Shown here in pieces: positions 1 to 64,000 of a stretch of DNA of 64,000 nucleotides. Origin of the DNA: an uncultured Chthonomonadaceae bacterium (GTDB lineage: Bacteria; Armatimonadota; Chthonomonadetes; Chthonomonadales; Chthonomonadaceae); NCBI GenBank assembly GCA_963835065.1, contig CAWIEK010000049.1, forward strand, positions 32,001 to 96,000, in the 5' to 3' direction. Made by a program: the position numbers and the translations under genes. The notes under the pieces are model-generated. The model did not search any database. It was not told the origin of the DNA and saw only the letters and a program-made list of their open reading frames with translations. Position 1 is the stretch's first letter, and every line of letters starts with the position of its first letter.

Positions 1-171
1 AGCAGCCTAACGGAACCCGGACGAAGATTATTTGAGGAGGAAGACGGAAGACGGTAGACAGTAGATATTCCCATCTACTGAAATCTGTGTAGAACAGTCA
101 TAGCGTACAGGAGCAGGTTTTCTACCGTCTACCGTCTACCGTCTACCGTCTTCCTCCCTCTGGATACTCAC

Positions 172-975
172 ATGGACACACTGACAGGCAAAGCGGCAAT
201 TGTTACGGGATCGGGGGATGGCATAGGCCGGCGGATTGCGCTGGCGTTTGCGCAGGCGGGCGCGTCGGTTGTGGTGGTGGACATCAAGGGCGAAGGCATT
301 GCGGAAACTCTGCGGCAGATCGAGGGGGCGGTGGGCGCGGGCAAGGCTGTTGGGCTGAACCGCGACATTGCCGATGTGAACAATATCGCCGGGATTGTCA
401 GCGAGTGCGTGGAACACTTTGGCAGGCTGGATTGTATTGTCAATAACGCGGCGGATCAAACGCATAAACCACTTGCGGAAATGACGACGGAGATATTCGA
501 CCACGTACAGGCCGTCAATGTCCGCGCGCCCCTCTTGTTTGCGCGGGAGGGATTGCCGTATCTCTTGAAGCAGGCTGGCAGCAGTATCGTCAACATTGCC
601 AGTGTGCGCGGGCACGTTTCTATGCCGGGCGGACTGGCTTATGACACGTCCAAAGCCGCCCTGCTTGGCCTGACCCGAACCCTTGCAGTGGAGTTGGGAC
701 TGCAAAACATCCGCGTCAACGCCATTTGTCCCGGCCATATCATGAGTTTTGGCGAAGAAGTATGGAAGCAGCAGACGCCGCCCAACGTACAGAAAGTGAT
801 GCCGTTCCCCTACGCGCTCGGCAGGGTCGGCAAGCCGGAAGAAGTAGCGAATGTAGCGGTATTTCTCGCCTCTGACGCCGCTTCCTTCATCACCGGGCAG
901 GCCATCAACGTAGACGGTGGCCTGACCATTATGAACGCAGAAACCGCTATGTTCCGCGCCGAGAAGATAATGTAA
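172..975 (+). CDS. SDR-family NAD(P)-dependent oxidoreductase
   Basis: TGSGDGIG Rossmann motif, NNA motif, catalytic YDTSK (YxxxK), IRVNAICPG, ITGQAINVDGG. Confidence 0.95.
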   Translation: MDTLTGKAAIVTGSGDGIGRRIALAFAQAGASVVVVDIKGEGIAETLRQIEGAVGAGKAVGLNRDIADVNNIAGIVSECVEHFGRLDCIVNNAADQTHKPLAEMTTEIFDHVQAVNVRAPLLFAREGLPYLLKQAGSSIVNIASVRGHVSMPGGLAYDTSKAALLGLTRTLAVELGLQNIRVNAICPGHIMSFGEEVWKQQTPPNVQKVMPFPYALGRVGKPEEVANVAVFLASDAASFITGQAINVDGGLTIMNAETAMFRAEKIM

Positions 976-1003
976 GTTGATTTGATATTATAAGAACTAG
1001 CTC

Positions 1004-1483
1004 ATGGCAGAATACGATGGAATACTCCAGTTTCGCAGTGTGGGGATCAGAAGGCTTCGAGATGCGGAAGAACTTCTCCAGCCGCCTACCATTGATCCAT
1101 ACTCTAGTGATGCGAACACACGTCATTTACGTACCGCAGTTTATCTAGCTGGGTACAGCATTGAGTGTGTACTGAAAGAATACATCATTTCGCGTACACC
1201 TCCCGCAATGACGCTTGATGAAGCCTTGCGAATACGAGCGGAAAAGGGATTATCTGTAATCAGTGTGAACAGTGCAGAAGGCCATAATTTATCTGCTTTG
1301 TTAAAACTGACCGATTTGGAGGCAAGTATTTTCTCTGAGAAAAAAGTTACAACGAATTGGCATATCTGCTTGGGTTGGAGGTCAACTTGGAGGTACGATC
1401 CTGATCCGCCGACACGACAAAATGCTGAAGCGTTCGTTGAAGCAACTCGCAATGTTTATCAGTGGATTAAGAACCGCGTATAA
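1004..1483 (+). CDS. HEPN-domain protein (putative toxin)
   Basis: AVYLAGYSIECVLK, GHNL and WRY motifs plus the C-terminal helix AEAFVEATRNVYQWI resemble HEPN; lower GC than flanks. Confidence 0.75.
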   Translation: MAEYDGILQFRSVGIRRLRDAEELLQPPTIDPYSSDANTRHLRTAVYLAGYSIECVLKEYIISRTPPAMTLDEALRIRAEKGLSVISVNSAEGHNLSALLKLTDLEASIFSEKKVTTNWHICLGWRSTWRYDPDPPTRQNAEAFVEATRNVYQWIKNRV

Positions 1484-1504
1484 GCCAACTTTCGGAGGCA
1501 AGCA

Positions 1505-1768
1505 ATGACAACAACGAATGTTGTAGATTTCGACGCAGTTGCGCTGCGCATTGAAAAAAAATTACGCGCCTTGTTTGGAGATAATACCGTTATTGATCTC
1601 ACCCCCGGATTTGAGGGCCGAGTGCGTGTGAAAGTAATTTCCCCGCGTTTGAACGGAATGCCAAAAGGCGAACAGGGTAATGTAATTTGGGAGGCAATCA
1701 ACGACGAGTTGGGTTCCTTCAAAGGAACTGTGTCCTATGTAGTAGCCTATGGCACAGACGAACTGTAG
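1505..1768 (+). CDS. Small partner of the HEPN protein, BolA-like or degenerate minimal-nucleotidyltransferase-like
   Basis: VKVISPRLNGM...IWEAI...VVAYGTDEL pattern; lies 21 nt after the HEPN gene; no GS/DxD catalytic motif seen. Confidence 0.55.
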   Translation: MTTTNVVDFDAVALRIEKKLRALFGDNTVIDLTPGFEGRVRVKVISPRLNGMPKGEQGNVIWEAINDELGSFKGTVSYVVAYGTDEL

Positions 1769-1771
1769 CCC

Positions 1772-1882
1772 ATGACAGAGACGGAAAAATGTTACACCGT
1801 TTGGGATGTGTTGAAGCGTGAGTTGAAAGAAGACGAAGAATTTGTTTCTTACGTCATTCCATATAGCACGGATGAACTATAG
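1772..1882 (+). pseudogene. 36-aa ORF paralogous to the C-terminal 36 aa of the preceding gene (remnant or micro-protein)
   Basis: Manual translation MTETEKCYTVWDVLKRELKEDEEFVSYVIPYSTDEL aligns without gaps to MPKGEQGNVIWEAINDELGSFKGTVSYVVAYGTDEL (14/36 identical). Confidence 0.7.
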
Positions 1883-1898
1883 CAGCAGGGATGTTTTT

Positions 1899-3416
1899 AT
1901 GAGCAGGCTAGTTGGAATTGAAACGGAATATGGCATCGTGGTGGAGGGGCTGGGAGCCAACGACTGGATTGCGGAAAGCATTGCCGTCGTGCGCAGCCAC
2001 CCCGGCGCGGCAGTCGGCGGCTGGAACTATCGGGGCGAAGACCCGCGCCGGGATATGCGCGGCTTTACCGTGCAGCACCTGTCCACCAATCCCGATGACG
2101 CGCAGTTCGACGCGCCCAATGCCCGCCCGATGAGCCGCGAGGAAGAGCGCAGTGACCGCGTATTGGCGAATGGCGCGCGCTTTTACAACGATCACGGCCA
2201 CCCGGAATACGCCACGCCGGAATGTCGCCGCCTGCGCGATCTGGTGGCGCATGACAAAGCGGGCGAGCGCATCGTGTGGGCGGCGGCGCAAAAACGCGCG
2301 CATGAAAGTTCCCGCGCCGTCACCATGTACAAAAACAACACGGATTTTCACGGCGCGAGTTACGGAACGCACGAAGCCTACTTGATGCGCCGCGATGTGC
2401 CGACGGAAACGCTGATTGAATCGCTGCTGCCGTTTTTCGCCACGCGGCAAATTTATGCGGGAGCCGGCAAGTCGGGCGTGGAAAATGACAGCGCCAGTGA
2501 CGGCAAAATCTTTCAGCTTTCGCAGCGCGCGGATTATTTCAGCGTGGAAGCCAGCGTGGATACGCTGCACAACCGCCCTTTGGTGAACACGCGGGATGAG
2601 CCACACGCCACGCCGCGCATGTACCGGCGTTTGCATGTGATTTGCGGCGACGCCAACATGAGCGAGTACGCCACTGCCCTGAAAATCGGCGCGACAAGCC
2701 TTGTCTTGAAACTGTTGGAGGAGGGGCTGAACGCGCCCGTCAAATTGGTAGACCCCATCAAGGCTGTGAAGCAAATTTCGCGCGACATTACGCTGAAGCA
2801 GACGGTGGAAAGGGTAGGAGCGCCACCCCTGACGGCAGTGGAAGTACAGAGGATTTATCTGGAAGAAGCGAAAAAGCGTTTTGCGGGACAGGATGAAGAC
2901 ATGGACTGGACTCTGGCGGAATGGACGGCGACACTGGACGCGCTGGAAACCGACCCGCTCAGTTGCGCCGACCGTCTGGATTGGGCCGCCAAGTACAAGC
3001 TGCTGAACGCTTTTCGGGAGGAAGAAGGGCTGGCGTGGAACGATCCGTACATGCAGAGCCTCGACCTCGCGTACCATGACGTTGACCCCGAAGCCGGTTT
3101 GTACTACGGGTTGGAGCAGGCCGGTGAAATGCGGCGGCTGGTGACGGATGCGCGGATTGACGCGGCTATGTCGTGCGCCCCCGGCGATACGCGCGCTTTT
3201 ATTCGCGGCCTGTTCGCGGAGCGGTTCAGTCAAAGCGTCCGCAGCATCGGCTGGAACGGCGTCGCTTTCAAATATCAGGGCGAAGATATGCTCTTTGATA
3301 TGAACTCGCTCGTAGAACCGAATGTACAATTGCTTAACGACGAGTTCGCCAACGTGCAAACGCTGGACGAAGCCGTCGCCGTCATCCGCCGCAATCCGAA
3401 AGCCGAATGGGTGTGA
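1899..3416 (+). CDS. dop: Depupylase/deamidase Dop (PafA2 family)
   Basis: GIETEYG, NGARFYNDHGHPEYATPEC, KNNTD, GASYGTHE, SQRADYF, NTRDEPHA, RRLHVICGDANMSE; start placed at ATG 1899. Confidence 0.93.
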   Translation: MSRLVGIETEYGIVVEGLGANDWIAESIAVVRSHPGAAVGGWNYRGEDPRRDMRGFTVQHLSTNPDDAQFDAPNARPMSREEERSDRVLANGARFYNDHGHPEYATPECRRLRDLVAHDKAGERIVWAAAQKRAHESSRAVTMYKNNTDFHGASYGTHEAYLMRRDVPTETLIESLLPFFATRQIYAGAGKSGVENDSASDGKIFQLSQRADYFSVEASVDTLHNRPLVNTRDEPHATPRMYRRLHVICGDANMSEYATALKIGATSLVLKLLEEGLNAPVKLVDPIKAVKQISRDITLKQTVERVGAPPLTAVEVQRIYLEEAKKRFAGQDEDMDWTLAEWTATLDALETDPLSCADRLDWAAKYKLLNAFREEEGLAWNDPYMQSLDLAYHDVDPEAGLYYGLEQAGEMRRLVTDARIDAAMSCAPGDTRAFIRGLFAERFSQSVRSIGWNGVAFKYQGEDMLFDMNSLVEPNVQLLNDEFANVQTLDEAVAVIRRNPKAEWV

Positions 3417-3589
3417 GGCTATACCGTTTTCTTCCCCTGCTCACAAGGGCAGGTTGACGCTGTAGGAAAAACGGAATACACTGTTGAACAGTAGATACCA
3501 TTTACCATGTACGCTGACCCTCCTCGCCCCTCTTGTCCCTCTGCTGATGGACAGACAGATGCAAGGAAATTCATTAAGGAGCTACGACC

Positions 3590-3778
3590 ATGATATTCAC
3601 CGGAGAAGAGCGACGCCAGATGCCCACCGCGCCCGTTGACCCCCTGCGCAAAGAGGGAGACGGCGGCGGGCCGGGCAAACCCGATGTGAAGCGGCCCGAT
3701 ACGAGCGACCTGCTGAAGCGCATGAAGCGCGTAGACCCCGACGCCGCCCGCCGCTATCGTCAGCGCAGCGGACAGTGA
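3590..3778 (+). CDS. ubact: Ubiquitin-like protein UBact (Pup analogue)
   Basis: 62 aa, disordered G/P-rich N-terminus, LLKRMKRVDPD...YRQRSGQ C-terminus (R[S/T]G[E/Q]); located between dop and prcB; AAGGAG SD. Confidence 0.92.
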   Translation: MIFTGEERRQMPTAPVDPLRKEGDGGGPGKPDVKRPDTSDLLKRMKRVDPDAARRYRQRSGQ

Positions 3779-3922
3779 AGGCAAGGTTTCAGGTTTCAGG
3801 TTTCAGGTATTCAGGAAATGCAGTGTCTATTCCTACATTTGATCAGAAACACAAGGGTGTGAACAGCGTATTCCCTTACCCCTGAAACCTGAAACCTGAA
3901 ACCTTCCTCTATGGAGTGAGCA

Positions 3923-4774
3923 ATGCAATTGACAGGAGATTTGTGGCGCGTTCTGGAGCAGAGCGGCCATCCGATTACGCGCCCGATGCAGGGGCAGGTT
4001 CCCCTCGGAACGATCTTCCCGGCGCGGCCTTATGACAGCCCGGCAGGGCAGGGCATAGGGCAGGGTACGGGCGTGGTGGATACGCACGGCACAACGGTGA
4101 TTGCCGTGAAGTTCGACAAGGGCGTGATTAATGTGGGCGACAGGCGGGCAACCGCCAATTTCGCCATCATGTACGATCAGGCCGAAAAAGTGCTGCCGAT
4201 TGACGATTATACCCTGCTGGCGATTTCCGGCTCGTTTGCGCGGGCAATGGAAGTGGTACGTTATTTGCGCACGAGCTTCAAGCTGTTCGAGCGCACGTAT
4301 TTGCAGCAGATGAGTCTGGATGGCAAATTGGCGGAACTGGCGAAAGTGGTGCGGGCGGGTATTCCCGACGCGCTGCAAGGCATCGGCGGCTTTATCCCGA
4401 TCTTAACCACGTTCGATCAGGAAAGCAGTCAGGGGCGTATTTTCTTTTACGACGGCATGGGCGCGCGATTTGAAAGCACGGAGTTCGGCGCGGCGGGCAG
4501 TGGCTCCACGCAGATACGCGGCGTGTTCGATTACATCGTGAAAACCAAAAAGCCGTTTCACGACATGAACCGCGAAGAAGCCCTGAAGGAAGCGCTGTAC
4601 CTGCTCGACATTGCCGCCGATCTGGACGCCGCAACGGGCGGCTGGTCGAAAGTGCTGCCGCTTGCCAAAACCATTACGGCGGAAGGCATCGAAGACGTGA
4701 GCGAAGAGGAGTTGCGGGCAGTCGTGGCCGAGATAGACCGCGCGGGCGGCGAACGGATTGCGCCGAGGCCGTAA
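3923..4774 (+). CDS. prcB: 20S proteasome subunit beta
   Basis: Propeptide followed by HG|TTVIAV autocleavage site, GDRRAT, GSGS; GGAG SD. Confidence 0.93.
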   Translation: MQLTGDLWRVLEQSGHPITRPMQGQVPLGTIFPARPYDSPAGQGIGQGTGVVDTHGTTVIAVKFDKGVINVGDRRATANFAIMYDQAEKVLPIDDYTLLAISGSFARAMEVVRYLRTSFKLFERTYLQQMSLDGKLAELAKVVRAGIPDALQGIGGFIPILTTFDQESSQGRIFFYDGMGARFESTEFGAAGSGSTQIRGVFDYIVKTKKPFHDMNREEALKEALYLLDIAADLDAATGGWSKVLPLAKTITAEGIEDVSEEELRAVVAEIDRAGGERIAPRP

Positions 4775-4953
4775 GTAAATCAGTGTTCAGGTGTTCGGTA
4801 TTCAGGTATTCGGACACTCTCAGCTATAAACGAAAAATATGAGAGTGAAGTGAACTTTCCGGTTTGCGTAAGTAACTAAACGGATAACACCGCGCTTGTT
4901 TCGCATACAGCGCATGATATTTACTTGGAACTTGTGTGAACAGGAGAAAACCG

Positions 4954-5671
4954 ATGCAAACCCAGATACCGCTGCTGCAAAATGTTCGCGTCGCCAGCCC
5001 GTGTGACGCCTCGTGGGAAGGCATGGAGGCCGTTGATGGCGAGCGCGTGAAGTTTTGCCTGCACTGCGCCAAAAACGTGTACAACCTGTCGGAAATGACG
5101 CAGGGGGAAGCGGAAGGTCTGCTGCGCAAGCATGAGGGCAAGCTGTGCGTTCGCTACTATCAACGCCGGGATGGAACCGTACTGACTCGGGATTGTCCCA
5201 TAGGCGCGCAGGCGGTTCGCATGGCCCTTATTCGCCGCAGTACGGTAGCGGCAAGTTTGTTCGCTATGCTGTTCGGCGCAATGGCGGCAGTGACGTTGAG
5301 TGAAGTCCCGTTTGCAGGGCAGGGTAGTGTCAGCACCAACGCCCGTTCCGGTTGTCGGTGACGTATCGGTCACGCCGCTAGTGCCGACGCCAGAAGTTGT
5401 GCCGGAACCACATATAATGATGCAGGGAGTCTTCGCGCCAATACACACAATGGGTAAACCGGTTTTGTCTCCGCCGCCTCCGGCGCATGTCGAAATGGGC
5501 AAGATGAAAAAGCCCGCGTCACCGAAGCATTGGGCCACAGGCCAGATTTCGAGGCCGGAACAGAATGTAGAGCCTGCTCCGCCTTTCCCGGACAAACCAT
5601 ACGATCTTAACGATGCGTCGGCAAAGGATAATACCGATGAGGCTATCCTGAAGCCACGCACGGAAGAGTAA
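4954..5671 (+). CDS. Hypothetical protein with Cys-rich N-terminal domain, TM helix and Pro-rich tail (frameshifted near 5300-5340)
   Basis: ASPCDASWEGM...FCLHC...LCVRYYQRRDG...DCP in ORF 4936-5361 continues in overlapping ORF 5300-5671; AGGAG SD before ATG 4954. Confidence 0.65.
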
Positions 5672-5780
5672 GCATCAAGCATTGAGCATTGAGTATTAAG
5701 TACAAAGCGTTGAGCATTGAGCGTTAAGACTATTTCTTGACGCTCAAAGCTCAACGCTCAACACTTCCAGGAACTTACGA

Positions 5781-6578
5781 ATGTACACACCATTTGACAT
5801 CAATGAAGCCATCGGGCATCGCAAGGATTACGTAGAAGAGCGGCTGCGGGCGGGCAGTCCCATTGTCGGGATGCGCTACGATAACGGATTGCTGCTGCTG
5901 ACCGTGCGGCGGACGCAGCGCAAAGTGTTCGAGATTTACGACCGCCAGATGTTTTCAGGCATCGGCAAGCAGTCGGACATTGAAAATGTGCGGCTGGCGT
6001 CCATTCAGAACACGCACCAAGAGGGTTTTGAGCGCAGCCCGGACGATGTTTCCATACAGCGGCTTGTCGGCTTCGCTCTCAGCCCCTCGCTGAAAAAAGC
6101 GTTCGGCGATCCGATGTACGAGCCGGTTGTCATTCGCGCTCTGTTTGCGGAAATCGGACGGACGCCGGAAAAAGACACGTTCTTCGCGCTGAATTATGAT
6201 GGCGAGTTCCAGTCGTATCATGAAGCGGCGGTTGTGGCGGGAACGCAGACGGCTGAAGACGCGATGCTGGAACGGATTGGCGAGAATACAGGCAGTTTAT
6301 CGCGGGACGAGGCGCTGCGCCGCGCATTATCGGCATGGGCGATTGGAGCGCGGGAGTCGCTGCGTCGTCAAATCGGCAGCGGCAAAGAGGACGAGGAAGA
6401 CAGTTACAATCCCCTGCGCGAACTGGACGAAGCCGAAGTGGAAAGCGTGTTCCTGCGCGACGAGCTGAAAAACGGAACCGTGGAAGTCGGCCTGCTGGAG
6501 CGCCGAACCAACCGCGAAGGCCGTTTCCGCCTGCTGTCCGGCAGCGATGTGGATTTGCTGACGCGGGAATATAGGTAG
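5781..6578 (+). CDS. prcA: 20S proteasome subunit alpha
   Basis: MYTPFD...RKDYVEERLRAGSPIVG...KVFEIYDR, actinobacterial-type PrcA pattern; proteasome context. Confidence 0.9.
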   Translation: MYTPFDINEAIGHRKDYVEERLRAGSPIVGMRYDNGLLLLTVRRTQRKVFEIYDRQMFSGIGKQSDIENVRLASIQNTHQEGFERSPDDVSIQRLVGFALSPSLKKAFGDPMYEPVVIRALFAEIGRTPEKDTFFALNYDGEFQSYHEAAVVAGTQTAEDAMLERIGENTGSLSRDEALRRALSAWAIGARESLRRQIGSGKEDEEDSYNPLRELDEAEVESVFLRDELKNGTVEVGLLERRTNREGRFRLLSGSDVDLLTREYR

Positions 6579-6691
6579 GAGGGAAGAGATATAAGATATA
6601 AGTAAAAGCCCCGGTTTGCTCAACCTTCTCGCCAGTAGTAAGAGACTGAGGGCAGCAGACACTAATATCTTATATCTTATATCTTATATCC

Positions 6692-7708
6692 TTACTTCCG
6701 CCTGCGACCAGACAACCAGCCGGCTCCGAGGAGCAGGGTCATGGCGAAGGCCAGGGTTCCGGGTTCCGGCGTGAGGGCAATTCCGGGCGGAGGCGACTGA
6801 GGAGTGATGGGAACCCCGGGAGTGCCTGGGGTTCCCGGCGTTTGGGGGGTTAAGGGAGTTACCGTGTTGATAGGCGCGGCAGCATTCAGGACGGGAACCG
6901 GGCCGGAACCGCCGCCGAAATGCACAAACGGCAGCAGCGCCAGAGGAGACAAGCCTGCCAGCCCGCTCAAACCCGAAGCGCCATGAACCCACTGATAGGG
7001 CGGCACCAGGGACTCGGTTTTGGCTTGGGCTGGTGTCAGAGAGGGCGGAACCAGAGGCAGTTCCGTGGGCGCCAGCACATTTTCCGCCAGTACAACGGAA
7101 ATGACCGGGAGGGGAACGGACGGCGGCACAAAACCGCGATCCGGCGGCACGTTCCCGGTGAAGGAACTGCCTGGAAGCGGCTGCAGCAGCGATTCTCCGG
7201 GCGTGAAGTCAGGAACCGGAATGGCGGTGTACAATTCAGGCGAGACGCGCGAACGAATGGGATTGCCGCACACGCGGATAAGCAGGGGCGTACCGTCGGG
7301 CAGGCAGTAAACATACGTTCCCCGTTTCACGCGGCGGGGCTTGTAGACCAGTTTTTCGCCGGTGTTTTCTTTTGTGGAGACGTAGTGAACCTGCAGGACA
7401 TGATCTTCGGTCAAGGGTTTCAGGCGCAATTGCGAAAAAGCCACAGGAACCATCTTGACAGGAAGGTGAAAGAGGCGCGCGTAGCGAACTGCTACTGTTG
7501 GGTCGGACTTCACCTGCTGCACAAGCGACGTGACACCCGGCGAGGGCTGGCGCAAAAACGCTCCCTGCGGCATGTGAGCGGAAGCCTGGGTGTGAGAGCT
7601 GGACTGCGCGACGGCCGGATGGCCGCAAATGCCGAGACACGCCACGACAAGGCTCAAAGTGGAGCCATAGCGAAGCAGGCGTATGAGAAGGGTAGTTTCG
7701 CCTATCAA
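6692..7708 (-). CDS. Secreted PEP-CTERM protein with a CGNP-motif domain and Pro/Thr-rich linker
   Basis: Signal-like N-terminus (AVA|Q), GTYVYCLPDGTPLLIRVCGNP, C-terminal TPEPGTL + TM + RRRK; TTG start at 7708 inferred from an AAGGA SD. Confidence 0.8.
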   Translation of the reverse strand: MIGETTLLIRLLRYGSTLSLVVACLGICGHPAVAQSSSHTQASAHMPQGAFLRQPSPGVTSLVQQVKSDPTVAVRYARLFHLPVKMVPVAFSQLRLKPLTEDHVLQVHYVSTKENTGEKLVYKPRRVKRGTYVYCLPDGTPLLIRVCGNPIRSRVSPELYTAIPVPDFTPGESLLQPLPGSSFTGNVPPDRGFVPPSVPLPVISVVLAENVLAPTELPLVPPSLTPAQAKTESLVPPYQWVHGASGLSGLAGLSPLALLPFVHFGGGSGPVPVLNAAAPINTVTPLTPQTPGTPGTPGVPITPQSPPPGIALTPEPGTLAFAMTLLLGAGWLSGRRRK

Positions 7709-8103
7709 TGGATCATTCCTTATAAACTTCGTACTGCAAAGTGATGTGTTCAGGCTGACAGCCATCCAGGCATACTGCAAAGAAAAGATGGGCAGCCTGT
7801 ACAAACAGAGGAGCGCAGGCATTTCGTCTGTACAGTTAAAGAGTATACAGGCAAAATGTTCGATTCAAACATGCAAATAATGCGCAAACCGGGATTGCAG
7901 AGAAAAACCAGTAGTTATTCGTAAGGAACAGTGTCACTGTCGTCCCAAACGATAGTGGAGCCAACAACAAACCAAAGCAATGATATAACATTAAACCCTA
8001 TTTGCGGCGAGATTCGAACATCGCCAGTCCTGCAACGGATATTTTTTCAAAATATTTTGAAAATACCCTAAAGATTTTGAATTTTTGGACGAAGGAAGCA
8101 GAA

Positions 8104-9576
8104 ATGGACAGACGTATCTTCGGGATAGAAACGGAATTCGGGTGCATGGTGCGCGACCCCTCTGTGGGCACGGCGGAAGAAGTCGTCGAGCAGGTGAAGG
8201 ATCACGCCTTTTATGAGCGGAAGTTGGGCGTGATTGATCTCCATGCGCGCGATTATGCTTTTGAGCCGGCGCGGGCGGGCGGGTTTTTGAAAAACGGCGG
8301 CAGGCTGTACATAGATGCGGTCGGCAGCCATGAAGAGTACGCCACTGCGGAGTGTTGTGACTTGCTCGATCTGGTACGCCATGACCGGGCGGGGCGCGCG
8401 TTGCTGGCGCAACTGGTTGCCGAACTGGGGTTGGAAGAGGCCGTCAGTTTTCACAACAACAGCATTGACCACTTCGGCGGGCATACGTTCGGCTGCCATG
8501 AGAACTACCTCGTCCAAATTGAGGATCGGTTTTTCACGGACGCGCTTTCCTATCTGCTGCCGTTTTTGGTGACGCGGCAGATATTCGCGGGCATCGGGCG
8601 CGTGGGCGGGCATCGCCTGACCCGGCCTTCCAGCAAAAACAACATTATGACGCTGGGCGAACATGAGGTGGATTATGTATGGGTGTCGAACTTCTACGGC
8701 GTGGAAATTGATCCAAGCGTAGATTTTCAACTCAGCCAGCGCGCCGACCATATCGTAAAAACAATCAGTTCGCGGGTACGCTTCAACCGGGCGATTATCA
8801 ACCCCAAGTGGGACAGCTATTACTCGTACAGCAACCTGCACCGCCTGCATATCCTGTTCGGTGAAAGCAACATGAGCGAGTTTGCCTGCCTGCTGAAAGT
8901 GGGCACGACAAGCCTGGTGCTGGACTTGATCGAAGAGGGCGCGGTTCCCCCTGATGTGGAAGTGGCCGACCCCTTGGAAACGCTGCGCTCGGTTTCGCGC
9001 GACCAGACAATGAAGTGGCCGGTGAAGATGCGCAACGGCAAAACGATTTCGGCCATAGATTTGCAGCGCCGCTATCTGGATGCGGCCAAACGGTATCTGC
9101 ACCGCCGCGACCCGCAAACCGATATGGTATTGACCGAGTGGGAAACCATTCTCAATGATCTGGAGCGCGACCCGCTTTCCACGGCAGACCGCCTGGACTG
9201 GTCCGCCAAGAAAACGCTGTACCAACAATATATTGACGAGACCGGCGGCAGGTGGCAGGACGATGTGATGCAGTCGCTGGATTTGGAGTACCATAACATC
9301 AATCCGAACGAGGGGCTGTTTTATGGCCTGGAGCAGTCGGGAGCCATGCGCCGCGTCGTGACAGACGAGCAGGTGGAAGAAGCGATCACCACGCCACCCG
9401 AAAACACGCGCGCGTTAGGACGCGGCCAAATCGTAGCGCAATTAATCAACAAGCCCGGTACGCGCTACGTCATAGATTGGGATGCGGTATACATCGAGCG
9501 CAACCGCCAGCTTGACCTGAAAAATCCGTTCCACACCTACGAGAAAGAGGCCGTCCGCTTCCTTCGCGGCGTGTAA
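8104..9576 (+). CDS. pafA: Pup/UBact-protein ligase PafA
   Basis: MDRRIFGIETEFG, FLKNGGRLYID, EYATAEC, FGCHENY, SQRADHI, RLHILFGESNMSE. Confidence 0.92.
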   Translation: MDRRIFGIETEFGCMVRDPSVGTAEEVVEQVKDHAFYERKLGVIDLHARDYAFEPARAGGFLKNGGRLYIDAVGSHEEYATAECCDLLDLVRHDRAGRALLAQLVAELGLEEAVSFHNNSIDHFGGHTFGCHENYLVQIEDRFFTDALSYLLPFLVTRQIFAGIGRVGGHRLTRPSSKNNIMTLGEHEVDYVWVSNFYGVEIDPSVDFQLSQRADHIVKTISSRVRFNRAIINPKWDSYYSYSNLHRLHILFGESNMSEFACLLKVGTTSLVLDLIEEGAVPPDVEVADPLETLRSVSRDQTMKWPVKMRNGKTISAIDLQRRYLDAAKRYLHRRDPQTDMVLTEWETILNDLERDPLSTADRLDWSAKKTLYQQYIDETGGRWQDDVMQSLDLEYHNINPNEGLFYGLEQSGAMRRVVTDEQVEEAITTPPENTRALGRGQIVAQLINKPGTRYVIDWDAVYIERNRQLDLKNPFHTYEKEAVRFLRGV

Positions 9577-9616
9577 AATTTCTTTACCTAGAATAAGGTT
9601 AGAATGAAATTCATGG

Positions 9617-10234
9617 ATGAGAAGTCCGAAACCTGAAACTTGCGCGGGACGTATGGAAAAGGATAAAGAAGCCTCTCATGGCGATTCGATAAATGCGAAT
9701 AGCACGGCGCGTTGCCATCGGGCTTACCTGGGGTTGGGTTCCAGTTTGGGCAATCGGCGCGAGCATTTGCAGGTTGCCCTTGATGGATTGACGGATCGGG
9801 AAGGAACCGTTCGCGCTGTGGTAGTGTCGCCGGTTTACGAGTCGCCGCATTTGGGATTACAGCCGGGAGATGAACAGCGCTACCCGGCGCATTTGAACTG
9901 CGTTGTGGCTGTGGAAACCACGTTGACGCCCGCCGCGCTGCTGCAATGGGTGCAGGAAATCGAAGCGCGGGGGCATCGGCAGCGAACGGAGCGCTGGGGG
10001 CCGCGCACCATTGACATTGATTTGCTGCTGTATGACGACCTGGTAATGCAAACGGATGAACTGACGATCCCGCATCCCGGCGTGAAGCAACGGGCGTTCG
10101 CGCTGAAGCCGTTGTTTGATCTGGTTCCCGATTTTGTATTCCCGGACGGACAACCGTTGCGGGAACTGCTTGCCTCTGAAACCATCTGTGCGCAGCCCAT
10201 AGAGCGAGTGCCCATCCATGAACTTTTTATATGA
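9617..10234 (+). CDS. folK: 2-amino-4-hydroxy-6-hydroxymethyldihydropteridine diphosphokinase (start uncertain)
   Basis: AYLGLGSSLGNR, RWGPRTIDIDLLLY, LTIPHP. Confidence 0.92.
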   Translation: MRSPKPETCAGRMEKDKEASHGDSINANSTARCHRAYLGLGSSLGNRREHLQVALDGLTDREGTVRAVVVSPVYESPHLGLQPGDEQRYPAHLNCVVAVETTLTPAALLQWVQEIEARGHRQRTERWGPRTIDIDLLLYDDLVMQTDELTIPHPGVKQRAFALKPLFDLVPDFVFPDGQPLRELLASETICAQPIERVPIHELFI

Positions 10235-11777
10235 AGCGGTAGACGAGCAGGGCTTGCCCGTGTTCGGCAAAATCGAAGCCCGAACGGAAGCGGACGCGCA
10301 GCGCGAATTGGCGCAGCGCGGTTTGAAACCGCAGTCGCTTGCGCCCTCGTCCGGGAACAGGGAACAGGGAACAGGGAACAGAAGGGAAGAAGACAGAAGC
10401 CAGAAGACAGGAGAGGAAACAGGGAACAGGGAACAGGGAACAGCAGCGCAATCCACAATCGGCAATCGAAAATCGGCAATCGACAATCCTAACACCCTCC
10501 CGTTTTCCGTTGCGGATCGGCTGAATACCAATCCGGCGATGCAGGAAGTGACGAGTATTGGGACGGTGGCTTCGGCTCCGCGTTCGGTGCGGATGTCGGT
10601 GGCGACGGCGAGCGCGCCAATTGCGCAGCAGCAGCCGAAAGTCGGGAACATCACGCTGGCGGGCAACGCGGCCAAAATGCAGGCGCGGGTGACGCAAAGC
10701 AAGGCCACGCCGCAGACCCGTCCGGGCGTAATGGCGCAGGCGTCGGAAACATCGGATTTGGGCGGCGTGAAGACGCGGGACATGATGTTCTTCTTTCGGC
10801 AGTTTGCCAGTTTGACCCATAGCGGCATCACGCTGTTCGGCGCATTGGAAAACCTGGCGGCGCGAACGCCCAATCCCAATCTGGCGCATACAGCGCGGGA
10901 AATGAGCGATGTGGCGCGCAGGGGCGGCATGATTTCCGACGTGATGAAGAAGTACCCGCGCATTTATCCCGAACACGTGACGGGCATGGTGCTGGCGGGC
11001 GAAACGGGCGGGTTTGTCGAGATTGCGCTGTCGGAGATCGCGGACGGGTACGACGCCAATATCAAGCTGTATCGGGGCGCGTGGATTCCCAAAACGATGG
11101 CGTTGCAGGCGTTCTTGATTTTGCCGTTCGTAATCCCGCTGTTTCCGATTTTATTTCGCAGTTTCGATTTTCAGGCCAATCTTGCCGCCTACTTGAAGGT
11201 GGTCACGTTTATCAGCCTGCCGATTAGTTTGGCACTGATTGGCTTGTTGATTTTCGCCGGCAGAAGGCTGCAGTTACCGCAGCATCGGCAACTGCGCGAT
11301 AGCTGGTCTTTGAAAGTGCCCGCGCTGGGGAATTTACAGCGCGAAGTGGCGGTACGGAATTTCCTGCGAATGTTGCGCCGACTGTACCATGCAGGCGTCG
11401 CGCCGATTCATGCGTGGGAAGGCGCGATGAACACGGCAAGCAACGTGGTGATTCGGGATCAGCTTGCGCGTTCGTATGAACTGATGCAGTCGGGAGCCAG
11501 TCTGCCGGAAGCGTTTCAGGCGACGGGATTGTTTGCCGATCAGGTAGAGCAAATGGTGTTCACGGGGCAGCAATCGGGGCAGGTCGTGGAAATGCTGGAT
11601 CAGGCGCAGGCGTATTATGAGGAGCGGGTGGAAGTCGCAACCGGCAAAGCAAAGTTTATGATGCTGCGCATGGGGATACTTGCGATGGTGATCCTGGGCG
11701 GCGGAGCCATGCTGTGGATGGTGAAGAGTTATTTCGGCGCCGTGTTCCACGTCGTGGATACGGAGTTCGGTCAGTAG
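10218..11777 (+). CDS. Type II secretion/type IV pilus platform protein (PilC/GspF family)
   Basis: FLYEAVDEQG...GKIEA N-terminus, FFRQFASL..SGI, AGETGG, two T2SSF repeats with TM helices. Confidence 0.9.
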   Translation: MNFLYEAVDEQGLPVFGKIEARTEADAQRELAQRGLKPQSLAPSSGNREQGTGNRREEDRSQKTGEETGNREQGTAAQSTIGNRKSAIDNPNTLPFSVADRLNTNPAMQEVTSIGTVASAPRSVRMSVATASAPIAQQQPKVGNITLAGNAAKMQARVTQSKATPQTRPGVMAQASETSDLGGVKTRDMMFFFRQFASLTHSGITLFGALENLAARTPNPNLAHTAREMSDVARRGGMISDVMKKYPRIYPEHVTGMVLAGETGGFVEIALSEIADGYDANIKLYRGAWIPKTMALQAFLILPFVIPLFPILFRSFDFQANLAAYLKVVTFISLPISLALIGLLIFAGRRLQLPQHRQLRDSWSLKVPALGNLQREVAVRNFLRMLRRLYHAGVAPIHAWEGAMNTASNVVIRDQLARSYELMQSGASLPEAFQATGLFADQVEQMVFTGQQSGQVVEMLDQAQAYYEERVEVATGKAKFMMLRMGILAMVILGGGAMLWMVKSYFGAVFHVVDTEFGQ

Positions 11778-11832
11778 AAGTAAAAACATTTGCTGGAGTT
11801 GGGAAGCAGGAGCCGGGACAAGGAAAAAGCGT

Positions 11833-13602
11833 ATGCAGCAGTTTACCTATAGCGCGACGGACACAACGGGCAATGTGGTGGAGGGTACGGTTGCCGCCAA
11901 CGACATGATGGTCGCCGCCGATCAGGTGCGCCGCATGGGGTATACTCCTGTTCGCGTGGAAGTCGCGGAAGGAGCGCTGTCCGGCGCGCGTCCGCTTACG
12001 GCTTTGGAGGGTAGGAGTCAGGGATCAGGGATCAGTGGTCAGGGTACGCAGTCAACCCTTGCTAATCCCAACACCGAATACCAACCACCAGCCACCAACC
12101 ACCAGCCACCAACCATCCAACGCCCTGCCGTTCTGGATTTATCGCAGGTGTATGCCACGCCGGAGAATACGGCGAACACGCTGAACGCGCTGAACGCGCT
12201 TGTGGCTCCCACACTGACGAGCGGCGCGGAGTTGACGGCTCCAACGGGGCGCGTACTGGAACCCTGGGAGCGCAGCGTCACTGCCGGTGAAGTCGTGACG
12301 GGGCAGGAATTGACTTCGCCGCAAAACATAGCGGAAACAGTTCAGGCAACGGGAACGACAAACGCGCTGACGGCGAACGGGACGAACGCAACCGTGACTA
12401 ACGCCAACGGCATGATGGCGACACCGCAACTGCAGGCGGGTGAGAGGGTACAGGGGCGCGCGGGCATTCAGATACCGTATGGCGCGGGCGTTGTGTATGA
12501 CAAGAGTACGTGGCAGCGCTTTCTGGAACTGATTATTTACCCCATTCGTTCGGGTGTGGTCATCAAGGAACTCGCGCCGTATTTGCGGCAGTTTGCCACG
12601 CTGATTAATGCCGGTTTGCCCCTCTATCAATCCCTGGTCGCGCTGGAAAGCAACACGCCTAATGCCAAACTGAAGGAGATCACGCGGGAAGCGCAGCGGC
12701 AGGTACAGGCGGGCGGCAAATTCTCCGATGTAATGGCAGCGTACCCCTGGATTTTCCAGCCGATGCAGGTGGCGATGGTGCGGGCGGCGGAACACGGCGG
12801 GATGCTGGATCAAGTGCTGCGGCAGATCGCGGATTACGTGGAACATGAGATGGAAGTCCGGCGGCTGATCAGCCGGGAAACCCTGTACCCGAAAATCACG
12901 CTGTTTTGCGCCTTAATGATTTTGGGACGGCAGGGATTTGTCGGCGGGCTGCCGGCCATTTCGGGCCTGGTCCTGGGCGAGATGGGGCACGGCACGTATA
13001 CCTTCTGGAACTATCTGGCGGATACCGCCGGGTTCGGGCTGACAATTGCCGTACCTATAATGGCGGCGGTGATTGCCTGCAAATTGTTCCTGTTCAATGT
13101 GCCGAGCATACGCGAAGGGTATGAAACCTTCAAAATGGCGATACCGGGATTGGGCAAGGTATCGCAGATGTTTGCCACCGCGCGGTTCGGGCGCACGTAT
13201 GCGGCGTTGTCGCGGGGCGGGTTTCCGGTCGGTTCCGCGCTGCAAATATCGGGCGACGCCTGCGGCAACGCGCTGATGCGGCGGGCGGCATTGAGCGCGA
13301 TACCGGACGCGGAGCGGGGCGGCCTGGTGTCCGATGCGCTGGCGCGAACCCGCGCGTTTCCGTCTATGGCGCTGGACATGCTGCGCACAGGCGAAACATC
13401 GGGCGCAACGGATCAGATGCTGGACCGCGTGGCCGACTTTTACGAGGCGGAAGGCAAGCAGAAAACGCATACGTATGCTATGATTTTAGGCACGGTGGTT
13501 TTCCTGATAGTCGCCTTCATGGTGGGCAACGCGATTATTCAGCAGTACGGCGCATTGGGCGCGCGCAGCACCACGCTGCCGGACGATGGACACGGCGAGT
13601 AG
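11833..13602 (+). CDS. Second PilC/GspF-family protein with a long Thr/Ala-rich linker
   Basis: FTYSATDTTG...GTVAA, RQFATLINAGLPL, AAEHGGMLD, TGETSG..DQMLDRVADFYE. Confidence 0.9.
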   Translation: MQQFTYSATDTTGNVVEGTVAANDMMVAADQVRRMGYTPVRVEVAEGALSGARPLTALEGRSQGSGISGQGTQSTLANPNTEYQPPATNHQPPTIQRPAVLDLSQVYATPENTANTLNALNALVAPTLTSGAELTAPTGRVLEPWERSVTAGEVVTGQELTSPQNIAETVQATGTTNALTANGTNATVTNANGMMATPQLQAGERVQGRAGIQIPYGAGVVYDKSTWQRFLELIIYPIRSGVVIKELAPYLRQFATLINAGLPLYQSLVALESNTPNAKLKEITREAQRQVQAGGKFSDVMAAYPWIFQPMQVAMVRAAEHGGMLDQVLRQIADYVEHEMEVRRLISRETLYPKITLFCALMILGRQGFVGGLPAISGLVLGEMGHGTYTFWNYLADTAGFGLTIAVPIMAAVIACKLFLFNVPSIREGYETFKMAIPGLGKVSQMFATARFGRTYAALSRGGFPVGSALQISGDACGNALMRRAALSAIPDAERGGLVSDALARTRAFPSMALDMLRTGETSGATDQMLDRVADFYEAEGKQKTHTYAMILGTVVFLIVAFMVGNAIIQQYGALGARSTTLPDDGHGE

Positions 13603-13772
13603 CTTGAACCCGATCTTCGGTATTCGGTATTCGGTATTCGGGCAGCCGGCGTTTTCATCAGCTGCTATGAGCGCAGTTCATCCTATCTTTTCCTGAAAAT
13701 TGATGAAGATTAGCAGCTTGTGAGAGGCTGACAATGATCGCATTGTAAAGATGGAATGGTTAATCAACATAG

Positions 13773-15203
13773 ATGAGCAGTTCTACCAAAGACTACTATG
13801 CCGTAATGGGCGTTAATGCGAAGGCGTCCGGGGACGAGATCAAGAAGCGTTACCGCGAACTCGCCCGGCGCTATCATCCCGACGTGAACCCGAAGCCGGA
13901 CGCCGCGCAGAAGATCAAGGAGATCAACGAAGCCTACGGCGTCATTGGGGATACGGAACGTCGGGCTTCCTACGACGCCGAACGCATGTTTGAAGCGAAA
14001 ACGGCTTCCGCTTCGGCTTCCACGCCCCGTCAAACGCCCCCTTCGCAGCCGCCGCGCCCCGCTCCCAACAATGGGAATGTAGGCGGTTCGCGCCCTTTTC
14101 GGCCAACCCCGCCGTCCAACCGCGCCGGCAATGCGTACAACCGTAACAACCCCAATGGCGCAAATTCCAACAGTAACAATGCGGATGCGGATTGGGACTC
14201 GCTGCTGTATGGGCGCAAGCACTCCGATACCAACGCGCGGACGGGTTCGGGCGCAGGAACCACGCGCCCCACCTCTGCCTACGCGGGGCAACAGGCGACA
14301 GCGGCCACTAACCGGGAACGGGTTGCCGCGCAGCGCAAAGCCACGGAGCGCGCGGCGGAAGTGGAGCGGCTTGTTGGAGAAGCGCAGCTTGCGTTCATCA
14401 ATCGCCGGTACGCTGAATCGGAAGATTTTGCGCGGCAGGTGATCCGTTTGGATGGACGGAACGCAGTGGCGTATGAATTGCTGGGAGATGCCGCCCGTAA
14501 GCAGGGAAACACCGAGGGCGCGATACAGGCGTACTCGCTGGCAATACAACTGAACCCGCGCAACCATAACGCGCAGGCAAATTTAGACCGACTCTTGGGG
14601 GTGGGCGGCAAATCCGCGCCTCATGGCCCGACGCTTGCCCGAACGCCGCATGTGCCGCTATCGCAGCGATTGGGCAGCGATCTGGTTGTGAATGGGGCCG
14701 GGGCGGTTTGCCTCGTAGGACTAGGCGGCTGTTTGGGCGCAGTGTATATGTTTCCGGGAACCGGAATTGTGTTGGGCCTGTCGTTTAATCTGCTGATTGC
14801 GCTGATGGTTTGCGGCATATTGGGCGGCGTACTGCTGGCTTTGTATGGCGGGATGCGGCCCCAATCACAGGAACTGGCCGCGCGCAAGGATGGGCGCAGT
14901 CCCGTGCCCTTGCATGGCGTGCTTGGCCTGCTGGCGCTGGTATGGTTTTTCCTGTCGCTGCTGGCGTATCTTGTCGTCGGCATGACGCAGAACCGGGTGT
15001 CGGCGTCCGTGCTGCGCGCGTATGGGCTGACCCTGCTGTTAAATGTAACCTTTGTCATGCTGTATCATCCGGCGGAGTTGGCGCGGGAGGGCAATTTCAG
15101 CGTTCCCACAGCGGCGTTTGCGGGCAATCTCCTGTTTCCGGCGATATTGTTGGGCTGGAAGATCGGGGATACGCTGCGGTTGGGGCGTTACGGAGGGAAC
15201 TGA
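13773..15203 (+). CDS. J-domain protein with TPR repeats and C-terminal membrane domain
   Basis: KDYYAVMGV...YHPD (HPD motif), INEAY; TPR-like AIQAYSLAIQLNPRN; several TM helices. Confidence 0.88.
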   Translation: MSSSTKDYYAVMGVNAKASGDEIKKRYRELARRYHPDVNPKPDAAQKIKEINEAYGVIGDTERRASYDAERMFEAKTASASASTPRQTPPSQPPRPAPNNGNVGGSRPFRPTPPSNRAGNAYNRNNPNGANSNSNNADADWDSLLYGRKHSDTNARTGSGAGTTRPTSAYAGQQATAATNRERVAAQRKATERAAEVERLVGEAQLAFINRRYAESEDFARQVIRLDGRNAVAYELLGDAARKQGNTEGAIQAYSLAIQLNPRNHNAQANLDRLLGVGGKSAPHGPTLARTPHVPLSQRLGSDLVVNGAGAVCLVGLGGCLGAVYMFPGTGIVLGLSFNLLIALMVCGILGGVLLALYGGMRPQSQELAARKDGRSPVPLHGVLGLLALVWFFLSLLAYLVVGMTQNRVSASVLRAYGLTLLLNVTFVMLYHPAELAREGNFSVPTAAFAGNLLFPAILLGWKIGDTLRLGRYGGN

Positions 15204-16238
15204 ATGGCGAACAATTTGGGCAAAGCCATTGATGTCGTGCCGTTGTTCGATCCACGCGAGGGCATGATTGTGCGCGCTCCGCTCGGCGAAGGCGCGGGCT
15301 GGTGGGCGGGCGCTCCGGGAGCCAGTTTCGACGCGGCGACGAACACCTTTTATCTTGTCTATCGCCTGCGACAGCCGCGCGAATTGGGGCGCGGCGTGGA
15401 ATGTCGCATTGCGGCAAGCGATAACGGCGTGACATTCAAGGACATCTGGGCGCTGCCGAAAACGTCGCTTGCCGCCCTGTCGCTGGAGCGTTCGAGTTTA
15501 TTGCGCGGTCTGGACGACAAATGGCGATTGTATCTGAGTTATGTCAGCGAGGAAGACCAGAAGTGGCGTATCAGCGTACTGGAAGCTGATGAGCCGGACG
15601 GGTTTGATCTAAGTCGCCTGCAGGTGGTGATGACGCCGGAAGATGTAGGCGCGGAAGGCGTGAAAGACCCGGCGGTAATGCTGATCGGGCGAATGTACTA
15701 TATGCTGGCGAGTTACGCCACACGGGAAGGCGATCTGTCTGCTGAAGCGCAGCAGGGCAAACACGCGACGGGCGACATTTACAACACCGGCCTGACTCGT
15801 TCGCGGACAGGCGCGGCTATCAGCGGCGACGGACAGCATTTTCAATGGCTTGGAGATGTGTCACCCTTGTCCAATCCTCTTTCGGCTGTGTCCGGCGTTC
15901 GCAACGCCGAAATATCAACTGCGCCTGTATGGGATGCTTACTGCAAGCGGATTGGAAGCGTCGTGCCTTTAGATACGGGCGGTTATTTAGCCTTCTACGA
16001 TGGCAGCGCGTCGGTATCCGAAAACTATGAAGAGAAAACGGGACTTGCGCACTCGTTTGACCTGCGGACGTTTTACTCCCTGTCGCCGCATACTCCCGCG
16101 CTTGTTTCGCCCCACGCAAGCGGCAGCCTGCGCTATATAGACGTGCTGCCGGTCGGACGCGAACTCTTCTATTATTATGAGATAGCGACCGAAGATGGCT
16201 CCCACGAACTGCGCGTCAGCGTTGTGGAACGGGATTGA
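15204..16238 (+). CDS. Putative five-bladed beta-propeller glycosidase-like protein
   Basis: WAGAPGA, FYLVYRLR, KDPAV, SLRYID motifs. Confidence 0.6.
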   Translation: MANNLGKAIDVVPLFDPREGMIVRAPLGEGAGWWAGAPGASFDAATNTFYLVYRLRQPRELGRGVECRIAASDNGVTFKDIWALPKTSLAALSLERSSLLRGLDDKWRLYLSYVSEEDQKWRISVLEADEPDGFDLSRLQVVMTPEDVGAEGVKDPAVMLIGRMYYMLASYATREGDLSAEAQQGKHATGDIYNTGLTRSRTGAAISGDGQHFQWLGDVSPLSNPLSAVSGVRNAEISTAPVWDAYCKRIGSVVPLDTGGYLAFYDGSASVSENYEEKTGLAHSFDLRTFYSLSPHTPALVSPHASGSLRYIDVLPVGRELFYYYEIATEDGSHELRVSVVERD

Positions 16239-16242
16239 GGCC

Positions 16243-16289
16243 AATCCCGTTCAAATAAAAATTCGTAGGGACACAACATGTTGTGTCCT
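16243..16289. repeat. Half copy of the GTAG-REP/MITE element seen at 63595-63746
   Basis: aatcccgttcaaataaaaattcgtagggacacaacatgttgtgtcc matches the reverse complement of the right end of that element. Confidence 0.75.
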
Positions 16290-16340
16290 CTCTGTGTAAT
16301 TTATTGCGCCCTCTCCGTTGAGTATTGAAGGAGTTTTTGT

Positions 16341-17196
16341 ATGTGGATGCGTTGCTTTGGGCTGTCGGCGTTGCTAACAAGTGTTTCGTTGGGCGTGGCT
16401 CGCGCCGATATGTCGGCGCAGGACATTCTCAAGAAAATGAAGGCTGTGTACGACGTAAAAACGTTTCAGGGCACGGTGACGGTGCGGCAGGCGGGAACAA
16501 CCGACGAGAACAAGCCTTTCAACCAGAGCAGTGTTGAGGAAGTGATGTTCAAGCAGCCCGGTATGGTGTACATGAAGAATTCGGGGCCGGCGGTGGGCGG
16601 GACGCAAATCACGGTGTTCACGGGCAAAGAACAAATCATGTACAGTTCCGGGCGCAATCAGTACGTGAAGCAGCCCATGCCTCCTCTACCGCCGAATGCG
16701 CGTATGTCCGTACTGTCGCTGCTGGATGTTAATTTCGACGCGCAAAGTGGCAAGTTGCTGAGTTCCACAACAGTTGGCGGAAAAGCGGCGTATGTGATTC
16801 AGACGTTGCCGGCGGTAATGCCGCTTCCACCCGGCGCGGGAGCGCAGGAAAGAAAGCAACTGGAACAGTTGCGAAAGATGCTGGTTCCCTCGGAACTCGT
16901 GATTGACAAAAAGGATTTTCATCTGCTGCGCGTTACCCAAAAGCAGTCGGGCATGAACCTGACAAAAACGTTGGAACTTGACGCAGCAAACGTTTAATCC
17001 TGATTTACCCGACAACGTTTTCGTCTTCACGCCGCCATCGGGCGCGAAAATGGCAATGCGCGGAGCGCCCAACATACCGGGAGGTATTGTAAAGGGCGGC
17101 AGCGGAAACACAGGCAATCCGGGCGCGCGGGTCAGCAAGGGGAGCGGCAATCCGCTTCCGCCGCCTCATGCCAGTCCGGGCGGGCAGAAGCCGTAA
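16341..17196 (+). CDS. LolA/LppX-like secreted protein (frameshifted near 16980)
   Basis: Signal peptide ARA|D, beta-rich body; C-terminal FNPDLPDNVFVFTPPSGAK lies in the overlapping ORF 16978-17196. Confidence 0.72.
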
Positions 17197-17241
17197 GATT
17201 TTACTTTTAATTTCGCGGCGTGGAAATGAACGGAATTCAAT

Positions 17242-17895
17242 TTGTCAGGTGCAGAAAATAAAGCGCGTATCTATATTGTTCGGCATGGCGTGACGGCGTG
17301 GAACCGCGAGATGCGGATGCAGGGGCATACGGATGTGGCCTTGCATGAGGACGGGAGGCAACAGGCGGCGCTGCTCGCGGTCCGGCTTGCAGGTTCGGCT
17401 TTTCCGCCCGAAGCGATTTATTCCAGTGACTTGAGCCGGGCGCGGGAAACGGCGGAAGCGATTGGCCGCGTGCTTGGCTTGGAAGTGCAGGCGAGCGAAC
17501 AATTACGAGAAACGGGTCTGGGCGAGTGGGAAGGCTTGACGCGGGAGGAAATCGAAACGCGCGGCGATGCCGAACTGCTGGCGAATTATCTGCGCGACTC
17601 GCATACCTACCGTCCTCCCGGCAGCGAAACGCTCGAATCCGTGTGGGAACGCATGAACAGCGTGATGGAAACCATTCGGCGCGATCATCCCGGTGGCAAC
17701 GTCGCGGTTGTCGGGCATGGCGGAAGTCTACGCGCCCTGCTGTGCGCCGCGCTGGACGCGCCGATTTCTTCCATGCGTCACTTATGGCTGGACAACGCTT
17801 CCTTGAGCATCATCGAGGAAACCGGCCCACTCGAACCCCGTCACCGCCGCGTGACGCTGGTGAATGATACGTCCCATCTAGGCATTAGGCATTAG
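17242..17895 (+). CDS. Histidine phosphatase (phosphoglycerate mutase family)
   Basis: IVRHG, SSDLSRARETA, LRE..LGEWEG, VGHGG, DNASLS. Confidence 0.92.
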   Translation: MSGAENKARIYIVRHGVTAWNREMRMQGHTDVALHEDGRQQAALLAVRLAGSAFPPEAIYSSDLSRARETAEAIGRVLGLEVQASEQLRETGLGEWEGLTREEIETRGDAELLANYLRDSHTYRPPGSETLESVWERMNSVMETIRRDHPGGNVAVVGHGGSLRALLCAALDAPISSMRHLWLDNASLSIIEETGPLEPRHRRVTLVNDTSHLGIRH

Positions 17896-17961
17896 GCATC
17901 TGGCATTAGGAACAACATCAAACCTGCCTGCTTATCTCTAATGCCTGATGCCTAATGCCTA

Positions 17962-19107
17962 ATGCCTATGATTTCCGCTCTCTCCCCTCTAACTTACTTC
18001 CGCCGCAATTTAGGCAAAACGCTGCCGATGGCGTTTGTAATCGTGCTTTCCGTGATGATGGTGGCGAGCGTTGTCACCATTATTCGCAGCATTGACCTGA
18101 CCGTGTTTACGCTGTATGGCTACAACCGCTTCTTGACCGGCCTGACGCCGCGCAACGCGCTGGTGATTGACGAGAAGCAGGTCGCCAGAGTGCGCAAACT
18201 GCCGGAATTGGGCGTGATGTACCCGACGCACTCGTATACGGTGCTGGTAAAAACCATCTTCGGCAAGATGCCGTTTCCCCTTTTTGGATTAGATGAGCCG
18301 GGACGCAATCTCATCTTGGAGCGGTGCAGCGTTCGCATTGCGAAGGGCCGGATGCCGATTGACGGACAGCCGGAAGCCGTGATTTCAGACGATGTAGCGC
18401 GCAACATGGGGCTGAAGATCGGCGACGTGATTTCCAAACCGGAATCGGAAGATGCGTATGCCCCGCAGCCGATCAAAGTGGTCGGCCTGCTGCACGGCCC
18501 GGTGTGGATCGGCCTGACCAACAAAGCGTTTGTGGACGCCAATTCGCCGTTTACGTTTGTCGGCTACCTCGCGTTCGCTCCCAGTGGGGATGAACAGGCG
18601 CAGCGGCGTCTCGATACTGCGATGGAAAAGATCGTAGACAAGAAACTGGCGCGGGTGTGGCGGTTCGCCGGGTTGGTGCGCGAAACGAGGAGTGCCCTGT
18701 CCAACCTGTACCTGATTTTGAACATCGTCACCACGCTGATTGTGTTCGCCATTGCGTTTGTGTGCGCTCTGCTGTCAAACATCTACTTCACGCAACGCCT
18801 GCCGGAAATCGCCACGCTGTCAGCCATCGGGTACGGGCGCGGGCAATTATTGCGGCGGGCGTTTGGAGAAACCGCGTTGCTGTGCGTGGTAGGATGGGTG
18901 CTTGGCGGCATCGTAACGGTCGGGCTGCTGTACGCGATCTATCTGGTGGCGCTGGAACCCAAAGGATTGCTTCTTAATCCGGTTGATCCAACCGCGTTTC
19001 TGTTCACCCTGCCGATGCCGTTTACCATTACCGCCTTTGCGATTGTCACCATCTGGCGTCGCCTGTCCCTGCTCGACCCCGTTTCGATTATTGAGCGGCG
19101 GGGGTAG
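17962..19107 (+). CDS. FtsX/MacB-like ABC transporter permease
   Basis: N-terminal TM, extracytoplasmic domain (GRMP...EAVIS), QRLPEIATLSAIG, three C-terminal TMs. Confidence 0.85.
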   Translation: MPMISALSPLTYFRRNLGKTLPMAFVIVLSVMMVASVVTIIRSIDLTVFTLYGYNRFLTGLTPRNALVIDEKQVARVRKLPELGVMYPTHSYTVLVKTIFGKMPFPLFGLDEPGRNLILERCSVRIAKGRMPIDGQPEAVISDDVARNMGLKIGDVISKPESEDAYAPQPIKVVGLLHGPVWIGLTNKAFVDANSPFTFVGYLAFAPSGDEQAQRRLDTAMEKIVDKKLARVWRFAGLVRETRSALSNLYLILNIVTTLIVFAIAFVCALLSNIYFTQRLPEIATLSAIGYGRGQLLRRAFGETALLCVVGWVLGGIVTVGLLYAIYLVALEPKGLLLNPVDPTAFLFTLPMPFTITAFAIVTIWRRLSLLDPVSIIERRG

Positions 19108-19158
19108 GGAATTGACTATTTTCGATTTACGATTGACGATTTGCAGGAAGGAAAGACG

Positions 19159-19743
19159 ATGGCTGAGTCCGTATCTGCGGCACTGGTGACTTTACAGGCG
19201 TATTTCGAGCAGGAAGATGCGGCGACAACAAAAAGCGAGTATTACGACGGAGTAGTTGTGGCAATGTCCGGCGCAACGCCTGCGCATGTCCGTATTACCA
19301 CTAATTTGACGCGGCTGATGGGAAATCAATTGGAAGGACAACCCTGTGAACCATTCGACAGTGATATGCGGGTGTACGTGGAAGCTTGTAATGTCACGTT
19401 TTACCCCGATCAAACGGTCGTCTGTGGAACTCCTGACTTTGCAAATACGACTCTGGCAACGCTGCTCAATCCTGCCCTGATTATCGAAGCGCTTTCCGCC
19501 TCTACGGAGCGGATAGATCGAGGTTACAAATTCGATTGCTACCGAACGTTGCCCTCGCTTTCCATGTATGTGCTGATTGCGCAATTGGAGCCGCGTGTCG
19601 AAGTATTTACCCGGCAGGAAGATGGTTCGTGGCGGTACGAAGTTGCAAAGGGATTGGCGGCTGAAATCGCGCTGCCTGCCATTAACTGTGTGTTGCGTCT
19701 CGCAGAAGTGTATGCGCGTGTCGTGTTTTCACAGGAGGTTTGA
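19159..19743 (+). CDS. Uma2-family endonuclease
   Basis: KSEYYDGVVVAMSGATPAH, FYPD, NPALIIEALSAST..DRG.K, YVLIAQ. Confidence 0.92.
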   Translation: MAESVSAALVTLQAYFEQEDAATTKSEYYDGVVVAMSGATPAHVRITTNLTRLMGNQLEGQPCEPFDSDMRVYVEACNVTFYPDQTVVCGTPDFANTTLATLLNPALIIEALSASTERIDRGYKFDCYRTLPSLSMYVLIAQLEPRVEVFTRQEDGSWRYEVAKGLAAEIALPAINCVLRLAEVYARVVFSQEV

Positions 19744-19807
19744 GCAGGCAGGAAGCAACAAAGGAACTTATGAACAAACTACATGAACTCTGCACAATCT
19801 CACGTCA

Positions 19808-19943
19808 GTCAAGGGAATAAATTCACTCGCTACGCGGCGTACCGCCGAAGCGTCCTTCGGACGCAACTCTGTTTTGCCTGAAACTCCTGTCCGAAGGACA
19901 GTCCGCCGCAGGCGCGTAGCGAGGGAATTTATTCCACTTTGAC
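19808..19943. repeat. Nested palindromic REP/MITE-like element between convergent genes
   Basis: Outer arms ggaataaattcactcgctacgcg / cgcgtagcgagggaatttattcc; inner arms gtccttcggac / gtccgaaggac. Confidence 0.75.
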
Positions 19944-19956
19944 CGTTGCGCATTGA

Positions 19957-20721
19957 TTATGGCTTCTGGTGTGCTGCCTTCTTTTGGAAGTTCCAGATTA
20001 CCATGTTAGAGTCACGCGCGCTTCCGTCGCTCATAAATTTTACATGTCCATCGAAGAACGCATAGTTTCCACCTTCGTTATGTCGCCCCGGTTTCGGCAG
20101 AATTTCTTTGCCTCCTGCCATATTCCAGATCGCTGCGTCACTCTCAAACAGGGTGATGAGTCTTTTCCCGTTCGTTGATTTCAGACAGTGGAAACGCCTG
20201 CAAGCGCTCGGTTCATCGCGTAACTGTAAGGAGAAGTTGCAGTGGGGCAGTGCCACAAGGGCGCGTCGGCATTGTCTTTGGTGTAAGTGCCGGTTTGTGT
20301 TGCCCATTGAGGCGCGGGCGGCAACTTTTCATCCCAATCCTGCGCGTACATGAGGATGCCGAGGCTAATTTGCTTCAGGTTGCTCTGGCATGAGGCTGTC
20401 GGCACTCTGTTTTGCGCTTGATCGAACAATACGCAGGACAACCATGCCGGCCATTCCAGTAAAAAAGACAAGAGCCGCGACAACACCAATCACTCCTGAA
20501 GACAGATGCCGTTGTCGATACTTTCTGTACTCGATAATGACGGTCCACACGAGTAAACCATTCACTATAAATGCCGCGCATAAGGCATCAATGTCATTGT
20601 ACGACCCACTGGTATGACTCAGATAACTGGAGATAAGCATCCATTCCACGCCGAAAACAAATGCGAGGCCGAACAGTATTGCCAGAATGACGATTGGATT
20701 GGAAAGTCTTGGGCGTTTCAT
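19957..20721 (-). CDS. Membrane-anchored DUF1559/H-X9-DG-type protein, split over three frames
   Basis: TM N-terminus (20365-20721), CQSNLKQISLGILMYAQDWDEKLP (20181-20489), RHNEGGNYAFFDGHVK (19957-20307). Confidence 0.75.
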
Positions 20722-20893
20722 TGAGTTCTCCGAGTGTGCCTGCCTGGGTTGTATTCCCTTGTTCGTGATTGAACTGGAAATTCCTGCAAGAAGATGGCGC
20801 GTTTTGGCTGCATCCGTCTGCCTGATGCTGTCGTAATTGCAGGATTGACGTAAATAGCGGCAGAGGAATCACATGAAACGAGGAGCAACGGTT

Positions 20894-21902
20894 GTGAAAA
20901 TCAAGCGGATGGGGCGAACGGGTCTGAAGGTATCGGAAGTTTGTCTGGGAACCATGACCTTCGGGATGCAGGCGGACGAGCCGACCGGGTTTGCCATCAT
21001 GGACAGGGCGGCGGAAGCGGGCGTTAATTTCATTGATACGGCGGACGTTTACCCCGTTCCCGTCGCGCCCGATACCGTTGGGCGCACGGAAGAAATCGTT
21101 GGCAACTGGCTGCGAGGCAAGCGCGACAACTTTATTCTGGCGACGAAATGCCGGGGAACGATGGGGCCAAAAGCATGGGACAGTGGATTGTCGCGCAAGC
21201 ACATCATGCAGGCGGTTGAAGATAGCCTGCGGCGCTTGCAGACGGACTATATTGACCTGTACCAGACCCATTCGCCGGATGCGGAAACGCCGATTGACGA
21301 GACATTGAGCGCATTGGATGATCTGGTGAAGCAAGGAAAGGTTCGCTACGTCGGCTGTTCCAATTACGGCGCGTGGGCGCTGGCAAAGGCGCTGTGGACG
21401 AGCGACAAATTGCATCTGGCGCGGTACGACTGCGTTCAGCCGCGCTACAATCTGCTGTTTCGGCAGATCGAGGACGAACTGCTGCCCCTGTGCCGTGACG
21501 AAGGCGTAGGAGTGATTGCGTACAACCCGCTTGCGGGCGGCTTTCTGACGGGCAAGTACCGCAAGAACGCGGACGCGCAGGAGGGAACGCGCTTCGACGT
21601 AATGCAGGGCCGCACCACGCTGTACCATGACCGCTACTGGCAGGAAGCGCAATTCGATGCGGTGGAACGCTTGAACACGTTCTTTGCAGAGCGCAACAAA
21701 CCGCTGGCGCAGGTGGCGGTGGCATGGGTTTTGCAGCAGCCGGGCATTACATCCGCGATTGTCGGCGCAGAGTCGGCCTGACCAATTGGACGGCACATTG
21801 CCCGCTGTGGATTTGACGCTGGAAGCGGAAGAGATAGCCGCCTGTGATGAGGCATGGTACGCCCTGCCGCGCCCGCGCGATCCGAACATTGCTTTGCGCT
21901 GA
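20894..21902 (+). CDS. Aldo/keto reductase (frameshifted near 21768)
   Basis: GRTGLKVSEVCLGTMTFG, FIDTADVY, ATK, SLRRLQTDYIDLYQ, GKVRYVGCSN; C-terminus SRPDQLDGTL in next frame; GTG start with GAGGAG SD. Confidence 0.9.
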
Positions 21903-22028
21903 TGCAATGACAATGATTGGTGAACATCCGGCGACATTGCAACGTCATGCAGGGGAACATAAGCCTTGTTTCGCAACTGACACCCGAAACACGGTTGACA
22001 CAAAATACTCTCATGAAGGGGAAGTGCC

Positions 22029-22675
22029 ATGAGTACCATTGACCGCCGCAAGAAAATGATGCAGGGGATGATTTTAGGGGCGCTGTTGGGCGTTGGCCTG
22101 AGTTTTGGCAGCGCGAGCCGAGCGCAGGACAAAGACAAAGACACGGTGGAAGTCGGCAAAAAGTCGGACAGTCCCTCCGTATCCGGCGCGGACGCCAACG
22201 CCGACCACAAGTTTTTGATGATGGCCGCGCAGGGCAATCTGGCCGAGATACAAATGGCGCAATTGGCGAAGCAGAAAAGCCAGAACAACCAGATTCAAAA
22301 CTACGCGCAGCGTCTTATTGAAGACCATACCACTGCCAACAATCAGGTGATGCAGATCGTGCACGAAGAAGGGGCTTGACGATGCCCAAAACGCCGCCTG
22401 CGGACGCGATGGCAATGATGAAGAAGATGAAAGGCATGTCGGGCGCGAAGTTTGAGCGCGCGTACATGCAGGATATGATCAAGGATCATACCAAAGACAT
22501 TGCCGATTATACCAACGAGGCCAAGCATGGCTATGACGACGACATCAAACAGTATGCCGCCACAACACTGCCGACCCTGAAATCGCATCTGGATTTGGTG
22601 CAGACGCTGAGTAACCCGACGAAGAAAACCAACATGAAGGGTAACAAGTACAAGACCGGCAACACGAAGATGTAA
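22029..22675 (+). CDS. DUF4142-domain secreted protein (frameshifted near 22372)
   Basis: AAQGNLAEIQMAQLA, YAQRLIEDH, FERAYMQDMIKDH, TLPTLKSHL. Confidence 0.85.
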
Positions 22676-22704
22676 GGATGAAGTTATTCCTCTTCAAATC
22701 AAAA

Positions 22705-22740
22705 GCCCCTGCAATGCTTTCAGCGTTGCAGGGGCCTTCT
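22705..22740 (+). terminator. Probable intrinsic terminator after the DUF4142 gene
   Basis: gcccctgcaatgc-tttca-gcgttgcaggggc hairpin with a weak pyrimidine tail. Confidence 0.6.
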
Positions 22741-22775
22741 GCTTGTATACTAATGGCGCGTGAAAAGTTCGTGTT

Positions 22776-22873
22776 GTAGGGGCTTGATTCATCAAGCCCG
22801 CTTGTCTTGATTCATCAAGCCCGCTTGTCTTGATTCATCAAGCCCGCTTGTCTTAATTCATCAAGCCCGCTTG
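22776..22873 (+). repeat. GTAG-REP-like palindrome expanded into four 23-bp tandem copies
   Basis: gtaggggcttgattcatcaagccc followed by unit ttgattcatcaagcccgcttgtc at 22784, 22807, 22830 and 22853; no spacers. Confidence 0.9.
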
Positions 22874-22960
22874 CGGGAATATCAAACTTCTGATGCGCCG
22901 TTAGTATAAATGGAAGCGCGTAGACAAAGGAACAGAAAAAAATATCAAAATAACGCGGAA

Positions 22961-23221
22961 AAAGCGAACCTTTTGCCCTGATGCCATTGTCTAACAATGG
23001 TACAACCGTCTACTATACAGACGGGAAGACTGAACGTTGGTAGTTCCTATCAACTATCAACTATCAACTAAGACAAAAGGGAGGTGCCAGTCCTATGTTT
23101 CACCCCTCCCGTTCGCCCTGACGCTTCTGAGGCCACGACGCCTCTCTCCTACAATTTGACACAACGAGACATCGGGCTGGAAGCGCTGTATTGCCAAGAT
23201 TTCGACGATCTCTCTACATAC
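22961..23221 (+). repeat. Dispersed intergenic element, copy 1
   Basis: 85-nt core 23137-23221 matches 40585-40669 at 81/85; shared upstream 14-mer cgtctactatacag. Confidence 0.85.
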
Positions 23222-23249
23222 CCTTTTTTCTACCTCCGCTTTTCATCCT

Positions 23250-24692
23250 TCATCCTTCATCCTTTGCTTGTAGTTCGCGGAGGGTGGAGAGTTCGGGTAC
23301 GTCGCGTCCGACCAGCACATCAAGGGTCCAGTCCATTAAGATGCGGAAACGCTGGCCTAATCCGGGCATTTTCGCCAGATAAATCGCGCGCCACATTGCC
23401 CACGCGGTGATGCCGGAAAAGGATACGCCGTACACTTGGGCAACCCCGCTGCGCTTGCCGACAATCGCCAGTTCTCCGATGGGCGTATACTCAAACGGCT
23501 GTGGCTCTTCGCCGCGCATTACCGCGACGATGTTACGGGCAGCCTGTGCGCCTTCGCGCTGCGCGTTTTGCGCGGTTGGCGCATACGTTTTGTCAGAGTT
23601 CGGCATGGGGATTTCCGCGCAATCCCCCACCGCCCACACGCCGGAAAGACCGGGAACCATGCAGCAGGCGTCCGCGACAAGCCCCTTGTGCTTGCCGACT
23701 TGCGCGCCGAGTGACTCCACAATCGGGCTGGGCGTAACGCCCCCCGCCCAAATCAGGGTTTGCGTTTCAATTCGCTCCCCATCCTTGAAGGTAATCCAGC
23801 CATCCCCGGCTTCGGCAAGCGTGGCGTTCAGGCGAACTTCCACGCCCCGCTCTTCTAGTTTGTGCTGCGCGTATGCGGCCAGATTGACGGCAGAGAGTTC
23901 CATCATCAGGCGGTCTTCCGCTTCAAACAGCAGCATCCGTACATCTTCCTGTTTGAGTTGTGGGTAATCGGGCAGATGGTCGCGTACCAGATCGTTGATG
24001 GCGGCAATGGTTTCCACGCCCGTATACCCGCCGCCACCCACAACAATAGTCAGCAGGGCGCGGCGCAGGCCAGGGTTGGTTTCCACATTGGCGCGTTCCA
24101 GAACGGACAGGACGCGCTTGCGAATGGCGGCGGCTTCTTCCAGCGTTTTGTTGGTCAGGCTGTGTTCTTTCAGGCCGGGAATGTCGTAATAGTGGGGCAC
24201 GGAGCCGACAGCGACAACCAGATGGTCGTAAGGCAGAACCGGATTGTTCTGCGGCAGATTGCTTTGCGCATCACCCACAGCAAGCCGGACAGTTTTGAAA
24301 GCGGTGTCAATGGCTTCTATGCGTCCCTGAATAAATTCGATACGCGGCGACATATCCCGTAAGGGGCGTACAATATGGTGCGTGTCTATCTGCCCGCCCG
24401 CCACTTCCGTCAGCATCGGCGTGAAGAGCGAATAATTGCTCTGGTCTACAAGCGTTATTCTGGCGTCTTCAGGGTTGGGAAGCAGAGCGGCAAGCTGATC
24501 CGCAACATTCGTGCCCGCAAAACCGCCGCCAAGAATAACGATGTTCTGGTTCCGCTTCAAATTTTGATTGCGTTGTTGAAGGTCGGCGCGTTTCCACAGA
24601 GTGTAGGCGGCATACGCGCCCGCCGCGCTCACTCCGGCAATGGCGAATTTAGCCGCTAAAGGCATTTTGCCACGCGCATTATTTTTACTCAT
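23250..24692 (-). CDS. ndh: Type II NADH dehydrogenase-like FAD-dependent oxidoreductase
   Basis: ILGGGFAG, LFTPML, YDHLVVAVG, VVGGGGYTGVE, WAVGDCA, PTAQNA, WAMWRAIYL. Confidence 0.88.
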   Translation of the reverse strand: MSKNNARGKMPLAAKFAIAGVSAAGAYAAYTLWKRADLQQRNQNLKRNQNIVILGGGFAGTNVADQLAALLPNPEDARITLVDQSNYSLFTPMLTEVAGGQIDTHHIVRPLRDMSPRIEFIQGRIEAIDTAFKTVRLAVGDAQSNLPQNNPVLPYDHLVVAVGSVPHYYDIPGLKEHSLTNKTLEEAAAIRKRVLSVLERANVETNPGLRRALLTIVVGGGGYTGVETIAAINDLVRDHLPDYPQLKQEDVRMLLFEAEDRLMMELSAVNLAAYAQHKLEERGVEVRLNATLAEAGDGWITFKDGERIETQTLIWAGGVTPSPIVESLGAQVGKHKGLVADACCMVPGLSGVWAVGDCAEIPMPNSDKTYAPTAQNAQREGAQAARNIVAVMRGEEPQPFEYTPIGELAIVGKRSGVAQVYGVSFSGITAWAMWRAIYLAKMPGLGQRFRILMDWTLDVLVGRDVPELSTLRELQAKDEG

Positions 24693-24725
24693 GATGCTCT
24701 CCGGGAAAAGAAATCCGCCATAATA

Positions 24726-25970
24726 TTAAGAGGCTGCCTCTTCTTCGCTGCCGTGAATAAGCCAGGGTTCTGTGGGCATGCTCAGGCTGAAGCTTCCGGT
24801 GGGGAGGAGGCCGCGCCAATTTTGTATCATCTCGCGGTAGGCTGTACCGACAGGCCGGATTTTTCGATCCAGATCGTACAGGCCGACCGGGTTCACTCGG
24901 CCTGCATCTTCGCGCAGCGCGGTGTCCCAATCCATTTGATCGGTCAGGCTGTACCAGGTGAAGCCAATAATAGGTACGCCATCTTGACGCAGCCGAAACA
25001 GATTGGCCCACTGCTTGTACAGCCAGTCCGGGGCGGCGTCTGAATCGGCAAGATTGGTTTCCGTGTGCATGACGGGCAGGCGATAGCGGGAAAAATACTG
25101 GTGCGTAATGACGTAGTAGCCGAAAATCTCGCCTGCCGCCGACCAGGTTCCATCCTGATGCACCAGATGCTCATTCGTGACATAATAGTCGTTGCCCATC
25201 ACGCAGCTTGCTTTCACATGGTAGCGGCCAAACCAGGCGTACTCGTCGCGTGTCCAGCCGTGATCCAGCAGGTACTCGTACATGGTGACGTTGAGCGGAT
25301 AGCCATACGTGAGGTCAAGGGAAAGAAAGCGTTTCTCGTTCAGCACTTTGCACATATACAGGCAATCCGGGTGTTCGGGATGAAAATACTCGGAGGATTC
25401 GCTTTGTATGAAAATGGCGTCGCGCCGCACTTCCAGAATGGCGCGCATGGCAAGCACGTTTGCCATACACAGATGTTTGAGAGCGCGGCAGAAATCGCGG
25501 TCACTGGACAGGCGCTCATTCCACCAGCCATACTGCGCCGAAAACATCGCCGCAATAAAAATCTCATTAACGGGCGTATAGTACCGGATCCAGGGAAACC
25601 GCTGCGCGAAAGCGCGGGCGTACTCCGCGAACAATTCCGGCCAGTCGGGATTTTGAAAATTGCCGATCCAATCCGGGACACCGAAGTGGCACAAATCCAC
25701 AATAGGCGTGATGCGTCTTTGTTTCAGCGAGTTGAAGGTTTCGTCGGCAAAACTCCAATCGTAGCGGCCTTGCCCCAGGTGCGTGGTATGAATGGGCGGG
25801 CCATAGCGCAGGTAATGAATCTGCATGTCCGCCAGAAGCTGAAAATCATCCTTCCATCGCTTATAATGACCGCATTTTTCCATTTCATCCACGCGCCGGG
25901 TGGTTCCATCGGGAAGTTGAATGATTGGATTACTGTTCTCAATGCCCGTTGCAAACATAAACTGCGACAT
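24726..25970 (-). CDS. Glycoside hydrolase family 1-like protein
   Basis: FATGIENS, HYKRWKDDF, DLCHFG, YTPVNE (acid/base), MHTETN (nucleophile), GFTWYSLTDQMDWD. Confidence 0.88.
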   Translation of the reverse strand: MSQFMFATGIENSNPIIQLPDGTTRRVDEMEKCGHYKRWKDDFQLLADMQIHYLRYGPPIHTTHLGQGRYDWSFADETFNSLKQRRITPIVDLCHFGVPDWIGNFQNPDWPELFAEYARAFAQRFPWIRYYTPVNEIFIAAMFSAQYGWWNERLSSDRDFCRALKHLCMANVLAMRAILEVRRDAIFIQSESSEYFHPEHPDCLYMCKVLNEKRFLSLDLTYGYPLNVTMYEYLLDHGWTRDEYAWFGRYHVKASCVMGNDYYVTNEHLVHQDGTWSAAGEIFGYYVITHQYFSRYRLPVMHTETNLADSDAAPDWLYKQWANLFRLRQDGVPIIGFTWYSLTDQMDWDTALREDAGRVNPVGLYDLDRKIRPVGTAYREMIQNWRGLLPTGSFSLSMPTEPWLIHGSEEEAAS

Positions 25971-26206
25971 GCCGCGCTCCGAATACCGGTTAAGTGTGAA
26001 AAGCGCATTCAGAAAGTGAAAAGAGTGTTCCTCTCCTCTCTTAATGCTACGCTTGTCCTTTAACGCTTACGTGATTGGCGCGAGAATGTCAGCAGGGGAT
26101 GATGCAATAGGAGGTATTCAGGTGTTCGGGTATTCAGGTGTTCAGGTGTTCGGTATTCGGTATTGGGATACAGGTAATTGGTGGGTGGAGGTTGAGGGTG
26201 GATGTG

Positions 26207-26250
26207 AAAAGCGGCGCGGATGTGTTTCTGCAACGCATCCGTGCCGCTTA
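26207..26250. terminator. 18-bp hairpin (terminator or structured RNA, strand ambiguous)
   Basis: aagcggcgcggatgtgtt-tctgc-aacgcatccgtgccgctt; G-U pairs favour the plus strand, the U tail favours the minus strand. Confidence 0.45.
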
Positions 26251-26389
26251 AAAGGGCAGCCCCTGCTTCCTACGTTCATGGCGGGAGAACCGGTGAGCAA
26301 CGCCTATCGAGGAGACGCGGGAGGACAGAGGTATGTTCCCAAAATATGACTAATTATGTAGGAAAGGAATATGGCATAGAGGAATTGGT

Positions 26390-28138
26390 TCAGGCGGCCT
26401 GCGCGTTTTGATAGGGCGGTTCGCTGTTTTGCTCCGAAAGCATGTCCAGAAAGGACGTGATAATACGAGGATCGAAATGCTGCCCGGCCTGCTCCTGTAG
26501 ATACGCCTGCACCTGATGTTCCGGCCAGCCGGCGCGGTAGGGACGATTGGAGCGCAGGGCGTCCCAAACATCCACGACAGCAAACAAGCGGGCGGCAAGC
26601 GGAATGTTTTCGCCGCTCAAGCCGTGCGGATAGCCCGTGCCGTTCCATTTTTCATGGTGGCAGTGGGGGATGTTAAGCGCCCGCTGTAAGAAGGCGATGG
26701 GGCAAAGCATCTCGTAAGCGAGAGAGGGATGCTTGCGCATGATCTCCCATTCCGCATCATCAAGCGGCCCCGGCTTGCGCAGGATGCTGTCGGGGATGCC
26801 CATTTTGCCAATGTCGTGAAGCAGCGCCCCCCACCGAATATAGGTCAGTTCGGTTTCATCCAGTCCCATGCGCCGCGCCAGTTTCAGGGTCATCTCAGTG
26901 ACGCGCTCACTGTGCCCTTCCGTTTCCTTATCCCGCAAGTCCAGAATTTGTGACCATCCCTGAATAGTGGCGTCGTACACTTTGCGTAGCGTGTCGTCCA
27001 GAGAGGAGGCGCTGGTGAGAGGAACCGTCAGGCGCAGGTCCGCTTCTTCCTGTTCAAGCGCTTCGTCCTCGGCGTGGCTGATGCAGTTTCGGCCTCGCAT
27101 TTTGGCGCGGTACAGGCATTTATCCGTCAAAGCAATCAGTTCTGAAGCGGATTGTATCTGGTCATTAATGGTTGCCACGCCAAAACTCGCGGTGACGGGG
27201 CGTTCGGGCCAATACGCGGTTTGGATAGCGACACGGAAGCGCTCGGCAGCTTCGCGCGCTCCCTTCGCGTCGGTTTCCGGCAGAATGGCAACAAATTCTT
27301 CGCCCCCGTAGCGGGCGAGAAAATCCGTAGTTCGCGCCGTGCTTTGAAAGATGGCGGCCACGCGCTTCAAGACAACATCCCCGGCGGGATGCCCGAACGT
27401 ATCATTGTACTGCTTGAATTTGTCCACATCCAGCAGGACGACGGAAAGCGGCGTATGGTAGCGCTTGCTGCGCTCGAACTCGCTGCTCAATTGCTCCTGA
27501 AACGCGCGGTGGTTTTTGAGTTCGGTCAGGCCATCCATGGTAACCTGCGTTTGCAGCAGCATGTTGGCCTGATACAATTTGGAATTAGCGGCGGCAAGTT
27601 CCACGCGCTGCGCTTCCATTTCCACATACGCCTCATTGACATGCGTGATTTGAAGCTCGATTTGCTCCTGAAACCACGTACGCTCCGTTATATCGGTATG
27701 TGAGCCGGCCAGATGATACGGCTTGCCATCGGCATCGCGCTGCACGGCTCCCCGCGCCAGAATCCAGCGATAGGTTTGATCTTTGTGACGCAGCCGATAT
27801 TCAACATAGAAGTTGGTTTCCTGAGTCTGCAAATACTGCTGAATGGTTTCAAACACGCGCTGCCGATCTTCGGGATGGATGTGTTCCGTCCAAGCCTCTA
27901 CCGCATTGGGAAATTCATCGTCTTCGTAGCCGAGGATGCTTTTCCAGCGCGCAGACAGGTAGCACGTATTAGTGCGCAGGTTCCAATCCCATAAGCCATC
28001 CTGCGATCCCTGCATTGCCAGGCGATAGCGCTCTTCCGTAGCGTGGAGTGCCGCTTCCGCCAGTCGGCGGCGCGTAAGTTCGGCCTGCCACCGATGCGCA
28101 GCGGGAGGTATTCGCTTTTGGAACACGGAAGGCGTCAT
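26390..28138 (-). CDS. PAS-GGDEF-HD-GYP c-di-GMP signalling protein
   Basis: PAS (DGLWDWN, IHPEDR), RTTD I-site with RYGGEEF, LLHDIGK and HHEKWNGTGYP. Confidence 0.93.
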   Translation of the reverse strand: MTPSVFQKRIPPAAHRWQAELTRRRLAEAALHATEERYRLAMQGSQDGLWDWNLRTNTCYLSARWKSILGYEDDEFPNAVEAWTEHIHPEDRQRVFETIQQYLQTQETNFYVEYRLRHKDQTYRWILARGAVQRDADGKPYHLAGSHTDITERTWFQEQIELQITHVNEAYVEMEAQRVELAAANSKLYQANMLLQTQVTMDGLTELKNHRAFQEQLSSEFERSKRYHTPLSVVLLDVDKFKQYNDTFGHPAGDVVLKRVAAIFQSTARTTDFLARYGGEEFVAILPETDAKGAREAAERFRVAIQTAYWPERPVTASFGVATINDQIQSASELIALTDKCLYRAKMRGRNCISHAEDEALEQEEADLRLTVPLTSASSLDDTLRKVYDATIQGWSQILDLRDKETEGHSERVTEMTLKLARRMGLDETELTYIRWGALLHDIGKMGIPDSILRKPGPLDDAEWEIMRKHPSLAYEMLCPIAFLQRALNIPHCHHEKWNGTGYPHGLSGENIPLAARLFAVVDVWDALRSNRPYRAGWPEHQVQAYLQEQAGQHFDPRIITSFLDMLSEQNSEPPYQNAQAA

Positions 28139-28245
28139 GGAAATGGTGATCCTTTTTTATGCTTGTTCAAATTATTTGCAGGCGGGCGTACTTATATGTT
28201 CGGCGTGAAGGCTAAGGATTTGGAGAGAATGAAACGGGTGAACGT

Positions 28246-28283
28246 AAAAATGCGCCAATGGGAATAGATTTCCCATTGGCGCA
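28246..28283 (-). terminator. Intrinsic terminator of the RNA ligase unit
   Basis: Minus strand tgcgccaatgggaa-atcta-ttcccattggcgca followed by ttttt, about 20 nt after the ligase stop. Confidence 0.85.
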
Positions 28284-28303
28284 ATAGCATACAGAACATC
28301 CTC

Positions 28304-29359
28304 TTAAACGTCGTGGGTATCCCTGTCTGCGCTTTTGGAGAACAGGTAGGCGTCGCCGATGTACTTCATCGCTACGCGGCCTACCTTTGGGTTGACACGC
28401 TCCACAACCGGCTTCACCACCACGCCTTCGCGGATGTGATTATCATCCAGCGTGGTGCTGCCTTCCGACAGCGCCTTGATGGTGTTCAGGTCGAAAGGGC
28501 CGCGATACAGCAGGGGCACGGTTGCAACGCCGTGTCGGGCGCAAAGAGTGGCAAACTCGTCCGCGTCCAGGTACTTGCCGTCCACAAGCAGATCGAAGGC
28601 GCGAAAGCCCAGCGTTCCCCGGCAGCCGTAATGCAGGTCTTGAATTTTCGAGCCGAACACTTCGCCGAACAAAATCACCTGCCGATGTTCCGCTCCCAAT
28701 TCTTCCAGCAGGGCGCGAACCGGCGGCTGCGAAAGCGGGAACCAGTATGTGCTGTTTGCCCACTGCTCCGTTTCTTCGGGCGGCTTGCGCCGAACGCTCA
28801 TGGAACCGGCCATCCATTCCCCTTCAATCAAAGCAACCCGGCAATTCGTTCCATGGAGCTTCTCGGTAACTGCCACTTCTTCGCCCTCGGTCAACACGTC
28901 CGGGAAGTTGCGCAGATTTTCAATGTCGGTGTATTCCACGAGCAGGGGATGCGGCGGCAGGGCATCTCCGGCAGTTGGCTTGAGCGGCGGGATGTACTTG
29001 GTGATGCCATAATAGGCTTTCACATCCTCGCCTTCCGCCCATTTGGGATTTTCCACGTCAATCAGGACGCCAAAGGACGGTTCGCCACGCAATCGGGCGC
29101 AACGGACGCGGCCTGCGGGCGGAACGGGCGCATCCGGCCCGGTTCGCACCGAAAGGTATTTGGTAATGCCCCACCGGTCGGCGTGTTCCAGCGGAATCAT
29201 GCTGTCAATGGGAATATACGTGACGAGGCTGCCGGCATGGTACTTGCCTTTGGGAACCACGCACTGCCAGCCCTTGATCTGACTCAACTCCAGCGCGTCC
29301 GCGTTGGCATGTGGCAGGACGCGCTCGATTTTGCATACTTCGACAATGCACTCAGACAT
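28304..29359 (-). CDS. ATP-dependent RNA ligase, DRB0094/Rnl2 family
   Basis: N-terminal HANADAL...GWQCVV module, motif I TEKLHGTN, FGEVFG, FRAFDL, REGVVVKP; ATG 29359 chosen because the longer ORF overlaps a tRNA. Confidence 0.9.
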   Translation of the reverse strand: MSECIVEVCKIERVLPHANADALELSQIKGWQCVVPKGKYHAGSLVTYIPIDSMIPLEHADRWGITKYLSVRTGPDAPVPPAGRVRCARLRGEPSFGVLIDVENPKWAEGEDVKAYYGITKYIPPLKPTAGDALPPHPLLVEYTDIENLRNFPDVLTEGEEVAVTEKLHGTNCRVALIEGEWMAGSMSVRRKPPEETEQWANSTYWFPLSQPPVRALLEELGAEHRQVILFGEVFGSKIQDLHYGCRGTLGFRAFDLLVDGKYLDADEFATLCARHGVATVPLLYRGPFDLNTIKALSEGSTTLDDNHIREGVVVKPVVERVNPKVGRVAMKYIGDAYLFSKSADRDTHDV

Positions 29360-29388
29360 GAATGTAGCCCTCTTCCCAGATCGTAATA

Positions 29389-29467
29389 TGAGAGTGGAGG
29401 GAATCGAACCCCCTTGCTTTCGCCACAAGGTTACAGCTTGCTGCCCGACCATTTAGGCTTCACTCTC
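29389..29467 (-). tRNA. tRNA-Tyr(GTA), atypical
   Basis: Manual fold: acceptor GAGAGTG/CACTCTC + A73, D stem GCCT/GGGC, anticodon arm GCAAG-CTGTAAC-CTTGT, 11-nt variable region, T arm GGGGG-TTCGATT-CCCTC; A8; no encoded CCA. Confidence 0.85.
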
Positions 29468-29470
29468 AAA

Positions 29471-29593
29471 ATTCAGGTATTCGGGTGTTCAGGTGTTCAG
29501 AATAATATGACAGTAATACGTTTGCTGCTGCGCAACTAGACTTGCAGTTTAGCTCCTGAATACCCGAACACCTGAACACCCGAATACCTGAAT
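29471..29593. repeat. Inverted octamer array pair separating the two tRNAs
   Basis: attcaggtattcgggtgttcaggtgttc (29471) versus gaacacctgaacacccgaatacctgaat (ending 29593). Confidence 0.85.
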
Positions 29594-29596
29594 GTA

Positions 29597-29671
29597 TGGA
29601 AGCGGTCGGAATCGAACCGACAACACGTACTTTGCAAAAGTACATCGCTGACCCTTAGGACATGCGCTCCC
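29597..29671 (-). tRNA. tRNA-Ala(TGC), atypical
   Basis: Manual fold: acceptor GGGAGCG/CGCTTCC with G3:U70 and A73, anticodon arm GTACT-TTTGCAA-AGTAC, T arm GTCGG-TTCGATT-CCGAC; C8 and a weak D stem; no encoded CCA. Confidence 0.85.
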
Positions 29672-29707
29672 GTATAGTTTGTTGATTACGTGACACTTCC
29701 TGAATGC

Positions 29708-29741
29708 AAAAATACAGCCCGGCCTGAGTTTCCAGACCGGG
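29708..29741 (-). terminator. Attenuator terminator upstream of the tRNAs
   Basis: Minus strand CCCGGTCTG-GAAACT-CAGGCCGGG-CTGTATTTTT. Confidence 0.78.
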
Positions 29742-29776
29742 ATGTGCATTGTCGTCATGGAAGAGACGATTCCGCG

Positions 29777-29899
29777 TTAAGACGGTGCTGGAAGGCACAA
29801 CGGTAATGTATATCCGGCGGCATACGCATAGCCGACGGCTTGCGCGTAAGCATAGCCGGTGCAGGCGAGATATGCGGTTGTGGCCGGTGTGGTGTTCAT
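29777..29899 (-). promoter_or_regulatory. Tyr/Ala-rich leader peptide ORF (40 aa) of a putative attenuator
   Basis: MNTTPATTAYLACTGYAYAQAVGYAYAAGYTLPLCLPAPS*, 6 Tyr and 10 Ala; purine-rich AAGCAAGAG before the ATG; its last codons are complementary to the terminator 5' arm. Confidence 0.78.
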
Positions 29900-30281
29900 G
29901 CTGCTCTTGCTTTTCAAAAGTTTGTCAAAAGTGATGATTACGTTGAAGCCGCTTGTAAAATGCGTTTACATCCTTTGCGCGCGTTCATATCCCTTGACAG
30001 CAGGTTGCCGCCCAAAGTTGCGTTGCCGCGAAAATTATTTCAGATGCGCTGACATTTTCCCATCCCGTCTTTGCTGCGTCAATGCTCTTCACGTTTTTCC
30101 TGCTTTCCGGGCGCGTACTCTGGTATAATGAACGAAAATCTCCATTTGCCATCAACAATACATCCTGAATACATCCTGCCGTTCGCGTAATTTCCTGCCG
30201 ACCTCGCGCCATACTGCCGAAAATAACAATGTTCCTCAATGCAACGCCTCCGCAGCCGACGCGCAAGGCGAGAAAACCCTG

Positions 30282-31844
30282 ATGAAAGAAGTACCCATGA
30301 ACAGGAACACTGTTGCGCCACTGGAGGCGCTGTTCCAAAAACGAAGCGAGATGGGAGAGCGCGTGATGGCTTTGGATTGGTCTCATACGCCTTTGGGACC
30401 GATAGAAGGCTGGCCGCAGAGCCTGCGCATGGCTGTCGGAATCTGCCTCAACAGCCGCTTTCCCATGTTCGTCTGGTGGGGACCCGAACTCATTAACATC
30501 CACAACGATGCGTATGCTCCCATTTTGGGACTGCGGCACCCGGCTGCGCTTGGTATGCCTGCGCGGGAAATCTGGGCCGAACTCTGGCCCGTGATTGGAG
30601 CCGAGGTAGACGCGGTGATTCGGCGCGGCGAGGCGGTGTCCCATGAACGGGTGCGCCTGGTGCTGGAGCGTAACGGCTACCCGGAGGAGACGTACTTTAC
30701 GTACTCGCATAGCCCTATCCCCGACGAGCAGGGTGGGATTGGCGGATTGTTCCAGGTTTGTACGGACGAAACCGCGCAGGTACTCGCCGAACGGGAGCGA
30801 GACCGCATGGCCGCGCAACGGCAACTGGCGCTGGACGCGGCGGATATGGGCTGGTGGCACTATGACCCGAACACCAGAGTCGCAGCCTGGGATGACCGTT
30901 ACAAGGAAATTTTTGGCGTCACGGGCTATCAGCGTCCGAATGATGAAATTCTCGCTCGTATTCACCCGGACGACCTGCCGGGCGTCTGGGCGAAAGTGGA
31001 GGCGGCGCTGAACCCGCTTGACCCCCAGCCTTATGCGACCGAGTACCGCATCTTCCGTGATGCGGGGAATGTGCGTTGGATTGAGGCGCGGGGAGTCGCC
31101 ATGTTTGAAGGCGAGGGCGCGGCGCGGCAGGCGACGAGTTTTGTGGGCACGGTAGCCGACATCACGGAACGCAAGCGCGCCGCAGACGCCTTGCTCGCGC
31201 GTTCGCAGGAGATTGCGAACCTCAATGCGCGACTCACGCGGGCGATGAAAGAAACGCATCACCGCGTCAAAAATAACCTGCAAGTGATTGCGGCCATGAT
31301 CGAAATGCAGGTGCTGGAACACCAAAACGATCAAACCGTTCCTATCGCGGAGTTTGTTCGGCTGAAAGCGCATGTGCATACGCTGGCGATTGTGCATGAC
31401 CTGCTGACCAAGAGCGTGAAGGAAGAGGAAGACGCGCAGCGAGTTTCGGCCAGAGCCGTATTGGAGAAATTGTTACCCATGCTGCAGCGCACCGCCTGGC
31501 AGCAGAATGTGCGCTACACGGTAGATGAGGCGTATCTCACTTCCAAGCAGTGTATTGCCCTGTCGCTCGTACTCAATGAATTGGTTTCCAATGCCTTGAA
31601 GCATGGCAGGAAGGAGGCAGAAGTGTTCTTTAAGGTGGACGGCCAAAACGCAAGCCTGTCCGTATCCGACGATGGGCTTGGCTTTCCCGATGGCTTTGAT
31701 CCGAACAAGGCCGCGAATACCGGGCTGGAACTTGTTGGCAGCCTCGTCCGCACCGACCTACAGGGAACCCTCGTCTACGGCAACCAACCGCAGGGCGGCG
31801 GGCAGGTCAGCGTCGTGTTTCCTTTGCCGCCGGACGAAGCATGA
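30282..31844 (+). CDS. PAS-domain sensor histidine kinase (HisKA_2 type)
   Basis: DWSHTPLGP PAS-like region, IHPDD, ETHHRVKNNLQ, NELVSNALKHG, DDGLG, GLELV. Confidence 0.92.
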   Translation: MKEVPMNRNTVAPLEALFQKRSEMGERVMALDWSHTPLGPIEGWPQSLRMAVGICLNSRFPMFVWWGPELINIHNDAYAPILGLRHPAALGMPAREIWAELWPVIGAEVDAVIRRGEAVSHERVRLVLERNGYPEETYFTYSHSPIPDEQGGIGGLFQVCTDETAQVLAERERDRMAAQRQLALDAADMGWWHYDPNTRVAAWDDRYKEIFGVTGYQRPNDEILARIHPDDLPGVWAKVEAALNPLDPQPYATEYRIFRDAGNVRWIEARGVAMFEGEGAARQATSFVGTVADITERKRAADALLARSQEIANLNARLTRAMKETHHRVKNNLQVIAAMIEMQVLEHQNDQTVPIAEFVRLKAHVHTLAIVHDLLTKSVKEEEDAQRVSARAVLEKLLPMLQRTAWQQNVRYTVDEAYLTSKQCIALSLVLNELVSNALKHGRKEAEVFFKVDGQNASLSVSDDGLGFPDGFDPNKAANTGLELVGSLVRTDLQGTLVYGNQPQGGGQVSVVFPLPPDEA

Positions 31845-31947
31845 GCGTCCAAGCCGTTGATGGTGGATAGTTCGCGCCGTCATGCCACAAGTTTCACCAA
31901 CCTACCATAAGTTTCACCGACATTAATCGCGCGCAAACCGATCCGAA

Positions 31948-31977
31948 AACCTCCCGCCGAAATTTCGGCGGGAGGTT
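31948..31977. terminator. Perfect 30-bp palindrome, likely bidirectional terminator
   Basis: aacctcccgccgaaatttcggcgggaggtt between convergent genes. Confidence 0.75.
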
Positions 31978-32018
31978 GTTCTTTACCGTATCAGGCGAAC
32001 AAAAGGGCCTGTACGCGG

Positions 32019-32459
32019 TTAATTGACCTTGTAAAAGGTCGAATAATGGTCGCCGGTGTAGTAGACTACGCCGTTTTTGCCGATGATAAGCCGCTGCGGG
32101 CCGGGAAAGGGAAAGCCGCTCATTACATGGACGAACTCGCGGTAGTATTGACTGTCGCTGGAATGGGGCAGATGGCCTTCGCTGTTGGTGAAAATGCCGC
32201 CATCGTCTTTTTCGTTCACTTTTTCTGCGGCGCGGATGCGGGTCAGCGTCGGATTCACGTCCATTTTGCCGGTGTAGATCACCTGTCCGAAGTTGACAAC
32301 CTTGACGTTCGGGAGTATGGGCACGGAACCATGCACGGCCCCGATTTGCGGCTGGCCGAAGTTGGCAACGTGGGTGTAGGACTGCGCGAAAGCAATGGTC
32401 AGCAGGCCAAAAAGCAGGGCGAGAACAACGAGCGGGAGCGAATAAAGACGTTTCTGCAT
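32019..32459 (-). CDS. Secreted guanyl-specific ribonuclease (barnase/RNase Sa family)
   Basis: Signal peptide AFA|Q, DGGIFTNSEGHLP, YYREF, GPQRLIIG, YYTGDHYSTF. Confidence 0.88.
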   Translation of the reverse strand: MQKRLYSLPLVVLALLFGLLTIAFAQSYTHVANFGQPQIGAVHGSVPILPNVKVVNFGQVIYTGKMDVNPTLTRIRAAEKVNEKDDGGIFTNSEGHLPHSSDSQYYREFVHVMSGFPFPGPQRLIIGKNGVVYYTGDHYSTFYKVN

Positions 32460-32539
32460 GGTGTTTTCTTTCTTGAGGCGGGTGTTGTACAGGCTTCGTC
32501 TATGAGATATATTGGCAGGGCACAGTGAGGCTGCAAGTA

Positions 32540-32968
32540 TCAGCAAAGGCATACCAGCTTGAATGGTCGGGCGTCCGGTGGCTCCTGCCAGCGTTCGGCG
32601 GCGTATCCGGCGATGCGGCATAGATCGGCGTACACAGCGGGTTGCGAAGCGCGAAACGTTTGCGCGGCGGTCAGAATGCAGACATAGCCATCGGCGGGCA
32701 GCCAACGCATATTGGAAAGACATTCGAGCGCCGCGTCCCAATTATGGCCGAAGTAGCCGGGAAACGCGAAAGCGTCTGCAAGCGCATTGAGTAAGTCAGC
32801 CTTGCCCGACAGGGTTTCGCCGTGTACGGCCCGCGCCGCGATTTGCTGCAAGGTCAACTGCGCGAGGAGCGCCGTTGTTTCCTCCTCTGACAACTCCGCT
32901 TCCAGAATGACGGGCGCTGTGAGATCGCGACATTGCTGAACCAGCATTTCGACGGTTTGTTTCGGCAT
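32540..32968 (-). CDS. Barstar-family ribonuclease inhibitor
   Basis: KADLLNALADAFAFPGYFGHNWDAALECL. Confidence 0.9.
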   Translation of the reverse strand: MPKQTVEMLVQQCRDLTAPVILEAELSEEETTALLAQLTLQQIAARAVHGETLSGKADLLNALADAFAFPGYFGHNWDAALECLSNMRWLPADGYVCILTAAQTFRASQPAVYADLCRIAGYAAERWQEPPDARPFKLVCLC

Positions 32969-33300
32969 GGCGGCACGGCCTTCCTGTTGGCTGTGGCAAA
33001 CTGCGCTGAGGTTGTTGCAGGACCATGACAGCCGCACCGGCAGCATACACAATTGATCAGCAAACTGCAACCTCGTAAGTGTACCAGTGCAGCGGATTCG
33101 GTGTCAACGTTCCGCGCATTAATTTTCTGTTAAGGTTCGGCACGAGAACTCCTTCCGGCAGGAACATCGGAACTGGATAAAAGCCTACCCGGAGGAAAAG
33201 GCTTGCGACATGAATTAGAAAAATGGGACAACTCGCCTGTGACTGATGTATACTGTAGAGAAATTGATGGAATTATGCGGTGTTGGAGAGGGGATGTAGA

Positions 33301-33582
33301 ATGACAATCTCGAACTATTTAGCGCGTGTAGATGAGCGGGGAGCATTGACGATTCCGAAAGAGGCGCAAGAAGCGCTAAATCTTCGTCAGGGTGAGGAAG
33401 TACGGATCAGTATTGACCGTACTCCGAGTACGTCCATTGCGCCGAACGAAAAGATGCTTTCCATTTTGCAGGATATTCGGGAGCGCCACAAGCACAGGCC
33501 CTATACGGATGCCTCCGATACCGACTGCCTACTGCGTGACGCCCGATCAGGAGCCATGTACAACAATGAGCGCGCCAAGTAA
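33301..33582 (+). CDS. AbrB/MazE-fold antitoxin (VapB-like)
   Basis: ARVDERGALTIPKEAQEALNLRQGEEV; overlaps the PIN gene. Confidence 0.85.
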   Translation: MTISNYLARVDERGALTIPKEAQEALNLRQGEEVRISIDRTPSTSIAPNEKMLSILQDIRERHKHRPYTDASDTDCLLRDARSGAMYNNERAK

Positions 33583-34054
33583 TCCACCGTCCCTGCCCGA
33601 CGCAGTAGTTGTTGATGCCAGCGTCGTTATTGCGATTTGCGCAAAGGAAGCCGGACGTGAGGCGATTGCTCTGGCAGAACTGAGCTATTACTCAAGTCAG
33701 GGTTATGAATTCTACGCGCCGGGCGTCGTAGTGTCTGAGGCGCTTTATGTTCTTTGTGGCAAAGAGCAAAATGGAACACTGTCGGCAGCCGACTATGCGC
33801 TTGCTATTCTGGAACTGGAAAGCCTTTCGACTGGTTTCTTGCCGCCACCGCAGGGAGAGGGAGCGCTGGTTGTCCGCTCTGCGGGGATACGAGCCGGATA
33901 CGGGTGCAGCCGCTCTGCCGACAGCATTTATATCGCGCTGGCGGAGGCGTTGACGCTGGAAAGACCAACGGTGTTATTGACATTCGATCAAGGAATTCCA
34001 AATCATGTGACCGCGAATGCGCCAACGGTTGTCGTGAAGGTTCTTACCGTTTAA
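33566..34054 (+). CDS. PIN-domain VapC toxin
   Basis: VVVDASVVI, APGVVVSE, ADSIYIALAE, LLTFD; ATG 33566. Confidence 0.88.
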   Translation: MSAPSNPPSLPDAVVVDASVVIAICAKEAGREAIALAELSYYSSQGYEFYAPGVVVSEALYVLCGKEQNGTLSAADYALAILELESLSTGFLPPPQGEGALVVRSAGIRAGYGCSRSADSIYIALAEALTLERPTVLLTFDQGIPNHVTANAPTVVVKVLTV

Positions 34055-34122
34055 TTTTCTGTGACCACAATCCAGCCGCTTTGCTATACTGGCAGCAACC
34101 TTACTTTGACAGGAAGAAGGCC

Positions 34123-34344
34123 ATGAACGCACATGAGGAAGCAAGGGAGCGTTTGCTCGACCTTGTGTTGGGCGCTGTAGCGCTTGATGAAATAGAGGCA
34201 GCACGGCAGGCGCTTCGGGATTGGATAAAAGCCTACCCGGAGGAGGAGGGGTTACGTGATGGCTTTGAGCAGTTGTCGCTAATGGAGGATGCCGCCCATG
34301 AGCAAGAGGCGCAACGCCGTCAGCAAAAAGAAAAAGCCGCTTGA
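34123..34344 (+). CDS. Hypothetical 73-aa helical protein
   Basis: AGGAAGAAGG SD before the ATG; MNAHEEARERLLDLVLG...WIKAYPEEEGL. Confidence 0.6.
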   Translation: MNAHEEARERLLDLVLGAVALDEIEAARQALRDWIKAYPEEEGLRDGFEQLSLMEDAAHEQEAQRRQQKEKAA

Positions 34345-34611
34345 AACTTTGGGCTGTACGCAAAGGGGGCATAGTTCACTCAGTAACATTTGGTATTATA
34401 ACCACCTGCTGCAACTTCATCTTCTACAGACTTTTTCATGGTACCCGGCAGCAATAGGTTCCATGTTGCCGCTTGTTTCTTTCGTCTGAAATTATTTTGC
34501 GATGTTTGACAAAAATGTTGTCCAGTCACTTGCATTGACGTTTTTGAATAGGGTATTCTTCAACTAAGGAAGTCGTGTTTTCATCCTGAGTTGGTGGAAG
34601 AAACCTTCAAA

Positions 34612-35169
34612 ATGCGTTTGTCAATACTAACAAGCACCATTCTAATGACCTTCTGCATTTTTCTGGTCATAATGCCTGCTCACGCGGATGAATTCAACTT
34701 CACCTATAGCTTTTTACCGGCTCCGGGAGCGCCAACGCCTGTTTCGGCAAGCGGCCTTTTGACGACTACTCCCCTGGATACATCAACGAACATCTTTACC
34801 ATTACGGGTATTAGCGGCACAAGGTTGTTTGAGGGCGTCACGCAAAATATCACCGGGCTTCTTCCGCCTGGCTCCTACGGCGATAACGACAACGTGCTGT
34901 TTCCTCAGAATCCGTTTTTGACCGGCAACGGCTTCTCCTATACTGTAGACGGGGTGGGTAACTCCGGTTCAGCCGTGAACGTGTTTTACGATGCGTTTCT
35001 GGGTGGCTACACAGAAAATGGCGATACCATCGGCGTAGGAACTTTCACTGTTACTCCCGCTGACGCCATTCCCAAATCACACTATAATTTCTTTGTTTTG
35101 ATTGGTTTAACCGCTGTAAGCCTGTTCTATCGCAGACGTACTGTTAAGCCTCAACATTTATGCGGTTAG
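34612..35169 (+). CDS. Secreted PEP-CTERM-like protein with a degenerate sorting motif
   Basis: Signal peptide AHA|D, FNFTY...ITGISG...DN.L.P domain, tail AIPKS + TM + RRR. Confidence 0.72.
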   Translation: MRLSILTSTILMTFCIFLVIMPAHADEFNFTYSFLPAPGAPTPVSASGLLTTTPLDTSTNIFTITGISGTRLFEGVTQNITGLLPPGSYGDNDNVLFPQNPFLTGNGFSYTVDGVGNSGSAVNVFYDAFLGGYTENGDTIGVGTFTVTPADAIPKSHYNFFVLIGLTAVSLFYRRRTVKPQHLCG

Positions 35170-35258
35170 AATACGTGAAATTCAATTCCTCTTTTTCGTT
35201 CGTTCGCGCTTAGGCGCCTTTCCGTGTGGTTAAGAGTTTGGAAAGGAACACTGCTGTT

Positions 35259-38200
35259 ATGCTCCGCCGTCTAGCCTTTCTCCTGTTTTTTCTGCTTGTC
35301 TGTATTTCTATCGGAAGCAGTCGTGCTTTCAGCTGGTCGTATCTGGTATCAATACAACGCCTACGGCAACTGGCGATTTCATCTTTCAAACTTTGAAGAT
35401 AGCATCGCTAATTTAGAAGCGGATGCTATTGCCAATTTTGAAGTCAATGTTACGGGAAGAACCGCAAGCGTCAACGTGACCATTTTGGGCAACTATGGAA
35501 TTCCCAATGGGGATGTCTTCATCAGGCTTGATGTAATTCTTGCCGGAACAAACGGCAATATAGTCGCTACTGAGACACTCTACGCGAATGCTGCAACTGC
35601 CAACACTGATCCAATCTACGCCATACTCGCAAATTCGCCCTATACTCCCGCTTCTGATCCCACCGCTCAGGCGGCTAAGGCTTGTGGAAACCCCAACGAT
35701 AATCCGGGAGGGTGTTCGGTCGGGGAGCCTATCAACGTTGGAACCGGCAATGTTTATGATGAGGTAACGGACTACGAAACGGCAGGTCCGAACAAACTCA
35801 ATTTCATTCGTTACTACAATAGTCGCTCCAATCCAAGCCCCTTTGCTCTGCCACTCGGACAAAATTGGCGTTCCAATTACGACCGCTACCTATGGGTAAT
35901 TTCCGGCACTGTAGTTGCTGCTGAACGTGCCGATGGTCAGGTTATCTACTTTACTTCTAACGGCAGTACATGGACAAGTGATAGTGATGTCGGCCTGAAA
36001 CTGACGCAGGCGGGAACAACCTGGCAACTGACGGATCGGGAAGATACTGTGGAGACTTACGCCACCGTACCCAATTCGACTGAGGCTGTTCTTACAGCGG
36101 TGCAGTCTCGCAATGGCTATACGCAGACGTTAAGCTACGACACCAACAGCCTGCTTACCACCGTTAAAGACTCCTATAACCGAACGATCAGTCTCGGAGT
36201 TCAGAACGGCCTGCTGCAGACGGTAACGACTCCCGATGGGCTTGTTCTTACCTACGGGTACGATGTGAGCGGGCAAATAACCGGCACTATGGATCGGCTG
36301 CGAACCGTAACTTATTCCACTGCGCCGCAGACTAGCTTGACGTACCTGTACGAGAATACGGGATTGCCGTATGCGATTACCGGCATTATTGACGAGAACG
36401 GCAATCGCTTTGCTTCCTGGACCTACGACCAGTACAGTCGCGGCCTCTCCAGCCAGTTTGGTGCGGGCGCGCTTCTGACAACAGTGGCCTATAACGACGC
36501 CGATGGCAGCCGGACTGTTACGAACGCTCTGGGGCAACCGGAAGTTTACAAGTTTACAACGTTGCAGGGCATTCCGAAAGTCACTGAAATTGACCGCGTG
36601 GCAACGGCAACGACTGCGGCGGCGGCAAAAACCTTTACTTATGATGGCAATGGCTATACGGCGAGTGAAAGTGACTGGAACGGCAACGTCACGGCGTATG
36701 TGAATGATGTTTTGGGCCGTCCGACAACGATTGTGGAGGCTTCCGGTACGAATACGGAGCGCACCACTACCATCAGTTACTTCCAGAACTATCATCTTCC
36801 CGCTCGGATTGTCGCGCCGCAGGTAACTACCGACTTTATGTATGATGCGTCCGGCAACTTGCTGACCAAGAAACTCACCGATACCACGACAACAGCGGTT
36901 CCGTACAGGACGAACGGGCAAACCCGAATTTGGAATTACACCTGGGCGAATGGCCTGCTGACGTCGGTGCAGAATCCGCGCACGGACGTTGCCGCTCTGA
37001 CCTCCTTCGGCTACGACGGCAGCGGCGCTCTTGTAAAGACAACGAACGCTCTCGGACAGACCGTACAGATCACTCGGCGTACGCCGGGAGGATTGCCCCT
37101 TACCATCAAGGACGCAAACGGCGTCACTACCCAGTTTACGTATGATGCGCACTCCGCCCGACCAGCAGCGTTGTCAACACCGCAGCAGGCAATCTCACGA
37201 CGCAATACGGGTATGATCCCGCCGGTAATCTGACCATCGTGATGCTGCCGGATGGCTCCGCCCTTGCGAACAGCTATGACATCGCCCATCGGCTGATAGG
37301 CGTGACTGACCTGCTGCGGCAGACGATTGCCTATACGCTGGATGCGGCAGGAAATCGAACACGGATCAATGTCGCGGATGCCGGAGGAATGGTACGGCGT
37401 CAGCATACAAGCAGTTTCGATGCGCTTGCTCGCGTGATGCAGGATACGGGAGGCGTCGGACAAAACACGCGATACGTTTACGACAATAACGGCAACCCAC
37501 TGACGATTACCGATCCGTTAAGTCACCCGCGCTCACAGGGGTTTGATGATCTCAACCGCCTGACACAGATTATTGATCCCGCGCATGGGAGTACGGGCGC
37601 GTCTTACGACTTGCAGGATCGTCCACAGAACGTGGCTGATCCGAACGGCGGAAGCACAACGTACATTTATGACGGCTTCGGGGATGTCATTGAGAAATCA
37701 AGTCCCGACAGTGGGGTTACGGTATACGTCTACGATTCCAACGGCAATTTGACGCAGAAAATGGACGCAACCGGGGCCGTCGCCAATTACGCTTATGATG
37801 CGCTTGACCGCGTGAAATCGGTGACGTATCCGGCGGATGCAAGCGAGAATGTCACGTATATCTACGACGCGGGTGGGCATGGCTTCGGAGTGGGCAGGCT
37901 GACAACCGTTGCAGACGCGGCGGGAACTCTCAACCGAGCGTATGATGAGCGCGGGAATGTGGTAAGCGAAACCCGTGTCAGTGGAACGACGACGCTGCGG
38001 ACGGTCTACATCTACGATGCTGTCAGCCGTATTGTCGGTATCGTCTATCCCTCCGGCCTGATGGTCGCTTACGCCCGCGATATAATGGGGCGGACTACGG
38101 CTATCACCGCCAATGCTCCCGGCATGGCCGCGCAAACGGTGGCTTCCAACATTTCTTACCAGCCTTTCGGTCCTGTCAACTCGCTTTTGTTCGGGAACGG

Positions 38201-39503
38201 CGTTACGGAAACACGCCATTATGACAGTGACTACCGCCTGACCCAAATTACCGCCATCGGTTCGCGCAACCTGCAAAACCTGAGCTATGGCTATGACGCG
38301 GCAGACAACGTACTCTCGATTACGGATGCCATCAATTCGGGTAACAGCCAGAATTTCGACTATGACGCGCTGAACCGTCTGACGGGCGCGAGAGGCAGTT
38401 ACGGAACTCTGTCGTACACGTATGACAGTGTCGGCAACCGCCTGACGCAATATGCCGGAAGAATAGCCACCACATACGCTTATGCGCCTAATAGCAACCG
38501 GCTGACAGCGATCACTTCGGGCGGCGTGACGCAAAGCGTCGGCTATACGGCGGCGGGCAACATCAGCGCGACGGGTTCCAGCCCGAACATCGGCTTGTCA
38601 TACAATCAGGCGGGAAGGCTTGCCGCCATAGCGTCAGGAACGAAGAAGGGCAACACGCAGTACGTCTATGATGCTTTTGGTCAGCGTCTTGCCAAAGTGA
38701 CGGCTGCGTGGGGCAAGACTCTTTACCAGTATGATCAGCAAGGCCACATGCTGGAAGAAACGGCCACTGCCAACAGCGCTGCTGGCGATTACATCTATCT
38801 CGACGATGGCCGTCTGATTGCCACCTTCTCTCCCGCCACCCGGAACCTTTCCTACATTCACAGTGACCGATTGGGTACGCCGCAACTGGCAACCAACAGC
38901 GCTCAAACCATCGTCTGGTCAACGGCTTACACGCCCTTCGGCCAAACGGGAACCGTAGCTGGCACGATCACGCAGAACCTACGCCTGCCCGGTCAGTATT
39001 CCGACTCGGAAACCGGCTGGAACCAGAACGGTTTCCGCGATTACGTGCCAACACTTGGAAGATACCTCGAAAGTGATCCTATTGGGCTAGTTGGTGGATT
39101 GAATACGTACGCATACGTCATCGATAACCCACTATGTAATATAGATCCGTATGGATTAGCTATTTTTGAGTGGGAAAAGATAAAACAAGTAGCTTCTAAA
39201 ATCAAAGATGTATATTCAGAGACAAAAGAAGCACGTGAGAAATGGGATACCATCAAGGACATCAAGGACAATATCGAGGACATCAAGGACAATATCGAGG
39301 ACATCAAACCTGTGGTAAGCGCGTTGAAGTGTATCAATGATGTGGACAGCCAAAAACCCCCTCCCACAGTTTCACCTGATGATCCAGAATATCAACGGTG
39401 GTTTCAAAGCCAATATGCTGCGCACTATAACGCGGGTGGAGCAGTCTTTCAGTATGCAACAAAAAAGTACGCAGACGTAGGAAAGTGGATTGGTGGATTT
39501 TAA
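35259..39503 (+). CDS. RHS/YD-repeat protein with signal peptide (frameshifts near 35330 and 37150)
   Basis: Signal MLRRLAFLLFFLLVCISIGSSRA from ATG 35259 in an adjacent frame; VGEPINVGTGN, FIRYYNS, YD repeats, core end RYLESDPIGLVGGLNTYAYV..NP...DPYGL, then a lower-GC tip of about 115 aa. Confidence 0.88.
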
Positions 39504-39590
39504 TAGTGAGTAATCACTACATCGAAAGTGATTTCTACTTCTTCAATCCTGCGGAACCTCTACTTACGGGTAAGACAAGACCTTATATTT

Positions 39591-39902
39591 TTATTCTTGA
39601 CTGCCGACGTCGGAAGGGAATATCTCGGAAACTTCACGTCCACCGTGCAGTACCCGCGCGATCTCTACAACGTCTTCCAACACGCGATAGTAGATGATAT
39701 AATCGCCAACCGGAAAACTTCGATATTCCGGGCCGATGTCCTCGCGCCTGCGTCCAATGCAGGGTAAGGCGTATAAATTGTCGTATTCCGCCGTGATTTC
39801 TCTCACGATGCGCTCGGCGGCAGATTGGCTGCGCTCGAAATAGTACGTCCAGATTTCAAGCACATCGGTGTCGGCGTCTCTAGCAACGCGCAGCCTTTTC
39901 AT
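39591..39902 (-). CDS. parE: ParE/RelE-family toxin
   Basis: ADTDVLEIWTY, PCIGRRREDI, RSFPVGDYIIYY, IARVLHGGR. Confidence 0.88.
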   Translation of the reverse strand: MKRLRVARDADTDVLEIWTYYFERSQSAAERIVREITAEYDNLYALPCIGRRREDIGPEYRSFPVGDYIIYYRVLEDVVEIARVLHGGREVSEIFPSDVGSQE

Positions 39903-40300
39903 GCCTCAACCTGCTTCCGCTCCGCAACGCGCTTCAATCCTTCCGCAATGATTTTTTCGGCCACTTCCTTGCCGGAACTATACTCCGTGTACTCGCCGCG
40001 CTCAATTTGCTCAAAGCCATGCTGTACCTCACGGCGCAATTCTTCCAGTTTTCGGCGGGTGACGCGCTCGCGTATGTCACGGCGTATCTCTTCCCAATCC
40101 GTTTCTGTCATAGGCGCGGCAGCGCTGTCGTTCATGCTTTCCAACAGCAATGCCTCCAATCGCGTTCTGGCTTTACGCTCCTGCGCTTCGCGTACCAGAG
40201 TGCGGAAGTATTCGCTGGTCGTGTTGTAACCGCCCGCGCTGACTTCCTCTTCCACAAAATTCTTCATCACATCGGGCAGGGAAATGTTGAGCGTCGCCAT
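39899..40300 (-). CDS. parD: ParD-family RHH antitoxin, extended
   Basis: LNISLPDVMKNFVEEEVSAGGYNTTSEYFR; 4-nt overlap with parE. Confidence 0.88.
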   Translation of the reverse strand: MATLNISLPDVMKNFVEEEVSAGGYNTTSEYFRTLVREAQERKARTRLEALLLESMNDSAAAPMTETDWEEIRRDIRERVTRRKLEELRREVQHGFEQIERGEYTEYSSGKEVAEKIIAEGLKRVAERKQVEA

Positions 40301-40460
40301 GAGATCTATTCCTCCTACCTATATTGTACCTTGTTTAACAAAAAATAGGGCATTTTTGACAATCCGCATGTCAACGGCAACGGAAAGCGTGTCCGGCTTG
40401 TCATGATGACAAGCCGGACACGCCGGATGAAAAGAAAATAAACCGACGTGATTCCGGCAA

Positions 40461-40669
40461 AAGGCTGCAACCTTTTTACCACATGAGGCGTCTAAGAACG
40501 TAAACATGCGTCTACTATACAGGAAAGGGACAGCCGCCTATGCTCTGCCTACTCCCGTTGCCGCCTTGACGTTGCTGAGGTCAAGACGCCTCTTTCCTAC
40601 AATTTGACACAACGAGACATCGGGCTGGAAGCGCTGCATTGCCAAGATTTCGACGATGACTCTACATAC
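40461..40669 (+). repeat. Dispersed intergenic element, copy 2
   Basis: Core 40585-40669 matches 23137-23221 (4 mismatches in 85 nt), same orientation. Confidence 0.85.
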
Positions 40670-40917
40670 TGCCCTTCTATTTGGTATAGGTTACGCCAGC
40701 ACGGGCAGGGGAATGAATGTGTGTTCCCTGTGCGCGGCTTCTTTGGGTTGCGGGGGAACCTCGTGGTAGAGGCTGTCGTGTTCAATGGGGATTGGATGTA
40801 GCGCAGGCGCAAAACGGGCCTCCATGCCCTTCTGTCTGGAAGCCCGAATGCTCTGCGTTCTACGCCAACGGGATAATCTATGTGGCGAATCTCTCCATCT
40901 TGAAGATGGCCTGATGC

Positions 40918-41716
<799 letters not shown>

Positions 41717-41768
41717 ATCGTCACACTCCCTTGCAGAAGAAAGAGCAGGAAATAGATTCCAATAGTGC

Positions 41769-42974
41769 TTAATCTATCTGAATGGATTTATTTTCTTGCA
41801 GGGCAACGACGCCGGGCAGGGGCTTGCCTTCCAGAAATTCCAGTGAGGCTCCGCCGCCCGTTGAGATGTGCGTCATTTTGTCGGCAAACCCTAGCTGCTG
41901 CGCGGCTGCCGCCGAGTCGCCGCCGCCGATGATGGTAATGGCTCCCGATTCCGCCAACGCCTGCGCGACTGCCCGCGTGCCTTCTGCGAACTTGCTGAAC
42001 TCGAAAATGCCCATCGGCCCGTTCCACACCACTGTTGCCGCGCCTTTTACGGCCGCCGCGAACTTGGCCCGCGTTTCCGGCCCGATGTCGGCGGCTTCCT
42101 GATCGGCGGGAATGGCGTCCACGCTCACGATTTGCGTTTGGCACTGCTCCTCGCCGCCATCAAAGGGGTTCTTGTCCGTGATGACCACATCAACGGGCAG
42201 CAGCAGCTTGTCGCCGGCTTTTGCCAGCACGGTTTTGCAGAATTCCAGATTGGTGCTGTCCAGCAGGGACGTTCCGATTTCTTTGCCCTGCGCTTTGAGG
42301 AACGTATACGCCATGCCGCCGCCAATAATCAGCGTGTCTACTTTGTCCAGCAGCGATTCGATCACGGCGATTTTATCTTTGACTTTTTTGCCGCCCAGAA
42401 TAGCGACAAACGGGCGTTTCGGGTTTTCCAGCGCGCCGCCCAAGTAGTCCAGTTCCTTCTCCATCAGCAGCCCGGCCACGCCCGGCAGATAGTGGGCGAC
42501 GCCTTCGGTTGACGCATGGGCGCGGTGGGCCGTGCCGAAAGCGTCATTGACGTACAAATCAGCCAAAAACGCCAGATCCTGCGCAAAACCCTTGTCGTTC
42601 TTTTCTTCTTCAGGATAAAAGCGGACGTTTTCCAGCAGCACCACGTCGCCGTTTTGCAGGCTGTTGATCGCTGTCGCAGTTTCGTCGCCAACCGTCTTGT
42701 CCAGCAGTTCGACAGGCTTGCCAAGCAGTTCTTCCAGCCGCGTGGAAACGGGTTCGAGCGTAAACTGCGGCGTGACGCCTTTCGGACGGCCCAAATGCGA
42801 GACGAGAATCACCCGCGCGCCATGTTCCGACAGGTACTTGATGGTCGGCAGCGCGGCGGTAATGCGGGTATCATCGGTGATGTTGCCGTGTTCGTCCTGC
42901 GGCACGTTGAAATCCACGCGCGTCAACACGCGCTTCCCCGCCACATCCACGTCGCGGATAGTCTTCTTATTCAT
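41769..42974 (-). CDS. pgk: Phosphoglycerate kinase
   Basis: [44 protein letters not shown]. Confidence 0.97.
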
Positions 42975-42990
42975 AACAAACTCCAGACTA

Positions 42991-43126
42991 ACCACCCGCT
43001 GCGCTAGAGACACAGAGACACAGAGGAAAAGCCACTACGAGGAGAAGAGACATCTCTTCTCCTTATCTTCTTTTCTTCCTCTATGTTCCTTCTCTGTGTC
43101 TCTGTGCCTCTAGCGCAGCGGGTGGT
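42991..43126. repeat. CACAGAG-family palindromic element between gap and pgk
   Basis: 35-bp inverted arms with one mismatch around a purine/pyrimidine spacer. Confidence 0.85.
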
Positions 43127-43137
43127 GAACTTCGTAT

Positions 43138-44154
43138 TTACAAACCTTTGCCGGCGAGGAAGTTGACCAGATCGGCTACACGGCAGGAATAGCCCCACTC
43201 GTTGTCGTACCACGCCACCACTTTGACCAGATTGCCGCCAACCGCAACTGTGTCTACGGCGGAATAAATGGACGAGTGCGTATCGCCCTTCAGGTCGGTG
43301 GACACGAGCGGCAATTCCGTGTAGCGCAGGATACCTTTCATCGGGCCGTCGGCGTATTCTTTGGCAGTGGCGTTGATTTCAGCAATGGTGGCGTCCCGGC
43401 TCAGGACGGCGGTAAAGTCCACGACGGAAACCGTTGGGGTCGGGACGCGGAAGGCCATGCCGTTGAACTTGCCCTGCAGTTCGGGGATGACAAGTCCCAC
43501 GGCGCGGGCGGCTCCGGTTGCAGACGGAACGATGTTTTGGGCGGCGGCGCGGGCGTCGCGCAGGTCGTCTTTGGCTGCCGTGTCCTGCAACTTCTGGGAG
43601 TTGGTATAAGCGTGAACCGTTGTCAGCAGCCCTTTTTCGATCCCGAAGCGGTCATTGAGCAGCTTGGCGACGGGCGCGAGGCCGTTCGTGGTACAGCTCG
43701 CGTTGCTGACGACATGATGCTTGGCGGGATCGTACATATTTTCATTGACGCCGAGTACGATTGTCAGGTCTTCTTTTTTGGCGGGCGCAGAAATTACCAC
43801 TTTTTTCACGCCATGTTCGCGGTGCGCGACGGCTTTGGTGGCGTCGGTGAAAAAGCCGGTAGACTCGATTACGATGTCGGCTCCCACGCTGTCCCACGCA
43901 ATGTCGCCCGGATTGCGCTCGGCAAACACTTTGATGGTTTTGCCGTTGACGATAAAGTTGTTTTCCTCAACGGACACGTCGCCTTTGAACGGGCCATACG
44001 TGGAATCGAATTGAAACAGGTGCGCGTTGGTCTTGCTGTCGGTGAGATCGTTGACGGCAACGACTTCAATGTCGTTGGGGTAGCGCTCCAGAATAGTGCG
44101 CAGGGTCAGGCGTCCGATGCGCCCGAAGCCATTGATGCCTACTTTGACTGCCAT
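43138..44154 (-). CDS. gap: Glyceraldehyde-3-phosphate dehydrogenase, type I
   Basis: GINGFGRIGR, SNASCTTN, WYDNEWGY. Confidence 0.97.
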   Translation of the reverse strand: MAVKVGINGFGRIGRLTLRTILERYPNDIEVVAVNDLTDSKTNAHLFQFDSTYGPFKGDVSVEENNFIVNGKTIKVFAERNPGDIAWDSVGADIVIESTGFFTDATKAVAHREHGVKKVVISAPAKKEDLTIVLGVNENMYDPAKHHVVSNASCTTNGLAPVAKLLNDRFGIEKGLLTTVHAYTNSQKLQDTAAKDDLRDARAAAQNIVPSATGAARAVGLVIPELQGKFNGMAFRVPTPTVSVVDFTAVLSRDATIAEINATAKEYADGPMKGILRYTELPLVSTDLKGDTHSSIYSAVDTVAVGGNLVKVVAWYDNEWGYSCRVADLVNFLAGKGL

Positions 44155-44373
44155 AGTGAAGGGATTCTCCTTGTGTTTTCATCCTCATCCGGCGTCATTG
44201 CCTTCGAGGGCAAAGGGATTTGCCGGATCGTCGGTGAAAATGTGCAGGGCGGTGTGGTTGCGAAAAAGACACTTCCCGCCTCTTTGTATGTGTATTGTCC
44301 GTGTTTATTCTAGCATTTTCGGCAATTCAGCGTCAACTAAGCGTCCACAACGATTTGGAAGGAGAAGAGAATC

Positions 44374-45211
44374 ATGCGACTTGGCGGCCCAATTTTTGGG
44401 GATACGTCCACGCCGGAAAAGTGGATTGCGCTTGTGCGTGAAAAGGGCTATCGAGCGGCTTACTGCCCGGTGAAAGCGGATGCAAGCGCAGAGGTGATTG
44501 CCGCGTATGCGCAGGCGGCGCGGGAAGCGGATATTGTGATTGCCGAAGTGGGCGCGTGGAGCAATCCCATCAGCCCGGATGAAGACACGCGCCAGAAAGC
44601 CATCGCGCACTGTCAGGCGCAGCTGCGTTTGGCGGATCAAATCGGGGCGCTTGTGCTGCGTCAACATCGCCGGTTCACGCAATCTGGAACAATGGGACGG
44701 CCCGCACCCCGACAATCTCACGGCAGAAACCTTTGACCTGATTGTGGAAACAACGCGGACGATTATTGACGCTGCGCAGCCGACACGCGCGTTTTACACG
44801 CTGGAAACCATGCCCTGGGTCTTTCCCGACAGCCCCGACAGCTATCTGCGGCTGATTGAGGCGATTGACCGCCCACAATTTGCCGCGCATCTCGACCCGG
44901 CCAATCTCGTCACCAGCCCCGACAAATTTCTGAACAGCGCGGCGTTTCTAAAAGAGTGCTTTCGCAAATTGGGGCCGTACATCAAATGCTGCCACATCAA
45001 GGATTTAACGCTGTCGGGCAAAATGACGGTGCATATTGATGAAGTTGCGCCCGGCAAAGGCAGTCTGGACTACCACACCCTGCTGCGCGAAGCCGCGCGT
45101 CTGGACGCGGATACCCCCCTTCTGCTGGAACACCTGTCCCGCGCCGACCAGTACGACGAAGCCGCCGCTTATGTGCGCAGCGTAGCGCAGGAACTCGGCT
45201 TGACATTATGA
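44374..45211 (+). CDS. Sugar phosphate isomerase/epimerase (TIM barrel), frameshifted near 44652
   Basis: IAEVGAWSNP, LETMPW, HLDPAN, HIKD, PGKG.LDY, LLEH. Confidence 0.82.
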
Positions 45212-45255
45212 TGCTGTTGTAGAGGGTGTTGTCAATGATGGCGCTTTGTGGACGG

Positions 45256-45874
45256 CTACAGGTTCCAAGCCCGCGCCAAATCCATCCACGACGGAACCGG
45301 GCGCTGCCACAGCCAGTTTACGTTCAGCCATAATCCCGGCAAAACCCGGCTGTGGAAAACGCCATCCGCGCCGACAGGAATCTCTTCATACAGGCCATTT
45401 GCTCCCAAACTGTAGAAACGCGCCTGCTGAACTTCATAATCCACCACCCAGTATTCCGGTACGCCGCCCTGAGCATACTCTTGAAATTTTTCTACCGTGT
45501 CGCGGTAGCGATAGTCAGGGCTGACAACCTCAACGGCAATGTCGCACGGCCCCCGCAAATGGTTGCGCATAAGGCGTTCCCGATTTGCGTTGGCTATAAA
45601 CATCACGTCCGGCGAACGTCCGGGCAGGTTTGGTCCTGATCTTCATGTTGAATGGATCGGCGCGAATGATGCCTGCTTGATGCGCTTGAACCCACATCTG
45701 GAGTAACATCAGAATAAACAAGTTGATTTCACTATGTTCGTCCGAAACCATGCTGATGTCTATGACCTTTCCGTCTACCCACTCGGTACAGTGGTTTTCG
45801 CCTTCATCCTGCAGGTACTCCTCGTAGGTAATGTACCGGGATGGGGAAGATTGTAATCGCGTGTCAATCGCCAT
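45256..45874 (-). CDS. Uma2-family endonuclease (frameshifted near 45635)
   Basis: TYEEYL...EWVDGKV in 45530-45874; DIAVEVVSP, EKFQEYAQGGVPEYWVVD, SRVLPGL in 45256-45606. Confidence 0.85.
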
Positions 45875-46051
45875 GTTGTATTGCCTCCTGATGCCGTTAC
45901 TGCAAACAATTGGTATGTTCCGGCAATGGTCATTTCCACGACGTGGCAGGTTAATCCTGTTTACCGAAGACTTGGTTGGCTGTCTGCGCTTGCGATAACG
46001 GTAACGTCACTCCAGGAATACTGTTTTGGCGGCATGGGCATTGCTCCATAG

Positions 46052-46798
46052 TTATCTTTGTTTGTATAACTCTGCGACCAGTTCAATCAACGTGGGCAGT
46101 TGCGCCATATCGGTAATTTTGCCGACGATGCCGGGTGCGGTTTCCACTTGTTTATACGAGAGTAAATCCACTTGGATGGCTTTTGCGCCGAGGGATTGCG
46201 CCCATTCAATCGCTTTCGGGTCGTTGTCAATGATGAGCGCATGATCGGGAGGCAGGTTCAAATCGGCAAAGATGCGGCTGTAAAATTCTTGGCTCTCTTT
46301 GGCGCAATCAATGAGGTCGGGGCCGTAAAAGCGGTCAAAGCAGGTGTCCAGCCCGATGCCGGCAAGCGCGCTGCGCAAATGACCGGAATCATTGCCCGAA
46401 GCCGTATGCAGAGTATAGCCGCGCTGTTTCAAGGTTTGAACTGCTTGTGCCGCGCCGGGAAAGGTCGCGTTGCAGGCTGCCAATGCCTGACGCTGCGTGT
46501 CGCGCGACAATCCTTCGGCATTGGCGGGAACCGGTAAGCCCATGCCGCCGAATACCAACTCCATTGCCTGTCGGTGAATTGTCGCATACCAATCATTATA
46601 GCCGGTCGGGTCGCTGCGAAAGCGGGCAATGTACTGCGCTTCCAGTGCTTCCAGCATGTCAATGCCGCATTTCGCCCACTCCTCCACAGTGCCGCCATAA
46701 ACGGCAGCCAGAACGCTGCCGATGCCACGCACATACTGGAGGTTGAACGGTATCTGTTCGCTCAAGGTATCGTCGAAATCGAAAAACAGCGTGTATAT
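46052..46798 (-). CDS. HAD-family hydrolase
   Basis: In-frame YTLFFDFDDTL (motif I) upstream of the tracked start, TASGN, IIDND; apparent ATA start at 46798. Confidence 0.82.
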   Translation of the reverse strand: MYTLFFDFDDTLSEQIPFNLQYVRGIGSVLAAVYGGTVEEWAKCGIDMLEALEAQYIARFRSDPTGYNDWYATIHRQAMELVFGGMGLPVPANAEGLSRDTQRQALAACNATFPGAAQAVQTLKQRGYTLHTASGNDSGHLRSALAGIGLDTCFDRFYGPDLIDCAKESQEFYSRIFADLNLPPDHALIIDNDPKAIEWAQSLGAKAIQVDLLSYKQVETAPGIVGKITDMAQLPTLIELVAELYKQR

Positions 46799-46934
46799 GG
46801 TGGCCTGCCTTTCAGTAGTAGGTTTTAGGGTTTTAAGGTTTTAGGGTTCTATGGTTTTAGGTTTTGCGTGGTGGGCTGTTACCTGCTCTTGTGGCTGCGC
46901 GAGTTTCGTGGATTCTGTTGTTTGAAGCGCGGCG

Positions 46935-47981
46935 TTACTGGGCGGGGATGATGTACAGGTTGTTTTGATAGAGGAAACTCAAATTGTTGCCGTTGGTCGT
47001 CCAGCGCAGATGGGAAGGGGGCGGGTTCGTTGTGTCACCCATATTTCCTTTTAGCGGGATGCTGCCCAGTTCATGCAGGCTGCTGCCATCCGGCTTGCTG
47101 ATCCAGATGGCAGCCGTATAGGATAGCCTGATGTGCAGCATGGCATAGAGGCTCTGAAGTTTGTTATAGCCCAATGGTATGTGAACGATACCATAAAGCC
47201 AGGCAATTCGATCCCCATGCGGCGACAAAACGGCTTCGCGGTCCAGCGCGTTCGGAGGCCTCGAAATTGTATAATGGCGCGCAGCGGAATCCCGTTCCAG
47301 TGAAAAATCCAACATACGAACCTTGTCGCTGATGAACAACTCTCCATTGTCATAAAACATGGGGAAGTCGTCGGTGGCAAGAACATGATGATCGGGCAAT
47401 GCGCCGAGCAGGGAAAGAAACGGGGAGTCCTCCTCAACGGTGTTGGAGGCGATGGGAACGGCGGCGTCAAGAGAGTACGCGCGCAGCAGTCCGGGGTGCA
47501 TTTTGCCGTTTTCCGGGAAGGGCGCAAGTAATTCAACAAGGCCGGAGTCATCCGGCATCCAGGCGAGATTGGGCAGCCCTTGTCCCGGACTGCGATACAG
47601 CAGCTTGCGGGAACCATCCGTCCGCTCAACGGTAAAAACCGATCCCACGCGGGAATCTTTGTAGGTGAGCGCCCACTGTCCATTGGGAGACAGCAGCACT
47701 CCCCCTGACGGCAGATCGCCCTGTACCACATCCGCGCCGGTGAGGATATTGCGGCGCATCACCTGATTCGCGCCCGCCTTTTGCATCGGCATGAGATACA
47801 AAAACTCATTGTCATTAAGCCAGAAGTAACAATTATTCGCGGCGGAAAAACTCTGCGGCATGGAAATTTTGCGCGCATGATCCAGCAGCGAAGGCTCGTG
47901 CCGCAGCATCCGCCACAAGCCGCCAATAGCGACAACGCTCAGGAGCAGCACGACAAGCAAACGCCTTTTATCTGAAAACAT
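46935..47981 (-). CDS. Hypothetical membrane-anchored TolB-like beta-propeller protein
   Basis: N-terminal TM; LSPNG, WMPD, LSPHGDRIAW, WTTNG repeats. Confidence 0.65.
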   Translation of the reverse strand: MFSDKRRLLVVLLLSVVAIGGLWRMLRHEPSLLDHARKISMPQSFSAANNCYFWLNDNEFLYLMPMQKAGANQVMRRNILTGADVVQGDLPSGGVLLSPNGQWALTYKDSRVGSVFTVERTDGSRKLLYRSPGQGLPNLAWMPDDSGLVELLAPFPENGKMHPGLLRAYSLDAAVPIASNTVEEDSPFLSLLGALPDHHVLATDDFPMFYDNGELFISDKVRMLDFSLERDSAARHYTISRPPNALDREAVLSPHGDRIAWLYGIVHIPLGYNKLQSLYAMLHIRLSYTAAIWISKPDGSSLHELGSIPLKGNMGDTTNPPPSHLRWTTNGNNLSFLYQNNLYIIPAQ

Positions 47982-48190
47982 GGCACTGCTCCTGTTTCTC
48001 TCATGACCGAACATCGTACAAGCCGGTCAAAGGTTCCGCGCGCCAGAGTACCGCCTCGTAATTTTCAGGCGCGTAACCCAGTATTGCAGTTGCAACTTGC
48101 TTGGCCTGTATTTCGTAGGGACGTTCTGTAATTGAAAAACGATTTGCGCATTTGACCGAATGCGCGTTGCTTCCAGAGTATCCCGCGCTA

Positions 48191-48484
48191 TCATGCTTGT
48201 GGCCCATTGTTGCGCGTAGGCGGCATAGGAACGCCAATCACAAGTGTAATCTGTGTGGGATCAATTGGTTGCGTATGCGTCAGTTGAATGGGGCCATTCT
48301 CCTCTTCATATTGACGTAACAACTCCCGGTCACGCGCTTCTTCTTCGGGCGTAAATTGTGGTTTCGCATTTGCAGGGAGAAAATCTGTCTCCTCATCAGG
48401 GAAAGGCAAGGTTGTTGTTGGGAACAAGGTAGGTTTTAACTTCGATTGTGTCATGGCCTCTCTCCACTTTTCATCTGTTGTCAT
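48191..48484 (-). CDS. Hypothetical low-GC protein
   Basis: 97-aa ORF with no recognisable motif. Confidence 0.4.
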   Translation of the reverse strand: MTTDEKWREAMTQSKLKPTLFPTTTLPFPDEETDFLPANAKPQFTPEEEARDRELLRQYEEENGPIQLTHTQPIDPTQITLVIGVPMPPTRNNGPQA

Positions 48485-48634
48485 TATAACACTGGTTAGG
48501 CTATGTACGCAATCAGAGCGGATTGACTCTATGTGGTTACTTTGAAAATTTCTGTTACAAATGGCTGGATTCCGGTTCGTAAATAGTAGCCTTGAACTTC
48601 CATTTTGCCTTCTTGCTGGAATCTAAATATTTTG

Positions 48635-51227
48635 ATGAAACCTTCTACGCCGCTTGCTTCCCTGCTGTGCGCCGCGCTTGCTGTGGGCGCGCTGTCCTTG
48701 CTGCCATCCCGCATGGCCGCGCAATCCCGCCGCGAACATACGCCTGCCCGCGCTGCAGTCACGCCTGCCGCGCCTGCGTCTTCTGTTGGCGGGGCAACGC
48801 TGCGCATACTGCCTGCTTCCCTTGCCTTGCGCAATCCCTACGATGAGCGCCGCGCGTTGGTGGAAGCGCAAAGTCCGGCCCACGCTGCGCAGGATGTCAG
48901 CGGCAAGGCCGAACTGCGCCTGCTCGACCCGCGTATTGCTACCGTAGACGCCAACGGCATTGTGCGTCCCGCGCAAAACGGGCAAACGGTTCTCATCGCC
49001 CGCTGGGGGAATAAGGAAGCGCGGGTTCCGGTTGTCGTGTCGGGCATGAAGAACGCCGCTACGCCCCGCTTTGTTTCCGATGTGATGCCCGTGCTGACCC
49101 ATGCCGGCTGTAATCAGGGCGCGTGTCACGGCGCGGCATCCGGTAAAGGCGGCTTCAAAGTTGTCGCTTCTCGGTTATGACCCGGATGCGGATTACCTGG
49201 CGATTTCGCGCGCCAACTGGGGCCGGCGCGTGTCCGTCGCGCAGCCGGAACAAAGCCTGCTCCTGCGCAAGCCCACATTAGCCGTCGCGCACCGGGGCGG
49301 CAAGCGATTGGATGCGGGCGACGCGGATTACCGCCTGCTGCGCGATTGGATTAAAGCCGGCATGTCGGCTCCCAACCCCAAAGAGCCTGCCGTTGCCAAA
49401 TTGGAAATGACGCCTTCCGAGCGCACTTTAGGTATTGGAAGTGAACAACGCTTTGCCGTTGCGGCCACGTATGCCGACGGCAGCAAGCGCGACGTGACCG
49501 CCCAAACCCTCTTTACCGCCAGCGACGAAACGGTTGCCACCGTGACACCCGGCGGCGAAGCCAAAGTGACCGGCAACGGCGAAGGCGCCATTATCGTGCG
49601 CTATCAGGGACTCGTCGGCACGGCGAGGGTTATTTCGCCTTACGGACAGGCAGCAGGAAACAAAAAAGAAGAAGAGAAGAAGAGAAGAAAAGAAGAGGGG
49701 ACAGCAAAGACACAATCAGCAATCGGCAATGGAAAATCGGTGATCGAAAATCGGCAATCGAAAATCGACAATCTCGTGAACGTCAAACTAACGGCGCTTG
49801 GGCTGGAACCGTCGGCGCGGTGTTCGGATTCGGACTTTGTACGGCGGGCGTATCTGGATGTGACGGGGCGGATACCGAGTGGGGAAGAAGCGCGAGCGTT
49901 TTTGACGGATGAGGCAAAGGACAAGCGCGACAAACTGATTGACGCGCTGCTGGCATCGCCGGAATACGTGGATTTCTGGACGCTGAAATGGGGCGATATT
50001 CTGCGCTGCTCGCGGCAAAAACTGGCGACCAAAGGCATGTACGCCTATCACGACTGGATACGGCAAAGCGTGGCCGACAACAAGCCCTGGGATAAGTTTG
50101 CGCGCGAGTTAGTGCTGGCGCAGGGCAGCGCGTTCCAGAACGGAGCCGCCAATTACTACCGCACGGCAGCCGGGCCGCAGGAACTGGCGGAAACCACGTC
50201 TGAGATTTTTCTTGGTGTTCGCATTGCCTGCGCGCGGTGCCACAACCACCCGTATGAGAAGTGGACGCAAAACCAGTATTACCAGATGTCGGCGTTTTTT
50301 GCGCGCGTCGGCTCCAAACCCGGCGAGCGTCCGGGCGAGTCCGTGATTGTCGCCGTGTCTGCCGGGGACGTGCGTCATCCGAAAACGCAGAAAGTAGTCG
50401 CGCCCTGCGCTCTGGACGCCAAAGCCGTTCCCGACGCGGAAGGGCTGGACCGCCGACAGGTTCTGGCGGATTGGCTCACGTCGCCGCAAAACCCGTTTTT
50501 TGCCCACGCGGTTGTCAACCGGATTTGGAAGCACTATATGGGCGTGGGCTTTGTGGAACCCGTTGACGATCTCCGCGCCACAAACCCGCCCTCCAATGCC
50601 GCTCTTTACGACTGGCTGGCAACGGATTTGGCGCAAAACCATTTCGATTTGAAACGCCTGATGCGCAACATCCTGCGCTCGGAAGCCTACCAGCGCTCAC
50701 CGGAACCCACGCGCAACAACATCCGCGATACCCGCTATTATTCGCATTTCGGCTTCAAGCGGTTGAGCGCGGAACAGATGCTCGACGCGATTGCAAGCGC
50801 GACGGGGGTAGGGGATAAGTTCGACGGCTACCCGATGGGAACCCGCGCCTGCGAACTGCCGGATACGGGTGTCGCCTCCTACTTCCTCGACCTGTTCGGA
50901 CGGCCCGCCCGCAGCATCACCTGCGAATGTGAGCGTTCCGACATGCCGACATTGGGACAGATGCTGCACCTGATGAACGATGTCGGCCTGAACGCGCGGC
51001 TGGCGTCGAAAACCGGGCGCGTGACCATGCTGATTGACTCCAAAACCTCGGACGCGAAAATGGTGGAGGACTTGTATCTCAGCGCCCTGTCCCGCTTCCC
51101 CACTACGGAAGAAAAGACAAAGGCAATTAAGGTTTTGTCCACATCGCTGCCCGCGAACCGACAGAAAACGACGGAAGACCTGCTCTGGGCGCTGCTCAAC
51201 TCCAAAGAGTTCGTGTTCAACCATTAA
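48635..51227 (+). CDS. DUF1549/DUF1553 (PSD1-type) protein with Ig-like domains (frameshifted near 49160)
   Basis: Signal peptide, GCNQGACHG..SGKGGFK|LSLLGYDP, FVRRAYLD, CARCHNHP, VNRIWKHYMG.G.VEPVDD, CECER, LLNSKEFVFNH. Confidence 0.88.
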
Positions 51228-51370
51228 GCCACTCGCCTGAGTTGGCTTGATGCAAGCACATCTGCTTCGTTTGCAAGGACTTGAGGAGAGGTCTATCAAA
51301 GCGGCTGTGTGCCAAACGCAAAAAGGCCATGTACGGGCAGGCTGCACGTACATGGCTTCAGCAAAATCCT

Positions 51371-51817
51371 TTAATTCTCCGGTTCCAGCGCGAACAGGGG
51401 CTGACCGTACTCGACAAATTGCCCCGCTTCCACGAACACTTCCACCACTTTCCCCGCGCAGGTCGCCGTCACATCATTGGGCAATTTCATCGCCTCAATA
51501 ATGCCGATTACCTGTCCTGCTTTCACCAATGCGCCCAATTCCACAGGCAGTTTCGCCGTCCGAAATGTGCCGACAAGCGGCGATGTTACCGATACCGTGC
51601 CATCCGTTTCCGGCAATTCCCCGCCCGCGCCATTTCCATTCGCGCTGGCATCCCCCGCTTCCACCTCGTCGCCACCCGGCGTTGTATTCTCGGCAGGTTC
51701 AGAACCATTCGGCGCTTTGCGGATAGTCACGCGCGCCCCGTTGTGCCGGAGCGTCAGTTCGTGGATATTCGCGCCCTGCACCAGCAGGACAAGTTGTTCA
51801 AGTTCGGAGACGTTCAT
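51371..51817 (-). CDS. accB: Acetyl-CoA carboxylase biotin carboxyl carrier protein
   Basis: SPLVGTF, IEAMK biotinylation motif, VEYGQPLF. Confidence 0.92.
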   Translation of the reverse strand: MNVSELEQLVLLVQGANIHELTLRHNGARVTIRKAPNGSEPAENTTPGGDEVEAGDASANGNGAGGELPETDGTVSVTSPLVGTFRTAKLPVELGALVKAGQVIGIIEAMKLPNDVTATCAGKVVEVFVEAGQFVEYGQPLFALEPEN

Positions 51818-51949
51818 AGTCAGAAGTAGACGGTAGACGGTAGACGGTAGACGGTAGAAACATCTTTTGCGCACATCACTGCTTTATTAGCGCCAATTCA
51901 ACGTTTCCATCTCCTACTGTCTACCGTCTACCGTCTACCGTCTACCTCC

Positions 51950-53167
51950 TCAGATTTTAATTTGAAACATACAGTATTCCAGAAACCGCAGCGCCCACGT
52001 CATAATCAGCAGTGTGACCACCATGATGAGAATGGCGGAAATGGGCAGGGAGCCGTTGACATCCATGCTCAATTGCGAGTGTCCGGGCTTGATGCTGTCA
52101 CCGGTAAAGTTCAAGTGCCCGATGAGTTTATCGAGCGCGGTCAGCGCGCCCGTCAGCACTTCTTTGAGATTCTCGAAATTCAGGAATACCATTATCGGAA
52201 TGGCGATGGTGACGAGCGGCGAGGCTAGTCCGTATTTTTGACGCTGATGCTCGTTGTAAATCACGCAGTTACGGCAGCGTTCGCGCTTTTGCCCTTCGGT
52301 CAGGTGCGGGTTGGTCGGGATGCGAACGCCGCGCGGCCCGGCTTTGGTGGGTATGTTGGGACGCGCCGCCTTCTCGCTGTTGGTAATCAGATCGCCGATA
52401 GGTACGAAACCCGCGCTTTGGGTCATATCAATAGGCTTGTTTTCGTCGCCGCCGGCGGCAAGGCGCAGAACGTTTTCCTCGCACATGCAGCCGACGCGCT
52501 GTTTCCAGCACTTCGTTCGCGCATGGTAAATGGGACATTTCACCCGGATACCTTCGCGGCAGAACGGCAACTGCCAGCATTTGGCAAACGCGCCGATTAA
52601 GGCGCCGCGCACTTCCTCCTGTGCCACGTCCTTGCCATAATTCATGTTGGCAAGGTCAACGCCCATCCGCGCATCACGGATACGCTGAATCATGTTCCAC
52701 AGGAACAGCAGGACGCCCGGTACGCCGATGAACGTCGCCGACTGCTTGATCTCCTGCATCGTGGCTTTCGCCGCGTCGCCGTTCACAAGGTTTCCTGATT
52801 GCGACCCCAGGTAGTCCAGCAGAAACTGAAGCCCGAACGCGAGAAAAGCCGCTACGACCAGCATGATGATGGCCGTCGCTTCATTCTCGTAAAACAGCAG
52901 GACGCCGCAGCCCAATGTCACCAGCAGGCTGATGTTAAGAATATTGGACGTGCTTTGTACCAGTTGAATCGCGTGAAGCCGGATTTCATGCGTAGTGTTG
53001 GCCTGTGCCAGCGCGCCGGAAAACAGGCCGTACAGCAGGTAGCCGAACGCGCCGACTGTCACGATTAAAGCAATTATAAACACCTTCGCCAGAATGTCAA
53101 TGACCGCCTGGGGAAGAAAATTTTCGGAAGAACCGTCCGCATGTGTAATGGTTGGCAAGGGAATCAC
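51950..53167 (-). CDS. Hypothetical membrane protein with a Cys-rich soluble domain
   Basis: About 4 N-terminal and 2 C-terminal TMs; CWQLPFC...CP...CWKQRVGCMC...CRNCVIY. Confidence 0.75.
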   Translation of the reverse strand: MIPLPTITHADGSSENFLPQAVIDILAKVFIIALIVTVGAFGYLLYGLFSGALAQANTTHEIRLHAIQLVQSTSNILNISLLVTLGCGVLLFYENEATAIIMLVVAAFLAFGLQFLLDYLGSQSGNLVNGDAAKATMQEIKQSATFIGVPGVLLFLWNMIQRIRDARMGVDLANMNYGKDVAQEEVRGALIGAFAKCWQLPFCREGIRVKCPIYHARTKCWKQRVGCMCEENVLRLAAGGDENKPIDMTQSAGFVPIGDLITNSEKAARPNIPTKAGPRGVRIPTNPHLTEGQKRERCRNCVIYNEHQRQKYGLASPLVTIAIPIMVFLNFENLKEVLTGALTALDKLIGHLNFTGDSIKPGHSQLSMDVNGSLPISAILIMVVTLLIMTWALRFLEYCMFQIKI

Positions 53168-53281
53168 CTGTTTCTACACGGCGCGGAAACTTTCTCCGCG
53201 CCTTCATAGGCAGAACAATAAAACGAACAGGCGCATGCGGCAAGGTCCTGATGCAATCGGAGGTTTCAGAGGCTCCGGGGA

Positions 53282-53848
53282 TTACTTGACGCGCTCCAGA
53301 TAGGTGTCAGAACGAGTATCAACCTTGACTTTATCGCCAATGTTGACGAAGAAGGGAACGTTAATCACCGCGCCGGTTTCCAGCGTGGCGGGCTTGGAGC
53401 CGCCCGAAGCGGTATCGCCCTTTACGCCCGGATCGGTATCCGTGACTTCCAATTCCATGAAGTTGGGAACTTCACAACTCAGGATTCTGCCGTCGTGTTC
53501 CACGACATTCACTTCCATACCGTCTTTGAGGTACTTGATGCCGTCGCCGAATGTGACTTTGCTGACGCTGGCTTGCTCGAAGGTTTCCGGGTGCATCAGG
53601 ACGTATTCATCATCCTGATGGTACAAAAACTGCATCGTGTGGCGGTCCAGAATCGCCTGCTCAAACTTTTCGCCCGCATTGAACGTGCGCTCTACCGTCG
53701 CGCCCGAACGCAGGTTGCGGAACTTGGTTCGCATCACCGCGCCGCCCTTGCCGGGCTTGTGGTGCTGAAACCAGATGATGGTGCATATATCGCCATCGAG
53801 AATAAACGAGAGGCCGTTTTTGAAGTCGGCGGTATCTACTTTGGGCAC
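53282..53848 (-). CDS. efp: Elongation factor P
   Basis: HHKPGKGGA, PGVKGDTASGGSKPATLETG, VPFFV; GTG start with GGAGG SD. Confidence 0.96.
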   Translation of the reverse strand: MPKVDTADFKNGLSFILDGDICTIIWFQHHKPGKGGAVMRTKFRNLRSGATVERTFNAGEKFEQAILDRHTMQFLYHQDDEYVLMHPETFEQASVSKVTFGDGIKYLKDGMEVNVVEHDGRILSCEVPNFMELEVTDTDPGVKGDTASGGSKPATLETGAVINVPFFVNIGDKVKVDTRSDTYLERVK

Positions 53849-54140
53849 GGTTGCTTCCTCCCGCAAGCGTCCTTGCCTGCTGCAATGGACAGTTCCCCTA
53901 CGGAAACGGCTTGCCGAATGATTTCACATTTTCGTGCCATTATAGCATAAACGTCCGCCCCTTCGCAACCGAGCAGGCATTGCAATCAACGCCGTCAACT
54001 TGCCGCCTGCCGGTCTTGTCAACGTATTTGACGGAACAAACCTGAAAAAGTTACGTAGAGTTTTGTTGCCTATGTGTTGATAGGTGTTAAACCTCGTATT
54101 GCCGTTTAACCGCGCTCTTTTCAGGTAGGCAACTATTCTC

Positions 54141-54824
54141 TTAGGCATCCTTCTTCTCCGAAAGGTTCATCCAAACTTCTTTATTATCTTCGGGTTCAAC
54201 CGATAGCCAGAAGTCGCCGCCACGCCGTATTTCTGCCTGTCGTTTTGTTGCATAGGGCCAGGTGATTGCGTTCGGCGGGTTCAAGAACTTGCGGTAGGCC
54301 ACGCTCATCTGTCGCGCCGCCTCGCTATATCCCATCCTGCCCACTCCCGTTCCCAAACCGGGACAAGCGACAATCTCAAGCGGACGGATTGCGCTTTGTT
54401 CAGCCTGTTTATTGAAGTTCCAGACCGCAAGCAGCATGGCCCACATGGCTAGATACACATTATCCGTTTTGGAAATCATCATTGGGACGCGCATAGTTGG
54501 CGTGTGAGCGAGATAGGGATGTGTCGCATGTCCGGTTTCTACAATCATGGACGTGCCAATCGGCTGTTCGCCTCGAAAATCCGTCAGGATGCGTTCTTGT
54601 ACCCGGCGCTGAAGCTGATCCCCAAAGTAATTCGTGATGGCAAGGTCAACCCCACCATCCATCAGGCCAAACGAATTCGCCGCGCTGACCATGCAGTCAA
54701 ACGCAGGCAAATGCTCAAAGGGCGCATTCACGATCTCAACATCAGGAAAGTCATGAAAATGTTCCTGAAAGCCGTAACACATGGCGCTGTTTGGATCCAC
54801 AAGGATCAATTTGAATTCAGGCAT
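54141..54824 (-). CDS. Macro-domain protein
   Basis: VSAANSFGLMDGGVDLAI, HTPTMRVP, CPGLGTGVG. Confidence 0.9.
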   Translation of the reverse strand: MPEFKLILVDPNSAMCYGFQEHFHDFPDVEIVNAPFEHLPAFDCMVSAANSFGLMDGGVDLAITNYFGDQLQRRVQERILTDFRGEQPIGTSMIVETGHATHPYLAHTPTMRVPMMISKTDNVYLAMWAMLLAVWNFNKQAEQSAIRPLEIVACPGLGTGVGRMGYSEAARQMSVAYRKFLNPPNAITWPYATKRQAEIRRGGDFWLSVEPEDNKEVWMNLSEKKDA

Positions 54825-54928
54825 ACGATATGTCTCCCGGTGTTCTTGTAGAAAAGCGGTTCTTTATATCATCTGTTGTCATGATTCTTCTTGACGCCCT
54901 GCTATTCCTGTGCAATCATAAAATTGCC

Positions 54929-56758
54929 ATGACCAACACCGAACACCGAACACCGAACACCTACAAAGTTCCCTTTGACAGCCTGACGTTGCGCGGCGTT
55001 GTTGCCGAACTATGCCCCTTGCTGATCGGCGGGCAGATTCAGGAGATACGGCAGCCTGCGCCTTCAGATATAACCCTCACTGTTCGCAATCTGAACAAAA
55101 CGTCTATGCTGCTGTTGTCTATTGATCCGCAGTTCGCCCGTGCTCATCTAACGACACGCCGCCGCGCCAATCCGCCCACGCCGCCCAACTTCTGCATGGC
55201 GCTGCGCAAATATCTGGAAGACGCCTGGATACGCGACATACGGCAAATCGGGTTTGACCGCATTTTAGAAATAGAAGCGGGGCCACGCAATCCTGAAGAC
55301 GACGCGCCGACATTTTCCTTAGTTGTGGAACTGATGGGTAAGCACAGCAACTTGATTCTGGTCAACGCCGAAGGCGCGATTCAGGACGCGGCCAAGCGAA
55401 TCAGCAAGCGCATCAACCGGGTTCGTGAAATCCTGCCCGGCCTGACCTATCAGCCGCCGCCCACGCAATCGGAAAAAGTCAGCCCGTTCGTTCGGGACGC
55501 CGTGCCGTTTCTGGTAAAAGAAATCGGCTCAAACCTGCACATAACGCGGCAGGAATTCGCCGGAATGTTGTCCTCGTTGTACGTCGGCATGTCGCCTTTC
55601 CTTGCGCGTGAAATGACCGAGCGGTTCGCCACACAAATAACGAATGCGCAGACGGTGGATAGTGATACGCTGAATGTGCCCTCTTCCAATGTAAAGGACG
55701 CATTGACAAAACTGTGGATGGCGACGCTTCACAGTTCGGATACGGGGCAAACATTCCGCCCCATTTTGGCGCGGAATGAAACCGGGCAGCCGTTGGGAGC
55801 CTACCCGATTTCCATTACGCACCTGCCCGATCTAAGGCAGGAACCTGTCCCTTCCTTAAACACCGCGCTTGACGATGCGTTTGTGTTTCAGGTGGAGCAG
55901 GCGGGGTTTCTTGCGGTTGCCGGTGAACTGCGCGGACAATTGCAGCAGGAGATTAAGCACACGGAGCGGCAGAAGCAGTCCGTGGAACGAACGCTTGCGG
56001 AAGCGGAACGAAGCGAGTATTACAAGCAGACAGGGGAGTTGATACTGGCAAACTTGTGGCAAATCCAATCCGGCAGCAGCGCGGTTGTGGTGCAGGACTA
56101 TTACGACCCCGCTTTCCCCGACCGAAGCATCGAACTGGATGCCCGATTAAACGGACAGGAAAACGCCGACCATTACTTCAAGCGTTATCGCAAAGCGCGG
56201 GACGCCGAAGAACGCGCTTTGGAAGAAAGCGTTCGCCTGACGGATCGCAGCGAAGAACTGCGCGTGGCAACCGCCGCCCTGAACAACGCCCGAACCGAAG
56301 AAGAACTAAAAGCGTTACGCGCCGACCTGCTTGCCCGTCATGTTCTGCGCCCGTCCCGCGACGGCAGCGACGATCCAAAACGCGCTAACGAACCCGATTT
56401 CGCCGGACACAAAATACGCCGCTATTCCGCGCAGGGCTTTGAGATACTCGTGGGCGAAACCGCAACCGCCAACGATTACCTGACCCTGCGCGTAGCCGCT
56501 CCCAACGACTGGTGGCTGCACGTTCGCGCTGCGGTCAGCGCCCACGTCATTGTCCGCTCGCATGGCAAGCCCTACGAAGTCCCGCGCCCGGTTCTGGAAC
56601 GCGCCGCTTTGATCTGCGCCCAGCACAGCCAGCAGAAACACTCTTCGCTCGTGTCCGTAGACTACACGCTCAAAAAGCACGTCCGCAAGCCGCGCGGTTC
56701 CGCCCCCGGAGCCGCCGACTACAAAAACGAGCAAACCTTAGACGTGATACCGGGATAG
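54929..56758 (+). CDS. rqcH: NFACT/Rqc2-family ribosome quality-control protein
   Basis: FDSL, FCMALRKYL, FDRI, ELMGKHSNLIL, ENADHYFKRYRK, NDYLT, WLH...SAHV, VDYT..KHVRKP. Confidence 0.9.
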   Translation: MTNTEHRTPNTYKVPFDSLTLRGVVAELCPLLIGGQIQEIRQPAPSDITLTVRNLNKTSMLLLSIDPQFARAHLTTRRRANPPTPPNFCMALRKYLEDAWIRDIRQIGFDRILEIEAGPRNPEDDAPTFSLVVELMGKHSNLILVNAEGAIQDAAKRISKRINRVREILPGLTYQPPPTQSEKVSPFVRDAVPFLVKEIGSNLHITRQEFAGMLSSLYVGMSPFLAREMTERFATQITNAQTVDSDTLNVPSSNVKDALTKLWMATLHSSDTGQTFRPILARNETGQPLGAYPISITHLPDLRQEPVPSLNTALDDAFVFQVEQAGFLAVAGELRGQLQQEIKHTERQKQSVERTLAEAERSEYYKQTGELILANLWQIQSGSSAVVVQDYYDPAFPDRSIELDARLNGQENADHYFKRYRKARDAEERALEESVRLTDRSEELRVATAALNNARTEEELKALRADLLARHVLRPSRDGSDDPKRANEPDFAGHKIRRYSAQGFEILVGETATANDYLTLRVAAPNDWWLHVRAAVSAHVIVRSHGKPYEVPRPVLERAALICAQHSQQKHSSLVSVDYTLKKHVRKPRGSAPGAADYKNEQTLDVIPG

Positions 56759-56759
56759 T

Positions 56760-56889
56760 TCACCACAGAGGCACAGAGACACAGAGGGGGCACAAGGAGA
56801 AAAGAACGGAAAAGGAAATGCGGTTCCTATCTCTCCTCTTCCCTTTTCTTCTCTGTGAGCCCCTCTGTGTCTCTGTGCCTCTGTGGTGA
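56760..56889. repeat. CACAGAG-family palindromic element between convergent rqcH and nadA
   Basis: Perfect 30-bp inverted arms tcaccacagaggcacagagacacagagggg. Confidence 0.88.
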
Positions 56890-56890
56890 G

Positions 56891-57987
56891 CTATGTGATG
56901 TTCAGCATCCGGGTCAGGGAGGTTCGGGCATCGTGGGCGATTTCCGGCTTTACGCGGACTTGATTGACGATTTTGCTCTGCACCAGATTTTCCATTGTCC
57001 AGAGCAGATAGCCGGGATGGATGCGGTACATCGTGGAGCAGGGGCATACGACTGGGTCAAGGCAGAAAATCGTTTTGTCCGGCATCTCCTGTGCCAGTCG
57101 GCTGACGAGGTTGATTTCGGTTCCCACTGCCCATGTTGTGCCCGCAGGCGCTTTGCGGATCGTGTCGAGGATGTATTCTGTCGAGCCGTTCAGGTCTGCC
57201 GCTTTGACCACTTCCAGCGAACATTCCGGGTGAACGATGGCCTGAACGCCGGGAAATCCTGCCGCGCCTTTGCAATCTGTTCTACCGTAAAGCGGGCATG
57301 AACCGAACAGTGCCCTTTCCATAGCAGCACTTTCTTGTTGGCAATGTCTTCGGGCGTGTTGCCGCCCATCGGCTTGTGCGGATCCCACAGCAGCATATCG
57401 CGGTCAGGGTCCAGTCCAAGCGCCACGCAGGTATTGCGCCCAAGATGCTGATCGGGGAAGAACATCAGTTTTTCGCCATTGGCAAATGCCCATTCGATCA
57501 CCTTGCGCGCATTGGAAGATGTACAGCACGCCCCGCCATTGCGCCCGACAAACGCCTTGATTGCGGCTGTTGAATTAACGTAAGTAATCGGCACGATTTT
57601 ACCGGTGTCCGTCACACTCGCAATGTTGTCCCATGCATCCTGAACCTGCCCGATGTTTGCCATGTCCGCCATCGAACAGCCCGCGCTCATGTTGGGCAAA
57701 ATCACAACCTGCTCGTCCGTCGTCAGAACATCGGCGGACTCGGCCATAAAGTGAACGCCGCAGAAAATAATCGTTTTCGCTTCCGGGTGCTGCGCAGCTA
57801 GTTGAGACAGTTTCAGACTGTCTCCCCTAAAATCCGCCCACTTGATAATCTCGTCGCGCTGGTAATGATGCCCCAAAATAATCAAGTCTTCGCCAAGACA
57901 GCGGCGGGCATGGGCAATCCGCGCGTCCGTTTCTTCCTGTGTAAGCCGGGTAAGTTCTATCGGCAAGGGCTGTTGAAACATAATCAC
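56891..57987 (-). CDS. nadA: Quinolinate synthase (frameshifted near 57250)
   Basis: ILGHHYQ, GDSLKLS, FCGVHFMAESA, GCSMADM, YVNS, PDQHLG, GHCSVH; HPEC, GSTEYI and CSTMYRI in the adjacent frame. Confidence 0.93.
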
Positions 57988-57988
57988 C

Positions 57989-58360
57989 TCACTCCTCAGT
58001 TCGCTGCCGCGTTATCTCCACGCCAACCGCGCCCACAATGGCGTTCATCGGCGGCAGCAGTTTGCGAACGCATAACTTTGTCGCTTGAACTTGTACAAAA
58101 TGCTCAAAAATCGTCTGCGCCATCTGATCGGCCAGCCGCTCCAACAGGTGGAATTGCGTTTGGGTTCCCATTTCCACAAGGATTTGCGCGACTTCGGCAT
58201 AGTTGACGGTATCGCTTACCGCATCACTGGCAATCGCGGCCCGCGTATCTACTATCATACGAACATCCACGCGGTAGCGATGCCCCACCGCCTGTTCTGC
58301 GTCAGGAACGCCGTGAAATCCGTAAAATTCCAGCCCTTCTATCAGAATGGTGTCCGCCAT
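57989..58360 (-). CDS. folB: Dihydroneopterin aldolase
   Basis: DTILIEGLEFYGFHGV, SDAVSDTVNY, LLERLA, VGVEITR. Confidence 0.92.
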   Translation of the reverse strand: MADTILIEGLEFYGFHGVPDAEQAVGHRYRVDVRMIVDTRAAIASDAVSDTVNYAEVAQILVEMGTQTQFHLLERLADQMAQTIFEHFVQVQATKLCVRKLLPPMNAIVGAVGVEITRQRTEE

Positions 58361-58613
58361 TGTCCGTTCGCCTATTTCCTTAATATACGCTTGCAAATGG
58401 CGCTTTTATCGAAACGTCGGCGCAGGCCGTAACGTATGCACAGTTAATCCAACGGAATAGTCAACAAGGTATGATACAGAGTATTGTACCAGATGCAGGC
58501 GGCATGGTTTCGCCTGTTGTGCCGCTCGAAGCCGGTGTTCCACTGGTTTCGCAGACTGTTGACAACCGCGAGTAAATTCCGCATAATGCTTGCAGCCATT
58601 CGGTGTTGCCTTC

Positions 58614-59789
58614 ATGCCACTATTGAGCAAAGAAACTCTGATACCTCCGGCAAACGCGCAGGTCTTGCGCGTACGCAAGGACAGGCGCACCAAGAACCTG
58701 ACGCGACGCTTGCGCCCCGGCGACATTGCGATTATCCATCATGCCGATTTGGATACCACCGCCGCCCGCGCTCTGGTGGACGCGCATGTCGGCGCGGTTG
58801 TCAATGCTGAAATGAGCATTACGGGACGCTATCCGAATCGCGGTCCGAACGTGCTGCTGGAAGCGGGCATTCCTCTGCTGGATAACATCGGGAGTGAAGC
58901 GTTCGATGCCATTCCCGACGACGGCGCGGTGACACTGAGCGGTGATTGCCTGCGCCTTGAAAACGGAACCTGCATCCACGGAACCCTGCTGACGGCTGAA
59001 CTTGTCGCGCAGCAAATGGAAGCCGCCCGCGCAAATCTAAGCGTGGAATTGGACCATTTCGCCCGCAACACGCTGGAATACCTGAACAATGAAAAGGCGC
59101 TGCTGTTTGATCCCGTAGACGTGCCGCGCTTGAAAACCAACTTCAAGGACAAACATGTTCTCATTGTGGTGCGCGGCGAGGGTTATAAAGACGACCTGGC
59201 TCTTCTCAATCAATACCTGCGCGACGTTCGTCCCGTCCTGCTGGCGGTAGATGGCGGCGCGGACGCTTTGCTGGAAGCCCGCCTGCGCCCGGATATTATT
59301 TTGGGCGATATGGACAGCGTCAGTGACGCCGCCCTGCGCTGTGGCGCTGAAATCATCGTGCATGGGTATGCGCGGGGGGATGAGCGGGGCGCTCCCGGTA
59401 TGGAGCGGATGCAGCAATTAGGGATTAATGCGACAGTCTTCCACGCGGCGGGTACAAGTGAAGATGTTGCTATGCTGCTTGCCGATGAACTGGGAGCGCA
59501 GTTGATTGTCGCTGTCGGGACGCATTTCAGTTTGGAAGATTTTCTGGATAAGGGCCGGCGCGGCATGGCAAGCACGTTTTTGACGCGCCTGCGCATCGGC
59601 TCGAAACTGGTGGACGCCAAAGGCATTGCCCGCCTGTGGAAAGGCGGCAGCCGAATCAATGTCGGCGGCATAGCGCTGGTTGTCTTCGCGGCGGCAACGC
59701 CGATTGTCGCCACGTTTCTCCTCACATCAGGAGGACAAACCCTGCTGCAAGCGTTAGGCGTCTGGTTTCGTATTCACTTTCACCGGTAA
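58614..59789 (+). CDS. steA: SteA-like protein (thiamine-pyrophosphokinase-like domain, C-terminal TM)
   Basis: DRRTKNL.RRL.PGDIAII.H.DLD, GRYPNRGP, VDGGADALL, GDMDSVSD, FLDKGR.GMASTFLTRL. Confidence 0.85.
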   Translation: MPLLSKETLIPPANAQVLRVRKDRRTKNLTRRLRPGDIAIIHHADLDTTAARALVDAHVGAVVNAEMSITGRYPNRGPNVLLEAGIPLLDNIGSEAFDAIPDDGAVTLSGDCLRLENGTCIHGTLLTAELVAQQMEAARANLSVELDHFARNTLEYLNNEKALLFDPVDVPRLKTNFKDKHVLIVVRGEGYKDDLALLNQYLRDVRPVLLAVDGGADALLEARLRPDIILGDMDSVSDAALRCGAEIIVHGYARGDERGAPGMERMQQLGINATVFHAAGTSEDVAMLLADELGAQLIVAVGTHFSLEDFLDKGRRGMASTFLTRLRIGSKLVDAKGIARLWKGGSRINVGGIALVVFAAATPIVATFLLTSGGQTLLQALGVWFRIHFHR

Positions 59790-59833
59790 ACTTATACACC
59801 GGCTCGAACAATAACTTCAAGAAGGTTTAACTT

Positions 59834-60346
59834 ATGGCGATAGCGTTTGCAATTTTGCTGCTGCTTTTGGGAACCGTAGCGATGCTTGCCGCAACGGTGA
59901 TGATGTCGGCGCGTAAGGCGGTCAAGTCGTTTCTGGACGGGTTTCCGCGCCAACTCCATGCGCTCATGGCCGAGTCGGACCCGAAAGTAAAGAAGTCACT
60001 GGAAATGCTGGAACGCCTGCCCAAAATCAGCCTTGCGGTGGGCGGCGCGGGGCTGGCTTTTTTTCTGGTGGGCGTGTACCTGACACATTCCGTCGTGGCG
60101 CAGATCATTCTGCTCGTTTTGGGCGCGATTGTGGCGCTGCTGGTCTTCAAGTTCCGTGACCGATTGACGCCCCTGCTGAAAAAGCAATTGACGGATCAGA
60201 TGAAAAAGCAGGCCGCCAAACAGCCGCCCATGACCCCGCAGCAGATACGTAAAAGTATGCAGGACGCCCGCAGCGCCGTTCGTCCCGCCAACACGCCGCC
60301 AAGCAACCGTCAGCAGCGGCGGGAAGCGCAAAGGAAAAAGCAGTAG
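59834..60346 (+). CDS. Hypothetical membrane protein
   Basis: Three hydrophobic segments and a basic C-terminal tail. Confidence 0.6.
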   Translation: MAIAFAILLLLLGTVAMLAATVMMSARKAVKSFLDGFPRQLHALMAESDPKVKKSLEMLERLPKISLAVGGAGLAFFLVGVYLTHSVVAQIILLVLGAIVALLVFKFRDRLTPLLKKQLTDQMKKQAAKQPPMTPQQIRKSMQDARSAVRPANTPPSNRQQRREAQRKKQ

Positions 60347-60347
60347 C

Positions 60348-61301
60348 ATGGGGCTTGGCTTCAAATACCATGTGGTGACAATCGCCGCCATTTTCTTCGC
60401 GCTGACAATCGGGCTGGTTGTCGGCAGCCTGTTCGGGTCGCCTCGCGTTCCGCAAACAACGATGATTGCCATTGAAGCCCTGAAAAGATCGCAGGCCGTT
60501 CTGGAAAAGAATACCAATGATGTGAAGCAGGAGCGCGACGCCCTGCAAGTGTGCCTGCATCAATCCCTGCCTTTTGCGCTGAAAGGAAAATTGAGCGGGC
60601 TTTCCCTTGCCGTCGTGCAAACTTCAGCCGATGCCGGGGAACTGACTTCGGATGTACGCGATACTTTGGCGCAGGCCGGGGCAAGAATTATTTCCGTGAC
60701 GCTGTTGGAGCGCCCTTTCGAGCAGCCGGACGAACTGCTTTTGCCCCGCTTAAACGCGCAAAAAGGAGCCAATTCCCGCTTCCCTGCGGACCGCGCGGAA
60801 CTTGCCACGCGCATAGCCTCTATTTTACAGTCCGGCGAGTCGGTTCCTGCGCCACCTGTCAATACTTCATCTGGCGACAACAATCCGTCGTCCGGTAACG
60901 CGCCCGCCAATACAAATCTCGGTTCCGGCAATCCTGATGCCAATACCACCAACGCCAACAACGGAGCCGTTACAGGCGTTCTGATGCCGCAATTGCAGGA
61001 TGCCGGACTGCTTCACATTGAGCCGGATAGCCGTTATGATGTTCCGGTTCGTATCGTTATACTGCTGACCGGCAGCCACAGCGAAGCGACCAGCCTTGCG
61101 CAGAATGTGGACGTGCCCTTGATTGCCGCCCTGCAAAAAACGGGAATTACCGTGTACGCCTGCGAAGCGCAGGATGTGACCACTTCCAGTTTCACCGCGT
61201 ACCGCGCGGCTTCGCTGCAAGTGACAACCGTAGACCGCGCCAACACCGATCCCGGACGGTGGCAGTTAATTTCCGCCCTTTCCAGCCCCACATCCCAATG
61301 A
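60348..61301 (+). CDS. SteB/MctB (DUF3186)-like protein
   Basis: FKYHVVTIAAIFFALTIGLVVG, coiled coil, VTTVD....PG; follows steA. Confidence 0.8.
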   Translation: MGLGFKYHVVTIAAIFFALTIGLVVGSLFGSPRVPQTTMIAIEALKRSQAVLEKNTNDVKQERDALQVCLHQSLPFALKGKLSGLSLAVVQTSADAGELTSDVRDTLAQAGARIISVTLLERPFEQPDELLLPRLNAQKGANSRFPADRAELATRIASILQSGESVPAPPVNTSSGDNNPSSGNAPANTNLGSGNPDANTTNANNGAVTGVLMPQLQDAGLLHIEPDSRYDVPVRIVILLTGSHSEATSLAQNVDVPLIAALQKTGITVYACEAQDVTTSSFTAYRAASLQVTTVDRANTDPGRWQLISALSSPTSQ

Positions 61302-62077
61302 TTTCCGTCATCATCCCTGCCTACAACGAATCGGAGCGCATTGCCGCAACCCTGCAAGCGATACGCGCCCTGCCCGAAATCAGTGAAATCGTTGTCGTAG
61401 ACGATGGTTCGACGGACGACACTGCCGGATGCGCCGAATCTGCGGGAGCGGATGTGGTGTTACGGCAAGCCAACGGCGGCAAGGGCGCAGCGCTGCAAGC
61501 CGGATTCGCCATGACGAGCGGCGATATTCTGCTGCTTTTAGACGCGGATTTAGGCGAAACGGCTGCCGAGGCAGGCAAGCTGATTGCGCCCCTGCTTGCA
61601 AACGAGGCGGACATGAGCATTGCCACGTTTCCCGTGATTCCCGGCAAGGGCGGCGGCGTAGGATTGGTTGTCCAACTGTCGCGCTGGGGTATTCGTAAAC
61701 TGACCGGGCGGACGATGCAGGCTCCGCTTTCCGGGCAGCGCGCGGTACAGCGCGAGGTGATTACAAACGGCGGCGGGTTTGCTTCGGGGTGGGGCGTGGA
61801 AGTGGCGCTCACGGTACGCGCCTTGCAGCAGGGGTATCGGGTTGTGGAAGTCCCGACAGAAATGACGCACCGGGTCACGGGCAGGACATGGGGCGCGGTT
61901 TTGCACCGGGCAAAGCAGTTTACGGCGGCAGGTCGTGTGCTATTGCGTCTCCGGCTTCATCCCGCCCCACGTATCACACGGAGTGAGTTGAAAGCCTTGC
62001 CGTCAGATACGAACCCTGTGTCAGATACTACCCCCGCCCCGCCTGTCACGCCCTTACCCGGAAAGGAACAGCCGTAA
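61298..62077 (+). CDS. Glycosyltransferase family 2
   Basis: VIIPAYNE, VVDDGSTD, NGGKG, LDADL, PLSGQRA. Confidence 0.92.
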   Translation: MISVIIPAYNESERIAATLQAIRALPEISEIVVVDDGSTDDTAGCAESAGADVVLRQANGGKGAALQAGFAMTSGDILLLLDADLGETAAEAGKLIAPLLANEADMSIATFPVIPGKGGGVGLVVQLSRWGIRKLTGRTMQAPLSGQRAVQREVITNGGGFASGWGVEVALTVRALQQGYRVVEVPTEMTHRVTGRTWGAVLHRAKQFTAAGRVLLRLRLHPAPRITRSELKALPSDTNPVSDTTPAPPVTPLPGKEQP

Positions 62078-63052
62078 TGGACGAGATCGGGAGTGATCCG
62101 GGCGCGTCCTTTCCCGCAAATGGCATCAGCGGACTGTTCGACAGCCTTGATCGCCTGCTTCAGCATGTCGGGCAGCGCATCGGCATTGTCGGCGCATGGC
62201 GAACGCAGGGAATGTTATCTTCGCGTGGCCTGCTTCTCGCTCTGTTCGGCCTGTTGTTCCTGCCAATCGTTTTCGTGGGCGTCAATCGTTTGCTTCTCCG
62301 CTTCAACCGCGTGGAAGCCAATTTTCGCGGCGAACGAATCCCGCAAAGTTTCGGACTGGCAATTCTGCTATGGTCAAGCGTCATGCTGATGTTGAACGCC
62401 GAACTGTTCGCCGTTCAGCGCCGGGAAAGTCTGCTGTGGCTGCTGTGCGTCATCGGCTTCGGCCTGCTTGGATTTGTGGATGACACATGGGGAACCAAGC
62501 GCATCAAGGGTTTGCGCGGTCACTTTCGCGCCGCTCTGCGCGAACGTACCATTACAACCGGCTTCGTAAAGGCCGTTGGCGGCGCGATGCTGGCGTTGTT
62601 CCTCGGCTGGCAGTTGGAACCGGAAAGTCCCGCGCTTGCCCTGCTGGATGCCGCCCTAATCGCTCTCAGCGCCAACGCCATCAACCTGCTGGATTTACGT
62701 CCCGGACGCGCAGGAGGGGTGTTTCTGTTATTGGCGTTTCCGTTGTGCTTCTGGGTCGCTGATTTCCGGTTTGGCAGGAACGCCCCTGCTGCTGTTCATA
62801 CTCATTCCCGCCCTGCTCGTATGGCAGCGCGATTCAAGAGCGCAGGTAATGATGGGGGATACGGGCAGTAATTTGCTAGGCGCAACGCTCGGCCTGTCAC
62901 TCGCTGCCCCGCCCGTCAACATTCCCGTTCGGCTCACGGCTTTGCTGCTGCTGCTGGCCCTGCACATTCTTGCCGAACGCCTGTCCCTGACGAAACTGAT
63001 AGAACAAAAGCCGTTCCTGCAAAGGCTGGATCGGCTCACAGGAGTTCGCTGA
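62077..63052 (+). CDS. Glycosyltransferase family 4 (MraY/WecA-like), frameshifted near 62770
   Basis: GFVDD, KGLRGH, NAINLLDLRPGRA; MMGDTGSNLLG in the adjacent frame. Confidence 0.82.
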
Positions 63053-63074
63053 AAAGAGGAGTTCTCGAAAAAAG

Positions 63075-63584
63075 ATGGAAGATTTGGAGCCAAACACCCG
63101 CGCAGACGTAACCGTAAAACGCGCCGAACGCGAAAACCTGCCCACCTTATTGCGCCTCATCGAAGCCCTTGCCGATTTCGAGAAACTCGCGCCGCCGGAT
63201 AGCGGGGCGCGGCAGCGCTTGGAGCAGCACGGCTGGCCTGAGAACGGACAAAAACCCCTGTTCACCGCATGGCTGGCATATCGCCACGACGCGCAAACCG
63301 GCGACGCCACGCCCGCCGCCTACGCCATCACGTTCCTGACTTACTCCTCATTTCTCTGCCGCCCCACGTTTTACATCGAAGACATTTTCGTCCTGCCCGA
63401 TTTTCGGCGGCACGGCATAGGCACGTTCTTCATGGAACATCTCAAGCGGGAAGCCGAAACGCAGCAGTGCGGTCGCATGGAATGGGTCGTGCTGGACTGG
63501 AACACCGATGCACAAGTTTTCTACCAAAAGTTCGGCGCACAACATCTGTCGGAATGGCAGTGTTACCGCCTACGGCTGGATTAG
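63075..63584 (+). CDS. GNAT N-acetyltransferase (spermidine acetyltransferase-like)
   Basis: LADFEK, YSSF, YIEDIFV.P.FRRHGIG, RMEWVVLDWN. Confidence 0.9.
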   Translation: MEDLEPNTRADVTVKRAERENLPTLLRLIEALADFEKLAPPDSGARQRLEQHGWPENGQKPLFTAWLAYRHDAQTGDATPAAYAITFLTYSSFLCRPTFYIEDIFVLPDFRRHGIGTFFMEHLKREAETQQCGRMEWVVLDWNTDAQVFYQKFGAQHLSEWQCYRLRLD

Positions 63585-63594
63585 TCCCTAATCC

Positions 63595-63746
63595 AACACC
63601 GTTCAAATAAGACAATTCTATTCTCAAAACAATGGCGTAGGGACACAACATGTTGTGTCCTCTTCCTGCGATGCGGCGGGCGGGCACGGGTTAGAAGGGC
63701 GGGCACAACATGTTGTGCCCCTACGAACTCTTATTTGAACGGTATT
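63595..63746. mobile_element. MITE-like element with terminal inverted repeats and two inverted GTAG-REPs
   Basis: accgttcaaataaga (63598) / tcttatttgaacggt (ending 63743); internal gtagggacacaacatgttgtgtcc and gggcacaacatgttgtgcccctac. Confidence 0.7.
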
Positions 63747-63767
63747 GTTCCTAATTCGCTACATCTG

Positions 63768-64000
63768 TCATGCCGCCACGCGGCATTGGGCACAAAGCGT
63801 AATCTTTCCCGCGTCTGTCGAGTGCCAGTTTTGGCATTGCATACATTGCGCATACCGTTTTACATGGGAAACCAACTTGCAACGCTCCAGCAGGCAGATG
63901 GCGGTATACGTGAGGTCTAGTTGTCTCGGCAGCAGGCCGTGACGCGCCGAAGCGGGGCGAAAATGGTGGTTGTTGTGCCAGCCTTCTCCCAACGCGAGGA
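63768..64000 (-). CDS. Fatty acid (acyl-CoA delta-9-type) desaturase, C-terminal part, truncated by the window edge
   Basis: LALGEGWHNNHH third His box, SARHG...DLTY. Confidence 0.88.
   Translation of the reverse strand, partial: LALGEGWHNNHHFRPASARHGLLPRQLDLTYTAICLLERCKLVSHVKRYAQCMQCQNWHSTDAGKITLCAQCRVAA

Follow-up and report, generated by a model that had tools for sequence, protein, structure and literature searches.

A tRNA–RNA ligase operon of Chthonomonadaceae with a candidate attenuator whose leader codons match its own tRNA genes

The 64,000-nucleotide window analysed here (an uncultured Chthonomonadaceae bacterium, contig CAWIEK010000049.1, positions 32,001 to 96,000) contains a short operon of two spare tRNA genes and an RNA ligase gene. 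This operon is likely to be gated by a ribosome-controlled attenuator with leader codons that correspond to the gated tRNAs, such that a shortage of tRNA-Tyr, and more weakly of tRNA-Ala, would switch it on. Across the phylum Armatimonadota, many spare-tRNA arrays and RtcB/Rnl genes lie behind this same switch. Comparative support is strong for Tyr and for the family as a whole; from it we infer the mechanism.

On the minus strand the operon runs from a promoter motif through a leader ORF, a terminator, tRNA-Ala, tRNA-Tyr and an Rnl5-family ligase to a final terminator-like hairpin of 14 bp with a U-tract (28245..28283, hairpin 28283-28251). The parts named in the first-pass annotation of this DNA were all found at their places and in the order given there; the promoter motif and the antiterminator strand described below are additional to that description. 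The motif (GCAACT-N16-TGTCA, minus strand, 29995..30021) lies 96 nt upstream of the leader, resembles promoters of ECF sigma factors, and is kept in a relative of the same genus (G002). With its spacing of 16, the motif occurs 14 times in the genome, against 0-5 times at 13 other spacings, and copies also precede rtcB, serS, tRNA genes and an ECF sigma gene, from which we infer a promoter function and a cognate sigma factor. Genome-wide, GCAACT-N16-GTCA stands ahead of rtcB, serS, a tRNA-Gln(UUG), an odd tRNA-Ser(UGA), an AAA ATPase, an ABC protein and the ECF sigma gene, a set that can be regarded as a candidate translation-stress regulon. The serS under the motif is not a duplicate, being the only serS match in the genome, and the sigma-70-like site at 30082-30054 does not exceed chance expectation. 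A promoter of the tRNAs' own downstream of the terminator had been raised as an objection to attenuation, and no promoter-like site was found between the leader terminator and the ligase.

The leader ORF (29777..29899, minus strand) has 40 codons, six of them for Tyr and ten for Ala, behind a weak Shine-Dalgarno sequence. The Tyr codons are numbers 10, 16, 18, 24, 26 and 30, and the reported count of 14 Tyr or Ala among 22 residues is correct. Among 53,560 ATG-started small ORFs of 15-70 aa in the 8.0-Mb genome, whose long ORFs contain 2.6% Tyr and 11% Ala, it is the only one with at least six Tyr and at least 14 Tyr plus Ala in 22 residues. G002 has the whole series from promoter motif through leader, terminator, tRNA-Ala and tRNA-Tyr to ligase in unchanged order, and its leader retains start, stop and frame across a 3-nt (one-codon) deletion. 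Five of the six Tyr are kept there, two of them through synonymous changes, whereas about half of the Ala codons are changed. Ala accounts for 9 of 30 codons in the window leader (p=0.011, against leaders without Ala cargo) and 6 of 30 in that of G002 (p=0.18); five of the nine in the window are GCC, and the G002 leader has no GCG, the only codon that its cargo tRNA-Ala (CGC) reads. The proposal that the leader is enriched in both cargo amino acids thus survives clearly for Tyr, which is a conserved and solid signal, and weakly for Ala, which is not preferentially conserved and fails at the anticodon level in G002. A DNA search with the leader region over 401 genomes of the phylum, a sample with G002 outside it, returned only its own copy and three short weak hits.

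Behind the leader lies an intrinsic-terminator-like hairpin with a U-tract (29708..29748, core 29741-29718, minus strand), whose 5' arm has a predicted alternative partner in leader codons 36-39. In the predicted fold of the nascent RNA, this antiterminator strand (29783..29793, minus strand), found in the same register in 11 aligned homologues, pairs as 29783-29793 with 29739-29730 (10 bp, one bulge). A small hairpin predicted inside the helix (29746..29775, minus strand) has a compensatory change in the G002 alignment. The antiterminator is predicted to form first, with the terminator taking over once its 3' arm is made, at energies of -22.8 versus -34.3 kcal/mol. When equilibrium folding was repeated with a ribosome placed codon by codon, the terminator had a probability of about 0.94 at every position; since it is favoured at equilibrium wherever the ribosome stands, switching would have to be kinetic.

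Both helices show covariation in the larger of two subfamilies: 30 Capsulimonadaceae-type switches have double-sided changes in 13 antiterminator and 29 terminator cells, a level reached by 0 of 500 shuffles, with the qualification that part of the 30 were found by a pattern demanding complementarity, which inflates the core pairing. In the 11 window-type switches the terminator covaries (97% of cells paired, seven double-sided changes), and the antiterminator core is invariant, with covariation not above shuffles (107 of 500). The leader-terminator duplex of the window is no stronger than those of codon-shuffled leaders (p=0.42), and only 3 of 17 leaders reach p<0.05 in this comparison. The stop codon, by contrast, is fixed 36-45 nt upstream of the terminator loop in 16 of the 17, while the peptides are poorly conserved in sequence and length.

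The leaders of the wider family carry the main evidence for a match between codons and cargo. From ligase loci, array homologues and pattern searches we collected 51 candidate switches, chosen by ligase or switch sequence and not by codon content; in 44 of them an ATG-started ORF ends 34-50 nt short of the pattern end. Seven were dropped for having no in-register ORF, among them two chance matches in genes and two leaders out of register with the switch (L020, L181), and four more for having less than 2.5 kb downstream, leaving 40 switches in 31 groups. Cargo tRNAs were called with ARAGORN, its threshold lowered, in the 2.5-6.5 kb of downstream DNA used for each switch; two arrays split by prophages had Ser added manually, and a later correction took out two false calls and put in one Lys. 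As the sensing region we took the 30 codons upstream of the antiterminator strand. Across the 31 groups, 16 of 20 amino acids are commoner in this region when the cognate tRNA is in the cargo, most clearly Tyr (18/18 groups with the tRNA versus 5/13 without), Lys (11/14 versus 1/17) and Met (6/6 versus 5/25); Phe, Gly, Thr and Val show no trend. Permutation within lineage and array size gave 77.2 against 12.1±10.3 in frame (p<1e-4), and no signal in the other two frames (p=0.65 and 0.11). The covariation persists without Tyr, without the window, in each subfamily alone, with 24 groups, and at other thresholds including the ARAGORN default (z about 5), and loses significance when coarse single-linkage clustering reduces the sample to 5 groups (p 0.16-0.33). 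Branch-disjoint pairs on trees of the switch region, which are weakly supported, were positive in 13 of 16 cases, with three ties and no negatives; a strict starred-branch independent-pairs test had only 1-2 pairs available. Matching at the level of individual codons is modest (134 versus 117 expected, z=2.75) and nil for Ala.

Paralogues within one genome offer the clearest comparison. Two switches of G053 with near-identical terminators precede a Trp-Tyr-Pro-Glu-Phe-Asn-Ser array and an Ala-His-Leu-Asp-Thr-Val-Lys-Gln-Arg-Cys array, and their leaders are complementary: residues specific to array 1 number 16 in leader 1 and 3 in leader 2, and those specific to array 2 number 13 and 22, respectively. 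A Pro+Met operon of G423 has 10 Pro or Met in 30 leader codons versus 3 in its paralogue; the G179 paralogues show no leader contrast. The comparative test proposed in the first-pass annotation has come out in its favour: related operons have conserved leaders, whose amino acids covary with the cargo tRNAs. We lean towards the broader reading that these leaders provide a self-indexing tRNA supply in the phylum, in which each operon leader is spelled in the codons of its own tRNAs and re-spelled as tRNAs are gained or lost, and the loss of tRNAs through starvation or a nuclease would induce their replacements together with repair enzymes. As a separate observation, three switches (L183 in G423, L194 in G250, L193 in G418) have a second terminator-like hairpin and ORF upstream of the leader, which suggests tandem attenuators.

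Both tRNAs of the window operon are spares, called by ARAGORN as tRNA-Ala(UGC) (29597..29671, minus strand) and tRNA-Tyr(GUA) (29388..29468, minus strand) in agreement with the identities first assigned; housekeeping Ala(UGC, GGC, CGC) genes and one Tyr(GUA) gene are present elsewhere in the genome. The tRNA-Ala has G3:U70, A73, an irregular D-arm and no encoded CCA, falls below the Rfam tRNA cut-off, and is identical at 72/75 nt to that of G002, whose anticodon is CGC. This odd isotype recurs in four other arrays. Reading it as a shifted tRNA-Cys is disallowed by the stem, and the G3:U70 pair recurs with UGC and CGC anticodons. The tRNA-Tyr has G1:C72, A73, a long variable arm and no encoded CCA, and differs from its G002 counterpart by a compensatory anticodon-stem change; at position 38 it has C where the housekeeping tRNA-Tyr has A. 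Among the arrays L081, L022, L037, L040 and L175, tRNA-Ile(UAU) is common, the leaders often use the rare ATA codon, and the tRNA-Tyr genes differ among themselves at positions 37-38. Other odd tRNA-like genes (Glu, Cys and one with an ACA anticodon) lie at G000:C19:1-333, C45:52300-52739 and C49:587868-587941, one of them behind the promoter motif and a 66-aa ORF. The two operon tRNAs are separated by a 123-bp palindromic repeat with 28-bp perfect arms (29471..29593, strand not assigned), which is not part of the switch; G002 has other sequence in its place. The repeat belongs to a family with many genome copies (393 BLAST pieces), often adjoining tRNA genes, and has another copy in the window at 26044-26349.

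The window operon holds two tRNAs, whereas homologous switches can be followed by as many as 26 called tRNAs. Trp-Ala-His-Tyr is the opening order of the G019 and G033 arrays, which share the odd tRNA-Ala of the window; in G053 and G058, Tyr stands close to the array head and the ligase lies within. On these grounds the operon would most simply be the cut-down head of a longer array, a 5' remnant whose leader may have been retuned to the two remaining tRNAs. The dedicated Tyr/Ala system envisaged at first thus gives way to a reduced member of a family of arrays. When 68 genomes were searched with array DNA, G001 and G002 were the only ones to yield true arrays. The window's own genome also has a 16-tRNA spare array (G000:C49:429807-432286; L069, L081) with its own 59-codon leader, antiterminator and terminator. 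At its tRNA-Phe it is disrupted by an element of about 15 kb that carries an integrase, and Phe and Ser(GCU) follow on the far side; the array lacks tRNA-Tyr, and its leader lacks Tyr.

The ligase (351 aa; 28304..29359, minus strand) has an N-terminal OB domain and an adenylyltransferase domain with a KLHG motif containing the KxxG lysine. It had been called "DRB0094/Rnl2-type": the DRB0094/Rnl5 half of that name is confirmed by TIGR02306 (192 bits, cut-off 151), and the Rnl2 half is not, at 34.6 bits against 197. Its closest relatives are titled Chthonomonadaceae and Capsulimonadaceae, and it is present in 9/61 relatives and in 24/401 genomes of the phylum, its own included. In G001, G013, G015 and G024 the ligase has no leader, so that the switch follows the tRNA arrays more closely than it follows the ligase. 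DraRnl (DR_B0094) shares the match to the Rnl5 model, the two domains and the catalytic lysine motif; it differs in lying in an operon with a putative exonuclease and in having a link to radiation recovery and no tRNA substrate reported (PMC5397189). The DRB0094 ligase family is described as enriched in tRNA-rich phages (PMC10879173).

Anticodon nucleases of the colicin/PrrC type leave a cyclic phosphate and a 5'-OH. Rnl5 seals 3'-OH/5'-phosphate nicks in duplexes (PMC5397189), and therefore would not seal such ends alone; end-healing would be needed. The description as a "repair ligase" accordingly holds for the RNA ligase and less well for the repair, and the enzyme might act with end-healing or other ligases encoded elsewhere. 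The genome contains an RtcB gene interrupted by an intron or intein and an Rnl1-like gene, and both types also occur inside related operons; a search with PNKP_ligase gave no match in this genome and none in any control either. The rtcB gene (G000:C7:25776-28023; L113, L114) has an insert of about 1 kb separating its GGG and NHF motifs, and this insert carries a homing-endonuclease-like frame out of register, which suggests a group I intron. The Rnl5 gene of G001 (L073) has an intein directly after the catalytic KxHG motif, and that of G002 (L077) has a transposase-like insertion near codon 48. Two identical-scoring Rnl1-like genes lie 2.8 kb apart at G000:C37:156490-160270 (L209, L210), either a tandem duplication or an assembly artefact.

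We can put these elements together in a proposal for how the operon is switched. A stress sigma factor would start transcription about 90 nt before the leader. A ribosome reaching the stop codon would cover codons 36-39, letting the terminator form and bring transcription to an end. Stalling at a Tyr codon, of which the last is six codons before the strand, would leave the antiterminator strand free; the antiterminator would then form before the 3' arm of the terminator is made, and RNA polymerase would read through. Leader-peptide attenuation of this kind needs coupled transcription and translation.

The predicted geometry does not by itself single out Tyr, as any stall before about codon 31 would leave the strand free. 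The switch could then be a general sensor of translation stress: any stall or failed initiation, whether from antibiotics, toxins or starvation, would free the strand, with the codon match as a secondary tuning of little effect on output. RtcB, RtcA-like and other operons in which no tRNA was detected also have this switch, the genes under the promoter motif form a broader set for translation and RNA repair, and the Anabaena trn array responds to ribosome-targeting antibiotics in general (PMC8421152). Such a sensor, however, gives no reason for the in-frame covariation with cargo, including that between paralogues within one genome, and we regard it as unlikely, though worth taking seriously.

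Codon-matched attenuation also has to be set against the dominance of the terminator at equilibrium, which would fit a terminator that is effectively constitutive, with the operon set by its promoter and leak-through and the ORF being a small peptide or a relic. In several relatives the promoter motif is followed immediately by the ligase or tRNA-Tyr, with no leader, and the two out-of-register leaders point the same way. Against it, the leader stop position is fixed although the peptides are poorly conserved, the antiterminator pairs covary in the larger subfamily, and leader composition follows cargo; we consider this reading very improbable. Still less probable, in our judgement, is an artefactual covariation, produced by shared ancestry, base composition or faulty tRNA calls. 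The leaders are homologous within the two subfamilies, coarse clustering removes significance, false and missed tRNA calls were found, and the downstream DNA is limited; yet the signal is absent from the other two frames and withstands the subsets, the default ARAGORN threshold and the comparison of paralogues.

Leader-peptide transcription attenuators are well known, for example trpL, pheL and thrL, and in the antibiotic-sensing uORF attenuators of vmlR and hflXr, ribosome stalling on the uORF gives readthrough into translation-rescue genes. There the signal is a drug and not a codon-specific tRNA supply, and the cargo is not known to include tRNAs. Classical attenuators resemble the switch predicted for the window in a short uORF with control codons, an antiterminator strand under the translating ribosome and a mutually exclusive terminator; they gate genes of amino-acid biosynthesis or tRNA synthetases, whereas here the cargo is tRNA genes and RNA ligases. 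The Armatimonadota leaders are also unlike them in being long (39-90 codons), in probably sensing several amino acids and in being apparently re-spelled as arrays gain or lose tRNAs. The cysS leader of Deinococcus deserti is another leader-peptide attenuator (PMC4007540). At the window locus there is no T-box match in Rfam at gathering or at E<=10 and no match to an Rfam leader family; the predicted switch would thus work like the leader-peptide attenuator class and lies outside its described families.

The closest likeness in cargo is the trn operon of Anabaena PCC 7120 and the related L-arrays, which also place supernumerary tRNAs beside a full housekeeping set and are co-regulated with rtcB and induced under translational stress (PMC8421152, PMC10272220). 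That operon is described there as controlled by the TrcR repressor, whereas the window has two tRNAs, an Rnl5 ligase, an RNA switch and an ECF-like motif; 'leader' and 'attenuat' have 0 occurrences in the main texts of the two papers. By the definition of an L-array or cryptic trn operon, the window tRNAs are supernumerary and do not form a long tandem array. Leader-peptide attenuation (textbook knowledge) and stress-induced spare arrays under a repressor in Anabaena are already known, and a search of literature with incomplete coverage found no description of tRNA genes under a codon-matched leader-peptide attenuator.

Genes for tRNAs are usually taken as promoter-controlled. A codon-matched attenuator, if true, would be a direct feedback from tRNA supply to tRNA synthesis and would explain how silent spare arrays outside cyanobacteria sense when to turn on. 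The leader would then predict which shortage induces which operon, making the purpose of the arrays testable, and would be a readable record of the tRNAs under attack. The two-tRNA operon of the window would be the simplest test object, and such leaders could report tRNA-cutting toxins in cells.
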